Shown here: positions 1 through 64,000 of the stretch, one piece after another | Position numbering within the stretch: position 1 is the stretch's first letter | Layout: every line of letters starts with the position of its first letter | Source: an uncultured Candidatus Babeliaceae bacterium | GTDB lineage: Bacteria; Babelota; Babeliae; Babelales; Babelaceae | Reading direction: 5' to 3' | Assembly (NCBI GenBank): GCA_963704655.1 | Contig: OY969927.1 | Location: 192,001-256,000, forward strand | Length of the DNA stretch: 64,000 bases | The notes under the pieces: model-generated | The model's input: the letters and a program-made list of their open reading frames with translations, nothing else | What the model was told of the DNA's origin: nothing | Databases searched by the model: none | Program-made: the position numbers and the translations under genes

Positions 1-18019: not shown

Positions 18020-19981
18020 ATGAACTTTAGACGTTGTTTTTTAGCATTAGCTTACTTATTGGCTATCAATCTTGAAGCCGTTCCATTAGCTGCGGTTGGC
18101 ACACATATTAAGCGTATTGAACACGCCCCACTTATACTCAGTAATCATGACCTAAGCCATAATTCCCTCCAGGAATCTGTATATGAATTACTCAATAATG
18201 CTGAATCCTCTATCTTAATTTTATCATTTACCTTTTCTGACCCAAAAATTATTCAAATTATTAATCAGAAAGCAAGTGAAGGCATTAAGGTTCAGCTTGT
18301 TATCGACCGTGACCACTTGAGTGAATTCAAGGAGCAATTATACCCCTCAATACAACTTGGTACACGCGCGCAGGGTGAAGGGCACTTGCACCATAAAATC
18401 TTAGTTGTCGATGATGAGTATATCTGGCTAAGTTCAGCCAATTTTACACCCGGTGGTTTTACCACCTCTAAAAATTTAGCGATAGGCTTTGTTAGTAAGA
18501 ACATAGGGACTCAGATTCATCAAGAAGCCTTCGATATCGTCGCATCTAACCAAAGAATCGGTGCTACGCCACTTTCATGCTTATATGGTAATCAGCTTTT
18601 AGAATTATATCTGCTCCCTCATAATGACCCTGAAGCCTCGCGCCCTATAGAAACTAAGATGAATGAATTGGGGAAACAAAAATTAATTAGTTTAATTGAT
18701 AATGCTCAACACCATATCAAAATTTCTGTTGATGCATGGACCTATAAAGATGCCAGCCGAGCTGTTATTAATGCCGTACAACGCGGTGTTCAGGTTGATA
18801 TCGTAGTGGGTGATGTCACCGGTGAAGCCGTGAAGATGATGGCACAGGTTGGAGTTAAAGTAAAACAAGGAAAAAATCTTCACCATAAATTTATGGTGGT
18901 AGATCATACTATATTGTTGAATGGTTCACCAAATTGGAGTATGAATGCATTTTCAAGAAGTGATGAAAGTTTTATTGTTCTTTACGACCTCACGCAAGAG
19001 CAGTTAAAGGCATTAGAGGGCTCTTTAGAAACGGCAGGACTGCCGACTGCGATGCATTTTAATGAGATGGCAGAGTTGATCGATGCAACAAATGCACTTT
19101 CTGACGAAGAAGTGAATAAGAATGTCGCATTTATTAATAGAACAACTGCGGTATTAAATGACGAAATCAATAAAACGCCAACCGGCCAAGAACATCAACG
19201 ACTCATTGCCATTGCCAAAAGACTTTTGACTGATTTAACCAACTTTATATCGCGCATAAAAACTGCGCCAGTTCCTGGATGTTGCTTTTATAACGGCGAC
19301 AATTACCTCTATAATGTAGTTGTTATTGCAGAAAAGCAAGAACGTATTGAAGCTGCACTAAGATACATAAAAAATGTTGGTGGGGTTGATCAAAAAGTTA
19401 CTGACTATTTTCAAAAAACACTACAAAAACTGCAATCTGGAATCAATGTTCCGCTACCAGACTATTTCCATGCTACAAAAGCTGGATTGGAAAGCATTAT
19501 AGCAAGCAAAACTATTTTACAATCAAAAACGGGTTTTACCGGTCCTGGGACATATATTTCATGTAATAATGAAGGGGATCATGGTTATGGTAGTTACACA
19601 TTTGCAATTGATGAAGGTTGTTTGGTGGATACAAAGGGCACCTTTCGTACAGGAAGACATCCGGTAACTAATGTCTTTTTTAGTCTATGGGCTTCAATAC
19701 TAAATGATATCCCCGTTAGTGAAGATAATATTGCTTTCATTGATACATCGGCAGATGATATTTCGCATGTGAAAGCACTTCTTGAAAAACAAAATTTAAA
19801 CATTGAGGTTGTGTCTCGAGATACAGCTGAAGGTATTTTAAAGATTTTTGATGTGACGACAAACAGACGCGAATTACCCTCATTTCTTTGGGATAAGTTC
19901 GACTCCCAAGATTATCTTCCACAAAATATGTATCCGCGTAGCCAGCAAGGTTCGTTTCGACAGTTTATGTTTAGCGCCTAA
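18020..19981 (+). CDS. Secreted phospholipase D-superfamily protein with two HKD motifs and an extra C-terminal domain
   Basis: HHKILVVD..SSANFT and HHKFMVVD..GSPNWS; signal peptide; GGAGG RBS. Confidence 0.85.
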   Translation: MNFRRCFLALAYLLAINLEAVPLAAVGTHIKRIEHAPLILSNHDLSHNSLQESVYELLNNAESSILILSFTFSDPKIIQIINQKASEGIKVQLVIDRDHLSEFKEQLYPSIQLGTRAQGEGHLHHKILVVDDEYIWLSSANFTPGGFTTSKNLAIGFVSKNIGTQIHQEAFDIVASNQRIGATPLSCLYGNQLLELYLLPHNDPEASRPIETKMNELGKQKLISLIDNAQHHIKISVDAWTYKDASRAVINAVQRGVQVDIVVGDVTGEAVKMMAQVGVKVKQGKNLHHKFMVVDHTILLNGSPNWSMNAFSRSDESFIVLYDLTQEQLKALEGSLETAGLPTAMHFNEMAELIDATNALSDEEVNKNVAFINRTTAVLNDEINKTPTGQEHQRLIAIAKRLLTDLTNFISRIKTAPVPGCCFYNGDNYLYNVVVIAEKQERIEAALRYIKNVGGVDQKVTDYFQKTLQKLQSGINVPLPDYFHATKAGLESIIASKTILQSKTGFTGPGTYISCNNEGDHGYGSYTFAIDEGCLVDTKGTFRTGRHPVTNVFFSLWASILNDIPVSEDNIAFIDTSADDISHVKALLEKQNLNIEVVSRDTAEGILKIFDVTTNRRELPSFLWDKFDSQDYLPQNMYPRSQQGSFRQFMFSA

Positions 19982-19995
19982 AATAATAAAAAACT

Positions 19996-20940
19996 TTATA
20001 AGCAACTTAAATACCTTTCTGCGTCAAGTGCGGCCATGCAGCCAGAACCGGCAGAGGTAATCGCCTGGCGGTAGCGACTATCCACCACATCACCCGCAGC
20101 AAAAACGCCAGGAACGGAGGTTTGGGTATTCTGTTTTTGAACAATATGGCCATAGGGTGTAAGTTCAAGTTGTTCTTTAAATATGGCTGTGTTTGGAGTA
20201 AGTCCAATTGCAAGAAATGCTGCATCTGCAGGGGTTTCTATGCGTTTTCCAGAAATTTTATCTTCATAGGCAACATGGGTTAAATGTGTCCCGTTACCTA
20301 AAAATTCTTTTACCAGGGCAGAATAGATAATTTTTACTTTAGGGTTACTAAGCACGCGCTGCTGCATTGGGGCGGAAGCACTCAGTTTTTCTGAAATTTG
20401 TATGATAGTTACTTGGTCAGTAAAATGGGTCATAAAAGAAGCGTCTTCCATAGCAGTGTCGCCACCACCAATAATAACCACTTTTTTGTCTTTGTATAAA
20501 GCCCCGTCACATACTGCACAGGTGGAAACACCTTTTGCCCAATATTCCTGCTCGCCCGGGCAATTAAGCCTTTTTGGATTAGCGCCGGTAGAGACAATAA
20601 TCGCATCGGCAGTAAGGTGCTTATTTTTAGACGTTGTTATTTTAAAAGGCTTCTGTGAAAAATCTACAGCAGTAACCATTTCTAAAATAAACTTACTGCC
20701 CATCTGCTGCGCATGTTTGCGCATGTTCATCATAAGCTTCGGGCCCATTATAGAAATCTCGCCTGGCCAGTTTTCAACGGCAGTGGTACTCATTAATTGC
20801 CCACCGGGGTTATTCCCCTCAATAACAAGCGGGTTAAGCTGTGCCCTGCCGGTATAAATTGCTGCAGTAAGTGCAGCAGGGCCCGAGCCAATAATAATTA
20901 CTTTATAATGTGTTGTCGGTGATTTTGCTGAAATTTCCAT
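19996..20940 (-). CDS. trxB: Thioredoxin reductase (canonical cytoplasmic)
   Basis: IIGSGPAA, GGQL, CAVCDG, GGGDTA, FAAGDV and RQAITSAG. Confidence 0.95.
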   Translation of the reverse strand: MEISAKSPTTHYKVIIIGSGPAALTAAIYTGRAQLNPLVIEGNNPGGQLMSTTAVENWPGEISIMGPKLMMNMRKHAQQMGSKFILEMVTAVDFSQKPFKITTSKNKHLTADAIIVSTGANPKRLNCPGEQEYWAKGVSTCAVCDGALYKDKKVVIIGGGDTAMEDASFMTHFTDQVTIIQISEKLSASAPMQQRVLSNPKVKIIYSALVKEFLGNGTHLTHVAYEDKISGKRIETPADAAFLAIGLTPNTAIFKEQLELTPYGHIVQKQNTQTSVPGVFAAGDVVDSRYRQAITSAGSGCMAALDAERYLSCL

Positions 20941-20946
20941 AATATT

Positions 20947-22287
20947 TTAAGATTTTTTTGTTAAATAATACAGTACGTAGTTAAGTGTTTTTTCTCGTTG
21001 GCATGAGCGCCTGATCTCTTCATGACACAGAGCTATCTCTTGGTCATTTACGCGACTATGCGGAATATCAAAATAGATAAACTCTTTGGTGCGCGGCCGT
21101 TTAAACAGATGGAGATAGTTTATCATATCTTCGTCACTTGCCTGAATATTTTCTTGGTATGCTATGCTGTCAATAAAGAGTATCTCTTTAATTTGCTTTT
21201 CTGCAAGCAGTGCAACTTTTTCTTTAAAATCATGCTGATTTTTATAGACATGGTAATCAGGATTTTCCTGAACACGCGCAAGTACTACTTTTTCTTGTTG
21301 TTCGATGATATCAGAGTCGACCATTATGGGAAAGTGGTGGAAAAGAAGCCTAAAGATCCTTTCAACCGTTTCTCTGCGTTGTGAGATATCATGGCGAAAT
21401 GAAAAAACTTCAATAAGTTTTTGATGAGTTTCTTTTGCTGTTTTAAGTCTAAAATGTGTTTTAAATCTATCGATATCAAAAAAATTTGATGGGACATGAT
21501 ATAAAATAGTAACTTCAAAGAGATAATGCGTCGTGAAATCATCACTGACAGAGTCTTGGAAAAAATCATTATCGGTGATAAAAGTATCGCCAACCTTTTT
21601 TCCTAAAAAGAGCTCTTGAGCCTGCTGATCTGCCTCTTCTTCGCCGATTTTTATCCATACACGTTGTTCAAGTGGAGCAAGAATATATTTCTTTTCTTGG
21701 TCAACAAGTTTAATACTTAAGCACACCCAATCATGAAACGTTATGCCGTCAATCGCGGACGAATCGCCCTTTTTTGCAGCATTTTTATTATCTTTTTGTT
21801 TTCGTTCTTCTTCTTTTAAAAAAAAATCAACTTGGCGGTCTAAATCCTTATAATTTTTTCTGCCGGGAGCTTTGAAATGTAATTTTTTCCATTCACTTTT
21901 TATAGGGTTTGGGAACGTGCTCACTGAAAAAATAAACTGCGCAGGCTTTTCTGGGTCGATAAGTGCTTGGCGTGGAAGTGGTGCGCTGAGTGTTATAATT
22001 TTATGTTCAGCAATTCCCTTTTGAAGCATAGCGCTGACGCAATGACGGAAAAAAAACTGTTTTAAATGATCAATTAAAAGGGGCTTATAGGTATTTGCAA
22101 TATAACTTTCTGGCGTTGCACCTTGTGCAAAACCATAGGTATGAATATCCTGCTTTATGCTGGTAAGTGCCTGATGGTACATTACTGTCACAGGCTCACT
22201 GGGAATTTGTACATGTAATAAAAGTTGATGCGGCGACTCGGGTTGCTGATTCAAGCTAAAGTAGACATTCGTTTCACAATTGACCAT
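20947..22287 (-). CDS. tig: Trigger factor-like protein (divergent)
   Basis: GFAQGATP (GFRxGxxP-like) ribosome-binding motif; length and domain layout; downstream of tRNA-Leu as is common for tig. Confidence 0.7.
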   Translation of the reverse strand: MVNCETNVYFSLNQQPESPHQLLLHVQIPSEPVTVMYHQALTSIKQDIHTYGFAQGATPESYIANTYKPLLIDHLKQFFFRHCVSAMLQKGIAEHKIITLSAPLPRQALIDPEKPAQFIFSVSTFPNPIKSEWKKLHFKAPGRKNYKDLDRQVDFFLKEEERKQKDNKNAAKKGDSSAIDGITFHDWVCLSIKLVDQEKKYILAPLEQRVWIKIGEEEADQQAQELFLGKKVGDTFITDNDFFQDSVSDDFTTHYLFEVTILYHVPSNFFDIDRFKTHFRLKTAKETHQKLIEVFSFRHDISQRRETVERIFRLLFHHFPIMVDSDIIEQQEKVVLARVQENPDYHVYKNQHDFKEKVALLAEKQIKEILFIDSIAYQENIQASDEDMINYLHLFKRPRTKEFIYFDIPHSRVNDQEIALCHEEIRRSCQREKTLNYVLYYLTKKS

Positions 22288-22346
22288 ATGTTATCTCCTT
22301 TTAAGTAACCTGATCTTAATTGCCTGCCCTTAAATTTGCAAGAGAT

Positions 22347-22376
22347 CCTGTCCTACGAAGCTTTAGCGTAGTAGGA
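22347..22376. repeat. Family B palindrome downstream of tRNA-Leu
   Basis: CCTGTCCTACGAAGCTTTAGCGTAGTAGGA (reverse orientation). Confidence 0.65.
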
Positions 22377-22396
22377 AGGCCCGGATAGGCGTAAGA

Positions 22397-22481
22397 TGGT
22401 GCAAGAGAAGGGACTCGAACCCCCACCTCTTTCGAGACTGGATCCTAAATCCAGCGCGTCTGCCAGTTTCGCCACTCTTGC
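22397..22481 (-). tRNA. tRNA-Leu(TAG)
   Basis: GCAAGAG...CTCTTGCACCA, anticodon loop TTTAGGA, long variable arm. Confidence 0.95.
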
Positions 22482-22552
22482 ACTTGTAAAACTCTACTTT
22501 AGCATAAAAATATTTTAATTTAAAGCTTCAAAGCGATATTTTGAAAATATTT

Positions 22553-23140
22553 TTATAACGCTTTAATTTCAGCTTCTTTTTTACCTGAAAGTGTTTCTGC
22601 TTGTGCAGTTACTTTATCGGTAACTTTTTGCAAAAGATCTTGAAGGCGCTTGCTATAATCTTCAGAAATTTTCTTATCTTTCTCGGTGTCGCGAATTGCC
22701 GTATGCACATCTTTACGCACATTACGTAATGCAATTTTGCACTCTTCAAGGCGTTTGCCAAGTATCTTAGAAAGTTCTTCACGTCTACTGCTGCTCATTT
22801 TAGGAAGCACAATACGTATAATGGGCCCATCAGTTTGGGGTGTGACCCCTAAATCTGAGGTTGTAATAGCTTTTTCAATTTCAGGAATAATAGTTTTATC
22901 CCAGGGCTGAACAATTAAAAGTTGCGCATCAGGAGCCGAAATTGCAGCTGTTTCTTTAAGCGGCATCATGGTTCCGTAGGCACTTACTTTCAAGTCTTCA
23001 ATCATTGAAGGATGTGCTCGGCCCGTACGGATTTTTTGCAACTCTTTTTCAAAATGCTGAATATGCTTTTGCATGTCAGATTCGACAGCTGTCTCAAATG
23101 GTTTAGTACTAGCGCCTTCAGTAAACGTATAGTTTGCCAT
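22553..23140 (-). CDS. frr: Ribosome recycling factor
   Basis: KIRTGRAHP, IVQPWDK and KIALRNVRKD. Confidence 0.96.
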   Translation of the reverse strand: MANYTFTEGASTKPFETAVESDMQKHIQHFEKELQKIRTGRAHPSMIEDLKVSAYGTMMPLKETAAISAPDAQLLIVQPWDKTIIPEIEKAITTSDLGVTPQTDGPIIRIVLPKMSSSRREELSKILGKRLEECKIALRNVRKDVHTAIRDTEKDKKISEDYSKRLQDLLQKVTDKVTAQAETLSGKKEAEIKAL

Positions 23141-23161
23141 AGTAGATCCTTTTATTCGTTG

Positions 23162-23758
23162 TTATGCACCGATTTCAAAACGAGCAAAACGTGTGATTTT
23201 AATACTTTCACCCATTTTTGCAATTAAATCTTTTAACAGATCGTCAACGGTTATCTGATCATTTTTAACAAATTTTTGGTTCATAAGGCAAATATCGGCA
23301 CAAGCTTTTTGAATTTTGCCTTCAACAATTTGGTCAACCATCTTTTCTGGCTTGCCTTGTTCGATGAGTTGCTCTCTAAAGAACTTACGTTCTTTTTCAA
23401 GATACGCTGCATCCACTTGGTCCGCTGAAACGTATAATGGTTTTATAGCAGCAATATGCATACAAATATCTTGAGCGAACTGCTTAATCTCTGCAGTACG
23501 GGCAACGAAATCCGTTTCGCAGTTGATTTCAATCATAACGCCGATTTGTGCGCCTGGGTGAATATATGCGTGGACTAGGCCTTCAGCAGTGGCATTGCCA
23601 GAGCGTTTTGCAGCAACAGCAGCACCTTTTTTGCGTAAAAGTTCAACTGCCTTGTCCATGTCGCCTTCGGCTTCGATAAGCGCTTTCTTGCAGTCCATCA
23701 TACCGACGCCGCTGATGTCACGTAATTTTTGGATTAAATCTAAACTAACTTTTGTCAT
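23162..23758 (-). CDS. tsf: Elongation factor Ts (short form)
   Basis: SGVGMMDCKKAL, LRKKG and EINCETDFVA. Confidence 0.97.
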   Translation of the reverse strand: MTKVSLDLIQKLRDISGVGMMDCKKALIEAEGDMDKAVELLRKKGAAVAAKRSGNATAEGLVHAYIHPGAQIGVMIEINCETDFVARTAEIKQFAQDICMHIAAIKPLYVSADQVDAAYLEKERKFFREQLIEQGKPEKMVDQIVEGKIQKACADICLMNQKFVKNDQITVDDLLKDLIAKMGESIKITRFARFEIGA

Positions 23759-23883
23759 ATGGTTATCCTAAAATAAGGGGTTATACTGTTAGTGTGCCAA
23801 AAAATAGGCTTTTGATCTAGACAGAATTTTTATTTTTGGTACTATTTATAAATAAAGAGTTAATAATGCTAAAATATATTCTG

Positions 23884-23913
23884 ACCCGCTCATCCTGAGC
23901 TTGTCGAAGGGTT
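23884..23913. repeat. Family A palindrome
   Basis: ACCCGCTCATCCTGAGCTTGTCGAAGGGTT. Confidence 0.85.
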
Positions 23914-23991
23914 GGCGGCATATATTAATCAAATTTTAGTATAATTTTAGAGTATTTTTAAAAAAAAGTTTATTTAAAAGGCACTTTCTTT

Positions 23992-24321
23992 ATGAAACAA
24001 GAAGCAGTTTTTAGCCGCTATGCGATTTTTCAAACCGGCGGCAAGCAGTATCAAGCGCTTGAAGGCAAGACCATTGCTATTGAAAAATTAGATGTTAAAG
24101 CAGGTGATTCAGTTCAATTTGATGATGTTTTATTGATCAAAAAGGCTGATGGCGATGTTAAAATCGGCCAACCTTTTCTTTCTACCCCTGTAACGGCGAC
24201 TATCGTTAAACACATGAAAGGACCTAAATTGGTCGTTTTCAAGTTTAAACGTCGTAAAAAATCACGCGTTAAACGTGGCCATCGTCAACCGATGACCATC
24301 GTTCGCATCGAATCTTTCTAA
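23992..24321 (+). CDS. rplU: 50S ribosomal protein L21
   Basis: YAIFQTGGKQY and FKFKRRK...GHRQ. Confidence 0.96.
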   Translation: MKQEAVFSRYAIFQTGGKQYQALEGKTIAIEKLDVKAGDSVQFDDVLLIKKADGDVKIGQPFLSTPVTATIVKHMKGPKLVVFKFKRRKKSRVKRGHRQPMTIVRIESF

Positions 24322-24345
24322 GCTTTTATACAAAGTTTAAAAACG

Positions 24346-24375
24346 AAAAACCGGCCCAAAAAGCCGGTTTTTTTT
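24346..24375 (+). terminator. Intrinsic terminator after rplU
   Basis: AAAAACCGGC...GCCGGTTTTTTT. Confidence 0.8.
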
Positions 24376-24540
24376 ATTATAAAGTCTTGCGATTTGCCTT
24401 ATTTATTTGCTAATATGTAATTATATAGTTAATGTAATACTTTTACGCTACTTAACTTAAACTTAAGCTCAGATATTCGCATTGGTAGCGATTTACATGC
24501 AAAGACTTCTGTACTTTAATACTTTATCTAAAATCTTTTA

Positions 24541-24574
24541 AAAAAAATACCGGACGCAAATCCGGTATTTTTTT
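24541..24574. terminator. Bidirectional intrinsic terminator
   Basis: AAAAAAATACCGGA-CGCAAA-TCCGGTATTTTTTT. Confidence 0.8.
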
Positions 24575-24596
24575 ATAGTTTTTTATCGTTATGTGC

Positions 24597-25259
24597 TTAT
24601 TTTGAACCGTATATCCACCACAAAAGCGCGCCTGTACTTATGCCGACAATGGTCGCTAAAGCAGTTTTAGGGTAGCGTTGAATAATATTTCCCTGAGGTT
24701 GCTTATCTGCTGGAACTTCAAGTTTCATTTCATATATAATATCTTGTGAAAACGCACTAATTGGTGTAAAGCCCTCTTTTTGATATAATTTTTGAGCAGT
24801 AAGATTTGATCTTTTAGTGTTAAGCATGATAGAAGAAGGGTAGCACGCTTTCATTTTTTCCAGCGCATGTTGAAGTAAAAGACGGCCAAGACCTTGGTGC
24901 TGATAGTTTGTATCAATGCCCAAAAGGTGCAAAAGTCCCATGCGGCCAAAATCGAACGTAAGAATATTCATATCAAAAATTTTATAATTAACAAAACCAA
25001 CAGTAACGTTGTTTACGCGAATTACTTCTGTAATATAGATGTCTAAATACTTTTCTGTATAGTCTTGTCCGTATCCTAATGATGCATGATCAAGCTCCTG
25101 TGGATAATCTTTGATAATTTTTACAATAGCCTCTTTATCCCGCTCTGCTTGATAGGGTTCGATGGAGATATGATTATCTTGCGCATAGAGCACACTGCTG
25201 ATACAAATCACCAACAGGGTGAAAATATTCTTAACGAAATTCATATAAAGCCTTTGCAT
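24597..25259 (-). CDS. GNAT acetyltransferase with a signal peptide and C-terminal TM
   Basis: LGIDTNYQHQGLGRLLL and NLTAQKLYQKEGF. Confidence 0.85.
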   Translation of the reverse strand: MQRLYMNFVKNIFTLLVICISSVLYAQDNHISIEPYQAERDKEAIVKIIKDYPQELDHASLGYGQDYTEKYLDIYITEVIRVNNVTVGFVNYKIFDMNILTFDFGRMGLLHLLGIDTNYQHQGLGRLLLQHALEKMKACYPSSIMLNTKRSNLTAQKLYQKEGFTPISAFSQDIIYEMKLEVPADKQPQGNIIQRYPKTALATIVGISTGALLWWIYGSK

Positions 25260-25417
25260 TAAAAATGAGGTATTATAGATAATTACTTTATGTATTATAC
25301 CATGAATGCCTATTTTAAAAAGACCTGTCCTTAATACCTCTATTTTTATATATTATACTTGAATTTTTAAACCGGCGCGATGTATGCTATAAATATAATG
25401 TCTGCATAGGAGGTTTT

Positions 25418-27412
25418 ATGAAAAGTTACAAAATAATCTTATTTATCATAACTGTTGGCTGTTTTAGCCAACTTAATTCGATGCTTCCGCAAGCTGGGCG
25501 GTCGTTATTGCGGACAGCGCCGCGGATGGCGCCTGAGTTAGTGCAGCCGACACAGCGCCTGAGCTCTGTAATGCAAAATCGTGCATTATACTCGCAGTTA
25601 CCAAAAACAGTGAGTCAGGGACAGCAACAAGAATCTGGTGGCGAATCATCAACCCCTTGGTATTATAAAGTACCTCTTTATACGGGAGGTGCAGCTGCTA
25701 CAGTTGGAATGGCTTATTATAAAGCTAAAAATACTGCTCAAGAAGAAAGGGTTGCCGAATTAGAGGAAAAAATAGCGGTACTTGGTAATTATAGGACAAA
25801 CGCCTTTAAAGAAATCAGCTCTACAGATGGGCTGGATGTATTTTTGGGATACGTAAAATCGATGGGGAATTTAAATTTAGAAAATTTTTTGATGCTCTTG
25901 AATTACCTAAAGATGAATAAGCCTGAAGTTCTCCTAGCTGCTTTAGGCAAAGATGATTATTTTCTGGATTGGGTTGACTTGTTTTTACAAACAACGGCCT
26001 TTGAAAAATGGTTAATGGAAAACCCTCGTTATTTTGTAGAGTTTTTGAAAACAATTTCTTATCGATTTATGGATCCTCATTTTCAAAGAAGCAGTTTTCC
26101 GGAAGTTACGTTTAAAAAGATATTAAGTATTAGTGAAGTTTTAATACAAGATAGTCGTTATAAAAAAGCAATTCTTGATTTTTTTGACGCATTTGAGATT
26201 TTTCGTTTTCGTGATGAAAAATATTTTATAGAACTTTTACGTTTTATAGATAGGAAAAAGTATCCACATATTGCTAAAAATTTGCAGATTGGACCTTTTA
26301 ATAATAAAAAATTGTTATTCCTAAGAAATATGTACCAAGATGAAATTAAGCAGCTTGTTACAATTAAATCACTTGAGCAACAACGTGAAGAAAAGATGAT
26401 AGAACATCTTCATAATCCAATTCTATTGCCTAGTAAGCATTTGGCAAAATATCAAGAGCTGGATCCACGTTTTATTGAAGATATCATTAAAACCAAAAGT
26501 ATTGATCAATTTATAAGTGCGTTAGATAAGGCTGTAGATCTTAATAATCAAGGGTATATCGCTTTTTTCCATGGTCAAAATGAAAAATATGCATTGATAA
26601 ATGATCTTGGCACACAATTGCTCTTTCAGCTTGCAGGGCAAAAAAAACCTGCAGATTTTTATTTTTTACGCTTAAAATCGCATGATTTTAAAAAAATAAA
26701 TCTAGATCCACAGGAAGCTACTACACAAATAATAGAAGAACAACAAGATTTTATGAAATGGTTTAATTCAGGCAAAGGCGAGGATTACATGGCCTTGAAT
26801 CTCTTTCCATTTGGTAACATAGGTAATGAAGCGCGATACACACATTACTATGTAGAGAATAAGTATAGCCAAGATGAGACGAATTACGATTATTTATTAA
26901 AAAGTATATTTGATGATCTGGAAATACCGAATTTTAGTGCGAAAGAGCGTCAAAAAATTTATAATCTTTTGGATTTGGCTGTAAAAACATATCAAACAGG
27001 AAGACTTATTGTAATAGGGCTGCCTTACAATGTTGTATCAGAAAGAGTTTTTACGTATAAAGATTTTGGCGGCAGCATAAGTATCGATCAGCTTATTGAA
27101 AAACTTGGCAAACAAGAGAATTTATCTTTCAGAGAATTAGATGAATTTCATTGCGTTATGCCCTTAACTCCAGCTAGCGGACTTAACCCAGAAAGCGGTG
27201 TCAAGATTTATAATTTTGATAGCCCAGTTTCAAAAAAAGCCCAGCAAGAGTTTGATAAAGCAAAACAGGATTTTATTGATGGGGTTATAAACAGTTTAAA
27301 AGAGAGCGGCGATCTAGAGCGATCACAAAAAATCGCGCGAGATTATTTGAAATTGCTGCATGACGTGCATGTTGCCGAAGAGCTGCGACTTTCGGGGGTT
27401 GTTAAACATTAG
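25418..27412 (+). CDS. Large secreted hypothetical protein (effector-like)
   Basis: GGAGG RBS; signal peptide, Arg-rich segment, TM segment; 664-aa ORF. Confidence 0.8.
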   Translation: MKSYKIILFIITVGCFSQLNSMLPQAGRSLLRTAPRMAPELVQPTQRLSSVMQNRALYSQLPKTVSQGQQQESGGESSTPWYYKVPLYTGGAAATVGMAYYKAKNTAQEERVAELEEKIAVLGNYRTNAFKEISSTDGLDVFLGYVKSMGNLNLENFLMLLNYLKMNKPEVLLAALGKDDYFLDWVDLFLQTTAFEKWLMENPRYFVEFLKTISYRFMDPHFQRSSFPEVTFKKILSISEVLIQDSRYKKAILDFFDAFEIFRFRDEKYFIELLRFIDRKKYPHIAKNLQIGPFNNKKLLFLRNMYQDEIKQLVTIKSLEQQREEKMIEHLHNPILLPSKHLAKYQELDPRFIEDIIKTKSIDQFISALDKAVDLNNQGYIAFFHGQNEKYALINDLGTQLLFQLAGQKKPADFYFLRLKSHDFKKINLDPQEATTQIIEEQQDFMKWFNSGKGEDYMALNLFPFGNIGNEARYTHYYVENKYSQDETNYDYLLKSIFDDLEIPNFSAKERQKIYNLLDLAVKTYQTGRLIVIGLPYNVVSERVFTYKDFGGSISIDQLIEKLGKQENLSFRELDEFHCVMPLTPASGLNPESGVKIYNFDSPVSKKAQQEFDKAKQDFIDGVINSLKESGDLERSQKIARDYLKLLHDVHVAEELRLSGVVKH

Positions 27413-27451
27413 TTTTGCCTCTTATACCTATTTGTAGCTGTCCCTTATGTC

Positions 27452-27499
27452 CCCAACACTTCGACTTTGGCTTTCAGCCTCCGCTCAGTGTGAGCGGGG
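27452..27499. repeat. Family A palindrome variant; near-inverted copy of 17754-17801
   Basis: CCCAACACTTCGACTTTGGCTTTCAGCCTCCGCTCAGTGTGAGCGGGG. Confidence 0.8.
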
Positions 27500-27550
27500 T
27501 AGGGCTGGGTGCAGTGGCGATTAATCTTGATTTGGTTATAAATTATAAAT

Positions 27551-28192
27551 TTATAGCTTTGATATTTTATCCAAGTCTTTATTGTTGCCAGACAAGAGTA
27601 AAACGTCATTTTCTTTGATAACGTATTTTGATTCAATAGGGGTAAACTCGCCATTTGTCTGTTTGCCGATGCAGACAACATGAAATTGGTCATGAATAGC
27701 ACCAAGTGATTTGCCGACAAATTTCTTTGGTGCATCAAACTTACTGATCGAAAATTGTGGCGTAATAATGGCAAGTGATTCAAAGCGTAAGCTCAAATTG
27801 TCTGCAAGTAATGTGCCGATTTCTTGCTCAGGAAGTACAATCTGGTCTGCGCCAATAAGGCGTAAGATTTTTTTATGCATATCGCTGATAGAGCGGACAA
27901 TTACGCGGGGGAATTTTAAGTTCTGTTTTAAAAGGGCCGTAATGAGAATCGATTGGTCAAAATGTTCGCCCACTGCAACAATAATTGCCGTCATGTCATC
28001 AAGACCCAATGAGATCAGGGACTCTTCATTAGTGATTTCCATGCAGATTGCCTGTGATACTTGGTCCTTAATCGATTCAATAATTTGTTCATTACTGTCT
28101 ACAGCAAGTACTTCCATGCCGCGATTTGCAAGTGTTGTAGCAACTGCATATCCAAAACGACCAACGCCAATGACACAAAATTTCATAGCCAT
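27551..28192 (-). CDS. trkA: Ktr/Trk K+ uptake system NAD-binding subunit
   Basis: VIGVGRFG Rossmann motif, IGADQIVLPE; adjacent to the TrkH-type permease. Confidence 0.9.
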   Translation of the reverse strand: MAMKFCVIGVGRFGYAVATTLANRGMEVLAVDSNEQIIESIKDQVSQAICMEITNEESLISLGLDDMTAIIVAVGEHFDQSILITALLKQNLKFPRVIVRSISDMHKKILRLIGADQIVLPEQEIGTLLADNLSLRFESLAIITPQFSISKFDAPKKFVGKSLGAIHDQFHVVCIGKQTNGEFTPIESKYVIKENDVLLLSGNNKDLDKISKL

Positions 28193-28225
28193 AAATTATC
28201 CTAACATAACTGTCGACCGCATGGA

Positions 28226-28267
28226 TGGTGCAAAACGCACTGATTCGACAGGCTCACCACGAGCGGT
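28226..28267. repeat. Family C hairpin abutting a family A palindrome
   Basis: TGGTGCAAAACGCACT-GATTCGACAGGCTCACCACGAGCGG. Confidence 0.65.
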
Positions 28268-28291
28268 CTTTTGTAACATGAGTTTTTTATT

Positions 28292-29638
28292 CTAACCAAT
28301 AATAACCCGTTCTTCAGGGTACTGTAATTCTTTTTTCTCTCGTTGTTTTCTAAATGCTAGCAGTAAGGTAAGCGAGCCAATGCGGCCAATAAACATGGTG
28401 ATAATGATGGTATATTTGCCCGCTGTTGAAAGATAGGGTGTTATCCCTGTAGAAAGTCCAAGGTTTGAAAATGCAGAAAAGGCTTCAAAGCTGATATCAA
28501 TAAATCGCCAGCCCTGTTCAGTTATAAGCAGGCAAAAGATGGTAACCGCTATCCACGTTAAACTCAGCGATAATACTGCCATAGCCTTAAATATCTGTTC
28601 ATTAGGGATAGTGCGTCCTTTAAGTTCAACCATTGATCGTCGACTAATGGTCGCTCGAATTGCAGCAAGAAAAAGAGCAAAGGTTGTTGTTTTGATACCA
28701 CTACCAGTAGATCCAGGTGAGGAACCGATAAATGAGATAATCATAATTAAAAAGAGTGTTGCAAAATGTATCGAAGGGATATCAAACGTAGTAAACCCAG
28801 AACTGCGGCAGGTGATAGCATTAAAAAGAGAGTTTAAAAATGCATAAACAAGACCATTGTCTGAGTTGCCGCGAATGTACTCTAAGTAAAAAAACATTGC
28901 ACTTGCAAAGCTTATAATCAGTATTGTTGTTGAAAGAACCAGTTTTGCATGTAATGACCAATGAAAATGTTTTTCTTCTCTAAGTGACTGAATATAAAAA
29001 ACAAATTCTTGCCAGACGATAAAGCCAAGCCCGCCCATAAATACTAAAACTGCTGTAATCGCAAGTAATGGGATATTGTAGGGCATAATCTTTTGAGTGT
29101 TTTCAAAAAAGCTTAACCCTGTGTTGGTAAAGGCAGAAACAGCATGAAAAAATGAATAAAATAACGCAGTTGAAAATGGGTACTGATTTTTAACAATAAA
29201 AAAAATAATCCCCGTGCCAATTGCTTCAACAATCAACGTCATACTTACGATAAAGAGTAAGAGGTTATGTGATGCGTTCCAGCTTTCAAGTTCGAGCATC
29301 TCGCCCGTTAAATAGCGCGTTGTTAACCGAAGCTCAAAAAATAACGATATCAGAAATATCGTAAGCGTCACAAGACCAAGTCCACCGATTTGCATGAGAA
29401 AAAGTAAAATGCAGTGGCCGGTGAAGGTGAACGAACTTAACGGTACCGTTAAAAGCCCTGTAACAGTGGTTAGCGAGGTCGCTGTAAAAAGGGCATTAAT
29501 AAAGCTTAATTCACCATAATGACTAAAGGGCATCCATAACAACAGCGCTCCAATAAGAGTAATTGCCGTTAGGGCGCAAATGATAATACGTCCAGGAGAA
29601 TAAAAAATGCTTTTTTTTGCTAAAAGATAGTTACGCAT
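28292..29638 (-). CDS. trkH: Ktr/Trk K+ uptake permease
   Basis: FTATS..TVTGL, QIGGLG, SAFTNTG, GSTGSGIKTTT, GLSTGIT and MFIGRIG. Confidence 0.93.
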   Translation of the reverse strand: MRNYLLAKKSIFYSPGRIIICALTAITLIGALLLWMPFSHYGELSFINALFTATSLTTVTGLLTVPLSSFTFTGHCILLFLMQIGGLGLVTLTIFLISLFFELRLTTRYLTGEMLELESWNASHNLLLFIVSMTLIVEAIGTGIIFFIVKNQYPFSTALFYSFFHAVSAFTNTGLSFFENTQKIMPYNIPLLAITAVLVFMGGLGFIVWQEFVFYIQSLREEKHFHWSLHAKLVLSTTILIISFASAMFFYLEYIRGNSDNGLVYAFLNSLFNAITCRSSGFTTFDIPSIHFATLFLIMIISFIGSSPGSTGSGIKTTTFALFLAAIRATISRRSMVELKGRTIPNEQIFKAMAVLSLSLTWIAVTIFCLLITEQGWRFIDISFEAFSAFSNLGLSTGITPYLSTAGKYTIIITMFIGRIGSLTLLLAFRKQREKKELQYPEERVIIG

Positions 29639-29697
29639 ATTTTAGAGTTTACCGTGCAGGGTTACAAAAGGTCAATAGACTTTTTTCTGAATCTCGC

Positions 29698-29762
29698 ACC
29701 CTTCGACTACGCTCAGGGCGAGCGGCCGCTCGTGGTGAGTGAAATCGAACCATTTGAGCGGT
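29698..29762. repeat. Family A inverted dimer
   Basis: CCCTTCGACTACGCTCAGGGCGAGCGG-CCGCTCGTGGTGAGTGAAATCGAACCA. Confidence 0.8.
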
Positions 29763-29763
29763 T

Positions 29764-31101
29764 TCAAAAAGATACCTTAAGCAACGTGTCTAATATGCTT
29801 TGAATATCATCGATTTTGATACGTTCTTGCTTCATTGAATCACGGTGGCGTATGGTAACGGTATTGTCTGTTTCAGAATCAAAATCGATGGTTATACAGA
29901 CCGGTGTTCCGATTTCATCTTGACGACGATAGCGTTTACCGATCGATCCAGAAAGATCGTATTCAACAGAGTAATTTGCATATTTTAGTTTTTTATAAAG
30001 TGCATGAGCTTGTTCATGCTGTTTTTTTGTTAGTGGCAATATCGCAGCAGTAATAGGTGCAACAGCAGGGTGCAAGCGTAATGCTGTACGTGTTTCACCA
30101 TCAACTTCATCTTCATAATAAGCATCAAACAGCAGCGTTAAAAAGAGTCTATCAAGGCCAACAGAGCATTCAACGACATGCGGCGTATACGATTCTTTTG
30201 TTTCTTCGTCATACACTTTTAAATCTTTGCCAGAATGTTGCATATGTTGTGTTAAATCGAAGTCACCACGATGCGCGATTCCTTCAAGCTCTTTCCAACC
30301 AAAGACGAAATTGTATTCGATATCACTGGTGCCACGGGAATAATGGGAAAGCTCGTCTTGAGCATGTTCACGCATGCGTAAACGTTCTGGGGTAATACCA
30401 ATGGTATGCATAAAGCTCATGCGTTGTTTGCGCCAAAAATCATAAAAGTTTGCACTTTCTGTTGGCTTGCAGAACCATTCAAGTTCCATCTGCTCAAACT
30501 CACGCATTCTGAATAAAAACTGTTTTGGCGTAATCTCGTTACGGAATGCCTTACCCTGTTGCGCAATACCAAATGGAATTTTAACGCGCGCGGTAGAAAA
30601 GACATTTTTAAAGTTTACAAAAATAGCCTGTGCTGTTTCTGGGCGTAAATAAGCAGTTGTCGATTGTCCAGTGTTTGCGCCAACTTGCGTAGTAAACATC
30701 AGGTTAAATTCGCGAACTTCTGTCCATTGCTTATTGCCACAGTGTGAACATGGTTTTCCAAGGTCTATGTCATCGGCACGAAAACGGTGTTTACAGACTA
30801 AACAATCGACCATAGGGTCATGGAAATTCGAAATATGACCAGAGGCTTTCCACATCGCTTCTGGGCCAATAAGTGAGCCTTCAAGAAAGACTACTTCTTG
30901 TTCAAGATGTTTTAATGCTTGGCTCCAGAGATTTCTGATATTTTGTTTCATTAAAGAGCCTAATGGGCCGCTGTCATACAAGCCGTTAACGCCGCCATAA
31001 ATTTCAGCGGACTGAAAGATAAAACCACGTCTTTTGCATAAAGATACGAGTTTTTCAAGAGATACAAACTTGTTTGGTTCAGAAGTATTTGACGTTTCCA
31101 T
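29764..31101 (-). CDS. glyQS: Glycine--tRNA ligase (alpha2, eukaryote/archaea-type)
   Basis: LCKRRGF, YLRPETAQ, GKAFRNEITP, GSIGKRYRRQDEIGTP; start set at the ATG after AAGGA, since the upstream ORF extension is repeat-derived. Confidence 0.95.
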   Translation of the reverse strand: METSNTSEPNKFVSLEKLVSLCKRRGFIFQSAEIYGGVNGLYDSGPLGSLMKQNIRNLWSQALKHLEQEVVFLEGSLIGPEAMWKASGHISNFHDPMVDCLVCKHRFRADDIDLGKPCSHCGNKQWTEVREFNLMFTTQVGANTGQSTTAYLRPETAQAIFVNFKNVFSTARVKIPFGIAQQGKAFRNEITPKQFLFRMREFEQMELEWFCKPTESANFYDFWRKQRMSFMHTIGITPERLRMREHAQDELSHYSRGTSDIEYNFVFGWKELEGIAHRGDFDLTQHMQHSGKDLKVYDEETKESYTPHVVECSVGLDRLFLTLLFDAYYEDEVDGETRTALRLHPAVAPITAAILPLTKKQHEQAHALYKKLKYANYSVEYDLSGSIGKRYRRQDEIGTPVCITIDFDSETDNTVTIRHRDSMKQERIKIDDIQSILDTLLKVSF

Positions 31102-31116
31102 AGGGTCCTTATTCGG

Positions 31117-31205
31117 TGTCATCCTGATACTTTCAATAAACTCAGTACTAAAGACTCGCTCATCCTGAGCTTGTCGAAGGGTTAGCGGGTATTCAGGATC
31201 CATCT
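31117..31205. repeat. Family D palindrome split by nested family A sequence
   Basis: TGTCATCCTGA[...CGCTCATCCTGAGCTTGTCGAAGGGTTAGCGGG..]TTCAGGATCCATCT; compare the intact copy at 17652-17682. Confidence 0.75.
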
Positions 31206-31288
31206 ATAATTGTTAGATCACTATTTTATCATATTTTGTTTTTCGGGTACACTTTATGATGTTGTAATCTTAAAAAAAAGGACAAAAA

Positions 31289-32950
31289 ATGAAAAAATTA
31301 CTTATTGGTGTTATCATAGTGTCTGCCGGTTTGGTTTGCTATATCATATATCAGCAACAAAAAGACCGTATATATCATTCAGAAATTTTTGAAAAATTAA
31401 AGTCTCAGGTGAGCTCTTTGCGTGAAGCACAAGAGCAGAGCTCAGAAAGCGGTGCTACTGGAGGTGATGTTAGTAGACGTTGGTCTGATATACAGCCAAA
31501 GGTTAAAGATACCGTTGTACAGGTATGGGTTCAAAAGATAGATTTTAACTGGTTAGAACCGTACAAAACTCCACAACAGGGGCTTGCAACAGGAAGTGGC
31601 TTTTTTATTGATGAAAAGGGCTCTTTTATAACAAACTTTCATGTAATAAATGGTTCGGTTGCCGTTGAAGTGCAGATTCCAAGTATGGGCAAGCAGCGTC
31701 TTGCAGCAAAAGTTATTGCTCTTAATCCAGATCGCGATATTGCTCTTGCGCGTTTAACCGATGAATCACTTGAACGTGTTAAAGAAACACTTGGGTTTAT
31801 CCCGTATTTACGTTTTGGTAACTCAGATTCTGTCCGCAGATCAGACGAGATTATGACACTTGGTTACCCATTGGGACAGCAATCTCTTAAAAGTACCACG
31901 GGTGTTGTCAGTGGCCGTGAGCATATGGATGGTCACTATATGATTCAAATTAGTGCGCCGATTAATCCGGGTAATTCTGGTGGCCCTTCAGTTAACCAGG
32001 ACGGCAAGGTTGTTGGGGTTAATACTTCTGGTTTTGCCGCGGCATCAGCTCAAAATGTTAATTACATTATTCCAAGTAATGAAGTTACTCAGTTTTTAAA
32101 ACATGCAGAACAGATGCATTGCGGTGGCGATGATAATAAAGACATTACTTTTTTGCGTAAACCATTTTTAGGTGTTCATTTTAATCCAGCAAGTGAAAGC
32201 TTAACAACGTTCTTGAAAAATCCGCTTCCAGGTGGTTTATATGTTGTTGAAACCTATAAAAACAGCCCGCTACAAAAAGCAGGCGTTAAAGCTGGTGATA
32301 TGATTTATGATATCGATGGTCATAGATTAGATGTTTTTGGTGAAATGAATGCACCGTGGTGCGAAGACAAAGTATCTATTGTCGATTATGTTTCGCGACT
32401 TATGTTGGGAGATAAGATACATGTTACGGTATATCGTAATGGTAAGCCGGTTAAGCTATCATTTGTTTTTGAACAATGCGAACTTCCTGCAGTTCGTCAA
32501 AAATTCCCGCCGTATGAAAAGATAGATTATGAATTGTTTGGCGGTATGGTCTTTATGGATCTTGCTCTCGATCATATTGCGCATCTTATTCAATCTGCAC
32601 CATATCTTTCAAAATATATGGACTTTAAAAATCAGTTGGAGCCTGCTATAGTTCTTGCACATGTGTTGCCAGATTCTGTTGCATTGCGTTCACATGTATT
32701 AATGCGTGGACAGATTATTAAAGAAATTAATGGCGTTGAAGTTAAAAATCTTGCCGACGTGCGAAGCGCATTAAGAAAAAGCATCGGATCTGATCATGTC
32801 ACGATTAAAACATCAGAAAATATGTTTGTCGCGTTACCATTTAAAAAGATGCTTGAAGATGAAGACAAGCTCTCACGCATGCTGTTTTATACTATAACAC
32901 CATTTGTTCAAGAGCTTATGAAAGACCAGCGTGTACATAATGGTAAATAG
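31289..32950 (+). CDS. HtrA/DegP-family serine protease with PDZ domains, membrane anchored
   Basis: GSGFFID, TNFHV, DIAL and INPGNSGGP; PDZ-like C-terminus. Confidence 0.9.
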   Translation: MKKLLIGVIIVSAGLVCYIIYQQQKDRIYHSEIFEKLKSQVSSLREAQEQSSESGATGGDVSRRWSDIQPKVKDTVVQVWVQKIDFNWLEPYKTPQQGLATGSGFFIDEKGSFITNFHVINGSVAVEVQIPSMGKQRLAAKVIALNPDRDIALARLTDESLERVKETLGFIPYLRFGNSDSVRRSDEIMTLGYPLGQQSLKSTTGVVSGREHMDGHYMIQISAPINPGNSGGPSVNQDGKVVGVNTSGFAAASAQNVNYIIPSNEVTQFLKHAEQMHCGGDDNKDITFLRKPFLGVHFNPASESLTTFLKNPLPGGLYVVETYKNSPLQKAGVKAGDMIYDIDGHRLDVFGEMNAPWCEDKVSIVDYVSRLMLGDKIHVTVYRNGKPVKLSFVFEQCELPAVRQKFPPYEKIDYELFGGMVFMDLALDHIAHLIQSAPYLSKYMDFKNQLEPAIVLAHVLPDSVALRSHVLMRGQIIKEINGVEVKNLADVRSALRKSIGSDHVTIKTSENMFVALPFKKMLEDEDKLSRMLFYTITPFVQELMKDQRVHNGK

Positions 32951-32970
32951 TCTGGTTATTGTAAATAGAG

Positions 32971-33006
32971 CCCGCTCGTGGTGAGCGAAGTCGAATCCAT
33001 AGCGGG
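32971..33006. repeat. Family A palindrome
   Basis: CCCGCTCGTGGTGAGCGAAGTCGAATCCATAGCGGG. Confidence 0.75.
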
Positions 33007-33020
33007 ATAAAGTAATAATT

Positions 33021-33854
33021 ATGGTTAAAACTCGTTTAGATAAAATTGTGGGGCAGCGCTACCCGGCGCTCTCGCGATCTAAAATACAAGAACTTATTAC
33101 ACAAGGTGCCGTTACGGTGAACGGCACCATTATTACCCGATCAAATTTTTTGGTTCTTGATAGTGCAATTATCGAACTTGATACAACTTTTCTTAAATAT
33201 GTTTCTCGCGCAGGCTTAAAGCTAGAATACGCATTACAGTATTTTAACATCTCTGTTAAAGATTTAATCTGCCTTGATGCGGGGTTATCAACCGGCGGGT
33301 TCACAGACTGTTTATTACAGCATGGCGCACATAAAGTTTACGGTGTTGATGTTGGCACTGCGCAGGTTGACCAAAAAATCGCGCAAGACCCCCGCGTGGT
33401 TATCATGGAAAACACCGATATTCGTAATATTATTCCACCAATAGGCGGGAACTCCCCTCATCCGCTCACCCTGAGCGAAGTCGACGTGTCCGGCGAAGCC
33501 TTGGCGAAGACGGAAGGGTCAAAGCGGCTTCCAGAACTAGTTGATATAATCACACTCGATCTTTCATTTATCTCCATAACTAAAGTAATAGAACATGTAG
33601 CTGACTTAATAAAACCGGGCGGGATATTAATTACGCTGATTAAACCGCAATTTGAAGTGGGACGTGAAGCCGCACAAGCTGCATCTGGGGTTATTAAAGA
33701 CAGCGATCTTCAACAGGTCACGGTGCAAAGCGTTATTAAAAGTATAGAATCAGCGGGCTTTGACTATAAAAACCTCACCGAATCACCGATTCTTGGCGGG
33801 TCGGGAAATAAAGAATTTTTAGCATATTGGTGCGCTAAGCGCACTGCTTTGTAA
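33021..33854 (+). CDS. tlyA: TlyA-family rRNA methyltransferase with an in-frame repeat insertion
   Basis: S4 domain, YVSRAGLKL, DAGLSTGGFTDCLLQ, DLSFIS, LIKPQFE and GNKEFL. Confidence 0.95.
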   Translation: MVKTRLDKIVGQRYPALSRSKIQELITQGAVTVNGTIITRSNFLVLDSAIIELDTTFLKYVSRAGLKLEYALQYFNISVKDLICLDAGLSTGGFTDCLLQHGAHKVYGVDVGTAQVDQKIAQDPRVVIMENTDIRNIIPPIGGNSPHPLTLSEVDVSGEALAKTEGSKRLPELVDIITLDLSFISITKVIEHVADLIKPGGILITLIKPQFEVGREAAQAASGVIKDSDLQQVTVQSVIKSIESAGFDYKNLTESPILGGSGNKEFLAYWCAKRTAL

Positions 33855-33881
33855 AAAAATTATAAAATAGTAAGTATATAT

Positions 33882-33972
33882 GCGCCCTACTTCGCTCTTG
33901 AAGAGCTCCGAAGGGCAGGCCTGTAGCTTTCCGGACTTCAAAATAGTGAGTTTTACTCACCATCCGTAGGTT
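33882..33972 (+). pseudogene. Fragmented duplicate of the tRNA-Arg(TCG) 5' half, interrupted by family B and C repeats
   Basis: GCGCC[B]..GCCTGTAGCT..CCGGACTTC[C]..ATCCGTAGGTT matches pieces of 34023-34071. Confidence 0.7.
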
Positions 33973-34022
33973 ATCGAAAAAATAACTTTTATTTGCTAAA
34001 ATTGATACAATATATATTAAAT

Positions 34023-34099
34023 GCGCCTGTAGCTCAATTGGATAGAGTGCCGGACTTCGAATCCGTAGGTTGCAGGTTCGAGCCCTGCCAGGCGCACCA
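34023..34099 (+). tRNA. tRNA-Arg(TCG)
   Basis: GCGCCTG/CAGGCGC acceptor stem, anticodon loop CTTCGAA, GCAGG-TTCGAGC-CCTGC T-arm, CCA. Confidence 0.93.
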
Positions 34100-34182
34100 T
34101 CTTTCGCTTATCCGGGGCTTCCGCCTTGGCAAGCTACAGATGGCAGGCCAGTTTTAAAAAATAAAATATTAGTGAGTAATTC

Positions 34183-34440
34183 ATGATAGAAGAAAGAAAA
34201 CTCAAGATAGCTGAAGCTCTTAAGGACAAGGGCGTGAAATTGCCATGTCCTCGCTGTGGTGGATTAAATTTTGAAGTCGTAGATCAAACGGTGCTATCAA
34301 TTAATGATAATTTAAATGTTATAAAATTAGGTGGTCCGTCTGTACCCGCAGCTTTAGTAGCTTGCTCACATTGTGGATTTATTACATTCCATTCATTGGG
34401 AGTTTTAAATTTAATGCCCAAAGATGAGAATATACAATGA
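34183..34440 (+). CDS. Small zinc-ribbon protein (cassette 1)
   Basis: CPRC...CSHCG. Confidence 0.75.
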   Translation: MIEERKLKIAEALKDKGVKLPCPRCGGLNFEVVDQTVLSINDNLNVIKLGGPSVPAALVACSHCGFITFHSLGVLNLMPKDENIQ

Positions 34441-34721
34441 ATTCCAAAGAGCCTGAAATTCATATTAATACTGCAGGTCCTGCTAACAAAAAAAGTAAGT
34501 TTGATCCTTCTATGCATCCTGGGGTTTTGGGTAAATTTTTTGGTGCTATCGAAAATGCGACTACTAGTATTAGCGGTTTAGTCGTTATTCTATTGATTGT
34601 AATTGCAACTTTAATTACATTTGTAGAAACAAAAGTTGATGCTACTGATTATTGGAAAAGTATTGTGTTGCCGACTGTTACAGCGCTGTTCGGATATCTT
34701 TTTGGAAAGCGTCCTAAGTAA
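34437..34721 (+). CDS. Small two-TM membrane protein (cassette 1)
   Basis: ATGA overlap with the upstream gene; two hydrophobic helices; C-terminal GYLFG. Confidence 0.7.
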   Translation: MNSKEPEIHINTAGPANKKSKFDPSMHPGVLGKFFGAIENATTSISGLVVILLIVIATLITFVETKVDATDYWKSIVLPTVTALFGYLFGKRPK

Positions 34722-34722
34722 A

Positions 34723-34820
34723 TAGATTGCAGGCCTGTCCTCTGTAGCGTGGTGCGTGAAACGCACTATTTCGCGTAAGGGGATTCGAGCCCTGCCAGGC
34801 GCACCATCTTGCGCTTATCC
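34723..34820 (+). repeat. Direct repeat of the tRNA-Arg(TCG) 3' end (attR-like), split by a family B/C repeat
   Basis: TAGATTGCAGG[34734-34783]TTCGAGCCCTGCCAGGCGCACCATCTTGCGCTTATCC vs 34066-34113. Confidence 0.9.
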
Positions 34821-34822
34821 AT

Positions 34823-34872
34823 GCCGCTCACCCTGAGTGTTTTGCGAAAGCAAAATGTTTCGAAGGGCGGGA
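34823..34872. repeat. Family A palindrome variant
   Basis: CCGCTCACCCTGAG-TGTTTTGCGAAAGCAAAATG-TTTCGAAGGG. Confidence 0.75.
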
Positions 34873-34923
34873 CCCATGGTTAGGAATGAAAAATCTAAGT
34901 TCCAAGCCTAAATTCACGAAAAA

Positions 34924-35940
34924 TTGAAGGTCTTTATGGAAAAATTTACTCAAAAAATTATGATTCTATTGGCATCAATTGCCTGTCTTGTATATGCAAC
35001 AGCTGCGCCGTTACATGCAGTGGATGAAGCATCTCTTAAGAGCTTAGAAAGCAACGCTTGGAAACATGCTTATGCGGATCGAAAACATCTAGCGCTTGCA
35101 ATATTCAAAAAAGCAGCGCGTCTTGGTAGTTGGCAAGCTGCACAATTTTTGGCAAATGAGTATAATGAAGAGCATTTATTGAGTGAGTCAGATGCTGACC
35201 ACGCAGGTAAAAAATTTGCCGAATTGGCAAACACTCATGAGAAGCGATTAGATGAAAAATATCCTTTTGTTTCGTCCACACCTGTTAGCAGAAGGCATCT
35301 TCTAGAAGATCGCATTCAAAAATTGAGAGCAATACAGATTGCCCGTATAACACCATGGTACAAGGAGGTCTTGGAAGAATTTCCCAGGGCACAACAGCCA
35401 GAAACAAGTGCATTATATATTTTTAATACACTTGTTGGGTCATCTGATTCGGGCGCTGGAAAATGTAGGCGAGGGCATTTGTTTGAGATAGCCGTACCCC
35501 ACGCTTCTAGAGAAACTTTACAAGAGATATTTAAAAAAATGAAAGAGCGTCATAAGAGGTGGACTGGACATTATTCATCGTCTTTTAAAGATCACATTAA
35601 AGTGAGTCGAAGTGTAATGCGGGGATTGGATTTAGCAGCTAGAAAGAACGATGCTATTGATGAACTTAAAGATGTTTATGGAGGGGCATTTTTTTACCTT
35701 TACTATGATTGGATTTTGGGTCGCGACCAGCTGAGCGATTTTGGAGCAACCCATGATGACTTTGACGAGGAGGACATGGTTTGTGCGTTCCAGGAGTTGT
35801 ATTGTAATTATGCAAAACTAGATAAGCAAGACGCACAAGATACTATGTTTGGTATTTTGGGTTTTTATATGAAAGAAAAAGATCACAGAATTAGTGAACC
35901 TGTTTCAAAGATATTTAAATTTGTTAAAAATGGAATGTGA
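34924..35940 (+). CDS. Secreted hypothetical protein with a Sel1-like helix (cassette 2)
   Basis: Signal peptide; ALAIFKKAARLGSWQAAQFLA. Confidence 0.75.
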   Translation: MKVFMEKFTQKIMILLASIACLVYATAAPLHAVDEASLKSLESNAWKHAYADRKHLALAIFKKAARLGSWQAAQFLANEYNEEHLLSESDADHAGKKFAELANTHEKRLDEKYPFVSSTPVSRRHLLEDRIQKLRAIQIARITPWYKEVLEEFPRAQQPETSALYIFNTLVGSSDSGAGKCRRGHLFEIAVPHASRETLQEIFKKMKERHKRWTGHYSSSFKDHIKVSRSVMRGLDLAARKNDAIDELKDVYGGAFFYLYYDWILGRDQLSDFGATHDDFDEEDMVCAFQELYCNYAKLDKQDAQDTMFGILGFYMKEKDHRISEPVSKIFKFVKNGM

Positions 35941-36010
35941 AATTTCATTATATGCATGCGATACTGAAAAACCCAAAAAGAATTTTTCATAAAAATTGTC
36001 TAATAACAAC

Positions 36011-36083
36011 CAAGTTGATATTATCGTAAGTAAAGTTGCAAAATAGTGCGCGAGCGCACCAGATAGACCGATAAGGCGCACCA
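36011..36083 (+). repeat. Cassette-boundary repeat R1 (arm + family C hairpin + tRNA-like 3' end)
   Basis: CAAGTTGATATTATCGTAAGTAAAGTTGC-AAAATAGTGCGCGAGCGCACC-AGATAGACCGATAAGGCGCACCA; nearly identical to R4. Confidence 0.85.
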
Positions 36084-36118
36084 AGTTTCAAGGACGATTT
36101 TTTATAGGTTAGGGATCG

Positions 36119-36694
36119 ATGATGCAAAACATTTTCATTTTATTAGCGCTTTTGCTATGCGAATTATATTCATACGCACAACCAAATGATCGAGGGGATA
36201 GTTCGTTGCATTTGGCTGTTATGGGAAGTGGGCCAGAAGCAGTAAGAGTTGTTGCAGAATTGATTGATAATGGTGCGGACATTGAAGCGCGAAACAATTT
36301 TGGTCAAACGCCCCTATTTTACGCAAGTTTATTCTGGGAAATGGATGACTCAAAATTACAAATAATTACTAATCTTTTATTAAAGGGGGCATCGTTACAA
36401 ACAAAAATCAAAGATGAAACTTGTTTTGAGGCTCTTAAGAAAGTTTATTTATTTAAGAGCGAAGGGCAAGTTGCGGAGCTTTTATCATTCTTCAATCGAG
36501 GTGAAAAGGATTTACAAATATTTCTCTCTTTTTTAAACGAACAGAAAGAACCAGCAATAAGAAAAGATGCATATAGAGAAATTATATTGAAATATCATCC
36601 TGATAGAGAGGTAAAGTATAGAGAATTACGCAATTTTATAACCCAAAAAATAATTAATTCCTATCGGCAAGCTACAGAGGGCGATCCAGTTTAA
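36119..36694 (+). CDS. Secreted ankyrin-repeat protein with a C-terminal J-domain-like HPD segment (cassette 3)
   Basis: RGDSSLHLAV, GADIEARNNFGQTPLFYA and AYREIILKYHPDR. Confidence 0.85.
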   Translation: MMQNIFILLALLLCELYSYAQPNDRGDSSLHLAVMGSGPEAVRVVAELIDNGADIEARNNFGQTPLFYASLFWEMDDSKLQIITNLLLKGASLQTKIKDETCFEALKKVYLFKSEGQVAELLSFFNRGEKDLQIFLSFLNEQKEPAIRKDAYREIILKYHPDREVKYRELRNFITQKIINSYRQATEGDPV

Positions 36695-36712
36695 CAAACA
36701 GGATGATTTTTT

Positions 36713-37150
36713 ATGTATAAAAGTTACATCTTCGTTCTTGCAATATGCACATTCTCATATTTATTTGCAACGGATCAAACAATTAATTTAAGGCTGCTGC
36801 TTGACGGTAAAGTTCGGGGTGCGAATATGATTGAGGCGATTTGTAAGGCTTCGTCTCACTCCCCATTGGCTGCCGCAGTGAGTGAAAAGAAAACTGTTGC
36901 AGTTGCCATAAGGCTGCGAAACAATGCATTAGATATTCGTTGTTTTGACACAGCCACGCCACCAGAATATATAAGCCTTATTGGAGAATATTGTTCCGCG
37001 TACCGCTCACTTTATCTAAATAAAGATATGATTACGTTGCGCTCATCAAATTTTGATTCAGAGAATCAGCTCGTTATTATTGGTTTAGCAAATAATGGCA
37101 AAGAACTACGCCAAGTTTATTCTGAAGAAAAATATGCTGTTCAAGATTAA
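36713..37150 (+). CDS. Secreted hypothetical protein (cassette 3)
   Basis: Signal peptide; AGGA RBS. Confidence 0.65.
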   Translation: MYKSYIFVLAICTFSYLFATDQTINLRLLLDGKVRGANMIEAICKASSHSPLAAAVSEKKTVAVAIRLRNNALDIRCFDTATPPEYISLIGEYCSAYRSLYLNKDMITLRSSNFDSENQLVIIGLANNGKELRQVYSEEKYAVQD

Positions 37151-37251
37151 TCATTTATTTCTGGGCCCTCTTAATATTCGAACTTCTATAAAATTATTTT
37201 TATAAATCTTGGTAGTATGGGTTATGAATATAACAATTGCCTGATAGCGAA

Positions 37252-37305
37252 CAAGTTGATATTCTTGTAAAAGAAGTTACTAAGATAGCCCGATAGGTAG
37301 CACCA
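37252..37305 (+). repeat. Cassette-boundary repeat R2
   Basis: CAAGTTGATATTCTTGTAAAAGAAGTTACTAAGATAGCCCGATAGGTAGCACCA, followed by a family B palindrome to 37369. Confidence 0.8.
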
Positions 37306-37582
37306 TATTGCGCTCTTTTAGAGCTACCTTCTTGCACTAAAGTTGCAAAGGACAGGCAGATGGCAGGCCATCCTCTTGTTTTCCAATCAAGTTACGAAAA
37401 TTTTGCACGAATAGAGAGGAACCAGGTGTCAGAATGGCAATTTACCTACATGGGGAATATTCTTGAGTACATGCATATTGGAAAATCAACAAATTTTTGT
37501 TCTTTACTCCTTGTTTATATAATCCAATTGTTATAAACTTTATAAGTTCATTTTTGTATAAACCCTTTATTCTAGGTTAAAC

Positions 37583-38245
37583 ATGAAAAAACTTATGTTC
37601 TTAATGACATTCGTAATGGTATCAAACTCTCTGGTAGGAATGGCGTATCTTACCCTTGCCACAGGAGAGCCAGTGAGCCTTGAACAACCAGATGGTACTG
37701 AATTTTCAGCGGTTGACATCTCACTCATGTTTGAATCCCATGCAAAACGTGTGTATGAAAATTTTCATGTTGACGCTGCGGTGCTAAGAAATACAAAATT
37801 TTTGGTGTCTTCTCATAAAGACTTCGCCCAGGTAGAGAAAGTTGACGATGGGAGAGCTTGGTTTTTTAAGCAAGCTGGGGAACTCGTACGATTGGTGAGA
37901 GGAAAAGATGGTTCTAATTATGTGGTACTTTCGCCAGCGATGTTAACTTGGTATGATGCGGGTCATTTTAATCATAATAATAGTACCGTGAGCTATAATG
38001 CATTCTATCTTTTTGAATTGTTGTCTGTTGCGCGAGGATGTACATTTGCCGATGAAGAGTTTGGCGGGCCAGATTATCTGGCAAAAAGATATAAGTTTGC
38101 AGTAGAAAGGTTTTCTTCTGAAGGCCTTAAGGGATTGCAAGAAAGCTTTGAGAGTAGCAAGGAGATAGTTTCTGGTTATCAGGGCGTGCCTGAACTGCTT
38201 GCTCAAGAGCTGGCAAAGCGCAGGATGTCAGCCGATAAAGAATAA
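37583..38245 (+). CDS. Secreted hypothetical protein (cassette 4)
   Basis: MKKLMFLMTFVMVSNSLVG-M signal peptide. Confidence 0.75.
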   Translation: MKKLMFLMTFVMVSNSLVGMAYLTLATGEPVSLEQPDGTEFSAVDISLMFESHAKRVYENFHVDAAVLRNTKFLVSSHKDFAQVEKVDDGRAWFFKQAGELVRLVRGKDGSNYVVLSPAMLTWYDAGHFNHNNSTVSYNAFYLFELLSVARGCTFADEEFGGPDYLAKRYKFAVERFSSEGLKGLQESFESSKEIVSGYQGVPELLAQELAKRRMSADKE

Positions 38246-38412
38246 AGGGAATTATTATGGATCATCTACCATTGTACCTATAAAAAACCATTTAAACTTC
38301 AGCTTTTTCATATTTTTTAAATCTATGCCACAGATGAACGTAACGAGCTTAAGGTATTCGGTATGGCTGCGAGCAGCTGACGGATAGCGTAGATTGTGCT
38401 ACTATCTATAGA

Positions 38413-38445
38413 GAAGTTGCGACAATAGCCCGATAGAGTGCACCA
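38413..38445 (+). repeat. Cassette-boundary repeat R3 (shorter match)
   Basis: GAAGTTGCGACAATAGCCCGATAGAGTGCACCA, followed by a family B palindrome to 38475. Confidence 0.75.
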
Positions 38446-38542
38446 TACTTCGCCAAGGCTTCGTATGGCGAGCCAGCCTTTTTACGGAATGACAGGCAAA
38501 TCATAGTTCTTTGTTTTTTTGAAAATTCTGAGGAAAATAATT

Positions 38543-38917
38543 ATGAAACAATTTTTTCTTTTTCTTGCGATTATGCCAATTGCATTGCTAGCCATGGAGC
38601 CAAATAATCATGCCTCTCTCGGACTAGTTGAGCATTTTGCTATAATGCTCAGTGCAGGTAGTCAATACACCGAGCGCACATTGGATAATTTAAAATCAAA
38701 ACGCTTGGAAAGTCTCGCTGAGATGAAACAAAAGCAAGCAATACCAAAAATTATAAATCAATTAGAAACATGTGCTGAAAATGATAAGCTAAAAAGCCGG
38801 GTGCAATGCCAAGTAGTTTATGATTGGTTCATTTCAGAGCTTCGAGCCCAAGGATATTTTACAAATGTACCTGTGGGTGGGGAATTTACTCAAAAAGTAA
38901 TGGAAGCCATTGAATAA
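38543..38917 (+). CDS. Secreted hypothetical protein (cassette 5)
   Basis: GAGG RBS; MKQFFLFLAIMPIALLA-MEP signal peptide. Confidence 0.7.
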   Translation: MKQFFLFLAIMPIALLAMEPNNHASLGLVEHFAIMLSAGSQYTERTLDNLKSKRLESLAEMKQKQAIPKIINQLETCAENDKLKSRVQCQVVYDWFISELRAQGYFTNVPVGGEFTQKVMEAIE

Positions 38918-39057
38918 TTTGCTTAGATTTACTTACCCTTATTAATAAAAATTGGCGAGAGCCAGAGTACAAACTTCAAAAACGTGGGCTAAATTTAAAG
39001 TTTTTTTCAAGCTTGAATGGCTTTTAAGCCGTTAATAGAAATTGTTTAATTGCAAGT

Positions 39058-39129
39058 AAGTTGATATTATCATAAGTAAAGTTGCAAAATAGTGCGCGAG
39101 CGCACCAGATAACCCGATAGGGTGCACCA
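39058..39129 (+). repeat. Cassette-boundary repeat R4
   Basis: AAGTTGATATTATCATAAGTAAAGTTGC-AAAATAGTGCGCGAGCGCACC-AGATAACCCGATAGGGTGCACCA, followed by a family B-like hairpin to 39163. Confidence 0.85.
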
Positions 39130-39293
39130 GTCATTTCCTTTCAGGGGAAATGCCTGGCAGGCCAGTCTCTTTAATCAACAAATTTTATATAAAAAAATTG
39201 AAAATTACGCGCCCGTAGCTTCCACCTTCGTTAAAACTATGGTGGACAGGCAGTTGTTTAAAATAAAATCTTGAATACTATAGTATTTATAGC

Positions 39294-39370
39294 GCGCCCG
39301 TAGCTCAGTAGGATAGAGCGACAGTTTCCTAAACTGTAGGCCACTGGTTCGAGCCCTGCCAGGCGCACCA
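39294..39370 (+). pseudogene. Chimeric tRNA-Arg: CCT 5' part joined to the TCG 3' end
   Basis: First 59 nt match 41428-41370 (2 mismatches); 3' end GGTTCGAGCCCTGCCAGGCGCACCA is identical to tRNA-Arg(TCG); mispairs in the T and acceptor stems. Confidence 0.85.
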
Positions 39371-39545
39371 GGCTTCGCTCTTACGAGCTTCGCCTGGCAT
39401 GCCAATTTCTTAAATGACTTTTTTTGGAACAGTAAACTTGAGATAATTAAAGCGAAGACTGTCCGGCGTAGCTTCTTTTTTATATAAATTTTTTATGAAC
39501 TATTCAGCGAAGCCTGGACTAATTTAAAAAAATAAAGTGATTTCT

Positions 39546-39788
39546 ATGTATTGTGTGTATATCCTTCGTTCAATTAATTTCCCGGACCAATTATATGTTG
39601 GCTGTACAACAAACTTGAAAAAGCGTTTATCTGACCATAATTGTGGTACGACGTCCCATACTGATAAATTTAAGCCATGGGAATTGGTAATGTATTTGGC
39701 ATTTAATAGCAAAGAAAAGGCTGTTGAATTTGAAAAATATCTAAAATCACATTCAGGTAGGGCCTTTAGAGATAAGAGACTTTTATGA
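39546..39788 (+). CDS. Solo GIY-YIG nuclease family protein
   Basis: YCVYILRS...LYVGCTTNLKKRLSDHN...TDKFKPWELV...EKYLKS. Confidence 0.92.
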   Translation: MYCVYILRSINFPDQLYVGCTTNLKKRLSDHNCGTTSHTDKFKPWELVMYLAFNSKEKAVEFEKYLKSHSGRAFRDKRLL

Positions 39789-39818
39789 TTCAATGCTCAT
39801 AGTCCGTCAAGAAAGTAT

Positions 39819-40655
39819 CTATCTCTTTACATCTAAAATATAACGATCTACGGGTTTTACTCGAACAAAACCAACCTCTTCATAAAGTTTTACCCCGCTA
39901 TGGGTTGCTTCCAATATAGTGCGCGGGATTTGTAAGGCTGCAGCACGGGCTACAAGTGTTGCAAGCATTTTGGTCGCTAAACCCTTATTGCGTGCATGCT
40001 CAAGAGTCGTGACATCTTTAATTTTTGCATACTCTGAAGTGCACAACAGACCTCCTGTTGTCACTAACGCACCATCTTGATAAATTCCATATAATTCGTT
40101 GCGTGCACCTGCTGGCATATCATCTATGCTGTTTTCCATACTAATGCGCAATGCATCCACAAGTTGCAGGTTTTTCACTCCATAATTTGTATAAACAACA
40201 TTTAACCAGGTACGTACTTCTTGTTTTGTAATAGGCACAACATCTTGATCTGCGGTTTTTTGAGCACCTTGATAGAGCATGAGCATTAAGGGAAGATGTC
40301 TAAATCCTGCGCTTTTTAAATGCGCAATTAATGCAGCATGTTTTTTATCGTCAGCACGCCAGTGGATTGGCACATTATGCTTGCGCACATAAGCAGTCAC
40401 TTGCGCAATATCTTGTTCCATCTGTTTAGGAGTAGACTGATCATAGCGCGTTATGATGTTTTGCCCGTTTGGCGGTACTCCAGGTTTCCACCAGGTCATA
40501 TGATCACGTTCATCTCGGGTTAGATGTGACTGCTGTTGAAGGGCATCATCAAAAGACTGGTTATTATACAATTCAGCCAACTCAAACTCGTTGCTATGCG
40601 CAAAGTGAATTGTTAACATGGTCATGAGAATCACGGTAATTCTTTTTAAAAGCAT
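39819..40655 (-). CDS. GNAT acetyltransferase with a signal peptide
   Basis: VTTLEHARNKGLAT and LEATHSGVKLYEEVGF. Confidence 0.82.
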   Translation of the reverse strand: MLLKRITVILMTMLTIHFAHSNEFELAELYNNQSFDDALQQQSHLTRDERDHMTWWKPGVPPNGQNIITRYDQSTPKQMEQDIAQVTAYVRKHNVPIHWRADDKKHAALIAHLKSAGFRHLPLMLMLYQGAQKTADQDVVPITKQEVRTWLNVVYTNYGVKNLQLVDALRISMENSIDDMPAGARNELYGIYQDGALVTTGGLLCTSEYAKIKDVTTLEHARNKGLATKMLATLVARAAALQIPRTILEATHSGVKLYEEVGFVRVKPVDRYILDVKR

Positions 40656-40774
40656 TCTTTACCTTTTTTTCTCAATGATAGATGAAATTTTATGTGTATA
40701 ATGTTGTATTCATATTGTATTTGAAGAGTAATTCAAATAACAAGTAATTGTTTAATTCTAAACTATTTTAATTA

Positions 40775-41299
40775 TCAGTATATGTATTCGCCAACTGCAC
40801 TACCTATAGAGTAACCTATGTGATAGCTGTATTGGCCAAGTGCTGTATGGCCCATGTAGTACCCTAAGCGGTAGGCTGAATATAAAAGAACTGCCCCTCC
40901 TATACATTTAATAAGTGGCCGTTCCCATTTTATATTACATGTATGTCTGCTAATTTGTTGTTGGATCTCAAGATACAATTGATCAGCTTTTATATCTTTG
41001 AGTTTCGTATAGTTAATTATCAATGAATTGCCATCCGAATGCATATTAAGTCGTATTGCTTCTGGACCATTTAATACGAGTACGATTGTAGGTACAGCGA
41101 CATTTTTTTGGTCACATTGATCAGTAATTATTTTATATAAGTGTGGGGCATGAGCATTATTTATTGTTATCTGAGTATCGTTTTGGCCAAACAATGCCTC
41201 AAGAGATTGTATTTCATCTAGAAGTTTTGAGGGCATAGAGAAGCTCTGAAATGGAAAAATGGATGATAACAAAATAAGCAGTTTAAGGACGGTTTTCAA
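40775..41299 (-). CDS. Secreted/membrane hypothetical protein
   Basis: TTG start, signal peptide, C-terminal hydrophobic segment. Confidence 0.65.
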   Translation of the reverse strand: MKTVLKLLILLSSIFPFQSFSMPSKLLDEIQSLEALFGQNDTQITINNAHAPHLYKIITDQCDQKNVAVPTIVLVLNGPEAIRLNMHSDGNSLIINYTKLKDIKADQLYLEIQQQISRHTCNIKWERPLIKCIGGAVLLYSAYRLGYYMGHTALGQYSYHIGYSIGSAVGEYIY

Positions 41300-41351
41300 T
41301 AAATTTCCTAGTTAAGGGGTGTAAAAAAGACTTTTATGTAGTAGCAAAGAC

Positions 41352-41428
41352 TGGTGCGCCCGACTGGAATCGAACCAGTGGCCTACAGTTTAGGAAACTG
41401 TCGCTCTATCCGGCTGAGCTACGGGCGC
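41352..41428 (-). tRNA. tRNA-Arg(CCT), intact
   Basis: GCGCCCG/CGGGCGC, anticodon loop TTCCTAA, ACTGG-TTCGATT-CCAGT, CCA. Confidence 0.95.
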
Positions 41429-41466
41429 AGTATTTCTTTTATATAGAGTATATTATACTTATAGTT

Positions 41467-42390
41467 ATGGAAAAAGAAAAAAAATATATCTGTCTTGGCA
41501 GTTCTGCCGCTTCACTTTCATGTGCGCATCACATAAAAAGGCTCGAGCCACAAGCTCAAGTTACACTTTTAACCGCTCAGCATGAATTGCCTAATAACAC
41601 GTGTCTTTTAGCTGATTATGTTGCTGGCAATCGCAGTAAAGAGTCTTTATATTTGCCGATTCCAGAAGGTGTTGATGTTCACTATAATGCAGAAGTTGAG
41701 TTAGTGGATGTTAAATTAAAAAAAATTATCACATGTGATGGCAAAGAATTTTTTTACGATAAACTTTTTATTGGCACGGGTTTAAAGCCGCGTGTTCCAG
41801 TAATCTTTTTGCCTGAATTATATAAAAAGGTTTTTCCCTATAAAACATTAGATGATATTGTCAGATTTGAACAAGTACATATTTCTGGCAAAAATGTTTT
41901 AGTGGTTGGTGGTGGAGTAACCGGCGTAGAAGCTGCGCATGCGCTTACTATTTCTGGTTATCAGGTAACATTAGTTGAAAAAAGTTTACAATTATTACCC
42001 AAATTTAATCAGGCAGCGTCGCAAGAGATTTATGAACTTTTGCAAACAAGCGGCGTAATGGTGAAATTAAATTATCAGGTTTCTTTTGATGATATTAATC
42101 AATTTGATGCCCTATTTTTAGCCACTGGCGGCGTGCCGGTTACTGATTTTATTAAAAATCAGCTAGAACTAGAAAATGGATTTATTGTTGTTGATGAAGA
42201 TCAAAGAACTTCAAGTGAAGATATATTTGCTGGCGGTGATGTGTGTTTAGGGCGAGTGCTTTGGCCACAGGCTGTTAAAGATGGGGTTGTTGCAGCGTAT
42301 AGTATTTTAAATAAGCCCGTACCAAATTTTAAATCGATACCGTATAAGACGGTTATGCGCATATTTAATGTTACGCATATTTTGTCATGA
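41467..42390 (+). CDS. FAD/NAD(P)-dependent pyridine nucleotide oxidoreductase
   Basis: YDKLFIGTG, VVGGGVTGVEAA and TSSEDIFAGGD. Confidence 0.85.
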   Translation: MEKEKKYICLGSSAASLSCAHHIKRLEPQAQVTLLTAQHELPNNTCLLADYVAGNRSKESLYLPIPEGVDVHYNAEVELVDVKLKKIITCDGKEFFYDKLFIGTGLKPRVPVIFLPELYKKVFPYKTLDDIVRFEQVHISGKNVLVVGGGVTGVEAAHALTISGYQVTLVEKSLQLLPKFNQAASQEIYELLQTSGVMVKLNYQVSFDDINQFDALFLATGGVPVTDFIKNQLELENGFIVVDEDQRTSSEDIFAGGDVCLGRVLWPQAVKDGVVAAYSILNKPVPNFKSIPYKTVMRIFNVTHILS

Positions 42391-42407
42391 CTTTTAAACA
42401 ATAATAA

Positions 42408-42440
42408 GTAAGCGAGAGGGAAAAATCCCTCTCACTTATT
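42408..42440. terminator. Hairpin between convergent genes
   Basis: GAGAGGGA-AAAA-TCCCTCTC. Confidence 0.65.
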
Positions 42441-42452
42441 TATATTATTTTT

Positions 42453-42905
42453 TTACTGATTCATAGTAAAAGTTATCGGGGTTTGACCATAGGTGATATT
42501 AAGAAAACCACTTGTTTTCCATGGAACGTGCGTATCGTTTGGGCATGTATATGTTTGACCTGCAGCAATAGTATTGTGTAATGCATCTTTTAAGTCTTGG
42601 TTGTAATCCTTAAGTACAAAAGAAACAGGATTGGCGGTGAGGTTTTGAATTGTACCAATTGAAGCAACATCTGTTCCAAACCAATTACCTACTTTTGAAA
42701 AAGTAACAGTATCATCACCAACAATGAGATTATATAAATAATGTTGGTCAGCTGTGGCAATGACGTTAAGATTTTGGTCGTAAGCCACCGCTTTACCATT
42801 TTCACTGATTATTTGAACTGATTTCAATCTTGTTAATGCCATAGTTTGTGTGGTAGCAGTTACGGCCGCAATTATGATTAATAATTGTAGGTTTAAAGAT
42901 TTCAT
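42453..42905 (-). CDS. Secreted hypothetical protein
   Basis: AAGGAG RBS; signal peptide; beta-rich mature part. Confidence 0.7.
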   Translation of the reverse strand: MKSLNLQLLIIIAAVTATTQTMALTRLKSVQIISENGKAVAYDQNLNVIATADQHYLYNLIVGDDTVTFSKVGNWFGTDVASIGTIQNLTANPVSFVLKDYNQDLKDALHNTIAAGQTYTCPNDTHVPWKTSGFLNITYGQTPITFTMNQ

Positions 42906-43266
42906 GGAATCTCCTTTTTTTGAGTTATATTTTATTTATATTTAACAATTTCTAGAAGTTCTATTCTAGTTCTATTTTTAGCGTAACAGGTTTAAATTCA
43001 AAAAGTCAATAAAAATTGATGCCGCTTATTAATTTAAACCCGTTTTTTATATTTTTAGCCCTCTTATTTATCTATTATTTTTATAAATATAGATATTAGT
43101 TCTCTTAAATTTCATACTACTACCATATTTAATGGCTGCTTGTAAATGAAAATGGCGGCGATCATTCAAGATCCATAAGCTGATTTTAAATATCTTTATT
43201 GAGAAACGGGGGGAGTTCTGGTACATTGAAGAACACACAAAATTATTACTGATTTAGAGAGCGGCA

Positions 43267-44709
43267 GTGGTTAACCAGATTTGGCAGGAATTTTTAAAGA
43301 TTGCGCGTGAAGAGGCAGGGAGCCCGGTTGTAGAGACCTGGTTTAAGGCCGTTTCGTGCCTTTCGTGGGATTATTCCAAAAAGACCATTTATTTAAAAGC
43401 TCCAAATCAGTTTGTTAAAGAGTGGATTATAAAAAATTATACTCATCTTTTACATAACCATCTGAGTCGTCTTCTAAATGAAGAGTCGGTTCATGTGCAA
43501 TTTGTTGATCAGATGCCACAAGCAGAAGAGATAAAAAAACATAATCCTCAACCACAGATTATTCCCGCTCATGTTATACCCGGTATGCAACCCATTTCGA
43601 TGTCTGTGGCTACGGGCCATTCGCGACATGATCTGGTAAAAAGCTCAATGCGTACCACAGTAGCACGTGTTGATAAAGCGCAAGTTCGCCCTGGACTCAA
43701 TGAAACACACACCTTTGATACCTTTGTGGTAGGGCCGAGCAACTCGCTTGCCTACGCCGCTGCTATGGCTGTAGCTGAAAAGCCGGGAATGTTATATAAC
43801 CCGTTTTTTATGTATGGACCATCAGGATTAGGTAAAACGCATTTACTCCACGCAATTGGCCAGAGTATAAAAAAAGAAAATAAAAAAGCGATTATAGTAT
43901 ATCAGACTGCAGATCGTTTTGTGCAAGAATTTATCCATGCTATTCGTTTTAATAAAACACATCTTTTTGAGGCAAAATATAAAAATATCGATGTTCTTTT
44001 AATGGACGATATCCAATTTATTTCTCATAAAGAACAGACACAAGAAGCATTTTTCCATATTTTTAATACACTGCATCAGGCACAAAAACAGATTGTTTGC
44101 ACCAGTGATGCATTGCCCGGTGACATTGTTGGTTTAGCTGCTCGGATGCGTTCCCGCTTAGAATGGGGCCTTGTGGCAGATATTTCTATGCCTACGCTAG
44201 AAACGAAAATTGCAATTGTTAAAAAAAAGGCTGAAATTCATCATGAACCGATTTCAGATGATATTGCTGAACGTATAGCACGTTCAGTAACCTCAAGTAT
44301 TCGTGAACTTGAGGGCGCTCTTATTCGCGTTCTTGCTTGTGCATCATTAACACGACAACCTATAACACAAGAGCTTGTTGATAATGTGCTTTTTAAAAAT
44401 AGCTCACACCAGGCGCGTCAGCAAATAGATTTACCAAAAGTCGTTCGTTCTGTGATGAGTTATTTTAATGTATCACTTGCAGAATTGCGTTCTGAAAAGC
44501 GGGACAAAGAGATTTCCCATGCGCGCCATATGGCCTTTTATTTAATGAAAAAGCATACTGGCAAATCTCTTAAAGAGATCGGTGCTTTTCTAGCGCGTAA
44601 AGATCATTCTACCGTATTGCACGCCTATGAAAAGATTAATCTTATTCGTCAAAACGACGTTCAACTTCAACATGCATTGCAAGAGCTAGAGCGCACATTA
44701 CAAAGCTAA
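43267..44709 (+). CDS. dnaA: Chromosomal replication initiator protein
   Basis: FDTFVVGPSN, YNPFFMYGPSGLGKTHL, DDIQF, QEAFFHIFN, SRLEWGL and KDHSTVLHA. Confidence 0.98.
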   Translation: MVNQIWQEFLKIAREEAGSPVVETWFKAVSCLSWDYSKKTIYLKAPNQFVKEWIIKNYTHLLHNHLSRLLNEESVHVQFVDQMPQAEEIKKHNPQPQIIPAHVIPGMQPISMSVATGHSRHDLVKSSMRTTVARVDKAQVRPGLNETHTFDTFVVGPSNSLAYAAAMAVAEKPGMLYNPFFMYGPSGLGKTHLLHAIGQSIKKENKKAIIVYQTADRFVQEFIHAIRFNKTHLFEAKYKNIDVLLMDDIQFISHKEQTQEAFFHIFNTLHQAQKQIVCTSDALPGDIVGLAARMRSRLEWGLVADISMPTLETKIAIVKKKAEIHHEPISDDIAERIARSVTSSIRELEGALIRVLACASLTRQPITQELVDNVLFKNSSHQARQQIDLPKVVRSVMSYFNVSLAELRSEKRDKEISHARHMAFYLMKKHTGKSLKEIGAFLARKDHSTVLHAYEKINLIRQNDVQLQHALQELERTLQS

Positions 44710-45764
44710 GTTTCTAAGCTGTATAGCAAAATAGGCGGGCGGGCGTTGGTTTGCAACTCCAGGCGCGACTTTTTATCAAACGTGAGCTTATTGTTAAAAA
44801 ACTTAAATGCTAGTCTGCTGTAGTAGGTAAAAAAATCGTTAATTTTAAAATCATCTTTGATGCCGATAAGCGTTGGAAAGTGCTCCGTGTCAATGATTAT
44901 AATCTTTTTAGACTCTTTTTCTACAATAAAGTTATTTATATGTGGGTCGATACGAATGCCTAAAAACTGTGTTATAGAGATAGCGACTTCGCGGTCATTT
45001 CTTCGCAAAAGGGTAAATGCGTAATCTGTTTCAATGGCGTCGCAGATGATTGCGTACATTGACGGTAGTCGCATAAATTGCCGTTGTATTCCGATATTTT
45101 TGCCAACAATATCTATAGTGCGTGAATTTTCTGGGCGCCAGAACCACTTGCGTGGCGTATCAACAAGTTTACTCCAGTATCGGTTTGAATTAATTTTTTT
45201 ATTAATCTCATTACGATTTGGAATACGTGTAAATCCTGCAAGATACCTGTTCATGCCGCCACCCATGATAAAGAACGCGCATTCTTCTACACCACGATTA
45301 AACGGCTTAACAAAGTTATCAGGTGATTCCATAAAAAGTTTAATAACAAATGGGTACTGTTTATGGCGTAATATTATAAGCCCCGTATGTTTAAGATAAT
45401 TGTAATCACGCTGCTTAAGAATAATAAAGTTATCCATTTTCTTTATCTTTTTATACGTGCTTGTCAGTTGTGAAACTGCTTGCTCTAAATGAGTGATAAG
45501 ATCTGTTGTGTTAAAAGACTTTTCTGGGTCATGTCGTGAAGGTATTGTTTCGGGTAACTGGTTTTGTACAAAATAGTTTTCATCATAAATTTTAAAAATC
45601 GAAGGCTCTAAATGGGAATTTTTCAGATGATAGTGCGTAGAAGTGTCATCTGTCCAGGACGTGGTTATCTCTGGAAGCTTATCATTACCTGGACGGTGTA
45701 CGCTGCGTCTACATGCGCAAAGTGTTAAAATGATGAATGGTAAAATTTTTAAAAAGTAGTGCAT
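44706..45764 (-). CDS. Hypothetical lipoprotein, possibly protein-kinase-like fold
   Basis: LTLCAC lipobox-like; FVIKLF, DPHINNF and IIIDTE. Confidence 0.6.
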   Translation of the reverse strand: MHYFLKILPFIILTLCACRRSVHRPGNDKLPEITTSWTDDTSTHYHLKNSHLEPSIFKIYDENYFVQNQLPETIPSRHDPEKSFNTTDLITHLEQAVSQLTSTYKKIKKMDNFIILKQRDYNYLKHTGLIILRHKQYPFVIKLFMESPDNFVKPFNRGVEECAFFIMGGGMNRYLAGFTRIPNRNEINKKINSNRYWSKLVDTPRKWFWRPENSRTIDIVGKNIGIQRQFMRLPSMYAIICDAIETDYAFTLLRRNDREVAISITQFLGIRIDPHINNFIVEKESKKIIIIDTEHFPTLIGIKDDFKINDFFTYYSRLAFKFFNNKLTFDKKSRLELQTNARPPILLYSLET

Positions 45765-46022
45765 ACTAATAGACGTTTAATGGTAGAGGTTATAGAGCTT
45801 TGCATGTTGGTGTGCTTTTTGCACTTGTTTAAAATAACACAGAGAATCTTGCTATAGCAAGTTACAGTTGAAAAAACTATTATGTTGATTGGATCAGTCA
45901 TGACAAGAATAATTGGTAAAATAACGCATTCTTTCGGGCTCAATGAGATAAATTTGATTTTTCCTTTTATTCGTTGCTACACTACAAAGTGAGATGTGTA
46001 AACCCCTTTTATAAGGATTTCC

Positions 46023-46550
46023 ATGAAGAACACACTAAATTTGTCCCGTAATGCTGAAGTTCTACAAGCCCTGAGCGCTTTACCTGAAAAAATTTTACGA
46101 CTTCATGGAACAGATAATGTTTCAGAATTTGTCTTGTACGAGCTTTGTCAGGAAAACTGTTTTAATCTTCCTAAAGCAGCTTTTTTTGTAGATAATCCAG
46201 ATTTTAACTGCTTTAAGGGTGTTGTTGGTTTTAATAAAAAAGAGCATCCAGAGAACTTGTCTTTATGGGATGACCCAGATGCATTTACAGATTTTATGGC
46301 TCATAATAATTTTAATAAACAGGTGCGTTCTATTAATCAATGCACCGAGCAAACGGCACAAGATCAACATGAAAAGTTGCTGATTGATATTGCTCACCAG
46401 CTGGATGTTCGTGATTTAGGTTATCACCGCTTTCCTTTAAAGCATGGTAATCATGGTTTTATTATGTACGATAAACATGAAACTGATATTGATGATCTTC
46501 AGGTTTTTAGTCGCGGAGCATGTCTTCTAGGATTTTGTCCGATTTTCTAA
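46023..46550 (+). CDS. Hypothetical protein (possibly GAF-like)
   Basis: AAGGA RBS; 175-aa ORF. Confidence 0.65.
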   Translation: MKNTLNLSRNAEVLQALSALPEKILRLHGTDNVSEFVLYELCQENCFNLPKAAFFVDNPDFNCFKGVVGFNKKEHPENLSLWDDPDAFTDFMAHNNFNKQVRSINQCTEQTAQDQHEKLLIDIAHQLDVRDLGYHRFPLKHGNHGFIMYDKHETDIDDLQVFSRGACLLGFCPIF

Positions 46551-46582
46551 TATACTAAATAGGTAAAAAAATTATATTGAAT

Positions 46583-46700
46583 GCCGCTATGGATTCGACG
46601 CAGTTCATGCTGAGTGTAATCGAAGTACTCATCACGAGCGGCCGCTCATCCTGACACTTCGTCAGGCTCAGTACTGAAGGCGAGTCGAAGGGTTAGTGCC
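46583..46700. repeat. Nested/inverted family A cluster
   Basis: GGATTCGAC...CTCATCACGAGCGG-CCGCTCATCCTGA...GTCGAAGGGTTAG. Confidence 0.75.
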
Positions 46701-46715
46701 GCCTTTAGGGTCCTC

Positions 46716-47627
46716 ATGTTTGATATTCTTCTTGCATATCTCTTTCTTGCTGCAGGCATTGTAAGTAATAAATATATTCTTGCAAGTATCTCTGCAGAAT
46801 TTTTTGTTGCATTGCGCATGCTCATCTCAGGGAGCCTGCTTATGTTGTATAATTGGCACCAAACAGAGCGGTTATCTTATAAACAGGTAAAAAATGACCG
46901 CGTAAAATTACTTGCCATTGCTGCATGCACAACATTCGTTCCTGCACTTTTAAAAGCTTGGTCATTAAAGCATATGCTTGCAAGTAAGCAGTCACTCTTG
47001 GGGAGTATCGATCCTTTTGTAACGGCTCTTATGGTATATGTTCTTTTTAGTGAAAAAATTTCACGCACAAAAGCGGTTGGTATGGCTATTGGTTTTATGG
47101 GTGTATTGCTCGTGATACTTTCAAAAAGTTCTGATGAAATCGGCTATGAATGGCTTTGGCGCATATCATATCCTGAAATTGCAATAGTCAGTGCAGTAAT
47201 TATAAGTCGTTATGGTTGGATTTTGGTACAAACATTATTACGCAATAAACAGTATACGCCGGTGCAGATTAATGGTCTTGTGCAGGTTATTGCAGGGGCT
47301 TTGGCCCTATGCCTTGCAACGTATAATAATCAACTTAAAATCTATGATATATCATCATATTATCATTTTATTGGTGCCTTTATCTGTACTATAATAGGGG
47401 GGAATATTATAGGTTATACCCTCTATGCCTATAGCCTAAAGCACCATTCTGCAACGCTTGTTTCGCTTGCAGGCTTTTCAATACCGCTCTTAGTGGCCCT
47501 TTTTGCCTACCTGTTCCTGGGCGAGCAGGTTACTTGGCCCCTGGTGATCGGAGGATTGATTATATTTATTGGCCTTTCAATTTTCTATATTGGTGAAAAA
47601 GCGTCAAAAATATTTAAAAACTCTTGA
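46716..47627 (+). CDS. EamA/DMT-family transporter
   Basis: Ten TM helices in two repeats; FFVALRMLISG, LFSEK and LFLGEQ. Confidence 0.88.
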   Translation: MFDILLAYLFLAAGIVSNKYILASISAEFFVALRMLISGSLLMLYNWHQTERLSYKQVKNDRVKLLAIAACTTFVPALLKAWSLKHMLASKQSLLGSIDPFVTALMVYVLFSEKISRTKAVGMAIGFMGVLLVILSKSSDEIGYEWLWRISYPEIAIVSAVIISRYGWILVQTLLRNKQYTPVQINGLVQVIAGALALCLATYNNQLKIYDISSYYHFIGAFICTIIGGNIIGYTLYAYSLKHHSATLVSLAGFSIPLLVALFAYLFLGEQVTWPLVIGGLIIFIGLSIFYIGEKASKIFKNS

Positions 47628-47704
47628 TTTTCAATTATTTTATAGCGTAAACTTAAAGTATAATAATACTGATTGTGTATAATGTTATATGGGAGTTTAT
47701 AATA

Positions 47705-47872
47705 ATGAAATTGAATAAAAAAAATAAACATGATTCGTCAAATGGTTCTTCTGAATCTCAAAATAGTAAAAAAGATTTTGAGCATTTAAACGAACAAGAA
47801 AAAAAGAATCATAATAAACCGCTGAATACGGGTGATCATATTGAAAAAAAATGGTTCCCAAGAAGTAAGTAA
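47705..47872 (+). CDS. Small hydrophilic hypothetical protein
   Basis: GGGAG upstream; low-complexity 55-aa ORF. Confidence 0.35.
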   Translation: MKLNKKNKHDSSNGSSESQNSKKDFEHLNEQEKKNHNKPLNTGDHIEKKWFPRSK

Positions 47873-47902
47873 GTGTTTAATTTTAATAGTGGAAGTAATC
47901 TC

Positions 47903-48382
47903 ATGAAAAAAATATTGGTTAGCCTGTTATTTCTTGGTTTATCAAGTTTTTCTGTTAATGCTGGATATTTGGCAAAAAAACCTATTGCAACGCCAGCTCC
48001 TGTTCCAGCGCCTGCTGTCGCAGCTGAAGTTGAAGAAGAGGACACAGCCGAGATCACTAAAGAGTCTGATAATTTGCACAATTTTATTTTTGTTAATAAT
48101 TTCAATGCAAAAGTTACTGTTTCAGTACTTACTGATCCTACGCAAAAGGCTCAGGTTATTGACATTCAGCCTAAAAAAGAGGGCATTATAACGGGTAAAT
48201 GTTTGTATAAAGTTAAAGTTTCAAGTGGTAAATTTACTATTTATATTATTCCAGGCGTAGCTTCGAGCAATGACCTAGAATCTTTTATGCCTTCTGATAG
48301 GCATACTTTATGTATGAGTAGTAAGTTTGAAATAAAAAGTTCAGAAAAAGATGGCCTGGCTTTAACCAGCTTTGGTTTTTAA
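47903..48382 (+). CDS. Secreted hypothetical protein
   Basis: MKKILVSLLFLGLSSFSVNA signal; Pro/Ala linker. Confidence 0.7.
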   Translation: MKKILVSLLFLGLSSFSVNAGYLAKKPIATPAPVPAPAVAAEVEEEDTAEITKESDNLHNFIFVNNFNAKVTVSVLTDPTQKAQVIDIQPKKEGIITGKCLYKVKVSSGKFTIYIIPGVASSNDLESFMPSDRHTLCMSSKFEIKSSEKDGLALTSFGF

Positions 48383-48393
48383 TTTTTCTTTAA

Positions 48394-49446
48394 CTATTCT
48401 ATAATTTCCAGGCCTGGTAAAACTTGATCACTTAGGTAGGCAAGTGTTGATCCACCGCCCGTTGAAAGATAGATATTTTTTTTGTTAATATTCCAAAGTT
48501 GTGCGGCAAGAGTAGTATCACCTCCAGCAATTACTATTGCAGCTTGTGTATGCATAAAAAGTTCAAATAATTTCTGGGTATATTCCGTTGTTGCTGGCTG
48601 CTCCAGCAAGCCCATCATTCCGTTATAAATAATCGTCTCCATGCTGATAATAATGTGCTGCCATGTCAAAAAAGTTTCCAGTCCAATACTTATTTTTTTG
48701 TTTTCATACAAAAGATAATCTGTAGGTATAAGAACCGTAATTCCTGCTTTTTGCGCATCGCGAATAAAACTTTCGGTTTCTGGCAATTCGTTCAGGCCTG
48801 GGCATAATGCAATATGCGTCGCCTTATCAAAAAAATTATATAAAACTTGTAGCTTTTCAAGACCTTTACCTCCACCAACAATAACCATGTAAGGTTTTTT
48901 TGGAGAATCTTTTATTGGTTGTAAATGTTCTAACTCATGTTGAACTGTAAGCCCGATTGATCTATCTTCGGGCTTGAAAAGTTGCGCTGCTGTGATAATT
49001 GAAGTCTCTTCTCGTGCAAGAACACCAAAACCATCCTCGATAAAAAACGTGCAGTTTTGTGAAATTTTTTTTGCAAATTCTAAGTTGGCCCACTCTTCCT
49101 GTGGATAAAATCTTAAATTTTCAAGTAACAGAATATCCACATCTTTTTGAAGAGCATTTTTAAGGTTTTCGACGTTGCTCCACATGCAGGAAAATCCGGC
49201 CCTCATAAAATGGTCTGTAAGTTGCTCTGTTGAATATTCAGGGTCATAACCTCGGGGTCTGCCTATATGTGTTGCAAGTGTTACGTGGGCACCATGTTCT
49301 TTGAGATAATAAAGTGTTGGTAGTAAACGCTGAAATTTTAAGCTTTTAACAAACAATGCTGGCTCTAGATTGGTATTTAAATCTGCTCGTAAAAAAACTC
49401 TTTTTCCCACTAAATCCCAATTAAGCATGCGTAAAGGGGTATTCAC
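48394..49446 (-). CDS. pgk: Phosphoglycerate kinase (short, divergent)
   Basis: RVFLRADLN, THIGRP, LLENLRF, GGDT and LSTGGGS. Confidence 0.88.
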   Translation of the reverse strand: MNTPLRMLNWDLVGKRVFLRADLNTNLEPALFVKSLKFQRLLPTLYYLKEHGAHVTLATHIGRPRGYDPEYSTEQLTDHFMRAGFSCMWSNVENLKNALQKDVDILLLENLRFYPQEEWANLEFAKKISQNCTFFIEDGFGVLAREETSIITAAQLFKPEDRSIGLTVQHELEHLQPIKDSPKKPYMVIVGGGKGLEKLQVLYNFFDKATHIALCPGLNELPETESFIRDAQKAGITVLIPTDYLLYENKKISIGLETFLTWQHIIISMETIIYNGMMGLLEQPATTEYTQKLFELFMHTQAAIVIAGGDTTLAAQLWNINKKNIYLSTGGGSTLAYLSDQVLPGLEIIE

Positions 49447-50675
49447 TATTCAGCTCCAAATTTTAAAAGGTGCGCTACTGAAAATGTATGTATTCTGCGT
49501 GCGGGAATATATGATGCGATAAATCCAAGAAGCATCATAGTGCAAAAAACCGTCGCAATAAGTGGCATATCAAGAGCTGCGGGTAAATGGTCAACATAAT
49601 AAGCATCAGGGAGTGTAATTATAGGGTATCGTTCAAGGAGCCAACTTGCGCATGCCGCAAGAATAATTCCTATAATAGTTGCTGCAAGTGTAATAAAAAG
49701 GCCTATGAACATAAAAAGCATACTGATATCGCGATCAAGCATCCCCATGGTTTTTAAAATAACAATTTCCATTTTTTTCTGCGTGATATACATAAAAATA
49801 AGCGCCATACAATTCATTGCAGCAATTAAAGCGCATAGTGCTAAAATAATAAAGGCCGCATATTTTTCAAGTGCAAGCGCAGCAACAAGCGCTGGATAAA
49901 GGTCCTTCCATGTGTATACTTCAAGCCCGTTAAAACGCGCTGTTAATCTTTGTGCACAGCTTTCGATATCGACTTCAGCGTTACATTTCAGCGTTAGTTG
50001 TGAAACTTCTATATTTTTAAAAAGTGTTTTAAAAAAATCTAAATTGCAAAAAACTACTGCGGTATCAAACTCGTCTATGCCCGTTTTAAATGTTCCACCT
50101 ACTCTTGCTTGTGCCTGCTCTAGAGTGATTTTTCTTTTTTGAGGCTCTTCGGGAATATAAAGTGCGGTTATATCCTGTCCGGGCTTGATATTTAAAAGTT
50201 TTGCTGCTGTGACACCCAGTAATAGACGATTGTCGGTTAATTGTTCTGCTGGGTTGTCAGGTTGTGTGAGTGTTGAAAAAAGAGTGCTGACTTTTTTTTC
50301 ACAGAGCGGCTCAATGCCGATACATACGCATAATGGTGAAAGAGTATCCTGGGTATCAGATTTTAATAAAATATTACTGATAGCTTGCGGTGCCGATGCG
50401 ATAATTTCATGCGGAAATTCTTTTTCTATAACTGCTGCAAGCCGTTTATAATCTAATGCCCCCGTGGGACTTTTAATAATAATATCAGCATGAATACCTT
50501 GTAATTTTTTTGCGGTTTCTTTTTGAAAGCCGTTCATTACAGCTACAACAAGGGTAAGCGCAAAAGTGCTTATGGTAAGTGCAGTAAAGCAAAGTTTGAT
50601 CATTAAGGAGATATTTTTTTGTCCTGATGCACTGGTGATATGGGCAAGTGCGAGGCGTACAATAACGTCGATCAT
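49446..50675 (-). CDS. LolC/E (FtsX-like) lipoprotein-releasing ABC permease
   Basis: VVAVMNGF, GTFKTG, ALALEK, EIVILKTMG, YYVDHLP and YIPARR. Confidence 0.88.
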   Translation of the reverse strand: MIDVIVRLALAHITSASGQKNISLMIKLCFTALTISTFALTLVVAVMNGFQKETAKKLQGIHADIIIKSPTGALDYKRLAAVIEKEFPHEIIASAPQAISNILLKSDTQDTLSPLCVCIGIEPLCEKKVSTLFSTLTQPDNPAEQLTDNRLLLGVTAAKLLNIKPGQDITALYIPEEPQKRKITLEQAQARVGGTFKTGIDEFDTAVVFCNLDFFKTLFKNIEVSQLTLKCNAEVDIESCAQRLTARFNGLEVYTWKDLYPALVAALALEKYAAFIILALCALIAAMNCMALIFMYITQKKMEIVILKTMGMLDRDISMLFMFIGLFITLAATIIGIILAACASWLLERYPIITLPDAYYVDHLPAALDMPLIATVFCTMMLLGFIASYIPARRIHTFSVAHLLKFGAE

Positions 50676-50772
50676 GTGCGAACTTTCTTTGATAAATATG
50701 AGTCTCTCTTGTGCAAGTATAACGGCTTTTTTTAGATTAAGGGAGAGTTTATATCTAAAGGCGCATAATTTT

Positions 50773-51240
50773 ATGGAATATAATAAAAAAATAGTTATTG
50801 CAACAGATCATCGTGGCTTTGCATTAAAAGAATATCTTAAAACCCTGCAAACAGTTTCTTGTGATACGAATAGTTTTTCTATTTCATGGATTGATGTTGG
50901 TGCATTTACCCCCGAGCGGTCAGATTATCCAATTTTTGCCCAGTACGCTATTCAAAAAATGCATGAAGATGCCGTTGATGGCATTGTTTTATTGTGCGGT
51001 AGTGGTAATGGCATGGCAATAGCTGCAAATAGATTTAAAGGAGTTTTTGCATGTGTGGCATGGAACCCTCAGGTGGCGACTCAGGCAAAAGAGGATGATA
51101 ATTGTAATGTGCTTGTTATTCCAGCAGATTATGTAACACAAAAGGAGATTATTTTCATAATCTCCTTTTGGCTAAATGCTCAATTTAAAGGTGGTCGTTA
51201 CGCTGAACGCCTTGAATGTATTGATAGTAATCTAAGCTAG
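50773..51240 (+). CDS. rpiB: Ribose-5-phosphate isomerase B
   Basis: IATDHRGFALK, DYP, LCGSGNGMAIAANRFKG and FKGGRY; start moved to the ATG at 50773. Confidence 0.93.
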   Translation: MEYNKKIVIATDHRGFALKEYLKTLQTVSCDTNSFSISWIDVGAFTPERSDYPIFAQYAIQKMHEDAVDGIVLLCGSGNGMAIAANRFKGVFACVAWNPQVATQAKEDDNCNVLVIPADYVTQKEIIFIISFWLNAQFKGGRYAERLECIDSNLS

Positions 51241-52539
51241 TGGCACAAGTTCAAACTTATGAAATTCCAACATCACGGGATCAATAACCGTATGATCTTG
51301 TGTTGTTGCGCATATTAAAAGTGGGAAATTGCTTTCTTGTGATAAATATCTTGTAAGTCTATTAATAATATCAGCATATACTTCTGGTTCAACATCTTTT
51401 TGTGTATAGATCCAGTCAATATTAGTGATAATTAAGACCGTTGGTCCGAACTCTAAGCATTCTTCTAATACTTTATCAAGTTTTCTGTTCACTAATGACG
51501 AACCATGTATTTCATAGGTGAGCCATTTTGCAGATGAACCAAGCGCTTGTAATTTTTTGGTCATTTCTCCTGCAACAGCGAAAGCCATTTTGCGAGTATC
51601 TGCAAGCGATCCTTCAAATAAATAGCCGCGAGCCATTTTTAAATCTGCTGCACGATATTTATCTACATTTATGCAGAAATCCATAACAGGTGTCATAAGT
51701 AATTTGGTATCTTCGTAGCCTTTAATCGTATCAAAAGATTCTTTTGAAGGTTTTGCTGGGTAACCAGATTTGCGGGCCTTACCTATTATCTCTGCGTATG
51801 ATTTATTCCAGCTTTCGGTTACATACTTATTGATTTTTTCAGCACTACCGACAATGTTTGGAGAAAATATTCCTGCAAGAACGGCTTTAACAATTTGCGA
51901 ATCAGCCTCTTTTAAGATAGATTCCACAAGTTTATTTTCGCTTTTAGGGTCATACTCATGAGTTAATCTTTTGAGCAAGTTGACTATTTGGGGAATCACG
52001 AAGAAGTACATTACTCCAGCGAAAGCCAATGGTTTTGCCAGCTCTATATACGTTATTAACTGTGTTCGTTGTAGAAATTCTTGACCATAATAATCTAGTG
52101 CACCAAGAATGGTAAGCTGGAACTTAAAGTAACTTAACACTAAGTTATTAAGCTTTTCTTGCAATACCTGTGTATCTGGAAGAGATATCCCTTTTTCAGA
52201 AGTTTCATAATTTTGAATACATGCGGTTACACGAGCCGGAACATTCATGCATGATTCGTTAATGCATGTTTGGAAGGTATCGATGACACACTCTAAAGCA
52301 TCTGGGTGAAGATTTATGAACGCATTTAGCTGATCCAACGCCATAATAGTGCTTTTATGTGGAACTTCAGGGTCTATAACTAAAGGCAAACGTTCTTTGC
52401 AATGTTTAATGAGACCTGTTACAAAAGCTTGCTGTTGTTTATGTACAGCATCTATGGTTGCCTGCGATTGTGCGTAGGCTTGTTGTGAGTTAAAAGTTAT
52501 TAAGCAACACAACAGCGCAGATAAAAATAGTCGTTTCAT
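51232..52539 (-). CDS. Secreted/membrane protein with a degenerate AAA domain
   Basis: Signal peptide, TM, FDTIKGYE, RGYLFEG (Walker A eroded), PTVLIITNID and ICATT. Confidence 0.65.
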   Translation of the reverse strand: MKRLFLSALLCCLITFNSQQAYAQSQATIDAVHKQQQAFVTGLIKHCKERLPLVIDPEVPHKSTIMALDQLNAFINLHPDALECVIDTFQTCINESCMNVPARVTACIQNYETSEKGISLPDTQVLQEKLNNLVLSYFKFQLTILGALDYYGQEFLQRTQLITYIELAKPLAFAGVMYFFVIPQIVNLLKRLTHEYDPKSENKLVESILKEADSQIVKAVLAGIFSPNIVGSAEKINKYVTESWNKSYAEIIGKARKSGYPAKPSKESFDTIKGYEDTKLLMTPVMDFCINVDKYRAADLKMARGYLFEGSLADTRKMAFAVAGEMTKKLQALGSSAKWLTYEIHGSSLVNRKLDKVLEECLEFGPTVLIITNIDWIYTQKDVEPEVYADIINRLTRYLSQESNFPLLICATTQDHTVIDPVMLEFHKFELVPLA

Positions 52540-52584
52540 AAATCTTCCTTAAAGAGATACAGATACAGTGTTAATTTTTGATTG

Positions 52585-54921
52585 TTATTGTACTATGTTA
52601 TCGATCTCTTTACCAGTAATACAGCGCTCTTTTAAAAGTTCTGCCACAAGTTTTTCAATAAGTGGCTTATGCTCGTTTAATAATGCGAACACTTCCGCTT
52701 CAAAGCGTTGTAATAGTTTTTCGGTTTCTTCAAATACGCGATTTTGCTGTTCTTGTGGTATTGATTTAAGTGTTAACCCTTTAAGTATTAACTTCTGTGC
52801 CCATTCAAATGCTGCTTTATAATCTTGTGCTGTGTAGTCGATATGGTAGGTTCCAAGAATTATTTTTTGAGCACAAATACCTGCAAGGTAACGTTTACAG
52901 AGTTTTTCAATCTCTTGCGCGTCTGAATATGGAATTTCTTCACGGTTAGATGTTGAGATAATTGTTCCATAGCGCAAAGGCATAACTTCAGTATCTTTCT
53001 TTTCTGAAAGCCAGAAATGATCCTCTTCGATTCTGCCATCTACTTTTGAGATAGTTGCAAGATGAATTGTTTCATGGATCTCAAGTTTTTTATGTGCCAC
53101 AATCTTACCCGCTTGGTCAATTGCCGCGATTTGAGCTTCGTCTTTGGTGAGTTCGGCTGTTGAACCAATACCATGAACAATGCTGTTTATAGCGCGTTGT
53201 AAATGTACTTGGCTTACACCTTGACCATTGGCGCGTGCTTCAAAGCGAGCATCTTTAACGATCTGTTGTAAGTGGCCATAATCACAATCTTTGGTTTGCA
53301 ATACGATGCTTTTTAGATCAACGGTTTGTGGGTTGATACCATATTTTTCAAAATTTGTTGCAAAGAATTGCGCACGTTCACGAATGCCAGGTTTTTTGAA
53401 TCTGATGACTTTACCAAAACGTTCATGTTTAAAGAGTTCTGGCGCTAATAGCTCAGGGTGATTTGTTGCGCCGATAATAAATACCTGTTTTAATGGGTCT
53501 TTGATTTTATGTAATTCAGTAAGTTGTGTTAAAAACTCATTAAGAAGTTCTTTATTACCCGTTTTTTGTAATCCAAGAAGATGTATCTCGTCGATAAATA
53601 AAATACAAGGCGCATTGTCTAAAGCGTAACTTATGACTTCTTTTAATGATGCGATGCTGGTGATCATAAGGTAGTTAACTTCAATGAACTTAATCTTAAG
53701 ATTAGAGCCCATACTATTATAAAGTTCATTAATGGTTGCAGCCATTGCTTTGGCAACTGCAGTTTTACCGGTTCTTGATGGTCCGATTAAAAGACAGCAT
53801 TTTGCAATTTCATTGTCTGAGCGAATATAGAGTTCAGGATCACGTAGATAATCTAAAATTTTATTAATTTCACGTTTTTGATCTTCTAGACCAATAAGTG
53901 ATTCATCATCCAAAGTTGGAGTGTTATCTAGCGATGTTGCAAGGCCCTCGCGGCGAATATGTTTTATTCCTTTTAATGAATCATAATAATCACTGATCAT
54001 GCTGCGGCCATCTGAATATTTTTTAAAGAGCCAGCTTGCATTTCGTTGAAAGAACGATTTAGCAGTGGTTCCAATATACGCGTCATAAGCTTCTTTGGTG
54101 ATAACTGCAGTGATACTGCCACCAACAATCCCAGAAGCATAACCTTGCTTAAAGCCTGGAATTACGCTTATAGAGTTACAGACGTCTAAGATTTTATTAC
54201 TTGCAGTAGCGATTGCAGCCCCGTGGTCATATAAAGAGAATACAATTCCAGTAATACCTATAATGCCCGCCATGTGCCACTTATAGTTATTATAAAAGTT
54301 TTCTGTAGCGCGAACTGCTATATTAAATGGGGTTAAACCTAAAGATGTACTGTTTTTCTCAAGGTCAAATAAGCGTTCGTCATTTTTAATGAGAACTTTA
54401 AGAATATAATCAAATGAATCGGAATAGTTTTTATCTGGTACTAAAAGATCATCTATGCTTGGAATATCAAGAAGTGTTATGTCAGTTTCAATAGCAAGCG
54501 AAAGACGATCGATAATGTTTTTTAAAATAACCGTGACCTTAGCAAGGGTATCCTGTTCTGCGGTTAAAACACTCATGCCTTGCAGCTGATGCGCGATGCT
54601 GATATAAGCAGATAATTTTTTAAGGGTTTCATTTTTGTCACCAGATACTTTAATAAGCCCTTTTTGAATGCCAGCCAGAACTTGTTGTAAAATTGCTGTT
54701 ATAAAGCCTATTTGCTTTGAGCACTCTTTTTGAACTTGCTGGGAAATTGCAATTATTTGTTCTTTTGCAAGTATGGCTTGTTCAAGCGCCGCTTGGTTAA
54801 GTTCGGCTTGGGTTGCGGCCTGCGTTTGAAGCTGCTCTGTTGCAACAGGCTCGGCGTTTAAAGAGATAGACTGAAGCGAAATGGCCGCAAAAGCCACTAG
54901 TAGTAGTTTTTTAAGGTTCAT
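52585..54921 (-). CDS. FtsH-like AAA ATPase with a degenerate M41 protease domain
   Basis: GPSRTGKT, APCILFIDEIH and IGATNHPELL; IDQAGK in place of HEAGH. Confidence 0.8.
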   Translation of the reverse strand: MNLKKLLLVAFAAISLQSISLNAEPVATEQLQTQAATQAELNQAALEQAILAKEQIIAISQQVQKECSKQIGFITAILQQVLAGIQKGLIKVSGDKNETLKKLSAYISIAHQLQGMSVLTAEQDTLAKVTVILKNIIDRLSLAIETDITLLDIPSIDDLLVPDKNYSDSFDYILKVLIKNDERLFDLEKNSTSLGLTPFNIAVRATENFYNNYKWHMAGIIGITGIVFSLYDHGAAIATASNKILDVCNSISVIPGFKQGYASGIVGGSITAVITKEAYDAYIGTTAKSFFQRNASWLFKKYSDGRSMISDYYDSLKGIKHIRREGLATSLDNTPTLDDESLIGLEDQKREINKILDYLRDPELYIRSDNEIAKCCLLIGPSRTGKTAVAKAMAATINELYNSMGSNLKIKFIEVNYLMITSIASLKEVISYALDNAPCILFIDEIHLLGLQKTGNKELLNEFLTQLTELHKIKDPLKQVFIIGATNHPELLAPELFKHERFGKVIRFKKPGIRERAQFFATNFEKYGINPQTVDLKSIVLQTKDCDYGHLQQIVKDARFEARANGQGVSQVHLQRAINSIVHGIGSTAELTKDEAQIAAIDQAGKIVAHKKLEIHETIHLATISKVDGRIEEDHFWLSEKKDTEVMPLRYGTIISTSNREEIPYSDAQEIEKLCKRYLAGICAQKIILGTYHIDYTAQDYKAAFEWAQKLILKGLTLKSIPQEQQNRVFEETEKLLQRFEAEVFALLNEHKPLIEKLVAELLKERCITGKEIDNIVQ

Positions 54922-55178
54922 TTTTATATCCTTATTAAGATATGTTATTTACAATATACAATATTAAATCAAGTATACAGAAATGCCCAAAAATTGAAAG
55001 TTTAGCGGCAAATATTTCGCTTAAGTATAACGAATTTTGCTTTTTATTTCCAAATTGAAAATATATTAAATAGCTTGCTTGAGATTGTTATATCAAGATA
55101 TTTTATTTACTCTATCATTTTAAGTATACTGAAATACGCAAAATTTAAAAAAATTGGTACCGTAAACAAGGCTTTATT

Positions 55179-56636
55179 ATGAATCTTTTTTCACGTTTTT
55201 TACTCTGGACTGCAGGTATTGTTGGTGTTTGTGCGGGTGGGTACTATGGGTACCGTTTGCTTGGTGATAAAACAAATAAACAGTCTCAGGGCTTTGACTG
55301 GAAAGCTGTTGAAGCGAAAAAGAATATTATTCCTGTTGCTATTATAGGTTCCGGTCCGGCTGGGCTCAGTGCCGCGCTGTATACTTCGCGCGCGCATTTA
55401 CATACGGTGGTATTCCAAGGTCCGCAAGCTGGTGGGCAACTTATGAGCACTAGTGAAGTTGAAAATTGGCCGGGGATTGGAAAAAAACACGGGCCAGAGA
55501 TTATGAAAGCTGTTTCTGATCAAGCGCAGCATTTTGGGGCCGTTCTTCTTAACGATACGATAAAAAAAGTAAATTTTTCCGTTTGGCCGTATGAACTTAC
55601 TACTGCTGAAGATACTATTGTATATGCATTATCGGTAATTATTTCTACCGGTGCTTCACCCGAGCGGCTTAAAGATGTTCCTGGTGAAGTTGAACACTGG
55701 GGCAAAGGGGTTACTGGGTGTGCTATTTGTGATGCAGCGTTTTATAAAGATAAAGATGTCGTTGTTGTCGGCGGTGGTGACTCGGCCGCAGAACAAGCAT
55801 TACAGCTTACTGCCTATGCGCGCCATATAACTATCTTGGTGCGTGGGGAAAAAATGCGTGCGTCTGCTGCTATGCAAGATCGTCTTAAAAAGTTTGATTA
55901 TATTAAAATTCGTTCCAAATGCTCCATTACTGAAATTGAAGGTGATGGGCAACAGGTTACCGGTATTAAGTTAAAGACAGCTCAGGGCTCTGAGCATATG
56001 GCTATCGATGGGGTCTTTCTTGCTATAGGTCACAAACCTAATACTGGGCTTTTTAAGGACCAGATCGCTTTTACGCCTGCTGGATATATTCTGCACCAAT
56101 GCAGAACGCAGGAAACATCCAAAGAGGGTGTTTTTGCTGCAGGTGATGTTTCTGATGAACGCTATCGTCAAGCAGCTGTTGCAAGTGGCGATGGGGTTAA
56201 GGCGGCTCTTGATGCAGAACGCTTTTTACAGCAGATCGGTTTTGATGAGATCTATGCCAAAAAGATTGAACGCAAGCTGTATGACCCCGTTGTAACTTCG
56301 CAGTCTGTTGAGATTCAGTCTATTGAGTCTATGGAACAGTTTAAAAAAATAGTTTTAGAAAGTAATGTCCCGGTAATTGTCGATTTTTATACTAAATTCT
56401 GTTCCTCATGTTTGCAGATGATGCCATTTGTTCAGGCGGTTGCTGCGCAGATGAAAGATCGTTTATTATGTGTTAAAGTTGATATAGAAAAGGTGCCGGA
56501 ACTTAAAGAACGGTATTCGGTTTCAACGGTTCCGTTCTTTGTAGTTATTAAAAAGGGGTTAGTCGTTGGTCGTTATAATGATGTAATGACTAAACGTGAA
56601 TTTTTTGATTTTGCAACCCGTTTTGTAAACGAGTAA
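55179..56636 (+). CDS. Thioredoxin reductase-thioredoxin fusion with an N-terminal membrane anchor
   Basis: N-terminal TM; IIGSGPAG, CAICD, GGGDSA, FAAGDV; C-terminal VIVDFYTKFCSSC thioredoxin fold. Confidence 0.9.
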   Translation: MNLFSRFLLWTAGIVGVCAGGYYGYRLLGDKTNKQSQGFDWKAVEAKKNIIPVAIIGSGPAGLSAALYTSRAHLHTVVFQGPQAGGQLMSTSEVENWPGIGKKHGPEIMKAVSDQAQHFGAVLLNDTIKKVNFSVWPYELTTAEDTIVYALSVIISTGASPERLKDVPGEVEHWGKGVTGCAICDAAFYKDKDVVVVGGGDSAAEQALQLTAYARHITILVRGEKMRASAAMQDRLKKFDYIKIRSKCSITEIEGDGQQVTGIKLKTAQGSEHMAIDGVFLAIGHKPNTGLFKDQIAFTPAGYILHQCRTQETSKEGVFAAGDVSDERYRQAAVASGDGVKAALDAERFLQQIGFDEIYAKKIERKLYDPVVTSQSVEIQSIESMEQFKKIVLESNVPVIVDFYTKFCSSCLQMMPFVQAVAAQMKDRLLCVKVDIEKVPELKERYSVSTVPFFVVIKKGLVVGRYNDVMTKREFFDFATRFVNE

Positions 56637-56638
56637 CT

Positions 56639-57628
56639 ATGTTAAAAAAAATATTAGTTTTTATTATATCTTTTTCTATTTCTCTGAATGCGCAAGATAA
56701 CTATTTTCCTTTAGTTATTATTGGTGGGGGCGTAGCGGGGTATTCTTCTGCAATTTATGGTGGGAACGCACGGATTCCCACTGCCGTATTTGTTGGCCCG
56801 CGTGCCGGTGGTCAGCTTGCTGTTGCAGGTGTTGTTGAAAATATGCCAGGCGTTTTACCGCAATACGGCTATGCCATTACCGAGCAGCTTGAAAAGCAGG
56901 CAAAAACATTTGGTGCTCAGATTTTCTATGAAACAATTGCGTCTATTGCTGAAAGTATAGAATCCGGTCATCGATTTATCCTTACAACTTCTGAAGGCAC
57001 GCTCTATTATGCCGATGCTATAATTGTTGCAACCGGTTCGCGCCCACGTATGTTGGGGATCCCCGGTGAGTCTGAATTTTGGGGCAAAGGGGTATCAACA
57101 TGTGCCATCTGTGATTGCGCCCTTGCGCAAGACAAAGATGTCGTGATTGTTGGCGGTGGCGATTCTGCCATTGAAGAGGCGTTACAGTTAGCGCCCTATG
57201 CACGCAGTATCACCTTGTTATTACGTAGTAATGGTTTTCGCGCAAGCCCTCGTATGCAAGAAAAACTTTTATCGTTCAAGCATATTTCGTATCGTTATGA
57301 TATTGAAGTGCTAGAGATTTTTGGTGAAGAAAATGGCATGCGTGGCGTAAAAATTTATAATAAAGCCACTGAAGAACAAGAAATTTTCCATGCGCAGGGT
57401 ATTTTTCTTGCAATTGGGCAGATTCCAGAAACAGATTTTATTCGTGATCTGGTTCGCTGTGATAAATATGGGTACATTGTCTTACTTGACCGTCAAAAAA
57501 CTTCAGTTGAAGGCATTTTTGCTGCTGGTGATGTTACAGACAGCCGGTATCGTCAGGCGATTGTTGCAAGCGGCGATGCTGCTAAAGCGGCACTTGATGC
57601 AGTAGCATTCTTGCGTGGCATAGATTAG
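56639..57628 (+). CDS. Thioredoxin reductase paralog with an N-terminal signal peptide
   Basis: MLKKILVFIISFSISLNA signal; IIGGGVAG, CAICD, GGGDSA and FAAGDV. Confidence 0.88.
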   Translation: MLKKILVFIISFSISLNAQDNYFPLVIIGGGVAGYSSAIYGGNARIPTAVFVGPRAGGQLAVAGVVENMPGVLPQYGYAITEQLEKQAKTFGAQIFYETIASIAESIESGHRFILTTSEGTLYYADAIIVATGSRPRMLGIPGESEFWGKGVSTCAICDCALAQDKDVVIVGGGDSAIEEALQLAPYARSITLLLRSNGFRASPRMQEKLLSFKHISYRYDIEVLEIFGEENGMRGVKIYNKATEEQEIFHAQGIFLAIGQIPETDFIRDLVRCDKYGYIVLLDRQKTSVEGIFAAGDVTDSRYRQAIVASGDAAKAALDAVAFLRGID

Positions 57629-57656
57629 TAATTTTTATTATTACAACAGAAGGGCA

Positions 57657-58166
57657 ATGGATATGAATAAACAATACCGCATATATGCAACCGTGATTTT
57701 TTTAACTTTTTCACCCTGTCTATTTAGTGCAGATAACTCTGATAATCGTTATATGCAGCTTGCAGAGTCGTATCTTAACAGTACTATAGTTGTTGTGCCG
57801 CATGAAACAGATATTACTATGTCTGACGAAGAATACGACAACTTACTTATTGCTGCAGGTCATGATTATGATCATGCTCGAGAATATCTTGAGCGTTATA
57901 AGACCTTGGGTCTATTAAGAAAAACGCCTCATATAGTTCTTCCTGAACATACTGGAAAAAAAGAATATCTTTTGCAAGATCTTTTGAAAGCAACGCAAGA
58001 CACTCAGCAGCAAGAATTCATCGTGAAAGCGGTAGTAGCACACAATTTAGAACGAAGAAAGATGTTGACGTATATCCCTAACAAAAGGGGGCTTAGGGTC
58101 CAGCCTTTAATATGGGATGATTCGAAAAATGAAATAGCTGCTATTTTCAAGTACTTTCAGCCTTAA
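57657..58166 (+). CDS. Secreted hypothetical protein (paralog of 58645-59199)
   Basis: Signal peptide; similarity to the downstream ORF along its length. Confidence 0.7.
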   Translation: MDMNKQYRIYATVIFLTFSPCLFSADNSDNRYMQLAESYLNSTIVVVPHETDITMSDEEYDNLLIAAGHDYDHAREYLERYKTLGLLRKTPHIVLPEHTGKKEYLLQDLLKATQDTQQQEFIVKAVVAHNLERRKMLTYIPNKRGLRVQPLIWDDSKNEIAAIFKYFQP

Positions 58167-58242
58167 ATAGAAAAATAAGAGTATTTTTTTGCTATTTCTT
58201 ATTATCAAACTCACGTTAATAATAGTAAATGTAATTCAAAAA

Positions 58243-58419
58243 TTACTTGCCGTTGAGTAAGTACGTCAGAATTTTTACACTTGCTTCTGGGCACGCGCTA
58301 AAAAGCTTGCTCCATGCAAAAATTGCTGAATCCCTTTTGTCTTTGTTAGGGAGCTCATCTTGCTTTGCGTTTAATGTTATCGATGGTAATAATGCAAGAA
58401 TAATAAATAATTTTTTCAT
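58243..58419 (-). CDS. Small secreted protein, 58 aa (absent from the ORF track)
   Basis: AAGGAG RBS; MKKLFIILALLPSITLNAKQDELPNKDKRDSAIFAWSKLFSACPEASVKILTYLLNGK. Confidence 0.6.
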   Translation of the reverse strand: MKKLFIILALLPSITLNAKQDELPNKDKRDSAIFAWSKLFSACPEASVKILTYLLNGK

Positions 58420-58644
58420 ACTGCTCCTTATGTATAATTTTTTAATAAGCTTGTAGTCAGTATATCAACGTAATAAAAAAAATATTATAAATTTTATAGG
58501 CTCCAGGATTTCTTAAACTAAGAAGTTTTGGCGTTTTCGCTGTCCTGGTGCGGATAATGTGATGTTTTTGTAGAAAAAAAATTCTTGAACGGGTATCATA
58601 TTTGAAGATATATATTTAATTACTCTTTTTTAGGTTCAAAAAAA

Positions 58645-59199
58645 ATGCTTATGAAAAACATAAAAATAGCGCTGTTACTTGGTATGACTCTTGTACAAAA
58701 TTCTGTACGAGCAGGTGGTGGTCATAGTAAACCTTCTGATAATAATGATGAGATGTTTTTGCAGACCACCGCAGTGAAATATTTAGAAGGATTTGTGACA
58801 CTTGTACCAAAAGATTTTGATGAGAATATGCCAGAAGAAGATTTTAATACGTTTGTTACTAAAATGACCCGTGAAAATGATGATAAAGATAATGTAAAGA
58901 ATTATTTTGCTGAGTGGCGAAAGACTGATGTGCTCTATTCAGAATGTCATATACACGAAAGTGTTGAAACTATAATAAAAGATGTTCCGCTTAAAAAATT
59001 ATTAGCAACAGTTTCAGATGATAAAGTTAAAAAAGAGATCATTAGTAAAGTTCTGGACCATAGTATCAAAAGAACTGCTGTGATTATGGAAACTCCGCGC
59101 GGGCCACAAGGCACACCTGCCAATAAAGCTCCTCTGGTTCCTGATGATTCTTCTAAGAAAATGATTGAACTTATACTTGAACTGAGTAAAAGCAAGTAA
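58645..59199 (+). CDS. Secreted hypothetical protein (paralog of 57657-58166)
   Basis: Signal peptide ending VRA; shared motifs with 57657-58166. Confidence 0.7.
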   Translation: MLMKNIKIALLLGMTLVQNSVRAGGGHSKPSDNNDEMFLQTTAVKYLEGFVTLVPKDFDENMPEEDFNTFVTKMTRENDDKDNVKNYFAEWRKTDVLYSECHIHESVETIIKDVPLKKLLATVSDDKVKKEIISKVLDHSIKRTAVIMETPRGPQGTPANKAPLVPDDSSKKMIELILELSKSK

Positions 59200-61797
59200 C
59201 TATCCCTGTTCAACAACTTTTACGCTGCTTCCCTGTGCGGTTTTGTTAACCACAAAATGTACCGGGAAGTGGTCCTTCATATACGGCAAATGTGAAACGA
59301 TAATTATCTTTGCAAAATCATCCTGAATTTTATAAATCGCTTCCATAATATGAGCAAGGCCCTCTTCGTCTTGCGAACCAAAGCCTTCGTCAATAATAAG
59401 CGTTTGCAGCGTAGTGCCCGCACGGCGCGCAAGAAGTTTTGACAATGCAATACGTAACGCAAAATCAATTCTAAATGCTTCACCACCTGAAAAAAGTTCA
59501 TAGGCGCGGATGCCGGTCGCGTCAGAGATGTGAATATCCAATGTCTCTTTGCTTTTGCCACTTTTTAAATCACGTAACGATTCAATAAATAAATGTGCCT
59601 GGCCGTCAGTAAGTTTTTCAAGTAACATGTTTGCCTCTTGCTCAATTTCTGGCAGCGCCTGTTCTATAAGTAATGCTTGAATGCCATCTTTGCCAACTGC
59701 TTGTGCGATGCTTTGGTAAATCTCCTGTTCATAGCTAAACTCTTTAATCGATGCGCTTAAGCGGGTAAACTCTTTTTCCTGTAACTCTAAGCGGGCAAGT
59801 TGCTCTTTGTATGAGCCGATCTCGCGCAACAGAGTGTTTAATGTTTCTGCCTGTTGTTGCGTGGTGCTGCGTAATTTTTGTAATTCTGTATCTAGCGAGC
59901 TTTGTTGTGCAATTTTTTCTCGTGTAGTTTCTATCTTAAGAGTAAGCTCGCGCTGTTCACGCTTCATGCTTTTTAAGTGTGCTACGGTAATATGCACAAC
60001 TTTTTTTATCTGTTGCAATAACGGATTAATGTTTTCTGGTGAAACCTGTGCCTCAAGTTTGCTGAGCTTTAATTGGCTCGTAAGCTCGAGCTTACGTTCA
60101 GGCGAAATTTCTGGCAAAAGATTAAGCTGGCTCTTAATTTTTTCTAATTCTGCACAATACTTTCGATACGTAGCATCATGCGTGAGCAACGTCTGTTGTG
60201 TTGCAAGTGCCTGCTTGTCCAGCATTAAGCTGCTCAGTGTTATGCTTTCAGCATCTTTTTGTGCAATAATTTCTGCATGTTCTTTGCGTAATTCGGCAAT
60301 CTGCTTTTCAGTGTGCGCAACTTCTTTGAGCGTTTCAAGAACGGTATGCATAGTGATAATAGTCTGCTTGAGTGCGGGCAAAAGTTTGGTAAAACGCGCA
60401 AGTTGATGCTGTGCCCGTGCGCGTTCTTTGTGCTGCGTATTGCACAGAGTAATTTTTTTGTCCGGTAAAAGTTCCTGCGTACAGGTTGGGCAATGTGCAA
60501 TACCCGCGGTACTTAATGCTTTTAAACTATAATCGTAATCCTGAACTTTGGTGAGTAAATTATTTTTTTGGGTTACAAATTTTTGATATACTTCGCGGTA
60601 TTTTTCATATTTTTCTAGAGTAACCTGTGGTGGCTGTGCGCTCTTTGGTATACTTAAACGCGCTATTTTTTCAGCAAGTTCGGTTGCTCGTTTTTGATGC
60701 ATTGAAATACGCAACGTTACCTGTTGCACCTGCATATCGATAGCATGTGTTTTTTGCGTGTGGGCAGCCTGCAACGTTGCAGTGAGTGTTTGGAGCTTTT
60801 GAGATATTTGTAAAACGTGTTGCTGCAATTCAAAGCGCTGTAACTCATTTTTCTGAAGTAATTCAAGCTCTTTTTCTAACAACTCATGATTTTGAAGATC
60901 TTTGTTGCCATGGTTAATTTTTTTTGAAAGGATCTTTTTAAATTCTGCGCGAGAGTTTCGTAATTCTTGTAAACTTTGTTGTATACGGCTATGTAGTTTT
61001 TGTGCAGACTCAGTAGCTTGCTGAAAAAGTTGCTTATCATGCATATGCTGCTGAAAGTTTACTTCAGCTGCTTGTAATTTTTTTTGTAACTCGTGCAGGT
61101 TTTCTTGTAACGTTTTTTCTTGTTCAAGTGCAGCAGCAAGCGCTTGAGTGAGTGTCTCTTTTTGCGTTATTTCGCATGATAACCGTTGATGAATCGGCAG
61201 TAATGTATCACGTTGCGTTGCCAATAGGCGGCTTTTTTCAATAGCTTTTTTTTTAATAAGTTCAAATTGGGTGATCCCTAAAATTGAACTTAAAATCTCT
61301 TTACGCTCTTTAGGTGATTTTTTTGAAAATTCATTTGAGGCCCCTTGTCGCAAAAACACCGAGTTAATAAAACTTTCATGATCAAGGCCAATAGCAGCGA
61401 TAATTTTTTCTTGCGTTGCGCGCAATGTTTTATCTGTGAGTCCGCGAATTGCGCCCGTCTGTGGATCCACAATTCCAAAATCAAGCGCGGTCTGTACTTT
61501 GGTGCTGCTGATATTAAGTTCGCGCCGCACACGATATATCTCACCATTACAAAGAAATTCTAAACTTACCATCATTTGCGTTTGGCCAAGCCGGACAAGG
61601 TTTTCATCGGCACGCGCGCCACTTTGTGCCTTGCGAGCATAACCCCATAACACCCACGTAAGGGCATCAAGAAGTGCAGATTTACCGTGACCATTTTTTC
61701 CGGATAAACAGATAAGATTATAAGGCTCAAAGTCTATATACTGCGTTGTCTGGCCGTAACTGAGAAAATTTTTTACTGCTAATTTTAAAGGTACCAT
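59200..61797 (-). CDS. sbcC: SbcC/Rad50-family SMC-like ATPase
   Basis: NFLSY, GKNGHGKS, CPTCTQ zinc hook, FSGGE, IIDEGFGSQD and IVSH. Confidence 0.93.
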   Translation of the reverse strand: MVPLKLAVKNFLSYGQTTQYIDFEPYNLICLSGKNGHGKSALLDALTWVLWGYARKAQSGARADENLVRLGQTQMMVSLEFLCNGEIYRVRRELNISSTKVQTALDFGIVDPQTGAIRGLTDKTLRATQEKIIAAIGLDHESFINSVFLRQGASNEFSKKSPKERKEILSSILGITQFELIKKKAIEKSRLLATQRDTLLPIHQRLSCEITQKETLTQALAAALEQEKTLQENLHELQKKLQAAEVNFQQHMHDKQLFQQATESAQKLHSRIQQSLQELRNSRAEFKKILSKKINHGNKDLQNHELLEKELELLQKNELQRFELQQHVLQISQKLQTLTATLQAAHTQKTHAIDMQVQQVTLRISMHQKRATELAEKIARLSIPKSAQPPQVTLEKYEKYREVYQKFVTQKNNLLTKVQDYDYSLKALSTAGIAHCPTCTQELLPDKKITLCNTQHKERARAQHQLARFTKLLPALKQTIITMHTVLETLKEVAHTEKQIAELRKEHAEIIAQKDAESITLSSLMLDKQALATQQTLLTHDATYRKYCAELEKIKSQLNLLPEISPERKLELTSQLKLSKLEAQVSPENINPLLQQIKKVVHITVAHLKSMKREQRELTLKIETTREKIAQQSSLDTELQKLRSTTQQQAETLNTLLREIGSYKEQLARLELQEKEFTRLSASIKEFSYEQEIYQSIAQAVGKDGIQALLIEQALPEIEQEANMLLEKLTDGQAHLFIESLRDLKSGKSKETLDIHISDATGIRAYELFSGGEAFRIDFALRIALSKLLARRAGTTLQTLIIDEGFGSQDEEGLAHIMEAIYKIQDDFAKIIIVSHLPYMKDHFPVHFVVNKTAQGSSVKVVEQG

Positions 61798-61881
61798 ACG
61801 CGCATTGTATCATGATCTTGCAATTTTTTAAATGATAAGCTACAACTTATCAACTCAATTTAATAAAAAGGGAGAATAGTA

Positions 61882-63360
61882 ATGATATTAGCCGCACATG
61901 CTTTCCGGCATTATGACATTCGCGGAAAAGTTGATCAGGATATTTTTATACAAGAAATGTATCGGCTGGGCCGCGCATTAGCAGAATATGTTCTACAACA
62001 AAATCCCCAAGCAAAAACTATTATTATTGGCCGAGATGGGCGCACTCATTCACCAGAGATTCAAAAAAATATCGTGCAAGCATTATTTGATGTTGGTTTC
62101 ACCGTGCATGATACCGGCATTTGTCCAACACCAGTTGTTTATTTTGCGGCCCATACGCATGCTTACGATGCAGCAATTATGATAACTGCATCGCATAATG
62201 GTCCAGAATATAACGGTCTTAAATTGTGTTTAGGGAAAAACTCTATCTGGGGTGGTGAGATCCAAAAAATTAAAGAACTTTATCTAATATCTATAGAGTC
62301 TGGTTTTTCGAACATGCGTGTGGTGAATAATAGTGCATCATATATGCGTGTTGCTATGCAGCAAGAGTACGCAGAATATATGGCGCATGAGTTTGTCGAT
62401 TTAAAAGATTTTAGTAAGCCGATAGTGGCAGACTGCGGTAACGGCGCTGTCGGTTCTGTCTTGCGTGATGTTATTGAAGCGGTTGGTTTGCATGATGTTA
62501 CGATTTTATGCGAAGTTGTTGATGGCACCTATCCAAACCATATCGCAAATCCAGTAGAGATAGAAAATATGCACCATGTTATTGAGAAAGTGCACGAAAC
62601 AAAGCCTTTTATAGCAGTTGGCTTTGATGGTGATGGCGACAGAATGGCAGCAGTAACACCCGATGGCACACTTCTTTCTGGTGATATTCTGCTTGCTCTT
62701 TTTGCGCAAGATATTTTGCTTGATAATCAACATGCTAAAATTGTATATGATGGTAAATGTTCGTTGGTAGTAGCAGATATTATCACAAAATATGGCGGTG
62801 TTCCGCTGCGTAGTCCATCGGGACATTCAATTATTAAAACTGCTATGCGTACGCATAATGCACTTTTTGGCGGTGAGCTGAGTTGCCATTTTTTCTTTGC
62901 CGATAGATATTTTGGTTATGATGACGGTATTTATGCCTTTTTACGCCTGGTGAGATTATTAAAAAATAGCCAGAAAGATCTTACTGAGTTAGTAAATCAG
63001 TTTCCGCAAACGTATAGCACACCAGAAATACGTATTGTTTGCAGTGATGCAGAAAAAGATGGTGTTATTGAAAAACTCAAAGAGTTACTAAGCTTACAAG
63101 ATAGATACACGTTATCATTTGAAGATGGCGTTCGTTTAGAAGATGATCTTAGTTGGGGGCTAATTCGTGTATCAAATACTCAGCCTGCTATTTGTATACG
63201 GTGCGAATCGCTTACTATCAAAGGGTTGCAAGATATAAAAAAAATAATCTACGATATGTTACTTACGGTTTTAACAAGTTCGTTACCAACGGCCGCTCAT
63301 CCTGAGCTTGTCGAAGGGTTAGCGGTTTTAAATTCATATAGTATGAAAGAACTTACATGA
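61882..63360 (+). CDS. Phosphomannomutase/phosphoglucomutase
   Basis: FRHYDIRG, ITASHN, FDGDGDR, GGELSCH and RVSNTQP. Confidence 0.93.
   Translation: MILAAHAFRHYDIRGKVDQDIFIQEMYRLGRALAEYVLQQNPQAKTIIIGRDGRTHSPEIQKNIVQALFDVGFTVHDTGICPTPVVYFAAHTHAYDAAIMITASHNGPEYNGLKLCLGKNSIWGGEIQKIKELYLISIESGFSNMRVVNNSASYMRVAMQQEYAEYMAHEFVDLKDFSKPIVADCGNGAVGSVLRDVIEAVGLHDVTILCEVVDGTYPNHIANPVEIENMHHVIEKVHETKPFIAVGFDGDGDRMAAVTPDGTLLSGDILLALFAQDILLDNQHAKIVYDGKCSLVVADIITKYGGVPLRSPSGHSIIKTAMRTHNALFGGELSCHFFFADRYFGYDDGIYAFLRLVRLLKNSQKDLTELVNQFPQTYSTPEIRIVCSDAEKDGVIEKLKELLSLQDRYTLSFEDGVRLEDDLSWGLIRVSNTQPAICIRCESLTIKGLQDIKKIIYDMLLTVLTSSLPTAAHPELVEGLAVLNSYSMKELT
63291..63325. repeat. Family A palindrome, in-frame in the PMM/PGM C-terminus
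   Basis: GGCCGCTCATCCTGAGCTTGTCGAAGGGTTAGCGG encodes AAHPELVEGLA. Confidence 0.85.
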
Positions 63361-64000
63361 AACGAGTTGCTCTTAATGGCTTTGGGCGCATCGGTAAAAA
63401 CTTTTTACGTGCCTATTTACAAGATACTCAAGCGCATGCACAATACGAACTTGTTGCTATCAATATCGGACCAGCTGATATTGATGCTGTTGCGTATATG
63501 ATTACGTACGATTCTTTACTCGGCATCTATTCATGCCCCGTTTTAGTTGAAAATAATATCTTATTGGTTGGTAATTTTAAGATAGCTTTACTGCAAGAGA
63601 CTGATGCCGTAAAACTACCTTGGGCTAAATTGGATATTGATTATGTTGTTGATGCAACGGGTCATTATACTCATGCAGCTGATGCACGCAAGCATATACA
63701 GGCTGGCGCAAAAAAGGTGATAATTACTGCCCCAGCGCAAGGTGAAGATATTACTCTTGTTATGGGTGTTAATGATCAACTGTATCAAGCAGATAAGCAT
63801 ACAATTATCTCATTAGGCAGTTGTACAACCAATGCATTGGTGCCATTGCTGCATGTTATGAAAACGCATTGTACTATTACACAAACGATTGCTTCTACGG
63901 TGCATGCGTATACAAATTCGCAGGAGCTGCTTGATGTTGATGCTCATAGTAAAGATCTGCGTAGATCCCGTGCTGCAGGTATTAATATTATACCAAGTTC
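63357..64000 (+). CDS. gap: Glyceraldehyde-3-phosphate dehydrogenase type I (3'-partial, absent from the ORF track)
   Basis: MKRVALNGFGRIG, GAKKVIITAP, VMGVN, GSCTTNAL, TVHAYT and DLRRSRAAGINIIP; ATGA overlap with the upstream gene. Confidence 0.95.
   Translation, partial: MKRVALNGFGRIGKNFLRAYLQDTQAHAQYELVAINIGPADIDAVAYMITYDSLLGIYSCPVLVENNILLVGNFKIALLQETDAVKLPWAKLDIDYVVDATGHYTHAADARKHIQAGAKKVIITAPAQGEDITLVMGVNDQLYQADKHTIISLGSCTTNALVPLLHVMKTHCTITQTIASTVHAYTNSQELLDVDAHSKDLRRSRAAGINIIPS

Follow-up and report, generated by a model that had tools for sequence, protein, structure and literature searches.

The 64,000-nucleotide stretch of DNA analyzed here (the window) contains an array of five short units between genes for tRNA-Arg(TCG) (34023–34099, plus strand; tRNA call of 69.9 bits) and a chimeric tRNA-Arg(CCT) (39294–39370, plus strand). 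The units end at 34806, 36083, 37305, 38445, and 39129, each in GCACCA, as an earlier note on this DNA had reported. Their lengths are 707, 1277, 1222, 1140, and 684 nt, and each holds one or two ORFs, all on the plus strand. We refer to the first unit end as Boundary 1 and to the other four as R1 to R4, whose mutual homology (≈75 nt per copy) was also verified. The window indeed lacks an integrase: the two tyrosine recombinases and one serine recombinase of the genome lie outside it, and the ORF list, recombinase searches, and Pfam revealed no integrase gene within 34100–39293. The 5' part of the chimeric gene is tRNA-Arg(CCT), the last 23 nt are identical to tRNA-Arg(TCG), and mismatches fall in the T stem and one acceptor pair; it scored 55.2 bits compared to 71.5 bits for the intact copy at 41352–41428. 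Spacing between tRNA-Arg(TCG) and tRNA-Arg(CCT) is 5.2 kb in this genome compared to 28 kb in a related genome (G003). The two genes are immediate neighbors in many relatives and are ≤250 nt apart in at least 10 among the matches listed.

According to the ORF list, unit 1 encodes ORFs of 85 aa, in which two CxxC pairs occur, and 94 aa, which includes a hydrophobic segment (34183–34721), unit 2 a 338-aa protein with an N-terminal hydrophobic stretch (34924–35940), and unit 3 a 191-aa ankyrin-repeat protein and a 145-aa ORF (36119–37150). Units 4 and 5 each contain one ORF without a Pfam family, of 220 aa (37583–38245) and 132 aa (38519–38917), respectively. Among the domain labels given earlier, ankyrin scored above the Pfam cut-off; the DnaJ (J-domain) match of the 191-aa protein (E = 0.0024) and the zinc ribbon of unit 1 were sub-threshold, and the 338-aa protein, labeled Sel1-like, matched no Pfam family. 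The label "secreted" rests on N-terminal hydrophobic stretches in the translations, and secretion is putative. The repeat listing revealed no similarity among the cassette genes beyond short, low-identity repeats. Relatives of the 338-aa protein were present in 3 of 40 family genomes, and the 220-aa protein was found in none of the 40. Gene content at the locus differs completely between relatives, rather than being identical in all of them.

tRNA genes, trailers, and Boundary 1

The ...GGCGCACCA end of tRNA-Arg(TCG) is the left half of an attachment site (attB), and the tRNA trailer after it (34097–34150, plus strand; hairpin CCATCT/AGATGG, then CAGGCCA) is the right half of this unoccupied attB. 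In G003, the CCA of tRNA-Arg(TCG) is followed immediately by an inserted element with a large serine recombinase (LSR). Trailers of this kind lie 3' of 22 of the 40 tRNA and tmRNA genes of this genome, compared to 331 of 35,341 CCA sites overall. As an attR site would predict, they also occur downstream of R2, R3, and R4. At R2, the tRNA-type trailer (37303–37370, plus strand), which would form the B' half of attR, has an internal insertion; that joined to R3 (38443–38475, plus strand) shows CCATAC/GTATGG pairing, then CGAGCCA; and that joined to R4 (39127–39164, plus strand) is like those after tRNA-Lys(CTT) and tRNA-Glu. No such trailer was scored after R1 or after a fifth genomic copy, R5, which by eye has a variant, trailer-like sequence.

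Boundary 1 (34729–34820, plus strand) consists of a 55-nt arm ending in GGGGA, followed by a 37-nt repeat that, apart from 1 mismatch, reproduces 23 nt of the tRNA-Arg(TCG) 3' end plus 14 nt of its trailer. The repeat starts in the T-loop (TTCGA) of tRNA-Arg(TCG), and the single other genomic copy of the arm, 224 nt downstream of the tmRNA gene, is joined to the last 23 nt of tmRNA. Boundary 1 is probably the scar of another type of element, one that crosses over in the T-loop, and is distinct from R1–R4, where a displaced tDNA direct repeat is absent. Reading of the sequence just upstream of the intact gene revealed the 5' two-thirds of a decayed tRNA-Arg(TCG)-like gene (33881–33970, plus strand), which carries an inserted trailer-type hairpin 3' of GCGCCC and another hairpin, of 19 nt, in the anticodon arm. 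tRNA prediction and an Rfam search gave no tRNA call for this fragment; a homologous fragment also lies upstream of tRNA-Arg(TCG) in genome G001.

The R repeats and the 3' end of a recombinase gene

Repeat analysis identified a 23-nt tail common to R1–R4, which together with three further copies align over 75 columns with 69% mean column identity. A scan of the 1.298-Mb genome for the tail pattern gave 5 matches, namely the four R copies and one in a coding-like stretch, and an R sequence profile detected R1–R5 alone at E ≤ 5e-17 (R1, 4.7e-17). A REP- or MITE-type dispersed repeat was rejected, because there are only five copies, four in the array and one at the end of an LSR element; likewise, the shared arm is not an ordinary genome-wide promoter or REP. 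Pairwise divergence among R copies is 12–40%. R1 and R4 share 88% identity across 98 nt, and both contain an extra 19-nt insert absent from other copies. R2 and R3 are 60–77% identical to R1/R4, as distant as copies from other genomes, and R3 clusters with R5 and the G003 and G001 copies (69–72%).

The minus strand of R encodes the last 27–40 residues of an LSR. R2 (37225–37305; homologous repeat 37231–37305) has 27 open codons and matched the last 27 residues (486–512 of 512) of a full-length LSR at 67% identity (BLASTP, E = 7e-12), and R3 (38326–38445; homologous repeat 38371–38445) has 40 open codons and matched residues 486–512 of 513 at 44% identity (BLASTP, E = 4e-8). In the orphan LSR gene ends R1 (35990–36083), the P arm of a putative attR, and R4 (39036–39129), which share the 19-nt insert, the frame is broken, in R1 by this insert. 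The minus-strand peptide is conserved in frame with LSR ...N-W-C in 7 of 10 copies, and the conservation of R is attributable to this coding role. The tail had previously been read as the end of a tRNA missing from the window. No tRNA in the genome ends in CCGAT-AGGGYGC-ACCA, and the tail is antisense recombinase coding sequence; R and tRNA-Arg have a 6–10 nt core in common and nothing more.

The reading frame of the LSR contains the attP crossover core TGGTGC (reverse complement, GCACCA) as codons TGG TGC (Trp-Cys); on integration, R would therefore be moved to the distal element end. Among the 120 best LSR homologues, the R-encoded tail is the natural C-terminus in 9, all on contigs of ≤10.6 kb; 48 have antisense-tRNA C-terminal ends, and 47 have a stop ≤5 residues past the Trp. 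In G001, contig ends coincide exactly with the CCA: one contig stops at R, and another opens with the last 25 nt of R followed by the LSR 3' end, a junction that appears to be attP-type. The nine C-termini and the G001 junction show that R is continuous with element sequence once the element is excised.

R5 lies 14.15 kb from tRNA-Arg(TCT) and terminates an intact ≈14-kb LSR element, which opens with a 489-aa LSR (Resolvase, Recombinase, and Zn_ribbon_recom domains), whose gene overlaps tRNA-Arg(TCT) at its 3' end. The recombinase is thus encoded elsewhere in the genome, as the earlier note had supposed, and is not of the tyrosine type it had expected; by its domains, the relevant enzyme is a large serine recombinase. 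The layout of an LSR at a tRNA gene and a distant R was repeated in three other Babeliales genomes (G003, G057, and G058), and in all four genomes, including this one, the homologous R copy marks the element end opposite an LSR gene that abuts its target gene. In G003, the LSR is at tRNA-Arg(TCG), and the sole R of that genome, flanked by two minus-strand genes, is 26 kb away. In G057 and G058, R-like copies lie in the correct orientation 9.5 and 17.8 kb, respectively, from an LSR-occupied tRNA-Arg(TCT). The short core common to both element ends is GGGCACACCA, a 10-nt repeat, in this genome (R5), G057, and G058, and GCACCAGT in G003. Empty sites were found in G004 and G002, where tRNA-Arg(TCT) is followed directly by non-element sequence, with a clear trailer hairpin in G002. 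Antisense tRNA occurs at the LSR 3' end at 27 of 34 genome loci and 46 of 80 metagenome loci, and on sequence grounds the LSR enzyme family as a whole is predicted to target tRNA 3' ends. Public runs contain this genome at trace depth only, and no activity was seen for it.

Origin of the array

We consider it likely that the locus is a pile of decayed LSR-element remnants, not an integron-like gene-capture machine, and that R1–R4 are relic attR ends. The earlier suggestion that tRNA-anchored mobile elements left these repeats as relics of their recombination sites is supported. In this Babeliales (Dependentiae) genus, the targets of the LSR-bearing elements would be tRNA-Arg genes, with insertion at the ...(G/A)CACCA 3' end. 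Before integration, 27–40 codons would separate the attP core from the downstream LSR stop codon. Integration would split the LSR gene, such that its body stays next to the tRNA (attL), now ending in antisense tRNA sequence, and its last ≈85 nt (R) move to the far end, fused to the former downstream flank of the tRNA (attR), which in this genome would be the conserved trailer hairpin. Each R would mark a former element end, and the 1–2 genes on its left would be the last cargo of that element. The recombinase and replication modules would since have been deleted, leaving a stack of four remnants at an insertion hot spot between tRNA-Arg(TCG) and tRNA-Arg(CCT).

The nature of R, the positions of its intact counterparts, the empty sites, and the association with trailers are demonstrated; we infer a separate integration for each R, later deletions, and a fresh supply of attB each time. 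Serine integrases normally require an intact attB; therefore, four attR in the same orientation at one tRNA would require either attB regenerated each time or secondary sites. This requirement counts against the interpretation of R1–R4 as relic attR ends, as do the missing trailer at R1, the lack of observed activity in this genome, and the results that follow. tblastn detected no fragment of an LSR body in the array, which implies that every LSR-body deletion must have been complete, and the trailers at R2–R4 are of three differing types, none of which is the present trailer of tRNA-Arg(TCG). The divergence of the R copies fits what would be expected of old independent relics, not of a working cassette system. 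Because of their common 19-nt insert and 88% identity, R1 and R4 may represent one lineage or a local duplication rather than two integrations. The R1/R4 pair also favors a broader alternative, in which most of the array derives from a single attR-plus-trailer module that was duplicated locally and diverged, with gene turnover afterward. This alternative is improbable, given that the distance of R2 and R3 from R1/R4 matches that of copies from other genomes, R3 groups with R5 and the G003 and G001 copies, the three trailers differ in type, and the cassette genes lack mutual similarity beyond short repeats.

The earlier note had suggested a possible integron-like capture platform mobilized in trans; in a working version, R-bounded cassettes would be excised and inserted singly by a recombinase encoded elsewhere, here the LSR at tRNA-Arg(TCT). 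The R sites are true recombination-site halves, for which recombination by the cognate LSR is predicted, the genome encodes a matching LSR, and cassette content is strain specific. Moreover, in one related-strain contig from run X5, the 145-aa gene is linked to an R copy, with no other match to the compared stretch, and the R/P' junction in G001 is compatible with such a platform but may instead reflect integration beside an R. However, a P' arm and an attL-type partner are absent throughout 33800–41600. The known excision reaction of the serine-integrase class is attL x attR, which has no substrate in an array with only attR-type sites and neither P' arm nor attL partner. In addition, the R copies are just 60–88% alike, two have broken frames, and the coding role of R accounts for its conservation. 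Classical integrons comprise IntI, attI, and attC cassettes, where attC sites are imperfect inverted repeats with a conserved fold. The array resembles them as a series of small, co-oriented, promoterless-looking units that each end in a repeated recombination site, but differs in having no IntI and no structured attC-type site. Scored against the integron integrase model (cut-off, 265 bits), the two tyrosine recombinases of the genome, both far from the window, reached 98.9 and 36.7 bits, and the consensus fold of 7 R copies contained 4 pairs (-0.36 kcal/mol) and was not attC-like. Instead, the sites are serine-recombinase attP halves joined to tRNA flanks, which have no partners for cassette excision. 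Thus, we regard a working platform as very unlikely.

It is extremely improbable that R has no recombination role and instead acts downstream of each gene as a cis element (promoter or terminator) or as a gene for a small, tRNA-like RNA, although a promoter-like spacing (TTGATA...CAAAAT) can be read in R1, R2, and R4, and R terminates in ACCA followed by a trailer, as after real tRNAs. Rfam matches were to tRNAs only, structure is not conserved (4 predicted pairs; covariation term, +0.69), and the five genomic copies include one at an LSR element end. Furthermore, the substitutions fit a conserved peptide on the opposite strand, and the G003 copy sits between minus-strand genes. Beyond the preferred reading of decayed remnants, the data may hint at an undescribed LSR mode, which we consider rather unlikely. 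The C-terminal tail of the enzyme would be swapped on integration, because attP lies inside the recombinase gene; if this reading is true, the swap could be a built-in switch between integrating and resident enzyme forms. Orphan tail-plus-trailer sites would then act as secondary landing pads of an in-trans serine-recombinase capture platform, allowing the tRNA-Arg locus to keep accreting the terminal cargo genes of passing elements.

Comparison with known tRNA-associated elements

As described in the Tycheposon preprint (Prochlorococcus; bioRxiv 10.1101/2020.12.28.424599), tRNA genes serve as insertion points for elements that carry a site-specific integrase and replication genes, newcomers push older elements inward, and degenerate remnants and extra att copies build up in islands. 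The tRNA-gene insertion, stacking, and accumulation of remnants and att copies resemble our proposal for the array. By contrast, the Tycheposon scars described there are partial tRNA copies and the recombinases are mostly of the tyrosine type, with a large serine recombinase in 27 of 937 elements; the scar in the array is a severed recombinase gene 3' end with 6–10 nt in common with the tRNA and no recombinase remnant.

Passages of the Islander paper (PMC4383910) state that serine integrases were not known to target tRNA genes. Boundary 1 resembles the tyrosine-integrase islands described there, as a displaced 3' tDNA fragment forming a direct repeat from the T-loop region (37 nt). Its 707-nt island differs in having no integrase and falls below the Islander filters of 2 kb plus an integrase, and R1–R4, with only GCACCA in common with the tRNA, do not fit that pattern (PMC4383910).

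The integrases of phage Mx8 and SSV-type viruses are tyrosine recombinases. Our literature search, which was non-exhaustive and did not extend to subscription journals, found no account of an attP inside the gene of a serine integrase. The Islander passages describe the Mx8 and SSV-type integrase genes as spanning their own attP (PMC4383910). As proposed here, the crossover in those systems is inside the integrase frame, integration alters or splits the gene, and one element end keeps a piece of it. The elements at the Babeliales tRNA-Arg genes differ in encoding a large serine recombinase, with the exchange limited to its last 27–40 codons.

Layout and gene content of the array

Five units lie between tRNA-Arg(TCG) (34023-34099) and a first, plus-strand copy of tRNA-Arg(CCT) (39294-39370); a second copy of the latter, inverted relative to the first, occupies 41352-41428. 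The units end in GCACCA at 34806, 36083, 37305, 38445 and 39129, and each contains one or two ORFs on the plus strand. The homologous repeats that close units 2-5, designated R1-R4, share a 23-nt tail (repeat family D5) and a longer arm, and identity between R1 and R4 reaches 88% over 98 nt (D2). The tail pattern matched five times in the 1.298-Mb genome, at the four R copies and once within a coding-like stretch. The five-unit array described in the earlier note was reproduced in both its coordinates and its repeats; it is real, and a chance pattern is excluded.

The gene labels proposed in that note fared less well. Ankyrin repeats alone passed Pfam cut-offs, and the cassette protein called "Sel1-like" matched no Pfam family. 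The 338-aa protein of unit 2 has relatives in 3 of 40 family genomes, the 220-aa protein of unit 4 has none in these 40, and no ORF of an island in a relative of the same genus (G003) matched the array. By these comparisons, the cassette genes are strain-specific. Across 41 genomes, the sole relative of the 220-aa protein is a weak paralogue in the same genome (28% identity, E 1e-4; C1:563455-563892, minus strand), located just 3' of tRNA-Ala(GGC) and its trailer, a type of hairpin found 3' of tRNA genes.

Large serine recombinase elements and the origin of R

The genome (G000) encodes one large serine recombinase (LSR), a 489-aa protein with Resolvase, Recombinase and Zn_ribbon_recom domains, and the 3' end of its gene overlaps tRNA-Arg(TCT), 622 kb away from the array. 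In G003, a 505-aa LSR is placed likewise on tRNA-Arg(TCG), the gene that heads the array in G000, and precedes further element genes, toxin-antitoxin-like and DUF3987-type ones among them; the sole R copy of G003 lies 26 kb beyond this LSR and 1.7 kb before tRNA-Arg(CCT). Used as a DNA query, the G000 element led to a fifth copy, R5, 14.15 kb from tRNA-Arg(TCT). The left end of the element reads ...GGGCACACCA and then the antisense LSR 3' end, and the right end reads R5...GGGCACACCA and then a trailer-like hairpin region. Empty sites, in which non-element sequence directly follows tRNA-Arg(TCT), are present in two relatives, G004 and G002, with a clear trailer hairpin in G002. Two more Babeliales genomes, reached via the LSR, have R-like copies in the correct orientation, at distances of 9.5 and 17.8 kb from a tRNA-Arg(TCT) occupied by an LSR, with a 10-nt repeat identical to that of the G000 element. 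R most probably represents the far end, or attR P arm, of the LSR element. No LSR relatives were found in viral contigs, and none of 16 whole metagenome contigs had the terminal overlap of a circle. As cargo, the intact G000 element carries a three-gene plus-strand block (C1:842329-847696; 4330-9697 of locus L035), encoding an 827-aa Hsp70-like protein, a 605-aa protein without a family and a 357-aa AAA ATPase, which may be a defence or chaperone-type module.

Seven R copies gave an alignment of 75 columns with a mean column identity of 69%, and a profile of R scored strongly in 41 family genomes only at R1-R5, one copy in G003 and one copy (plus a 24-nt piece) in another relative, G001. Minus-strand translation of R used the frame of the LSR C-terminal ...N-W-C, in which GCACCA appears as its reverse complement, TGG TGC. 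In this reading, 7 of 10 R copies encode a conserved, stop-terminated peptide of 27-40 residues; a 19-nt insert disrupts the frames of R1 and R4, and the remaining copy, a distant one, has diverged. The R2 peptide is 67% identical to the last 27 residues of a full-length LSR (E 7e-12), and the R3 peptide is 44% identical to the end of another (E 4e-8). Because R peptides match the C-termini of full-length LSRs, the attP core is predicted to sit within the LSR gene. Integration would cut off the last ~85 nt of this gene, and R would be the severed piece. This origin would account for the conservation of R without an RNA fold or Rfam match, and for a tail that merely mimics a tRNA end; CCGATAG in the tail corresponds to Leu-Ser-Gly codons read backwards. 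When the best 120 LSR homologues were sorted by C-terminus into four groups, 9 ended naturally in the R-encoded tail (each from a contig of ≤10.6 kb), 48 ended in antisense tRNA sequence, 47 stopped ≤5 residues from the Trp, and 16 were truncated or unclear.

At 27 of 34 loci from genomes and 46 of 80 from metagenomes, LSR relatives abut an antisense tRNA, and the tRNAs include Arg, Asn, Gln, Glu, Asp, His, Pro, Ser, Ala and others. This very large clade targeting tRNA 3' ends comprises at least 579 relatives in a metagenome scan, and 4505 of the proteins scored reached E ≤ 1e-40. At the junction, nearly all relatives (loci L110-L189, proteins P0001-P0120) have a Trp codon, which is antisense to CCA, suggesting that the clade shares one crossover position at CCA.

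In G001, four contigs break exactly at CCA. One contig terminates with tRNA-Arg(TCG) and its partner begins with the last 23 nt of this gene plus the trailer; in the other pair, one contig terminates with R and one begins with the last 25 nt of R plus the LSR 3' end. The latter pair is probably an attP-type junction, and the four-way break suggests a mixture of integrated and excised states, with repeats as an alternative cause. The best public read runs contained at most 0.17 of the sampled words, and contigs of this strain were read-sized and of depth 2-4, too thin to judge junctions; joints in these reads had sides of only 21-26 letters and are unreliable. One related-strain contig, from run X5, links the 145-aa gene of unit 3 to an R copy, which is no proof of mobility.

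Formation of the array

The array fits a stack of old, decayed LSR elements. A serine integrase requires an intact attB for each integration. Four attR sites in the same orientation might have stacked up if the T-loop-type element of unit 1 regenerated attB, if both adjacent tRNA-Arg genes served as targets, or through rearrangements such as inversions between the inverted tRNA-Arg genes, a candidate route hinted at by an inversion between these genes in the gene order of G002 and G001.

The earlier note had instead proposed an integron-like capture platform that uses tRNA att sites and is mobilised in trans without a local integrase. Its intuition that the boundaries are att sites was sound, and the platform itself is very improbable. 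No LSR body was found in the array, nor any arm like P', the other attP arm (a match at 8 of 9 nt immediately beyond R1 is too slight to count), and so the array holds no attL partner for attL x attR excision. IntI was not found in the genome, and R has no attC-like structure. Moreover, the R copies are just 60-88% alike, with mutual distances about equal to those from the copies of other genomes. The tail had also been attributed to a tRNA missing from the window, yet none of the 39 tRNAs of the genome, nor its tmRNA, ends in this way, and the tail appears to be antisense LSR coding sequence. The accompanying search for tyrosine recombinases found two, both Xer-like and remote from the window. 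Other identities of R were rejected as well: a genome-wide REP by copy searches of the genome; a promoter, on reading the sequence alone, by conservation that tracks the antisense frame and by the position of the G003 copy between minus-strand genes; and a known RNA family or conserved fold by the lack of any match or fold.

In the reading as decayed LSR elements, the array mechanism is of a known kind, a tRNA-anchored island of decayed integrative elements. The tycheposon preprint (10.1101/2020.12.28.424599) covers islands anchored at tRNA genes, in which tandem elements and remnants occur, and reports a large serine recombinase in 27 of 937 elements. In the Islander paper (PMC4383910), serine integrases targeting tRNA genes are given as not known, and Mx8 and SSV are named for integrases that reach across attP; PMC12884075 made no specific contribution. 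A search of openly accessible literature listed no description of a serine integrase gene that extends across attP. What appears to be new is an LSR whose own gene is cut by integration, in a broad clade that targets tRNA 3' ends with a predicted crossover within that gene. Because integration would cut the gene, the scars would be recombinase gene tails rather than tRNA fragments, and island finders that seek displaced tRNA pieces would therefore miss such islands. The unusual array of repeats in this reduced Dependentiae genome may then be read as a record of past mobile-element invasions. Serine integrases are widely used in genome engineering, and tail exchange at integration is a candidate control of direction for such an enzyme.

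A probable tRNA-Arg insertion hot spot, boundary 1 and tRNA trailers

Among the matches listed, tRNA-Arg(TCG) and tRNA-Arg(CCT) are ≤250 nt apart in 10 relatives and 0.8-4.7 kb apart in eight more; the spacing is 5.2 kb in G000, 16 kb in a further relative (G009) and 28 kb in G003. The plus-strand tRNA-Arg(CCT) is a chimera that contains the last 23 nt of tRNA-Arg(TCG), with a mispaired T stem and a tRNA score of 55 bits versus 71 for the inverted copy. The 2 kb between the two copies encode a small GIY-YIG protein, an acetyltransferase of the GNAT family and a 174-aa ORF whose N-terminus is hydrophobic. At 33881-33970 and 39208-39250, tRNA-Arg 5' fragments lie just upstream of intact genes, each interrupted or trailed by a trailer-type hairpin; conservation of the former extends to G001, where its inserted hairpin carries a compensatory change.

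Boundary 1, the end of unit 1, contains a 37-nt repeat (D4) of the last 23 nt of tRNA-Arg(TCG) and 14 nt past it, with 1 mismatch. The first bases of the repeat are the TTCGA of the T-loop. The 55-nt arm before it ends in GGGGA and has just one other copy, located 224 nt 3' of the tmRNA gene, where it adjoins the last 23 nt of tmRNA and a trailer. This 224-nt tmRNA mini-unit (C1:971290-971490, minus strand) consists of a trailer, 40-55 nt of the boundary 1 arm, the copy of the last 23 nt of tmRNA and a second trailer; ~130 nt upstream of the tmRNA gene are a 20-nt tmRNA 5' fragment and then a trailer. Boundary 1 and the tmRNA unit form a second scar family that is tiny, integrase-less and of tDNA-fragment type. 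Because a tRNA 3' end and trailer are present there, boundary 1 would provide an extra, currently empty attB for LSR elements.

Trailer hairpins lie 3' of 22 of the 40 tRNA and tmRNA genes of G000. In each, the encoded CCA and the three bases after it form a stem with a complement further downstream; C-N-N-G-C-C comes next, mostly CCA-ended (CAGGCC(A)), and the pairing bases co-vary from copy to copy (CCATCT/AGATGG, CCAGGC/GCCTGG, CCATAC/GTATGG). Genome-wide, 331 of 35,341 CCA sites pass a loose trailer test and 45 pass a strict one, about 20 of the latter at tRNA or tmRNA 3' ends. Trailers in the window are at 34097-34150, 37303-37370, 38443-38475, 39127-39164 and 39368-39405, and after tRNA-Phe (which ends at 15995). 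R2, R3 and R4 pass the trailer test; variant trailers follow R5 and boundary 1, and R1 lacks one. Since an attR by definition joins an element arm to the target flank, R plus a tRNA trailer is expected from integration into a tRNA-plus-trailer site. The trailer may act in termination or in the processing of tRNA 3' ends, or it may be a mobile repeat. At least one orphan trailer copy (genome position 144199) lies away from any tRNA.

Follow-up and report, generated by a model that had tools for sequence, protein, structure and literature searches.

A hybrid tRNA-Arg gene marks recombination between two arginine isoacceptor genes near dnaA in a Babeliaceae genome

Results

In the window, by which we mean the whole 64,000-nt stretch of contig OY969927.1 that was analysed, ARAGORN calls tRNA-Arg(cct) at two places, on opposite strands, and tRNA-Arg(tcg) upstream of them (Table 1). 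The plus-strand tRNA-Arg(cct) is a hybrid. In alignment, it is the same as the intact CCT gene through position 59 except at D-loop positions 16-17 (TA vs. CC), and the same as the TCG gene from GGTTCGA to the terminal CCA. BLAST returned the same two segments, pairing 39294-39352 with 41428-41370 (57/59) and 39346-39370 with 34075-34099 (25/25), in agreement with an earlier note on this DNA, which had described a chimera with a CCT front and a switch within GGTTCGA to the TCG 3' end. Neither a reciprocal hybrid nor an orphan CCT 3' fragment was found by BLAST in the genome.

Table 1. Features of the locus in window coordinates, with Rfam tRNA scores in bits.
Feature	Position	Strand	Remarks
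Pseudo-tRNA(TCG) upstream of the real TCG gene	33881..33975	+	interrupted by short hairpin inserts
Intact tRNA-Arg(TCG)	34023..34099	+	69.9 bits; last 25 nt (34075-34099) are direct-repeat copy 1
Variable array between TCG gene and hybrid	34100..39293	+	small ORFs, ankyrin-repeat protein, four modules
Degenerate pseudo-tRNA(TCG)	34727..34806	+	last 25 nt (34782-34806) are direct-repeat copy 2, 1 mismatch
5' stub	39208..39255	+	first 12 nt of a CCT-type tRNA (C6), then hairpin TCCACC..GGTGGA
Hybrid tRNA-Arg, anticodon CCT	39294..39370	+	55.2 bits; CCT-type 5' part, TCG-type 3' end
CCT-derived part of hybrid	39294..39352	+	same as CCT gene of congener G003; 57/59 to intact copy
Interval of the proposed crossover	39346-39352	+	GGTTCGA, common to both tRNA-Arg genes
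TCG-type 3' end of hybrid	39346..39370	+	25 nt, same as tRNA-Arg(TCG) 3' end; third direct copy
Palindromic trailer of hybrid	39371..39520	+	CCAGGCTTCGCT (39368-39379) pairs with AGCGAAGCCTGG (39506-39517)
Small single-domain GIY-YIG nuclease gene	39537..39788	+	83 aa; Pfam PF01541, E 5e-18
GNAT-domain protein	39819..40655	-	278 aa; Pfam scan; rare accessory gene
ORF	40775..41299	-	174 aa; no family match
Shortened trailer of intact CCT copy	41338..41351	-	10/14 to the hybrid's trailer
Intact tRNA-Arg(CCT), D-loop variant CC	41352..41428	-	71.5 bits; no leader stub; trailer only 14 nt

The cloverleaf drawn by ARAGORN contains the three mispairs that the earlier note had listed. The acceptor stem of the hybrid falls short of seven pairs because C6 and A67 do not pair, and the five-pair T-stem has two breaks, at A49/C65 (a/c) and T51/T63 (t:t). 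When the two CCT copies were compared by score, as had been suggested, the hybrid lay above the gathering score of 29 of the Rfam tRNA model, yet 16 bits under the intact copy. It ranks 36th of the 39 tRNA matches in the genome; the three matches below it and the next above are long-arm Leu and Tyr genes. Judged from pairing and score, the hybrid is probably a poor or dead tRNA.

The last 25 nt of the hybrid are repeated nearby. With up to 3 mismatches allowed, this 25-mer occurs at three sites in the window, 34075, 34782 (1 mismatch) and 39346, against 0 expected from 100 shuffles, and the 5.27 kb from 34100 to 39370 are flanked by perfect 25-nt direct repeats. The 14 nt that follow the degenerate pseudo-tRNA(TCG) match the TCG trailer at 97% (repeat family D5). 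For the other pseudo-tRNA(TCG), congener G001 has a counterpart whose hairpin stem contains a compensatory change. The inverted repeat that the earlier note had described as 59 bp around about 2 kb is real, and its 59-nt core matches at 57/59, but its arms are longer than had been thought: they span 39289-39384 and 41338-41433, 96 nt at 86% complementarity, and stand 1953 nt apart.

The four modules of the variable array all close with ..CCCGATAGnnnGCACCA, after which comes a trailer hairpin (36061, 37283, 38423 and 39107). For the ORFs of the array and those enclosed by the inverted arms, no homolog was found in the congener regions compared, which in G003 comprise its 28-kb interval less about 6 kb. 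The 5' stub sits 39 nt upstream of the hybrid. Behind the hybrid, the trailer is a member of a family present behind many tRNA genes of this genome, where conserved palindromic trailers, starting exactly at the CCA, follow most tRNA genes. Over its first 14 nt, the hybrid's trailer matches that of the intact CCT copy at 10/14 and that of this genome's TCG gene at 8/14. Only the first 14 trailer nt of the intact CCT copy resemble the longer trailers behind the hybrid and tRNA-Cys. These features give the intact copy the look of a short, secondary duplicate of about 96 nt that lacks a leader and has a truncated trailer; it is presumably the working gene for AGG. Of the three enclosed genes that the earlier note had named (GIY-YIG, GNAT and hypothetical), Pfam confirms the first two and gives the third no family. 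Among 260 other genomes of the order, one has the GNAT gene, which also has one paralog in this genome. From 33850 to 41600 we counted 20 promoter-like sites (25.1 expected) and 8 terminator-like sites (6.3 expected); these counts are near expectation and thus give no evidence in either direction.

An agent of the integrase type, as the earlier note had implied, did not turn up, since no recombinase lies between 34100 and 41350 and the three in the genome are all more than 150 kb off. A Pfam search found no recombinase domain among the eight ORFs between the TCG gene and the hybrid or in the three genes beyond the hybrid, and no integrase or invertase in the 16 ORFs from 31289 to 45764. With the locus at about 226-233 kb of the genome, the only two tyrosine recombinases (PF00589), one of them Xer-like, lie at about 389 kb and 530 kb, and the one serine recombinase (PF00239) lies at 841 kb, about 600 kb away. 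RecA is present in the genome, and the 57/59-bp inverted arms could recombine.

In the 83-aa GIY-YIG protein, PF01541 spans residues 4-75. NCBIfam assigned it no family, and its nearest solved relatives among PDB matches are Slx1 and UPF0213. The best relative in genome contigs and metagenome contigs has 78% amino-acid identity. Across phyla, members of its gene family generally follow a tRNA gene, as they do at 68 of 80 loci in one set and 51 of 60 in another. At least 14 different species of tRNA, or tmRNA, precede the homologs, and the Glu-linked copies have been conserved between genera. In a literature search confined to journals outside subscription, such a linkage of a small GIY-YIG nuclease to tRNA was undescribed, phage SegB aside. 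We considered and rejected a cassette flanked by tRNA-end repeats: at the 68 loci with an upstream tRNA, a 3' repeat of at least 12 nt follows the gene only once, and a 5' stub of at least 12 nt occurs at none. Membership in the Ssn/SRM group was also considered, as the trailer sequence GTCATTT..AAATGCCTGG resembled an NTS repeat, and was rejected because the published SRM pattern misses the trailers and is not enriched. Across the genome the pattern has 4 matches, where 10 first-order Markov simulations gave a mean of 1.0; none of the 4 is in the window or near a tRNA.

In G003, the closest congener among those compared, the gene order is TlyA, TCG(+), 28 kb, CCT(+), TrxB, DnaA; a single array module precedes CCT by 1.75 kb on that gene's strand. 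The CCT gene of G003 is the same as the front of the hybrid joined to the tail of the intact copy. More widely, of 22 CCT loci of relatives (L002-L023), 10 have a same-strand TCG gene no more than 1.5 kb upstream. Judged by this gene order, the hybrid occupies the ancestral CCT position, downstream of TCG, on the same strand and at the end of the variable array. G001 and G002 carry the entire TCG..CCT segment in the orientation opposite to that in G000 and G003. In G002, the acceptor stem and about 80 nt of trailer are common to the TCG and CCT genes. Two metagenome contigs, L134 and L139, are more distant than the relative found in sequencing run X3 (below). L134 has the order stub, TCG, CCT, hybrid-type trailer, GIY-YIG, with the same stub and hairpin architecture upstream of TCG, and its two Arg genes have identical T-arms; L139 has the order CCT, trailer, GIY-YIG. 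Conversion between the two Arg genes therefore occurs, given the T-arms of L134 and the shared acceptor stem and trailer of G002. Taken together, the congeners indicate that the CCT and TCG genes recombine repeatedly at this locus, in keeping with the earlier view of the hybrid as a footprint of recombination between two isoacceptor genes with a switch in their shared T-loop heptamer. That first reading had overlooked the ancestral CCT position of the hybrid, the secondary look of the intact copy and the tRNA-linked GIY-YIG family.

The earlier note had named a misassembly as a possible refutation. This is unlikely, because a 151-nt contig of metagenome run X2 equals 39285-39435 with 0 differences, running from the stub-side flank across the entire hybrid into 65 nt of its trailer; run X2 may share the assembly's sampling campaign and so may not be independent of it. 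The genome was assembled as a single 1,298,077-bp contig, in which the hybrid has unique flanks on both sides and both parent genes are also present with flanks of their own. A 30-mer across the junction had 0 exact matches in metagenome contigs. Among sequencing runs that matched the locus, none was RNA, and the best DNA run contained 18% of the sampled words, as contigs. Run X3 contributes an 8273-nt contig from a close relative that matches 39346-39788 at 94% (25 differences). This alignment starts exactly at the hybrid junction, away from any contig end. On another X3 contig, of 2155 nt, stands a normal CCT gene whose trailer is complete. An "opposite strands" joint in run X3 (39385/41343) was tried as an inversion and rejected, as it is the relative's normal CCT gene followed by the full trailer.

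Discussion

The hybrid is a genuine recombination scar in a fast-changing stretch by dnaA of a small-genome bacterium. The best explanation, to which we give an even chance, is that it is a scar on the resident tRNA-Arg(CCT) gene, which one crossover in the T-loop joined to a TCG-linked block, with the intact copy keeping the function. The ancestral layout would have been TlyA, tRNA-Arg(TCG), variable DNA, tRNA-Arg(CCT), then dnaA, both tRNAs on one strand. A single crossover within the 7-nt GGTTCGA common to both T-loops would then have fused two pieces: the resident CCT gene up to nt 52-59, its own leader stub in front, and a block beginning in the TCG T-loop and containing the TCG 3' end, the palindromic trailer and the small GIY-YIG nuclease gene. 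The event may have deleted what lay between direct copies, or it may have been a recombination with related-strain DNA whose second anchor was in the conserved flanking genes on the other side. The product would carry the three mispairs, and AGG decoding would have been kept by the opposite-strand intact CCT copy. We favor one crossover because the alignment with the block of the X3 relative begins at precisely the junction; the tRNA on that contig would have a TCG-type 5' part, judging solely from where the alignment stops. The stub at 39208, with its CCT-type C6, counts for the resident CCT identity of the hybrid. The 5.27 kb between the perfect direct repeats would give the size of the event, and the lack of a reciprocal hybrid or an orphan CCT 3' fragment, the repeated rearrangement of the locus and the presence of RecA also speak for this account. 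Against a single crossover, the start of the hybrid's trailer is nearer to the CCT copy than to TCG, and the two CCT fronts differ at the D-loop.

The arrangement in L134 and L139, where the GIY-YIG gene stands behind a CCT gene with a trailer, means that trailer and nuclease may always have been CCT's, with only 9-25 nt converted. Under such short-patch gene conversion, the 9-25 nt would have been copied from TCG or from the pseudo-copy at 34782-34806 with the flanks left unexchanged, and the patch would cover five differing bases within 39353-39361, between stretches of identical sequence. The closer match of the hybrid's trailer start to the CCT copy (10/14 against 8/14) fits this account, as do the T-arms shared by the Arg genes of L134 and the acceptor stem and trailer shared in G002. 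We nevertheless consider it unlikely. The X3 contig aligns from the junction on and not across the CCT front, as would fit a TCG gene ahead of the block, and a change of one strand in two stems, with the partner strand left as it was, must be very recent or tolerated.

A wider proposal, speculative and on balance unlikely, is that an undescribed system operates at tRNA 3' ends, made up of CCA-starting palindromic trailers and a tiny GIY-YIG gene. Breaks at the trailers would drive 3'-end swapping, the growth of the arrays and, in this small-genome group, the inversions by dnaA, and the T-loop junction would be the edge of a co-conversion tract and not a chance crossover. If this were true, the arrays would be units of pseudo-tRNA, trailer and cargo gene. 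The surroundings of the scar, with their trailers and GIY-YIG family, outweigh the scar itself in importance. If the trailers and the GIY-YIG nuclease act together, they would make the locus a place to test for nuclease-driven recombination at tRNA ends.

The perfect 25-nt direct repeats at 34075-34099 and 39346-39370, with a third copy at 34782-34806 (24/25), could also be read as attL and attR of one or two islands that a tRNA-targeting integrase placed in the TCG gene, the hybrid being the attR junction. The switch lies in the T-loop, which is reportedly a usual sublocation of crossover. Partial tRNA copies at island ends, together with later inversions, are described in PMC9897764. However, the array and the three genes beyond the hybrid contain no recombinase, and the nearest in the genome is more than 150 kb away. 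Further, the attP itself would need to be a hybrid tRNA, because the "island end" is a CCT front in the ancestral position with its own stub. We regard an integrase origin as improbable.

It is very improbable that the 2-kb segment works as a switch, its inverted arms flipping it and exchanging the two 3' ends. The arms are long and well matched (96 nt at 86%, with the 57/59 core), RecA is present and larger inversions of the locus separate congeners, but there is no invertase in or beside the segment, which holds only the GIY-YIG gene, the GNAT gene and the unmatched ORF, and no obvious phenotype would be switched, since each orientation leaves one gene intact and the other a hybrid. That the assembly joined reads of the two Arg genes is scarcely credible: GGTTCGA and other short blocks are common to both genes, and the assembly of congener G001 does break at these tRNA repeats, but the unique flanks, the presence of both parents, the single-contig genome and the run X2 contig all speak against it.

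The scar is of an ordinary, already known kind, probably an impaired gene with an intact copy nearby as backup. What a tRNA finder reports as a second Arg(CCT) gene is in reality a scar, and the genome therefore has one sound gene for AGG. The hybrid pins a breakpoint to within 7 nt in a tlyA-dnaA locus that has been rebuilt in every examined species of the genus. It is therefore a convenient natural marker of accessory-gene gain and shuffling, here in small intracellular-type genomes that shuffle accessory genes without a resident integrase.

Islands in tRNA genes (attL/attR, Islander-type; for tRNA gene fragments see PMC9897764) are alike in several respects: direct repeats of a tRNA 3' segment bracket variable DNA that looks horizontally acquired, the switch falls in the T-loop, the product is called as an extra tRNA by finders, and later inversions place copies on opposite strands. 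Unlike such islands, the hybrid locus has no integrase, and the far-end copy is fused in register to the front of another isoacceptor at that isoacceptor's ancestral place. In plastid genomes, hybrid tRNA pseudogenes occur at rearrangement endpoints, a front and a tail being joined via a short shared block. There, as here, the junction marks where recombination of tRNA genes rearranged the neighboring genes. The present case differs in involving two isoacceptors of one amino acid, in lying by dnaA on a bacterial chromosome, and in having an intact duplicate that covers the loss.

The Ssn family (CDD cd10448) consists of small GIY-YIG proteins with a single domain that act as nucleases on single-strand DNA and come with NTS/SRM hairpin repeats (PMC11893778, whose main text does not contain the word tRNA). 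Like Ssn genes, which encode proteins of about 80-100 aa, the gene at our locus encodes a small single-domain GIY-YIG protein and has hairpin repeats on both sides, with further copies dispersed in the genome. Unlike them, it comes with no enrichment of the SRM pattern, and its nearest solved relatives are Slx1 and UPF0213. SegB is a free-standing GIY-YIG homing endonuclease in the tRNA gene cluster of phage T4 (PMC13096335), and thus also a GIY-YIG gene among tRNA genes. In contrast to the Seg type, the protein described here is chromosomal, has 83 aa with the catalytic domain only and no DNA-binding domain, and has a flanking tRNA-end repeat in only 1 of 68 related loci. By analogy, breaks made by a GIY-YIG nuclease among tRNA genes could drive co-conversion or short-match recombination nearby.

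A tRNA-Arg gene that changes type in the T-loop

Three of the five tRNA genes that ARAGORN detects in the window are for arginine. An earlier note read the gene at 39294 as a CCT-type front that switches to a TCG-type 3' end at GGTTCGA, and alignment bears this out: the first 59 nt are of the CCT type, differing from the intact CCT copy solely at D-loop positions 16-17 (TA vs. CC), and from GGTTCGA in the T-loop through the CCA end the gene is identical to tRNA-Arg(TCG). The 25-mer GGTTCGA...CCA stands at 34075, 34782 (one mismatch) and 39346 in the window, and is absent from shuffled sequences. The three mispairs that the note had listed are all present in the ARAGORN cloverleaf, one in the acceptor stem (C6/A67) and two among the five pairs of the T-stem. 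With the Rfam tRNA model, the comparison of both CCT copies that it had proposed gives 55.2 bits for the hybrid vs. 71.5 for the intact gene (69.9 for TCG). The hybrid ranks 36th of the 39 tRNA matches in the whole genome; it outranks long-arm Leu genes only, and the next match above it is a long-arm Tyr gene. Judged from sequence, it is probably a disabled gene. The inverted repeat with the intact gene was also recovered, as a 57/59 core inside 96-nt arms (86% complementary) separated by 1953 nt.

Features around the hybrid tRNA-Arg gene (window coordinates)
Feature	Position	Strand	Placement or basis
Trailer	16021		example in window
HtrA, TlyA			start of local gene order, before tRNA-Arg(TCG)
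Pseudo-TCG gene	33881-33975		upstream of real TCG; fragmented by short hairpin inserts
tRNA-Arg(TCG)	34023-34099	+	ARAGORN
Trailer	34100-34155		example in window
Small ORFs, ankyrin-repeat protein			~5.2 kb between tRNA-Arg(TCG) and hybrid
Degenerate TCG copy	34727-34806
Four repeat modules	35986-36083, 37230-37305, 38397-38445, 39032-39129
Trailer	39130-39171		example in window
CCT-type 5' stub	39208-39255		12 nt, with hairpin
tRNA-Arg(CCT), hybrid	39294-39370	+	ARAGORN
Trailer	39371-39411		example in window
Small GIY-YIG gene	39537-39788	+	next after hybrid
GNAT protein		-	after GIY-YIG gene
ORF, no family assigned		-	between GNAT gene and intact CCT
tRNA-Arg(CCT), intact	41352-41428	-	ARAGORN
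TrxB	41467-42390	+	after intact CCT
ORF, no family assigned			between TrxB and DnaA
DnaA	43267-44709	+	after that ORF

The locus is rich in remnants of tRNA-Arg genes. Each repeat module combines a promoter-like block of 54 nt with a pseudo tRNA 3' end (..CCCGATAGnnnGCACCA) and a trailer hairpin, and a cargo ORF stands downstream of each of the four. The pseudo-TCG gene has a counterpart in the congener G001, in which one hairpin stem carries a compensatory change (GTGAG/CTCAC vs. GCGAGT/ACTCGC).

Palindromic trailers follow many tRNA genes

A palindromic trailer beginning exactly at CCA, with a TGG-CAGGCCAG end, follows 23 of the 40 tRNA and tmRNA genes; of 4000 random windows of 80 nt, just 124 contain the motif. 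CCA and the next 3-9 nt pair with a distal arm, after which come TGG-CAGGCCAG and a T-rich run. The trailers fall into three sequence types, and none reaches the gathering score of an Rfam family. In the hybrid's trailer, 39368-39379 pairs with 39506-39517. Between the window and a relative in the public sequencing run X3, no difference is listed across the ~156-nt non-coding trailer (39376-39531), vs. at least 20 in the nuclease ORF (39537-39788), a contrast that suggests strong trailer constraint or an exchange that took place recently and ended near 39532.

A single crossover as the simplest account

In the simplest account, to which we give about an even chance, a single crossover within GGTTCGA joined the resident CCT gene to a TCG gene carrying the trailer and nuclease block. 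Either deletion between direct copies or recombination with related-strain DNA anchored in conserved flanking genes could have produced it. Perfect 25-nt repeats bracket 34075-39345 (equivalently 34100-39370), and deleting 34075-39345 would recreate a TCG gene followed by the trailer and the nuclease gene. The X3 contigs hold a relative at similar depth throughout. One of them (8273 nt) aligns to 39346-39788 with 25 differences, covering the trailer and nuclease gene; the alignment starts exactly at the junction, well within the contig, so the front of that tRNA evidently does not resemble CCT and we infer a TCG gene ahead of the block. The CCT gene on another (2155 nt) differs from the intact copy at one position at most and is followed by a full trailer. 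Neither the reciprocal hybrid nor an orphan CCT tail is present in the genome.

Three congeners have a match, each with a single CCT gene. In the closest, G003, the order is TlyA, TCG(+), 28 kb, CCT(+), TrxB, DnaA; its CCT gene combines the hybrid's front with the intact copy's tail, and one array module recurs 1.75 kb upstream on the same strand (L033 8613-8674). From this order, sequence and module, the hybrid occupies the place expected for the resident CCT gene. Of 22 CCT loci read in relatives, 10 have TCG closely upstream on the same strand, so a TCG-then-CCT tandem is likely the ancestral arrangement. Compared with window 33000-43300, G001 (L034-L036) and G002 (L031) have the entire TCG..CCT segment inverted relative to its flanks (tlyA, dnaA); the G001 assembly breaks within tRNA repeats of this segment. 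TCG and CCT of G002 have a CCT-type acceptor stem and ~80 nt of trailer in common; this congener also has a tandemly duplicated tRNA 5' stub upstream of TCG. No ORF between TCG and CCT is common among the congener regions fetched, and of 260 other genomes in the order just one has the GNAT gene. The interval is rebuilt in every species examined, with the two Arg genes recombining repeatedly. It stops shortly before dnaA; identity to G003 is only 54% for TrxB vs. 84% for DnaA, so variability may extend up to the likely origin region.

The main rival, a short conversion patch within the hybrid, is unlikely. In its favour, two more distant metagenome contigs (L134, L139) have a normal CCT gene followed by the same trailer type and the nuclease gene, and the first 14 trailer bases of the hybrid are closer to the CCT copy's trailer than to the genome's TCG trailer. 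L134 (2661-2873) also has adjacent TCG and CCT genes with identical T-arms (GCAGG TTCGAGT CCTGC); here homogenisation would be two-sided and leave function intact, the hybrid's being one-sided.

That an integrase made the hybrid is consistent with the direct repeats and is distinctly less probable still, as it needs a hybrid attP and there is no integrase: the 16 ORFs scanned around the locus contain no recombinase domain. The locus lies at 226-233 kb, distant from the genome's two tyrosine recombinases (~389 kb and 530 kb, the second Xer-like) and its one serine recombinase (841 kb). The latter (genome 840799-841251(-); 504-aa open frame) is ~1 kb from tRNA-Arg(TCT) (839729-839805) and may mark an integrated element. 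A working inversion switch could draw on the inverted arms and on RecA, which the genome encodes, and is very improbable with no invertase and with products that would not differ.

An assembly artefact is barely credible, since the hybrid has unique flanks while both parent genes retain their own, and a 151-nt contig of public run X2 matches 39285-39435 without difference (9 nt of upstream flank, the entire hybrid and 65 nt of trailer), which we count as support and not independent proof because X2 possibly stems from the same sampling effort. Any one public run contained at most 18% of the sampled words. The genome is a single contig of 1,298,077 bp (38% G+C) with 39 tRNA genes and one tmRNA gene, and Arg(CCT) is its only same-anticodon pair, three CAT genes aside.

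A small GIY-YIG nuclease linked to tRNA genes

The 83-aa product of the gene after the hybrid is a GIY-YIG domain alone. Among solved structures, its nearest relatives are Slx1 and UPF0213 proteins, and its best matches lie in MAGs titled Candidatus Dependentiae, a placement that would suit the small genome and the ankyrin gene. Homologs are preceded on the same strand, within 400 nt, by a tRNA or tmRNA gene at 68 of 80 genome loci (L037-L116) and at 51 of the 60 metagenome loci with enough upstream DNA (among L132-L211). The linkage spans at least 14 tRNA species, although many of these loci come from related Bradyrhizobium, with tRNA-Ala(GGC), and are not independent. A paralog (genome 1291162-1291386) follows tRNA-Glu, an arrangement also present in other genera of the family. 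Recent mobility is not demonstrated, as just 1 of 68 loci has a tRNA-end repeat behind the gene. Our literature search found no description of such a linkage.

Comparison with known systems

We considered filing the nuclease and trailers under Ssn, a published family of small single-domain GIY-YIG nucleases, and dropped this because its hairpin repeat pattern (SRM), as given in PMC11893778, does not match the trailers; that pattern has four matches genome-wide vs. ~1 expected. The tRNA-end trailers and their nuclease linkage are the part worth following. The hybrid itself, of modest interest, is a real and clean scar of a type already known: PMC9897764 describes both partial tRNA copies at sites of insertion and the inversion of such copies afterwards.

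Follow-up and report, generated by a model that had tools for sequence, protein, structure and literature searches.

Slx1 is a structure-specific nuclease that cuts branched and stem-loop DNA. Integrase-driven islands, for their part, classically land at tRNA genes. The Ssn nucleases, typified by SsnA of Neisseria meningitidis, are described as cutting single-stranded DNA at flanking NTS/SRM hairpins (Chenal et al., Nat Commun 2025, PMC11893778), and free-standing GIY-YIG homing endonucleases are reported from tRNA gene clusters, as in the case of SegB of phage T4 (PMC2330249; PMC13096335). SegB is a phage homing endonuclease with a 27-bp site that contains the conserved tRNA T-stem-loop motif (PMC2330249). 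Bacterial Slx1-like members, finally, were regarded by Dunin-Horkawicz et al. (2006, PMC1564403) as repair proteins of vertical descent, and the passages of that paper that bear on them mention no linkage to tRNA genes, tRNA arising only in connection with a TrmH fusion.

Here we analysed a window of 64,000 nucleotides from an uncultured Candidatus Babeliaceae bacterium, in which an earlier note had picked out a "solo" GIY-YIG nuclease gene behind a chimeric tRNA, amid tRNA fragments and palindromes (its family B), and had proposed that the nuclease may play the part of a RAYT transposase for these hairpins or nick tRNA genes. The gene and its position behind the chimera were confirmed by profile search, alignment and blastn. 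It occupies 39546..39788 on the + strand, stop codon included, and encodes a single-domain GIY-YIG nuclease of 80 aa of the Slx1-like branch, with E 5.1e-18 and 65.6 bits against Pfam PF01541 (curated cut-off 22.6). The longest open reading frame (39537-39788, +) would give 83 aa from a GTG, and the ATG at 39546 is the start in homologs. Across 20 aligned homologs, 27 of the 80 columns are invariant, among them Y5, Y17, R27, H31 and E63, which we take to be the catalytic Tyr of GIY, Tyr of YIG, Arg, His and Glu with the roles they have in I-TevI and UvrC; as judged from its sequence, the catalytic core is intact. The same 20 homologs have no invariant Asn after E63, and the C-terminal motif of the tRNA-linked family reads YLKSxSGRAF. 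An AlphaFold2 model (pLDDT 96.6) has Slx1 nuclease domains as its best solved Foldseek matches (34-40% identity) and also matches the catalytic domains of UvrC and I-TevI, while the top PDB sequence matches are 1zg2 (E 2.8e-9) and Slx1 7cq2 (E 3.1e-9). By analogy, the protein would most likely work as an Slx1-like or Ssn-like hairpin-specific nuclease.

The nuclease is solo in its domain architecture but not in its genome. Besides UvrC and six further small GIY-YIG matches, the latter contains two more members of the same family, one following tRNA-Glu at genome position 1291162 and the other, at 1292088, degenerate. The nuclease and the genome's own Ssn-like paralog share 31% identity. The NCBIfam profiles contain no family for it, PHROGs gave one weak match of unknown function (E 0.0021), and the best PADLOC match had only E 0.0082. 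The family comprises 3,190 clusters at 50% identity with E<=1e-10 and has members in Dependentiae and candidate-phyla bacteria as well as in Bradyrhizobium and Rhizobium.

The tRNA-Arg(CCT) upstream of the gene (39294..39370, +; ARAGORN, alignment and blastn) is a chimera. Its 5' part, 39294-39352, is 96.6% identical to a second tRNA-Arg(CCT), and 39346-39370, from T-loop to CCA, matches tRNA-Arg(TCG) (34023-34099) at its 3' end with 100% identity; the junction lies at GGTTCGA, from 39346 in the T-loop. Read from the alignment, the swap left mismatches in the T-stem and acceptor stem, and the Rfam score of the chimera is 55.2 bits versus 71.5 for the other copy. The latter, an intact gene at 41352..41428 on the - strand (ARAGORN), is inverted relative to the chimera and retains only the 5' arm of hairpin A (see below) in its trailer; 39289-39384 and 41338-41433 form an inverted repeat that is 86% complementary. 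The tRNA-Arg(TCG), whose 3' end is of the type seen in the chimera, carries a gene-less hairpin A trailer (34023..34149, trailer 34097-34149, +), and at 34784-34806 there is a second fragment that ends in this Arg(TCG)-type sequence. At gathering scores, Rfam found five tRNAs and nothing else in the whole window.

Behind the chimera lies a hairpin element of three parts, A, B and C. Hairpin A (39368..39397, +) has the tRNA's own CCA as its first three bases, paired with TGG at 39395-39397, and is followed by the small palindrome TGGCATGCCA (39395-39404, +); its DNA fold reaches -9.8 kcal/mol, with z -2.7, and is matched by 1 of 200 shuffles. Arm B (39452..39461, +) is the complement of a hairpin-A 5' arm of the CA-GTC-TTCGC type, and the 30 nt that hold it, 39445-39474, are by blastn 100% identical to the trailer of a tRNA-Cys 435 kb away (genome 667079-667050). 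Hairpin C (39461..39519, +; 5' arm 39461-39472, AT-rich loop, 3' arm 39507-39519) is a module conserved across phyla whose energy does not rise above shuffles (z -0.74, 47 of 200 as good) and whose outer helix shows compensatory C-G to U-A changes in 11 of 24 sequences. A joint fold was computed over 39364-39522, and 39506-39517 is a perfect 12-nt complement of 39368-39379. Across 24 loci, 23 pairs are 96.0% paired, against 90.1% in shuffles (0 of 500 score as high) and 29-41% for slid partners; nine of the 23 pairs carry compensatory changes, and the long-range pairing of the A 5' arm with B is kept in 24 loci. The whole A-B-C module is GC-rich, about 100-180 nt long and begins at the base after the tRNA or tmRNA CCA. 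In homologous loci, too, hairpin A stands directly 3' of CCA, and the post-CCA bases covary with their partners.

Gene-less copies of the hairpin accumulate upstream. Five strict-pattern matches occur in the window, three of them within 37303-39403, where a variant at 39127 is the fourth, in agreement with the claim that family B is densest here. This variant belongs to a composite at 39113..39165 (+; blastn and fold), made up of a CCA-ended tRNA-3'-like fragment (39113-39129), the gene-less hairpin (39127-39157) and TGGCAGGCCA (39155-39164); the composite is 87.5% identical to the tRNA-Lys(CTT) trailer. The hairpin starts at CCA, folds as DNA at -8.8 kcal/mol, with z -2.2 and 5 of 200 shuffles equally good, and has a counterpart after tRNA-Glu, ahead of the second family member. 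Further along, at 39208..39246 (+; blastn), a 13-nt copy of the tRNA-Arg(CCT) 5' start (39208-39220, 13/13 nt identical to 39293-39305) is fused to a weak hairpin, 39221-39246 (z -0.5, 55 of 200 shuffles as good), and 39215-39253 resembles sequence that lies ahead of tRNA-His (87.5% identity). Two more gene-less hairpin A copies follow CCA-ended fragments on the + strand: one at 38429..38474 (fragment 38429-38445; pattern match at genome 230443-230474), 88.9% identical to the tRNA-Gln trailer, and one at 37303..37369 (pattern match at genome 229303-229369). The tRNA fragments that had been reported nearby are there, and of the four palindromes named with them those at 39127 and 39368 beat their shuffles, the one at 39221 is weak and the one at 39461-39519, although conserved, does not exceed its shuffles in energy.

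These copies lie in a 5.2-kb array (34100..39293, +) of six unrelated same-strand accessory ORFs with tRNA/tmRNA-like 3' fragments and hairpins between them. The six ORFs have no mutual similarity (all E>0.01), which rules out tandem duplication as the origin of the array. A genome of another family of the same order (G002) has a syntenic locus without the array, consisting of tRNA-Arg(TCG), 308 nt, tRNA-Arg(CCT), 139 nt and the GIY-YIG gene, with upstream genes syntenic. As for the suggested action on tRNA genes, the chimera, the fragments and the array all fit it.

The association with tRNA ends extends well beyond this genome. Among the best 80 of 552 relatives, which come from several phyla, 66 loci have, on the strand of the gene, a tRNA or tmRNA that ends 89-435 nt (median 134.5) upstream of it, and 22 kinds of tRNA/tmRNA are represented; none of the 80 has an upstream tRNA or tmRNA on the opposite strand, and three have a tRNA <=600 nt downstream. 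Of the other 14 loci, 12 have hairpin A directly 3' of a CCA-ended tRNA-like fragment and two are cut by contig ends. A separate 40-locus sample of the class gave a complete upstream tRNA in 27 and, in six more, a tmRNA-type 3' end whose body lies beyond the 450 nt of upstream sequence. Our genome itself has 25 strict-pattern matches versus 1 for a backwards control, 20 of them at called tRNA/tmRNA ends, and at least 20 of its 40 tRNA/tmRNA genes are trailed by gene-less copies; in three other genomes, 17 of 20 hairpin matches begin at a tRNA CCA. Hence the proposed link of the homologs to hairpins and tRNAs is a tight one, and the nuclease gene and the "palindromes" are parts of one unit anchored to CCA ends. 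They are not free-standing REPs, and the view of family B as dispersed REP-like repeats has to be given up.

Hairpin number also follows the gene, as had been predicted. The 76 genomes of the class with the gene have a median of 6 hairpin matches (mean 7.9), the 45 without it a median of 1 (mean 1.9), and a control pattern gives a mean of 0.4-0.5 across the 121, although these genomes are related rather than independent and the significance of the comparison is thereby overstated. There are exceptions on both sides, with >=4 matches in 9 of the 45 genomes without the gene and <=1 in 7 of the 76 with it. A genome of the same genus as ours (G059) has no gene and 0 pattern matches; its tRNA 3' ends are the same and their trailers plain, with decayed relics behind four. 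The commonest trailer type in our genome (CCA-TCT...) differs from the type adjoining either intact gene, so that a cognate specificity of nuclease for hairpin is only presumed.

A trailer that pairs with the CCA end could also act at the RNA level: the hairpins would then signal processing of the tRNA 3' trailer or termination, and the protein would be an RNase or regulator devoted to tRNA maturation. Compensatory changes are equally expected of an RNA structure, gene and tRNA share a strand in the 66 of 80 loci above, and an RNA role was suggested by earlier authors on the strength of a TrmH fusion in the Slx1 cluster (PMC1564403). We nevertheless hold this to be quite improbable, given that the same-genus genome has the same tRNAs without hairpins, that the hairpins trail dead tRNA fragments too and that no T-run terminators were seen after them, and that the closest solved relatives are DNA nucleases.

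Another reading is that the protein serves the host. Our genome and G002 share the gene behind tRNA-Arg(CCT), and their nucleases are 75% identical versus 47-67% for neighbouring proteins, which suggests long residence at this site and strong purifying selection, unusual for a homing gene; the 30 loci behind tRNA-Ala(GGC), largely from Bradyrhizobium and other Alphaproteobacteria, all look vertically inherited. Downstream of the gene, synteny is limited to a 28%-identical oxidoreductase in one locus (L047). An Ssn-like host role would consist in cutting single-stranded DNA at hairpins to control incoming or exposed single strands during transformation, replication or repair, the hairpins having spread by other means and the tRNA site being a borrowed strong promoter. 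SsnA is reported to modulate natural transformation via its repeats (PMC11893778), and the high conservation of the protein fits as well. So does the lack of promoter-like or terminator-like sites between tRNA-Arg(CCT) and the nuclease gene, with a promoter-like site at 39257-39284 ahead of the chimera. Such a role would leave unexplained, however, why hairpins begin exactly at CCA, base-pair to it and are accompanied by 3' fragments of tRNAs, why tRNA ends are chimeric, and why the family occurs at 1-9 copies per genome (in the survey of the class), several of them with stops, and so patchily that it is absent within the same genus. We regard it as unlikely, if the most serious of the alternatives.

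No classic mobile-element gene accounts for the arrangement. None of the 54 window ORFs of >=110 aa matches a transposase or integrase family in Pfam at E<=1e-5, and the 1.30-Mb single-contig genome (96% complete) has 0 matches to RAYT/Y1_Tnp (PF01797), a profile that found matches in 6 of 14 named genomes in a control search. Tyrosine recombinases (PF00589) number only two, both Xer-sized (genome 389322 and 530369) and far from tRNAs and pattern matches. The earlier note was therefore right that no RAYT or integrase is visible, and no such enzyme flanked by these repeats turned up elsewhere in the genome. The absence of an integrase from the window rules out a classic integrated island, even though tRNA 3' repeats are present. 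The gene and repeats might still be passive cargo, left over from islands whose integrases target tRNA genes; classic island scars include accessory genes beside tRNAs as well as tRNA 3' fragments, and the 25-nt Arg(TCG) 3' end is present twice (34075-34099 and 39346-39370). The lack of any integrase or transposase in the window, the distance of both recombinases from tRNAs, the absence of matches to the nuclease in phage and plasmid collections (tblastn, E<=1e-5), and the fixed distance and orientation to 22 tRNA/tmRNA kinds across phyla, with a conserved spacer, make this very improbable.

A RAYT-like transposition, in which excision and reinsertion of the hairpins, or of hairpin plus gene, would be the work of the GIY-YIG protein itself and the CCA/TGG pairing would guide cleavage as in IS200/IS605, draws on a peculiarity of the element: two CCA, the tRNA's own and that in the downstream GCCA of the small palindrome, compete for one TGG, and the post-CCA bases covary with both. 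Gene-less copies outnumber gene-bearing ones, and hairpins flank the gene on both sides in five of the 32 loci listed (L012, L030, L058, L073 and L082). GIY-YIG enzymes, however, are hydrolases that form no covalent DNA intermediate, so strand transfer would need other factors; cut-and-paste by the protein alone is thus unlikely, and break-and-copy, as in homing, fits better. No target-site duplications were seen, and the restriction of insertions to tRNA-like CCA ends, together with donor tRNA sequence, points to homology-dependent copying. Linkage and copy number do speak in favour of the proposed analogy with RAYT, but we consider transposition of this kind improbable.

Further traces of recombination, consistent with homing-like copying, were found. 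One contig of another organism matches 39346-39788 only, that is from T-loop to stop codon, with 25 differences, and one contig joins 39385 to 41343; both pieces come from contigs of four DNA runs whose cover of the locus is low and patchy. Between our genome and its same-genus relative, homology stops exactly at the CCA of tRNA-Glu and does not resume downstream within the sequence compared, and no clean pair of filled and empty sites was found.

On balance, we lean towards a model in which a minimal Slx1-like GIY-YIG nuclease and the A-B-C hairpins form one selfish unit at tRNA/tmRNA CCA ends that is copied in a homing-like manner. The nuclease would recognise its own hairpin in single-stranded or cruciform-extruded DNA, as Ssn nucleases do, and cut within the hairpin loop or else at, or close to, the junction of CCA and hairpin, and the break would be repaired by copying from another copy of the element, i.e. 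by homing-like gene conversion. Homology upstream would be provided by the universally conserved T-loop, acceptor end and CCA, and downstream by existing hairpins, with crossovers falling in the tRNA T-loop as in the chimera. Such repair might spread and homogenise the hairpins, copy the gene as well where the donor carries it, and pass elements between different tRNA genes, leaving chimeric tRNAs, tRNA 3' fragments and captured foreign segments as by-products. The unit thus seems to reshuffle tRNA gene ends. What also counts against the homing part is that the 80-aa protein is a catalytic core alone, with no separate DNA-binding domain.

More tentatively, we speculate that the locus might represent a new class of selfish element, in which a nuclease devoid of a DNA-binding domain targets a hairpin paired with the universal CCA and spreads by break-and-copy with T-loop, acceptor and CCA as portable homology, turning tRNA ends into integrase-free sites of gene capture. 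Being portable and universal, this homology would let the element move from any tRNA or tmRNA gene to any other, and also from phylum to phylum, and the 5.2-kb array of six accessory genes would be an example of such capture. In the open-access literature and bioRxiv, no account turned up of GIY-YIG genes or hairpin elements that are tied to the CCA ends of tRNAs, and the unit, which is widespread, is apparently undescribed so far. If our model holds, it would constitute a second, integrase-free route by which tRNA loci are reshaped, giving rise to chimeric tRNAs, fragments and gene gain, and the members in Bradyrhizobium and Rhizobium offer culturable hosts for its study. A hairpin specificity like that of Ssn enzymes would, in addition, be a new one among the minimal nucleases that are sought as single-stranded DNA tools. 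For annotation, "conserved tRNA trailers" of this type are better taken as selfish repeats than as processing signals.

Among described systems, REP/BIME (REPIN)-RAYT pairs resemble the unit in their short GC-rich hairpins, in an abundance that tracks one small cognate nuclease gene and in repeats that adjoin this gene, but the enzyme here is a GIY-YIG protein instead of an HUH Y1 transposase, and the repeats sit at tRNA-like CCA ends rather than being dispersed between genes. The protein shares with the prokaryotic Slx1-like/UPF0213 cluster a minimal single domain without a conserved C-terminal Asn and 1zg2 and Slx1 as closest structures (feature list in PMC1564403); unlike Slx1, it has neither a RING domain nor an Slx4 partner. 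SegB, as described, likewise is a GIY-YIG gene beside tRNA genes, its site holds the T-stem-loop motif where the chimera junctions here fall in the T-loop, and the element here would, like SegB, be copied non-reciprocally along with adjoining tRNA sequence (PMC2330249). It differs from our chromosomal 80-aa catalytic core, which is joined by a module of structured hairpins and by numerous copies of the hairpins without the gene, and the nuclease here lacks the separate long-target DNA-binding region that is typical of Seg enzymes. The Ssn systems offer the closest parallel, with a single-domain GIY-YIG protein of <100 aa, a gene beside its own conserved hairpins, many gene-less repeats and a wide spread across phyla; the catalytic Tyr, Tyr and Glu stand at positions matching Y6, Y17 and E64, the SsnA residues named in mutant primers (PMC11893778). 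The published SRM pattern is not enriched in our genome (4 matches versus 1-3 in five local shuffles) and has 0 matches <=600 nt from its 9 small GIY-YIG genes. Supplementary Data 4 of the same paper credits Bradyrhizobium genomes with an ssnA homolog by some criteria. Our family appears, moreover, to belong to a protein branch different from Ssn (cd10448), with Slx1 and UPF0213 as its best solved matches and an activity that is predicted, and its repeats are fixed to tRNA/tmRNA CCA ends, while "tRNA" occurs 0 times in the main text of PMC11893778.

The GIY-YIG nuclease gene lies at 39546-39788 on the forward (+) strand, its start being placed at 39546 because every close homolog begins at that ATG, and encodes 80 amino acids that make up the GIY-YIG domain alone (Pfam E 5.1e-18). 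As the earlier note had recognized, it stands directly behind a chimeric tRNA-Arg(CCT) at 39294-39370, with a spacing of 175 nt. The junction of this chimera, a recombination scar, falls within the T-loop: the 5' part up to the T-loop matches a second, inverted tRNA-Arg(CCT) at 41352-41428, and the 3' part (39346-39370, GGTTCGA onward) is identical to tRNA-Arg(TCG) at 34023-34099. The chimera reaches an Rfam score of 55.2 bits, compared with 71.5 for the intact tRNA-Arg(CCT). Together the two copies of tRNA-Arg(CCT) make up an inverted repeat of 96 nt (39289-39384 and 41338-41433, 86%) that encloses 2 kb of sequence with genes for the GIY-YIG nuclease and a GNAT acetyltransferase as well as an ORF of 174 aa. 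In a contig of another organism 41343 is joined to 39385, and an intact tRNA-Arg(CCT) thus runs directly into the hairpin A 3' arm, which suggests that the 2-kb stretch is inverted or otherwise arranged there.

The closest homologs of the protein are labelled Candidatus Babeliales, Dependentiae or TM6 in their sources, and 20 aligned members share 63-81% identity with 27 of 80 columns invariant, in a family of 3,190 clusters (50% identity) at E<=1e-10. The AlphaFold2 model is confident (pLDDT 96.6), and the top solved structures are Slx1 nuclease domains (34-40% identity) and a plant Slx1 homolog (29%), with UPF0213 proteins, UvrC and I-TevI ranking after the Slx1 domains. All three family members in the genome lie behind tRNAs, a genome search having placed the second, 50% identical to the first, 55 nt behind tRNA-Glu and a degenerate third about 700 nt beyond that copy. 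Another small GIY-YIG family, one member of which is 31% identical to the nuclease, has five copies (genome 767678, 488381, 474676, 482674 and 375561), none of them behind a tRNA; its C-terminal part is similar to the stretch encoded by the E64A primer of the paper on the nuclease SsnA.

The association of homologs with tRNA ends and hairpins, which the earlier note had proposed to look for, is strong. Among the best 80 of 552 relatives (one genome per species), which span Dependentiae, many Alphaproteobacteria, Bdellovibrio-like and candidate-phyla bacteria, Verrucomicrobiota and Bacteroidetes, 66 loci have a tRNA or tmRNA on the same strand whose end lies 89-435 nt upstream of the gene (median 134.5), none has an upstream one on the opposite strand, and three have a tRNA within 600 nt downstream. 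These 66 loci use 22 kinds of tRNA or tmRNA, with tRNA-Ala(GGC) at 30, largely in Bradyrhizobium, Rhizobium and other Alphaproteobacteria. At 12 of the remaining 14 a hairpin follows right after a CCA-ended tRNA-like fragment, and two are cut by contig ends. A second set of 40 loci came from genomes belonging to the same class and was taken in rank order with enough flank required. A complete tRNA lies upstream in 27 of them and a tmRNA-type 3' end, truncated by the 450-nt flank, in six; of the seven others, at least L130, L137, L144, L154 and L155 have CCA-ended fragments, L127 and L148 being the rest. At one locus, on an uncultured Pseudomonadota contig, the hairpin-plus-gene unit is bracketed by a direct repeat about 80 nt long whose end is a CCA-bearing tRNA-Arg 3' fragment; the repeat looks like a duplication from insertion or unequal exchange.

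The hairpins themselves are anchored in the same way. The genome, of which the window is bases 192001-256000, is a single contig of 1,298,077 bp (38% G+C) with 39 tRNA genes and one tmRNA gene. A survey of the 90 nt after each tRNA gene revealed behind most of them one kind of hairpin, which begins immediately downstream of CCA. Its pairing joins CCA plus the three bases behind it to their three complements plus TGG, and a small TGGC..GCCA palindrome comes next. The strict pattern occurs 25 times in the genome, compared with once for a backwards control; 20 of these lie at the end of a called tRNA or tmRNA and three more after CCA-ended tRNA-like or tmRNA-like fragments, while variants were recognized by eye behind Leu-GAG, Asn, Lys-CTT and Glu. 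Of 20 hits in three further genomes, 17 begin at a called tRNA's CCA. The four palindromes previously named family B (39127, 39221, 39368 and 39458-39519) are all present, but only 39127-39157 and 39368-39397, both beginning at CCA, are clearly above shuffles by fold energy, the other two being not above them. Since its copies sit mostly at tRNA or tmRNA ends, family B is a tRNA-end-anchored repeat and not the dispersed, REP-like one it had been taken for. The tmRNA gene also bears a hairpin, and its 3' end recurs about 170 nt further downstream as a duplicated fragment that has a hairpin too (genome 971258-971322). In addition, a second abundant repeat family, with units such as CCTGAGCGAAGTCGAAGG and top 11-mers of up to 59 copies, occurs genome-wide and is nested in the loops of several tRNA-end hairpins, for example in the trailers of tRNA-His, Pro, Asn and Met (genome 497861, 498064, 166334 and 907650).

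Between CCA and start codon, a conserved module consists, in order, of hairpin A, a small palindrome, arm B and hairpin C. Arm B is perfectly complementary to the hairpin A 5' arm, also at the bases that directly follow CCA. An alignment of 24 compact, non-redundant loci out of 28 selected gave a consensus structure of 23 pairs, in which 96.0% of cells are paired compared with 90.1% in shuffles, none of 500 shuffles reaching the observed value, on a structure predicted from the same alignment and thus biased in its favour. Partners slid by 1-3 columns are paired in 29-41%, and nine of the 23 pairs show compensatory changes; in hairpin C, for instance, one pair is C-G in 11 sequences and U-A in 11. 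Arm B of the window copy fits not its own hairpin A but another type (CA-GTC-TTCGC, as behind tRNA-Cys), and 39445-39474 recurs with 100% identity, at a distance of 435 kb, in the trailer of tRNA-Cys, which is a complete A-B-C module without the gene.

Gene and hairpins also co-occur. The gene is present in 76 of 121 genomes of the class, with 1-9 matches each, several with stops, and hairpin-pattern hits have a median of 6 (mean 7.9) with the gene and of 1 (mean 1.9) without it, a comparison that the earlier note had proposed (control mean 0.4-0.5; one-sided Mann-Whitney p = 3e-11, for genomes that are related and hence not independent). Exceptions are nine of 45 genomes without the gene that have at least four hits and seven of 76 carriers with at most one, at least five of these seven having a weak or interrupted gene match. 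The same-genus genome G059 (94% complete) has neither gene nor hairpin-pattern hit; its 31 distinct tRNAs have 3' ends of the same bases followed by plain, AT-rich trailers, with decayed hairpin relics behind Asn, Val-TAC, Tyr and Ser-GGA. That the unit serves RNA processing we consider very improbable.

Further scars surround the locus. Over 39346-39788 only, and with 25 differences, the window matches a contig from a different organism (flanks below 85% would not show); this span runs exactly from T-loop to stop codon. At 34784-34806 a fragment with the Arg(TCG)-type 3' end of the chimera is followed by a hairpin. In G002, a relative from another family of the order with syntenic upstream genes, the order is tRNA-Arg(TCG), 308 nt, tRNA-Arg(CCT), 139 nt and GIY-YIG. 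There the stop codon of the nuclease gene is immediately followed by the 3' half of a further hairpin A, which gives the hairpin loop the look of a breakpoint. Homology between our genome and G059 stops exactly at the tRNA-Glu CCA. Between the window's tRNA-Arg(TCG) and tRNA-Arg(CCT) lies a 5.2-kb array (34100-39293) of six mutually dissimilar same-strand ORFs, one with ankyrin repeats and four without Pfam match (the 94-aa ORF at 34437 was outside the scan). As CCA-ended tRNA- or tmRNA-like fragments with hairpins, and a repeated leader of about 70 nt, keep these ORFs apart, tRNA ends look like gene-capture sites. The leader (36012-36083, about 37243-37305, about 38383-38445 and 39058-39129; 93% identity over 72 nt between first and last copy) ends in two tandem CCA-ended acceptor-like pieces and stands before each gene-less array hairpin; at least three array ORFs have signal-peptide-like starts. 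Apart from the element region the window holds housekeeping genes. A reading of the unit as island debris seems to us extremely unlikely. The locus is probably near the replication origin, as dnaA (43513-44706) lies 3.7 kb downstream of the element. True transposition is likewise a doubtful explanation. No transposase or integrase family match was found by Pfam among 54 window ORFs of at least 110 aa, in agreement with the earlier note, and a genome-wide search returned no RAYT.

Most likely, the unit is a selfish nuclease-plus-hairpin element whose copies at tRNA ends spread, and stay alike, through break-and-copy. The analogy of Ssn and Slx1 suggests that the protein might cut its own hairpin; the cut would be repaired by copying from another copy, with T-loop, acceptor end and CCA possibly serving as upstream homology. 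Several observations speak against a selfish element, namely long residence at the Arg(CCT) site (the protein is 75% identical in G002, its neighbours 47-67%), apparently vertical inheritance behind tRNA-Ala(GGC) in Bradyrhizobium, and the genome's commonest trailer type, which adjoins no intact gene; in addition, no filled/empty site pair was found between this genome and G059 at tRNA-Glu, and no vector in phage and plasmid collections. A role that serves the host, like that of Ssn, is unlikely, and the selfish element is the reading we favour.

In open-access papers and bioRxiv we found no description of such an element anchored to tRNA ends. The nearest published system is Ssn/NTS, which likewise combines a tiny GIY-YIG nuclease with cognate hairpins, but its published motif is not enriched in this genome, its nuclease belongs to a different protein branch, and the main text of that paper never mentions tRNA (PMC11893778). 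Phage T4 SegB shares the tRNA context, its target including the T-stem-loop, yet this phage enzyme has a recognition site of 27 bp (PMC2330249). REP/RAYT shares the logic of repeat plus enzyme, but with a different enzyme, one missing here. Thus, of the proposal that the small GIY-YIG nuclease mobilizes the hairpins as RAYT does REPs, the association stands and is strong, whereas the mechanism is more likely homing-like than RAYT-like.
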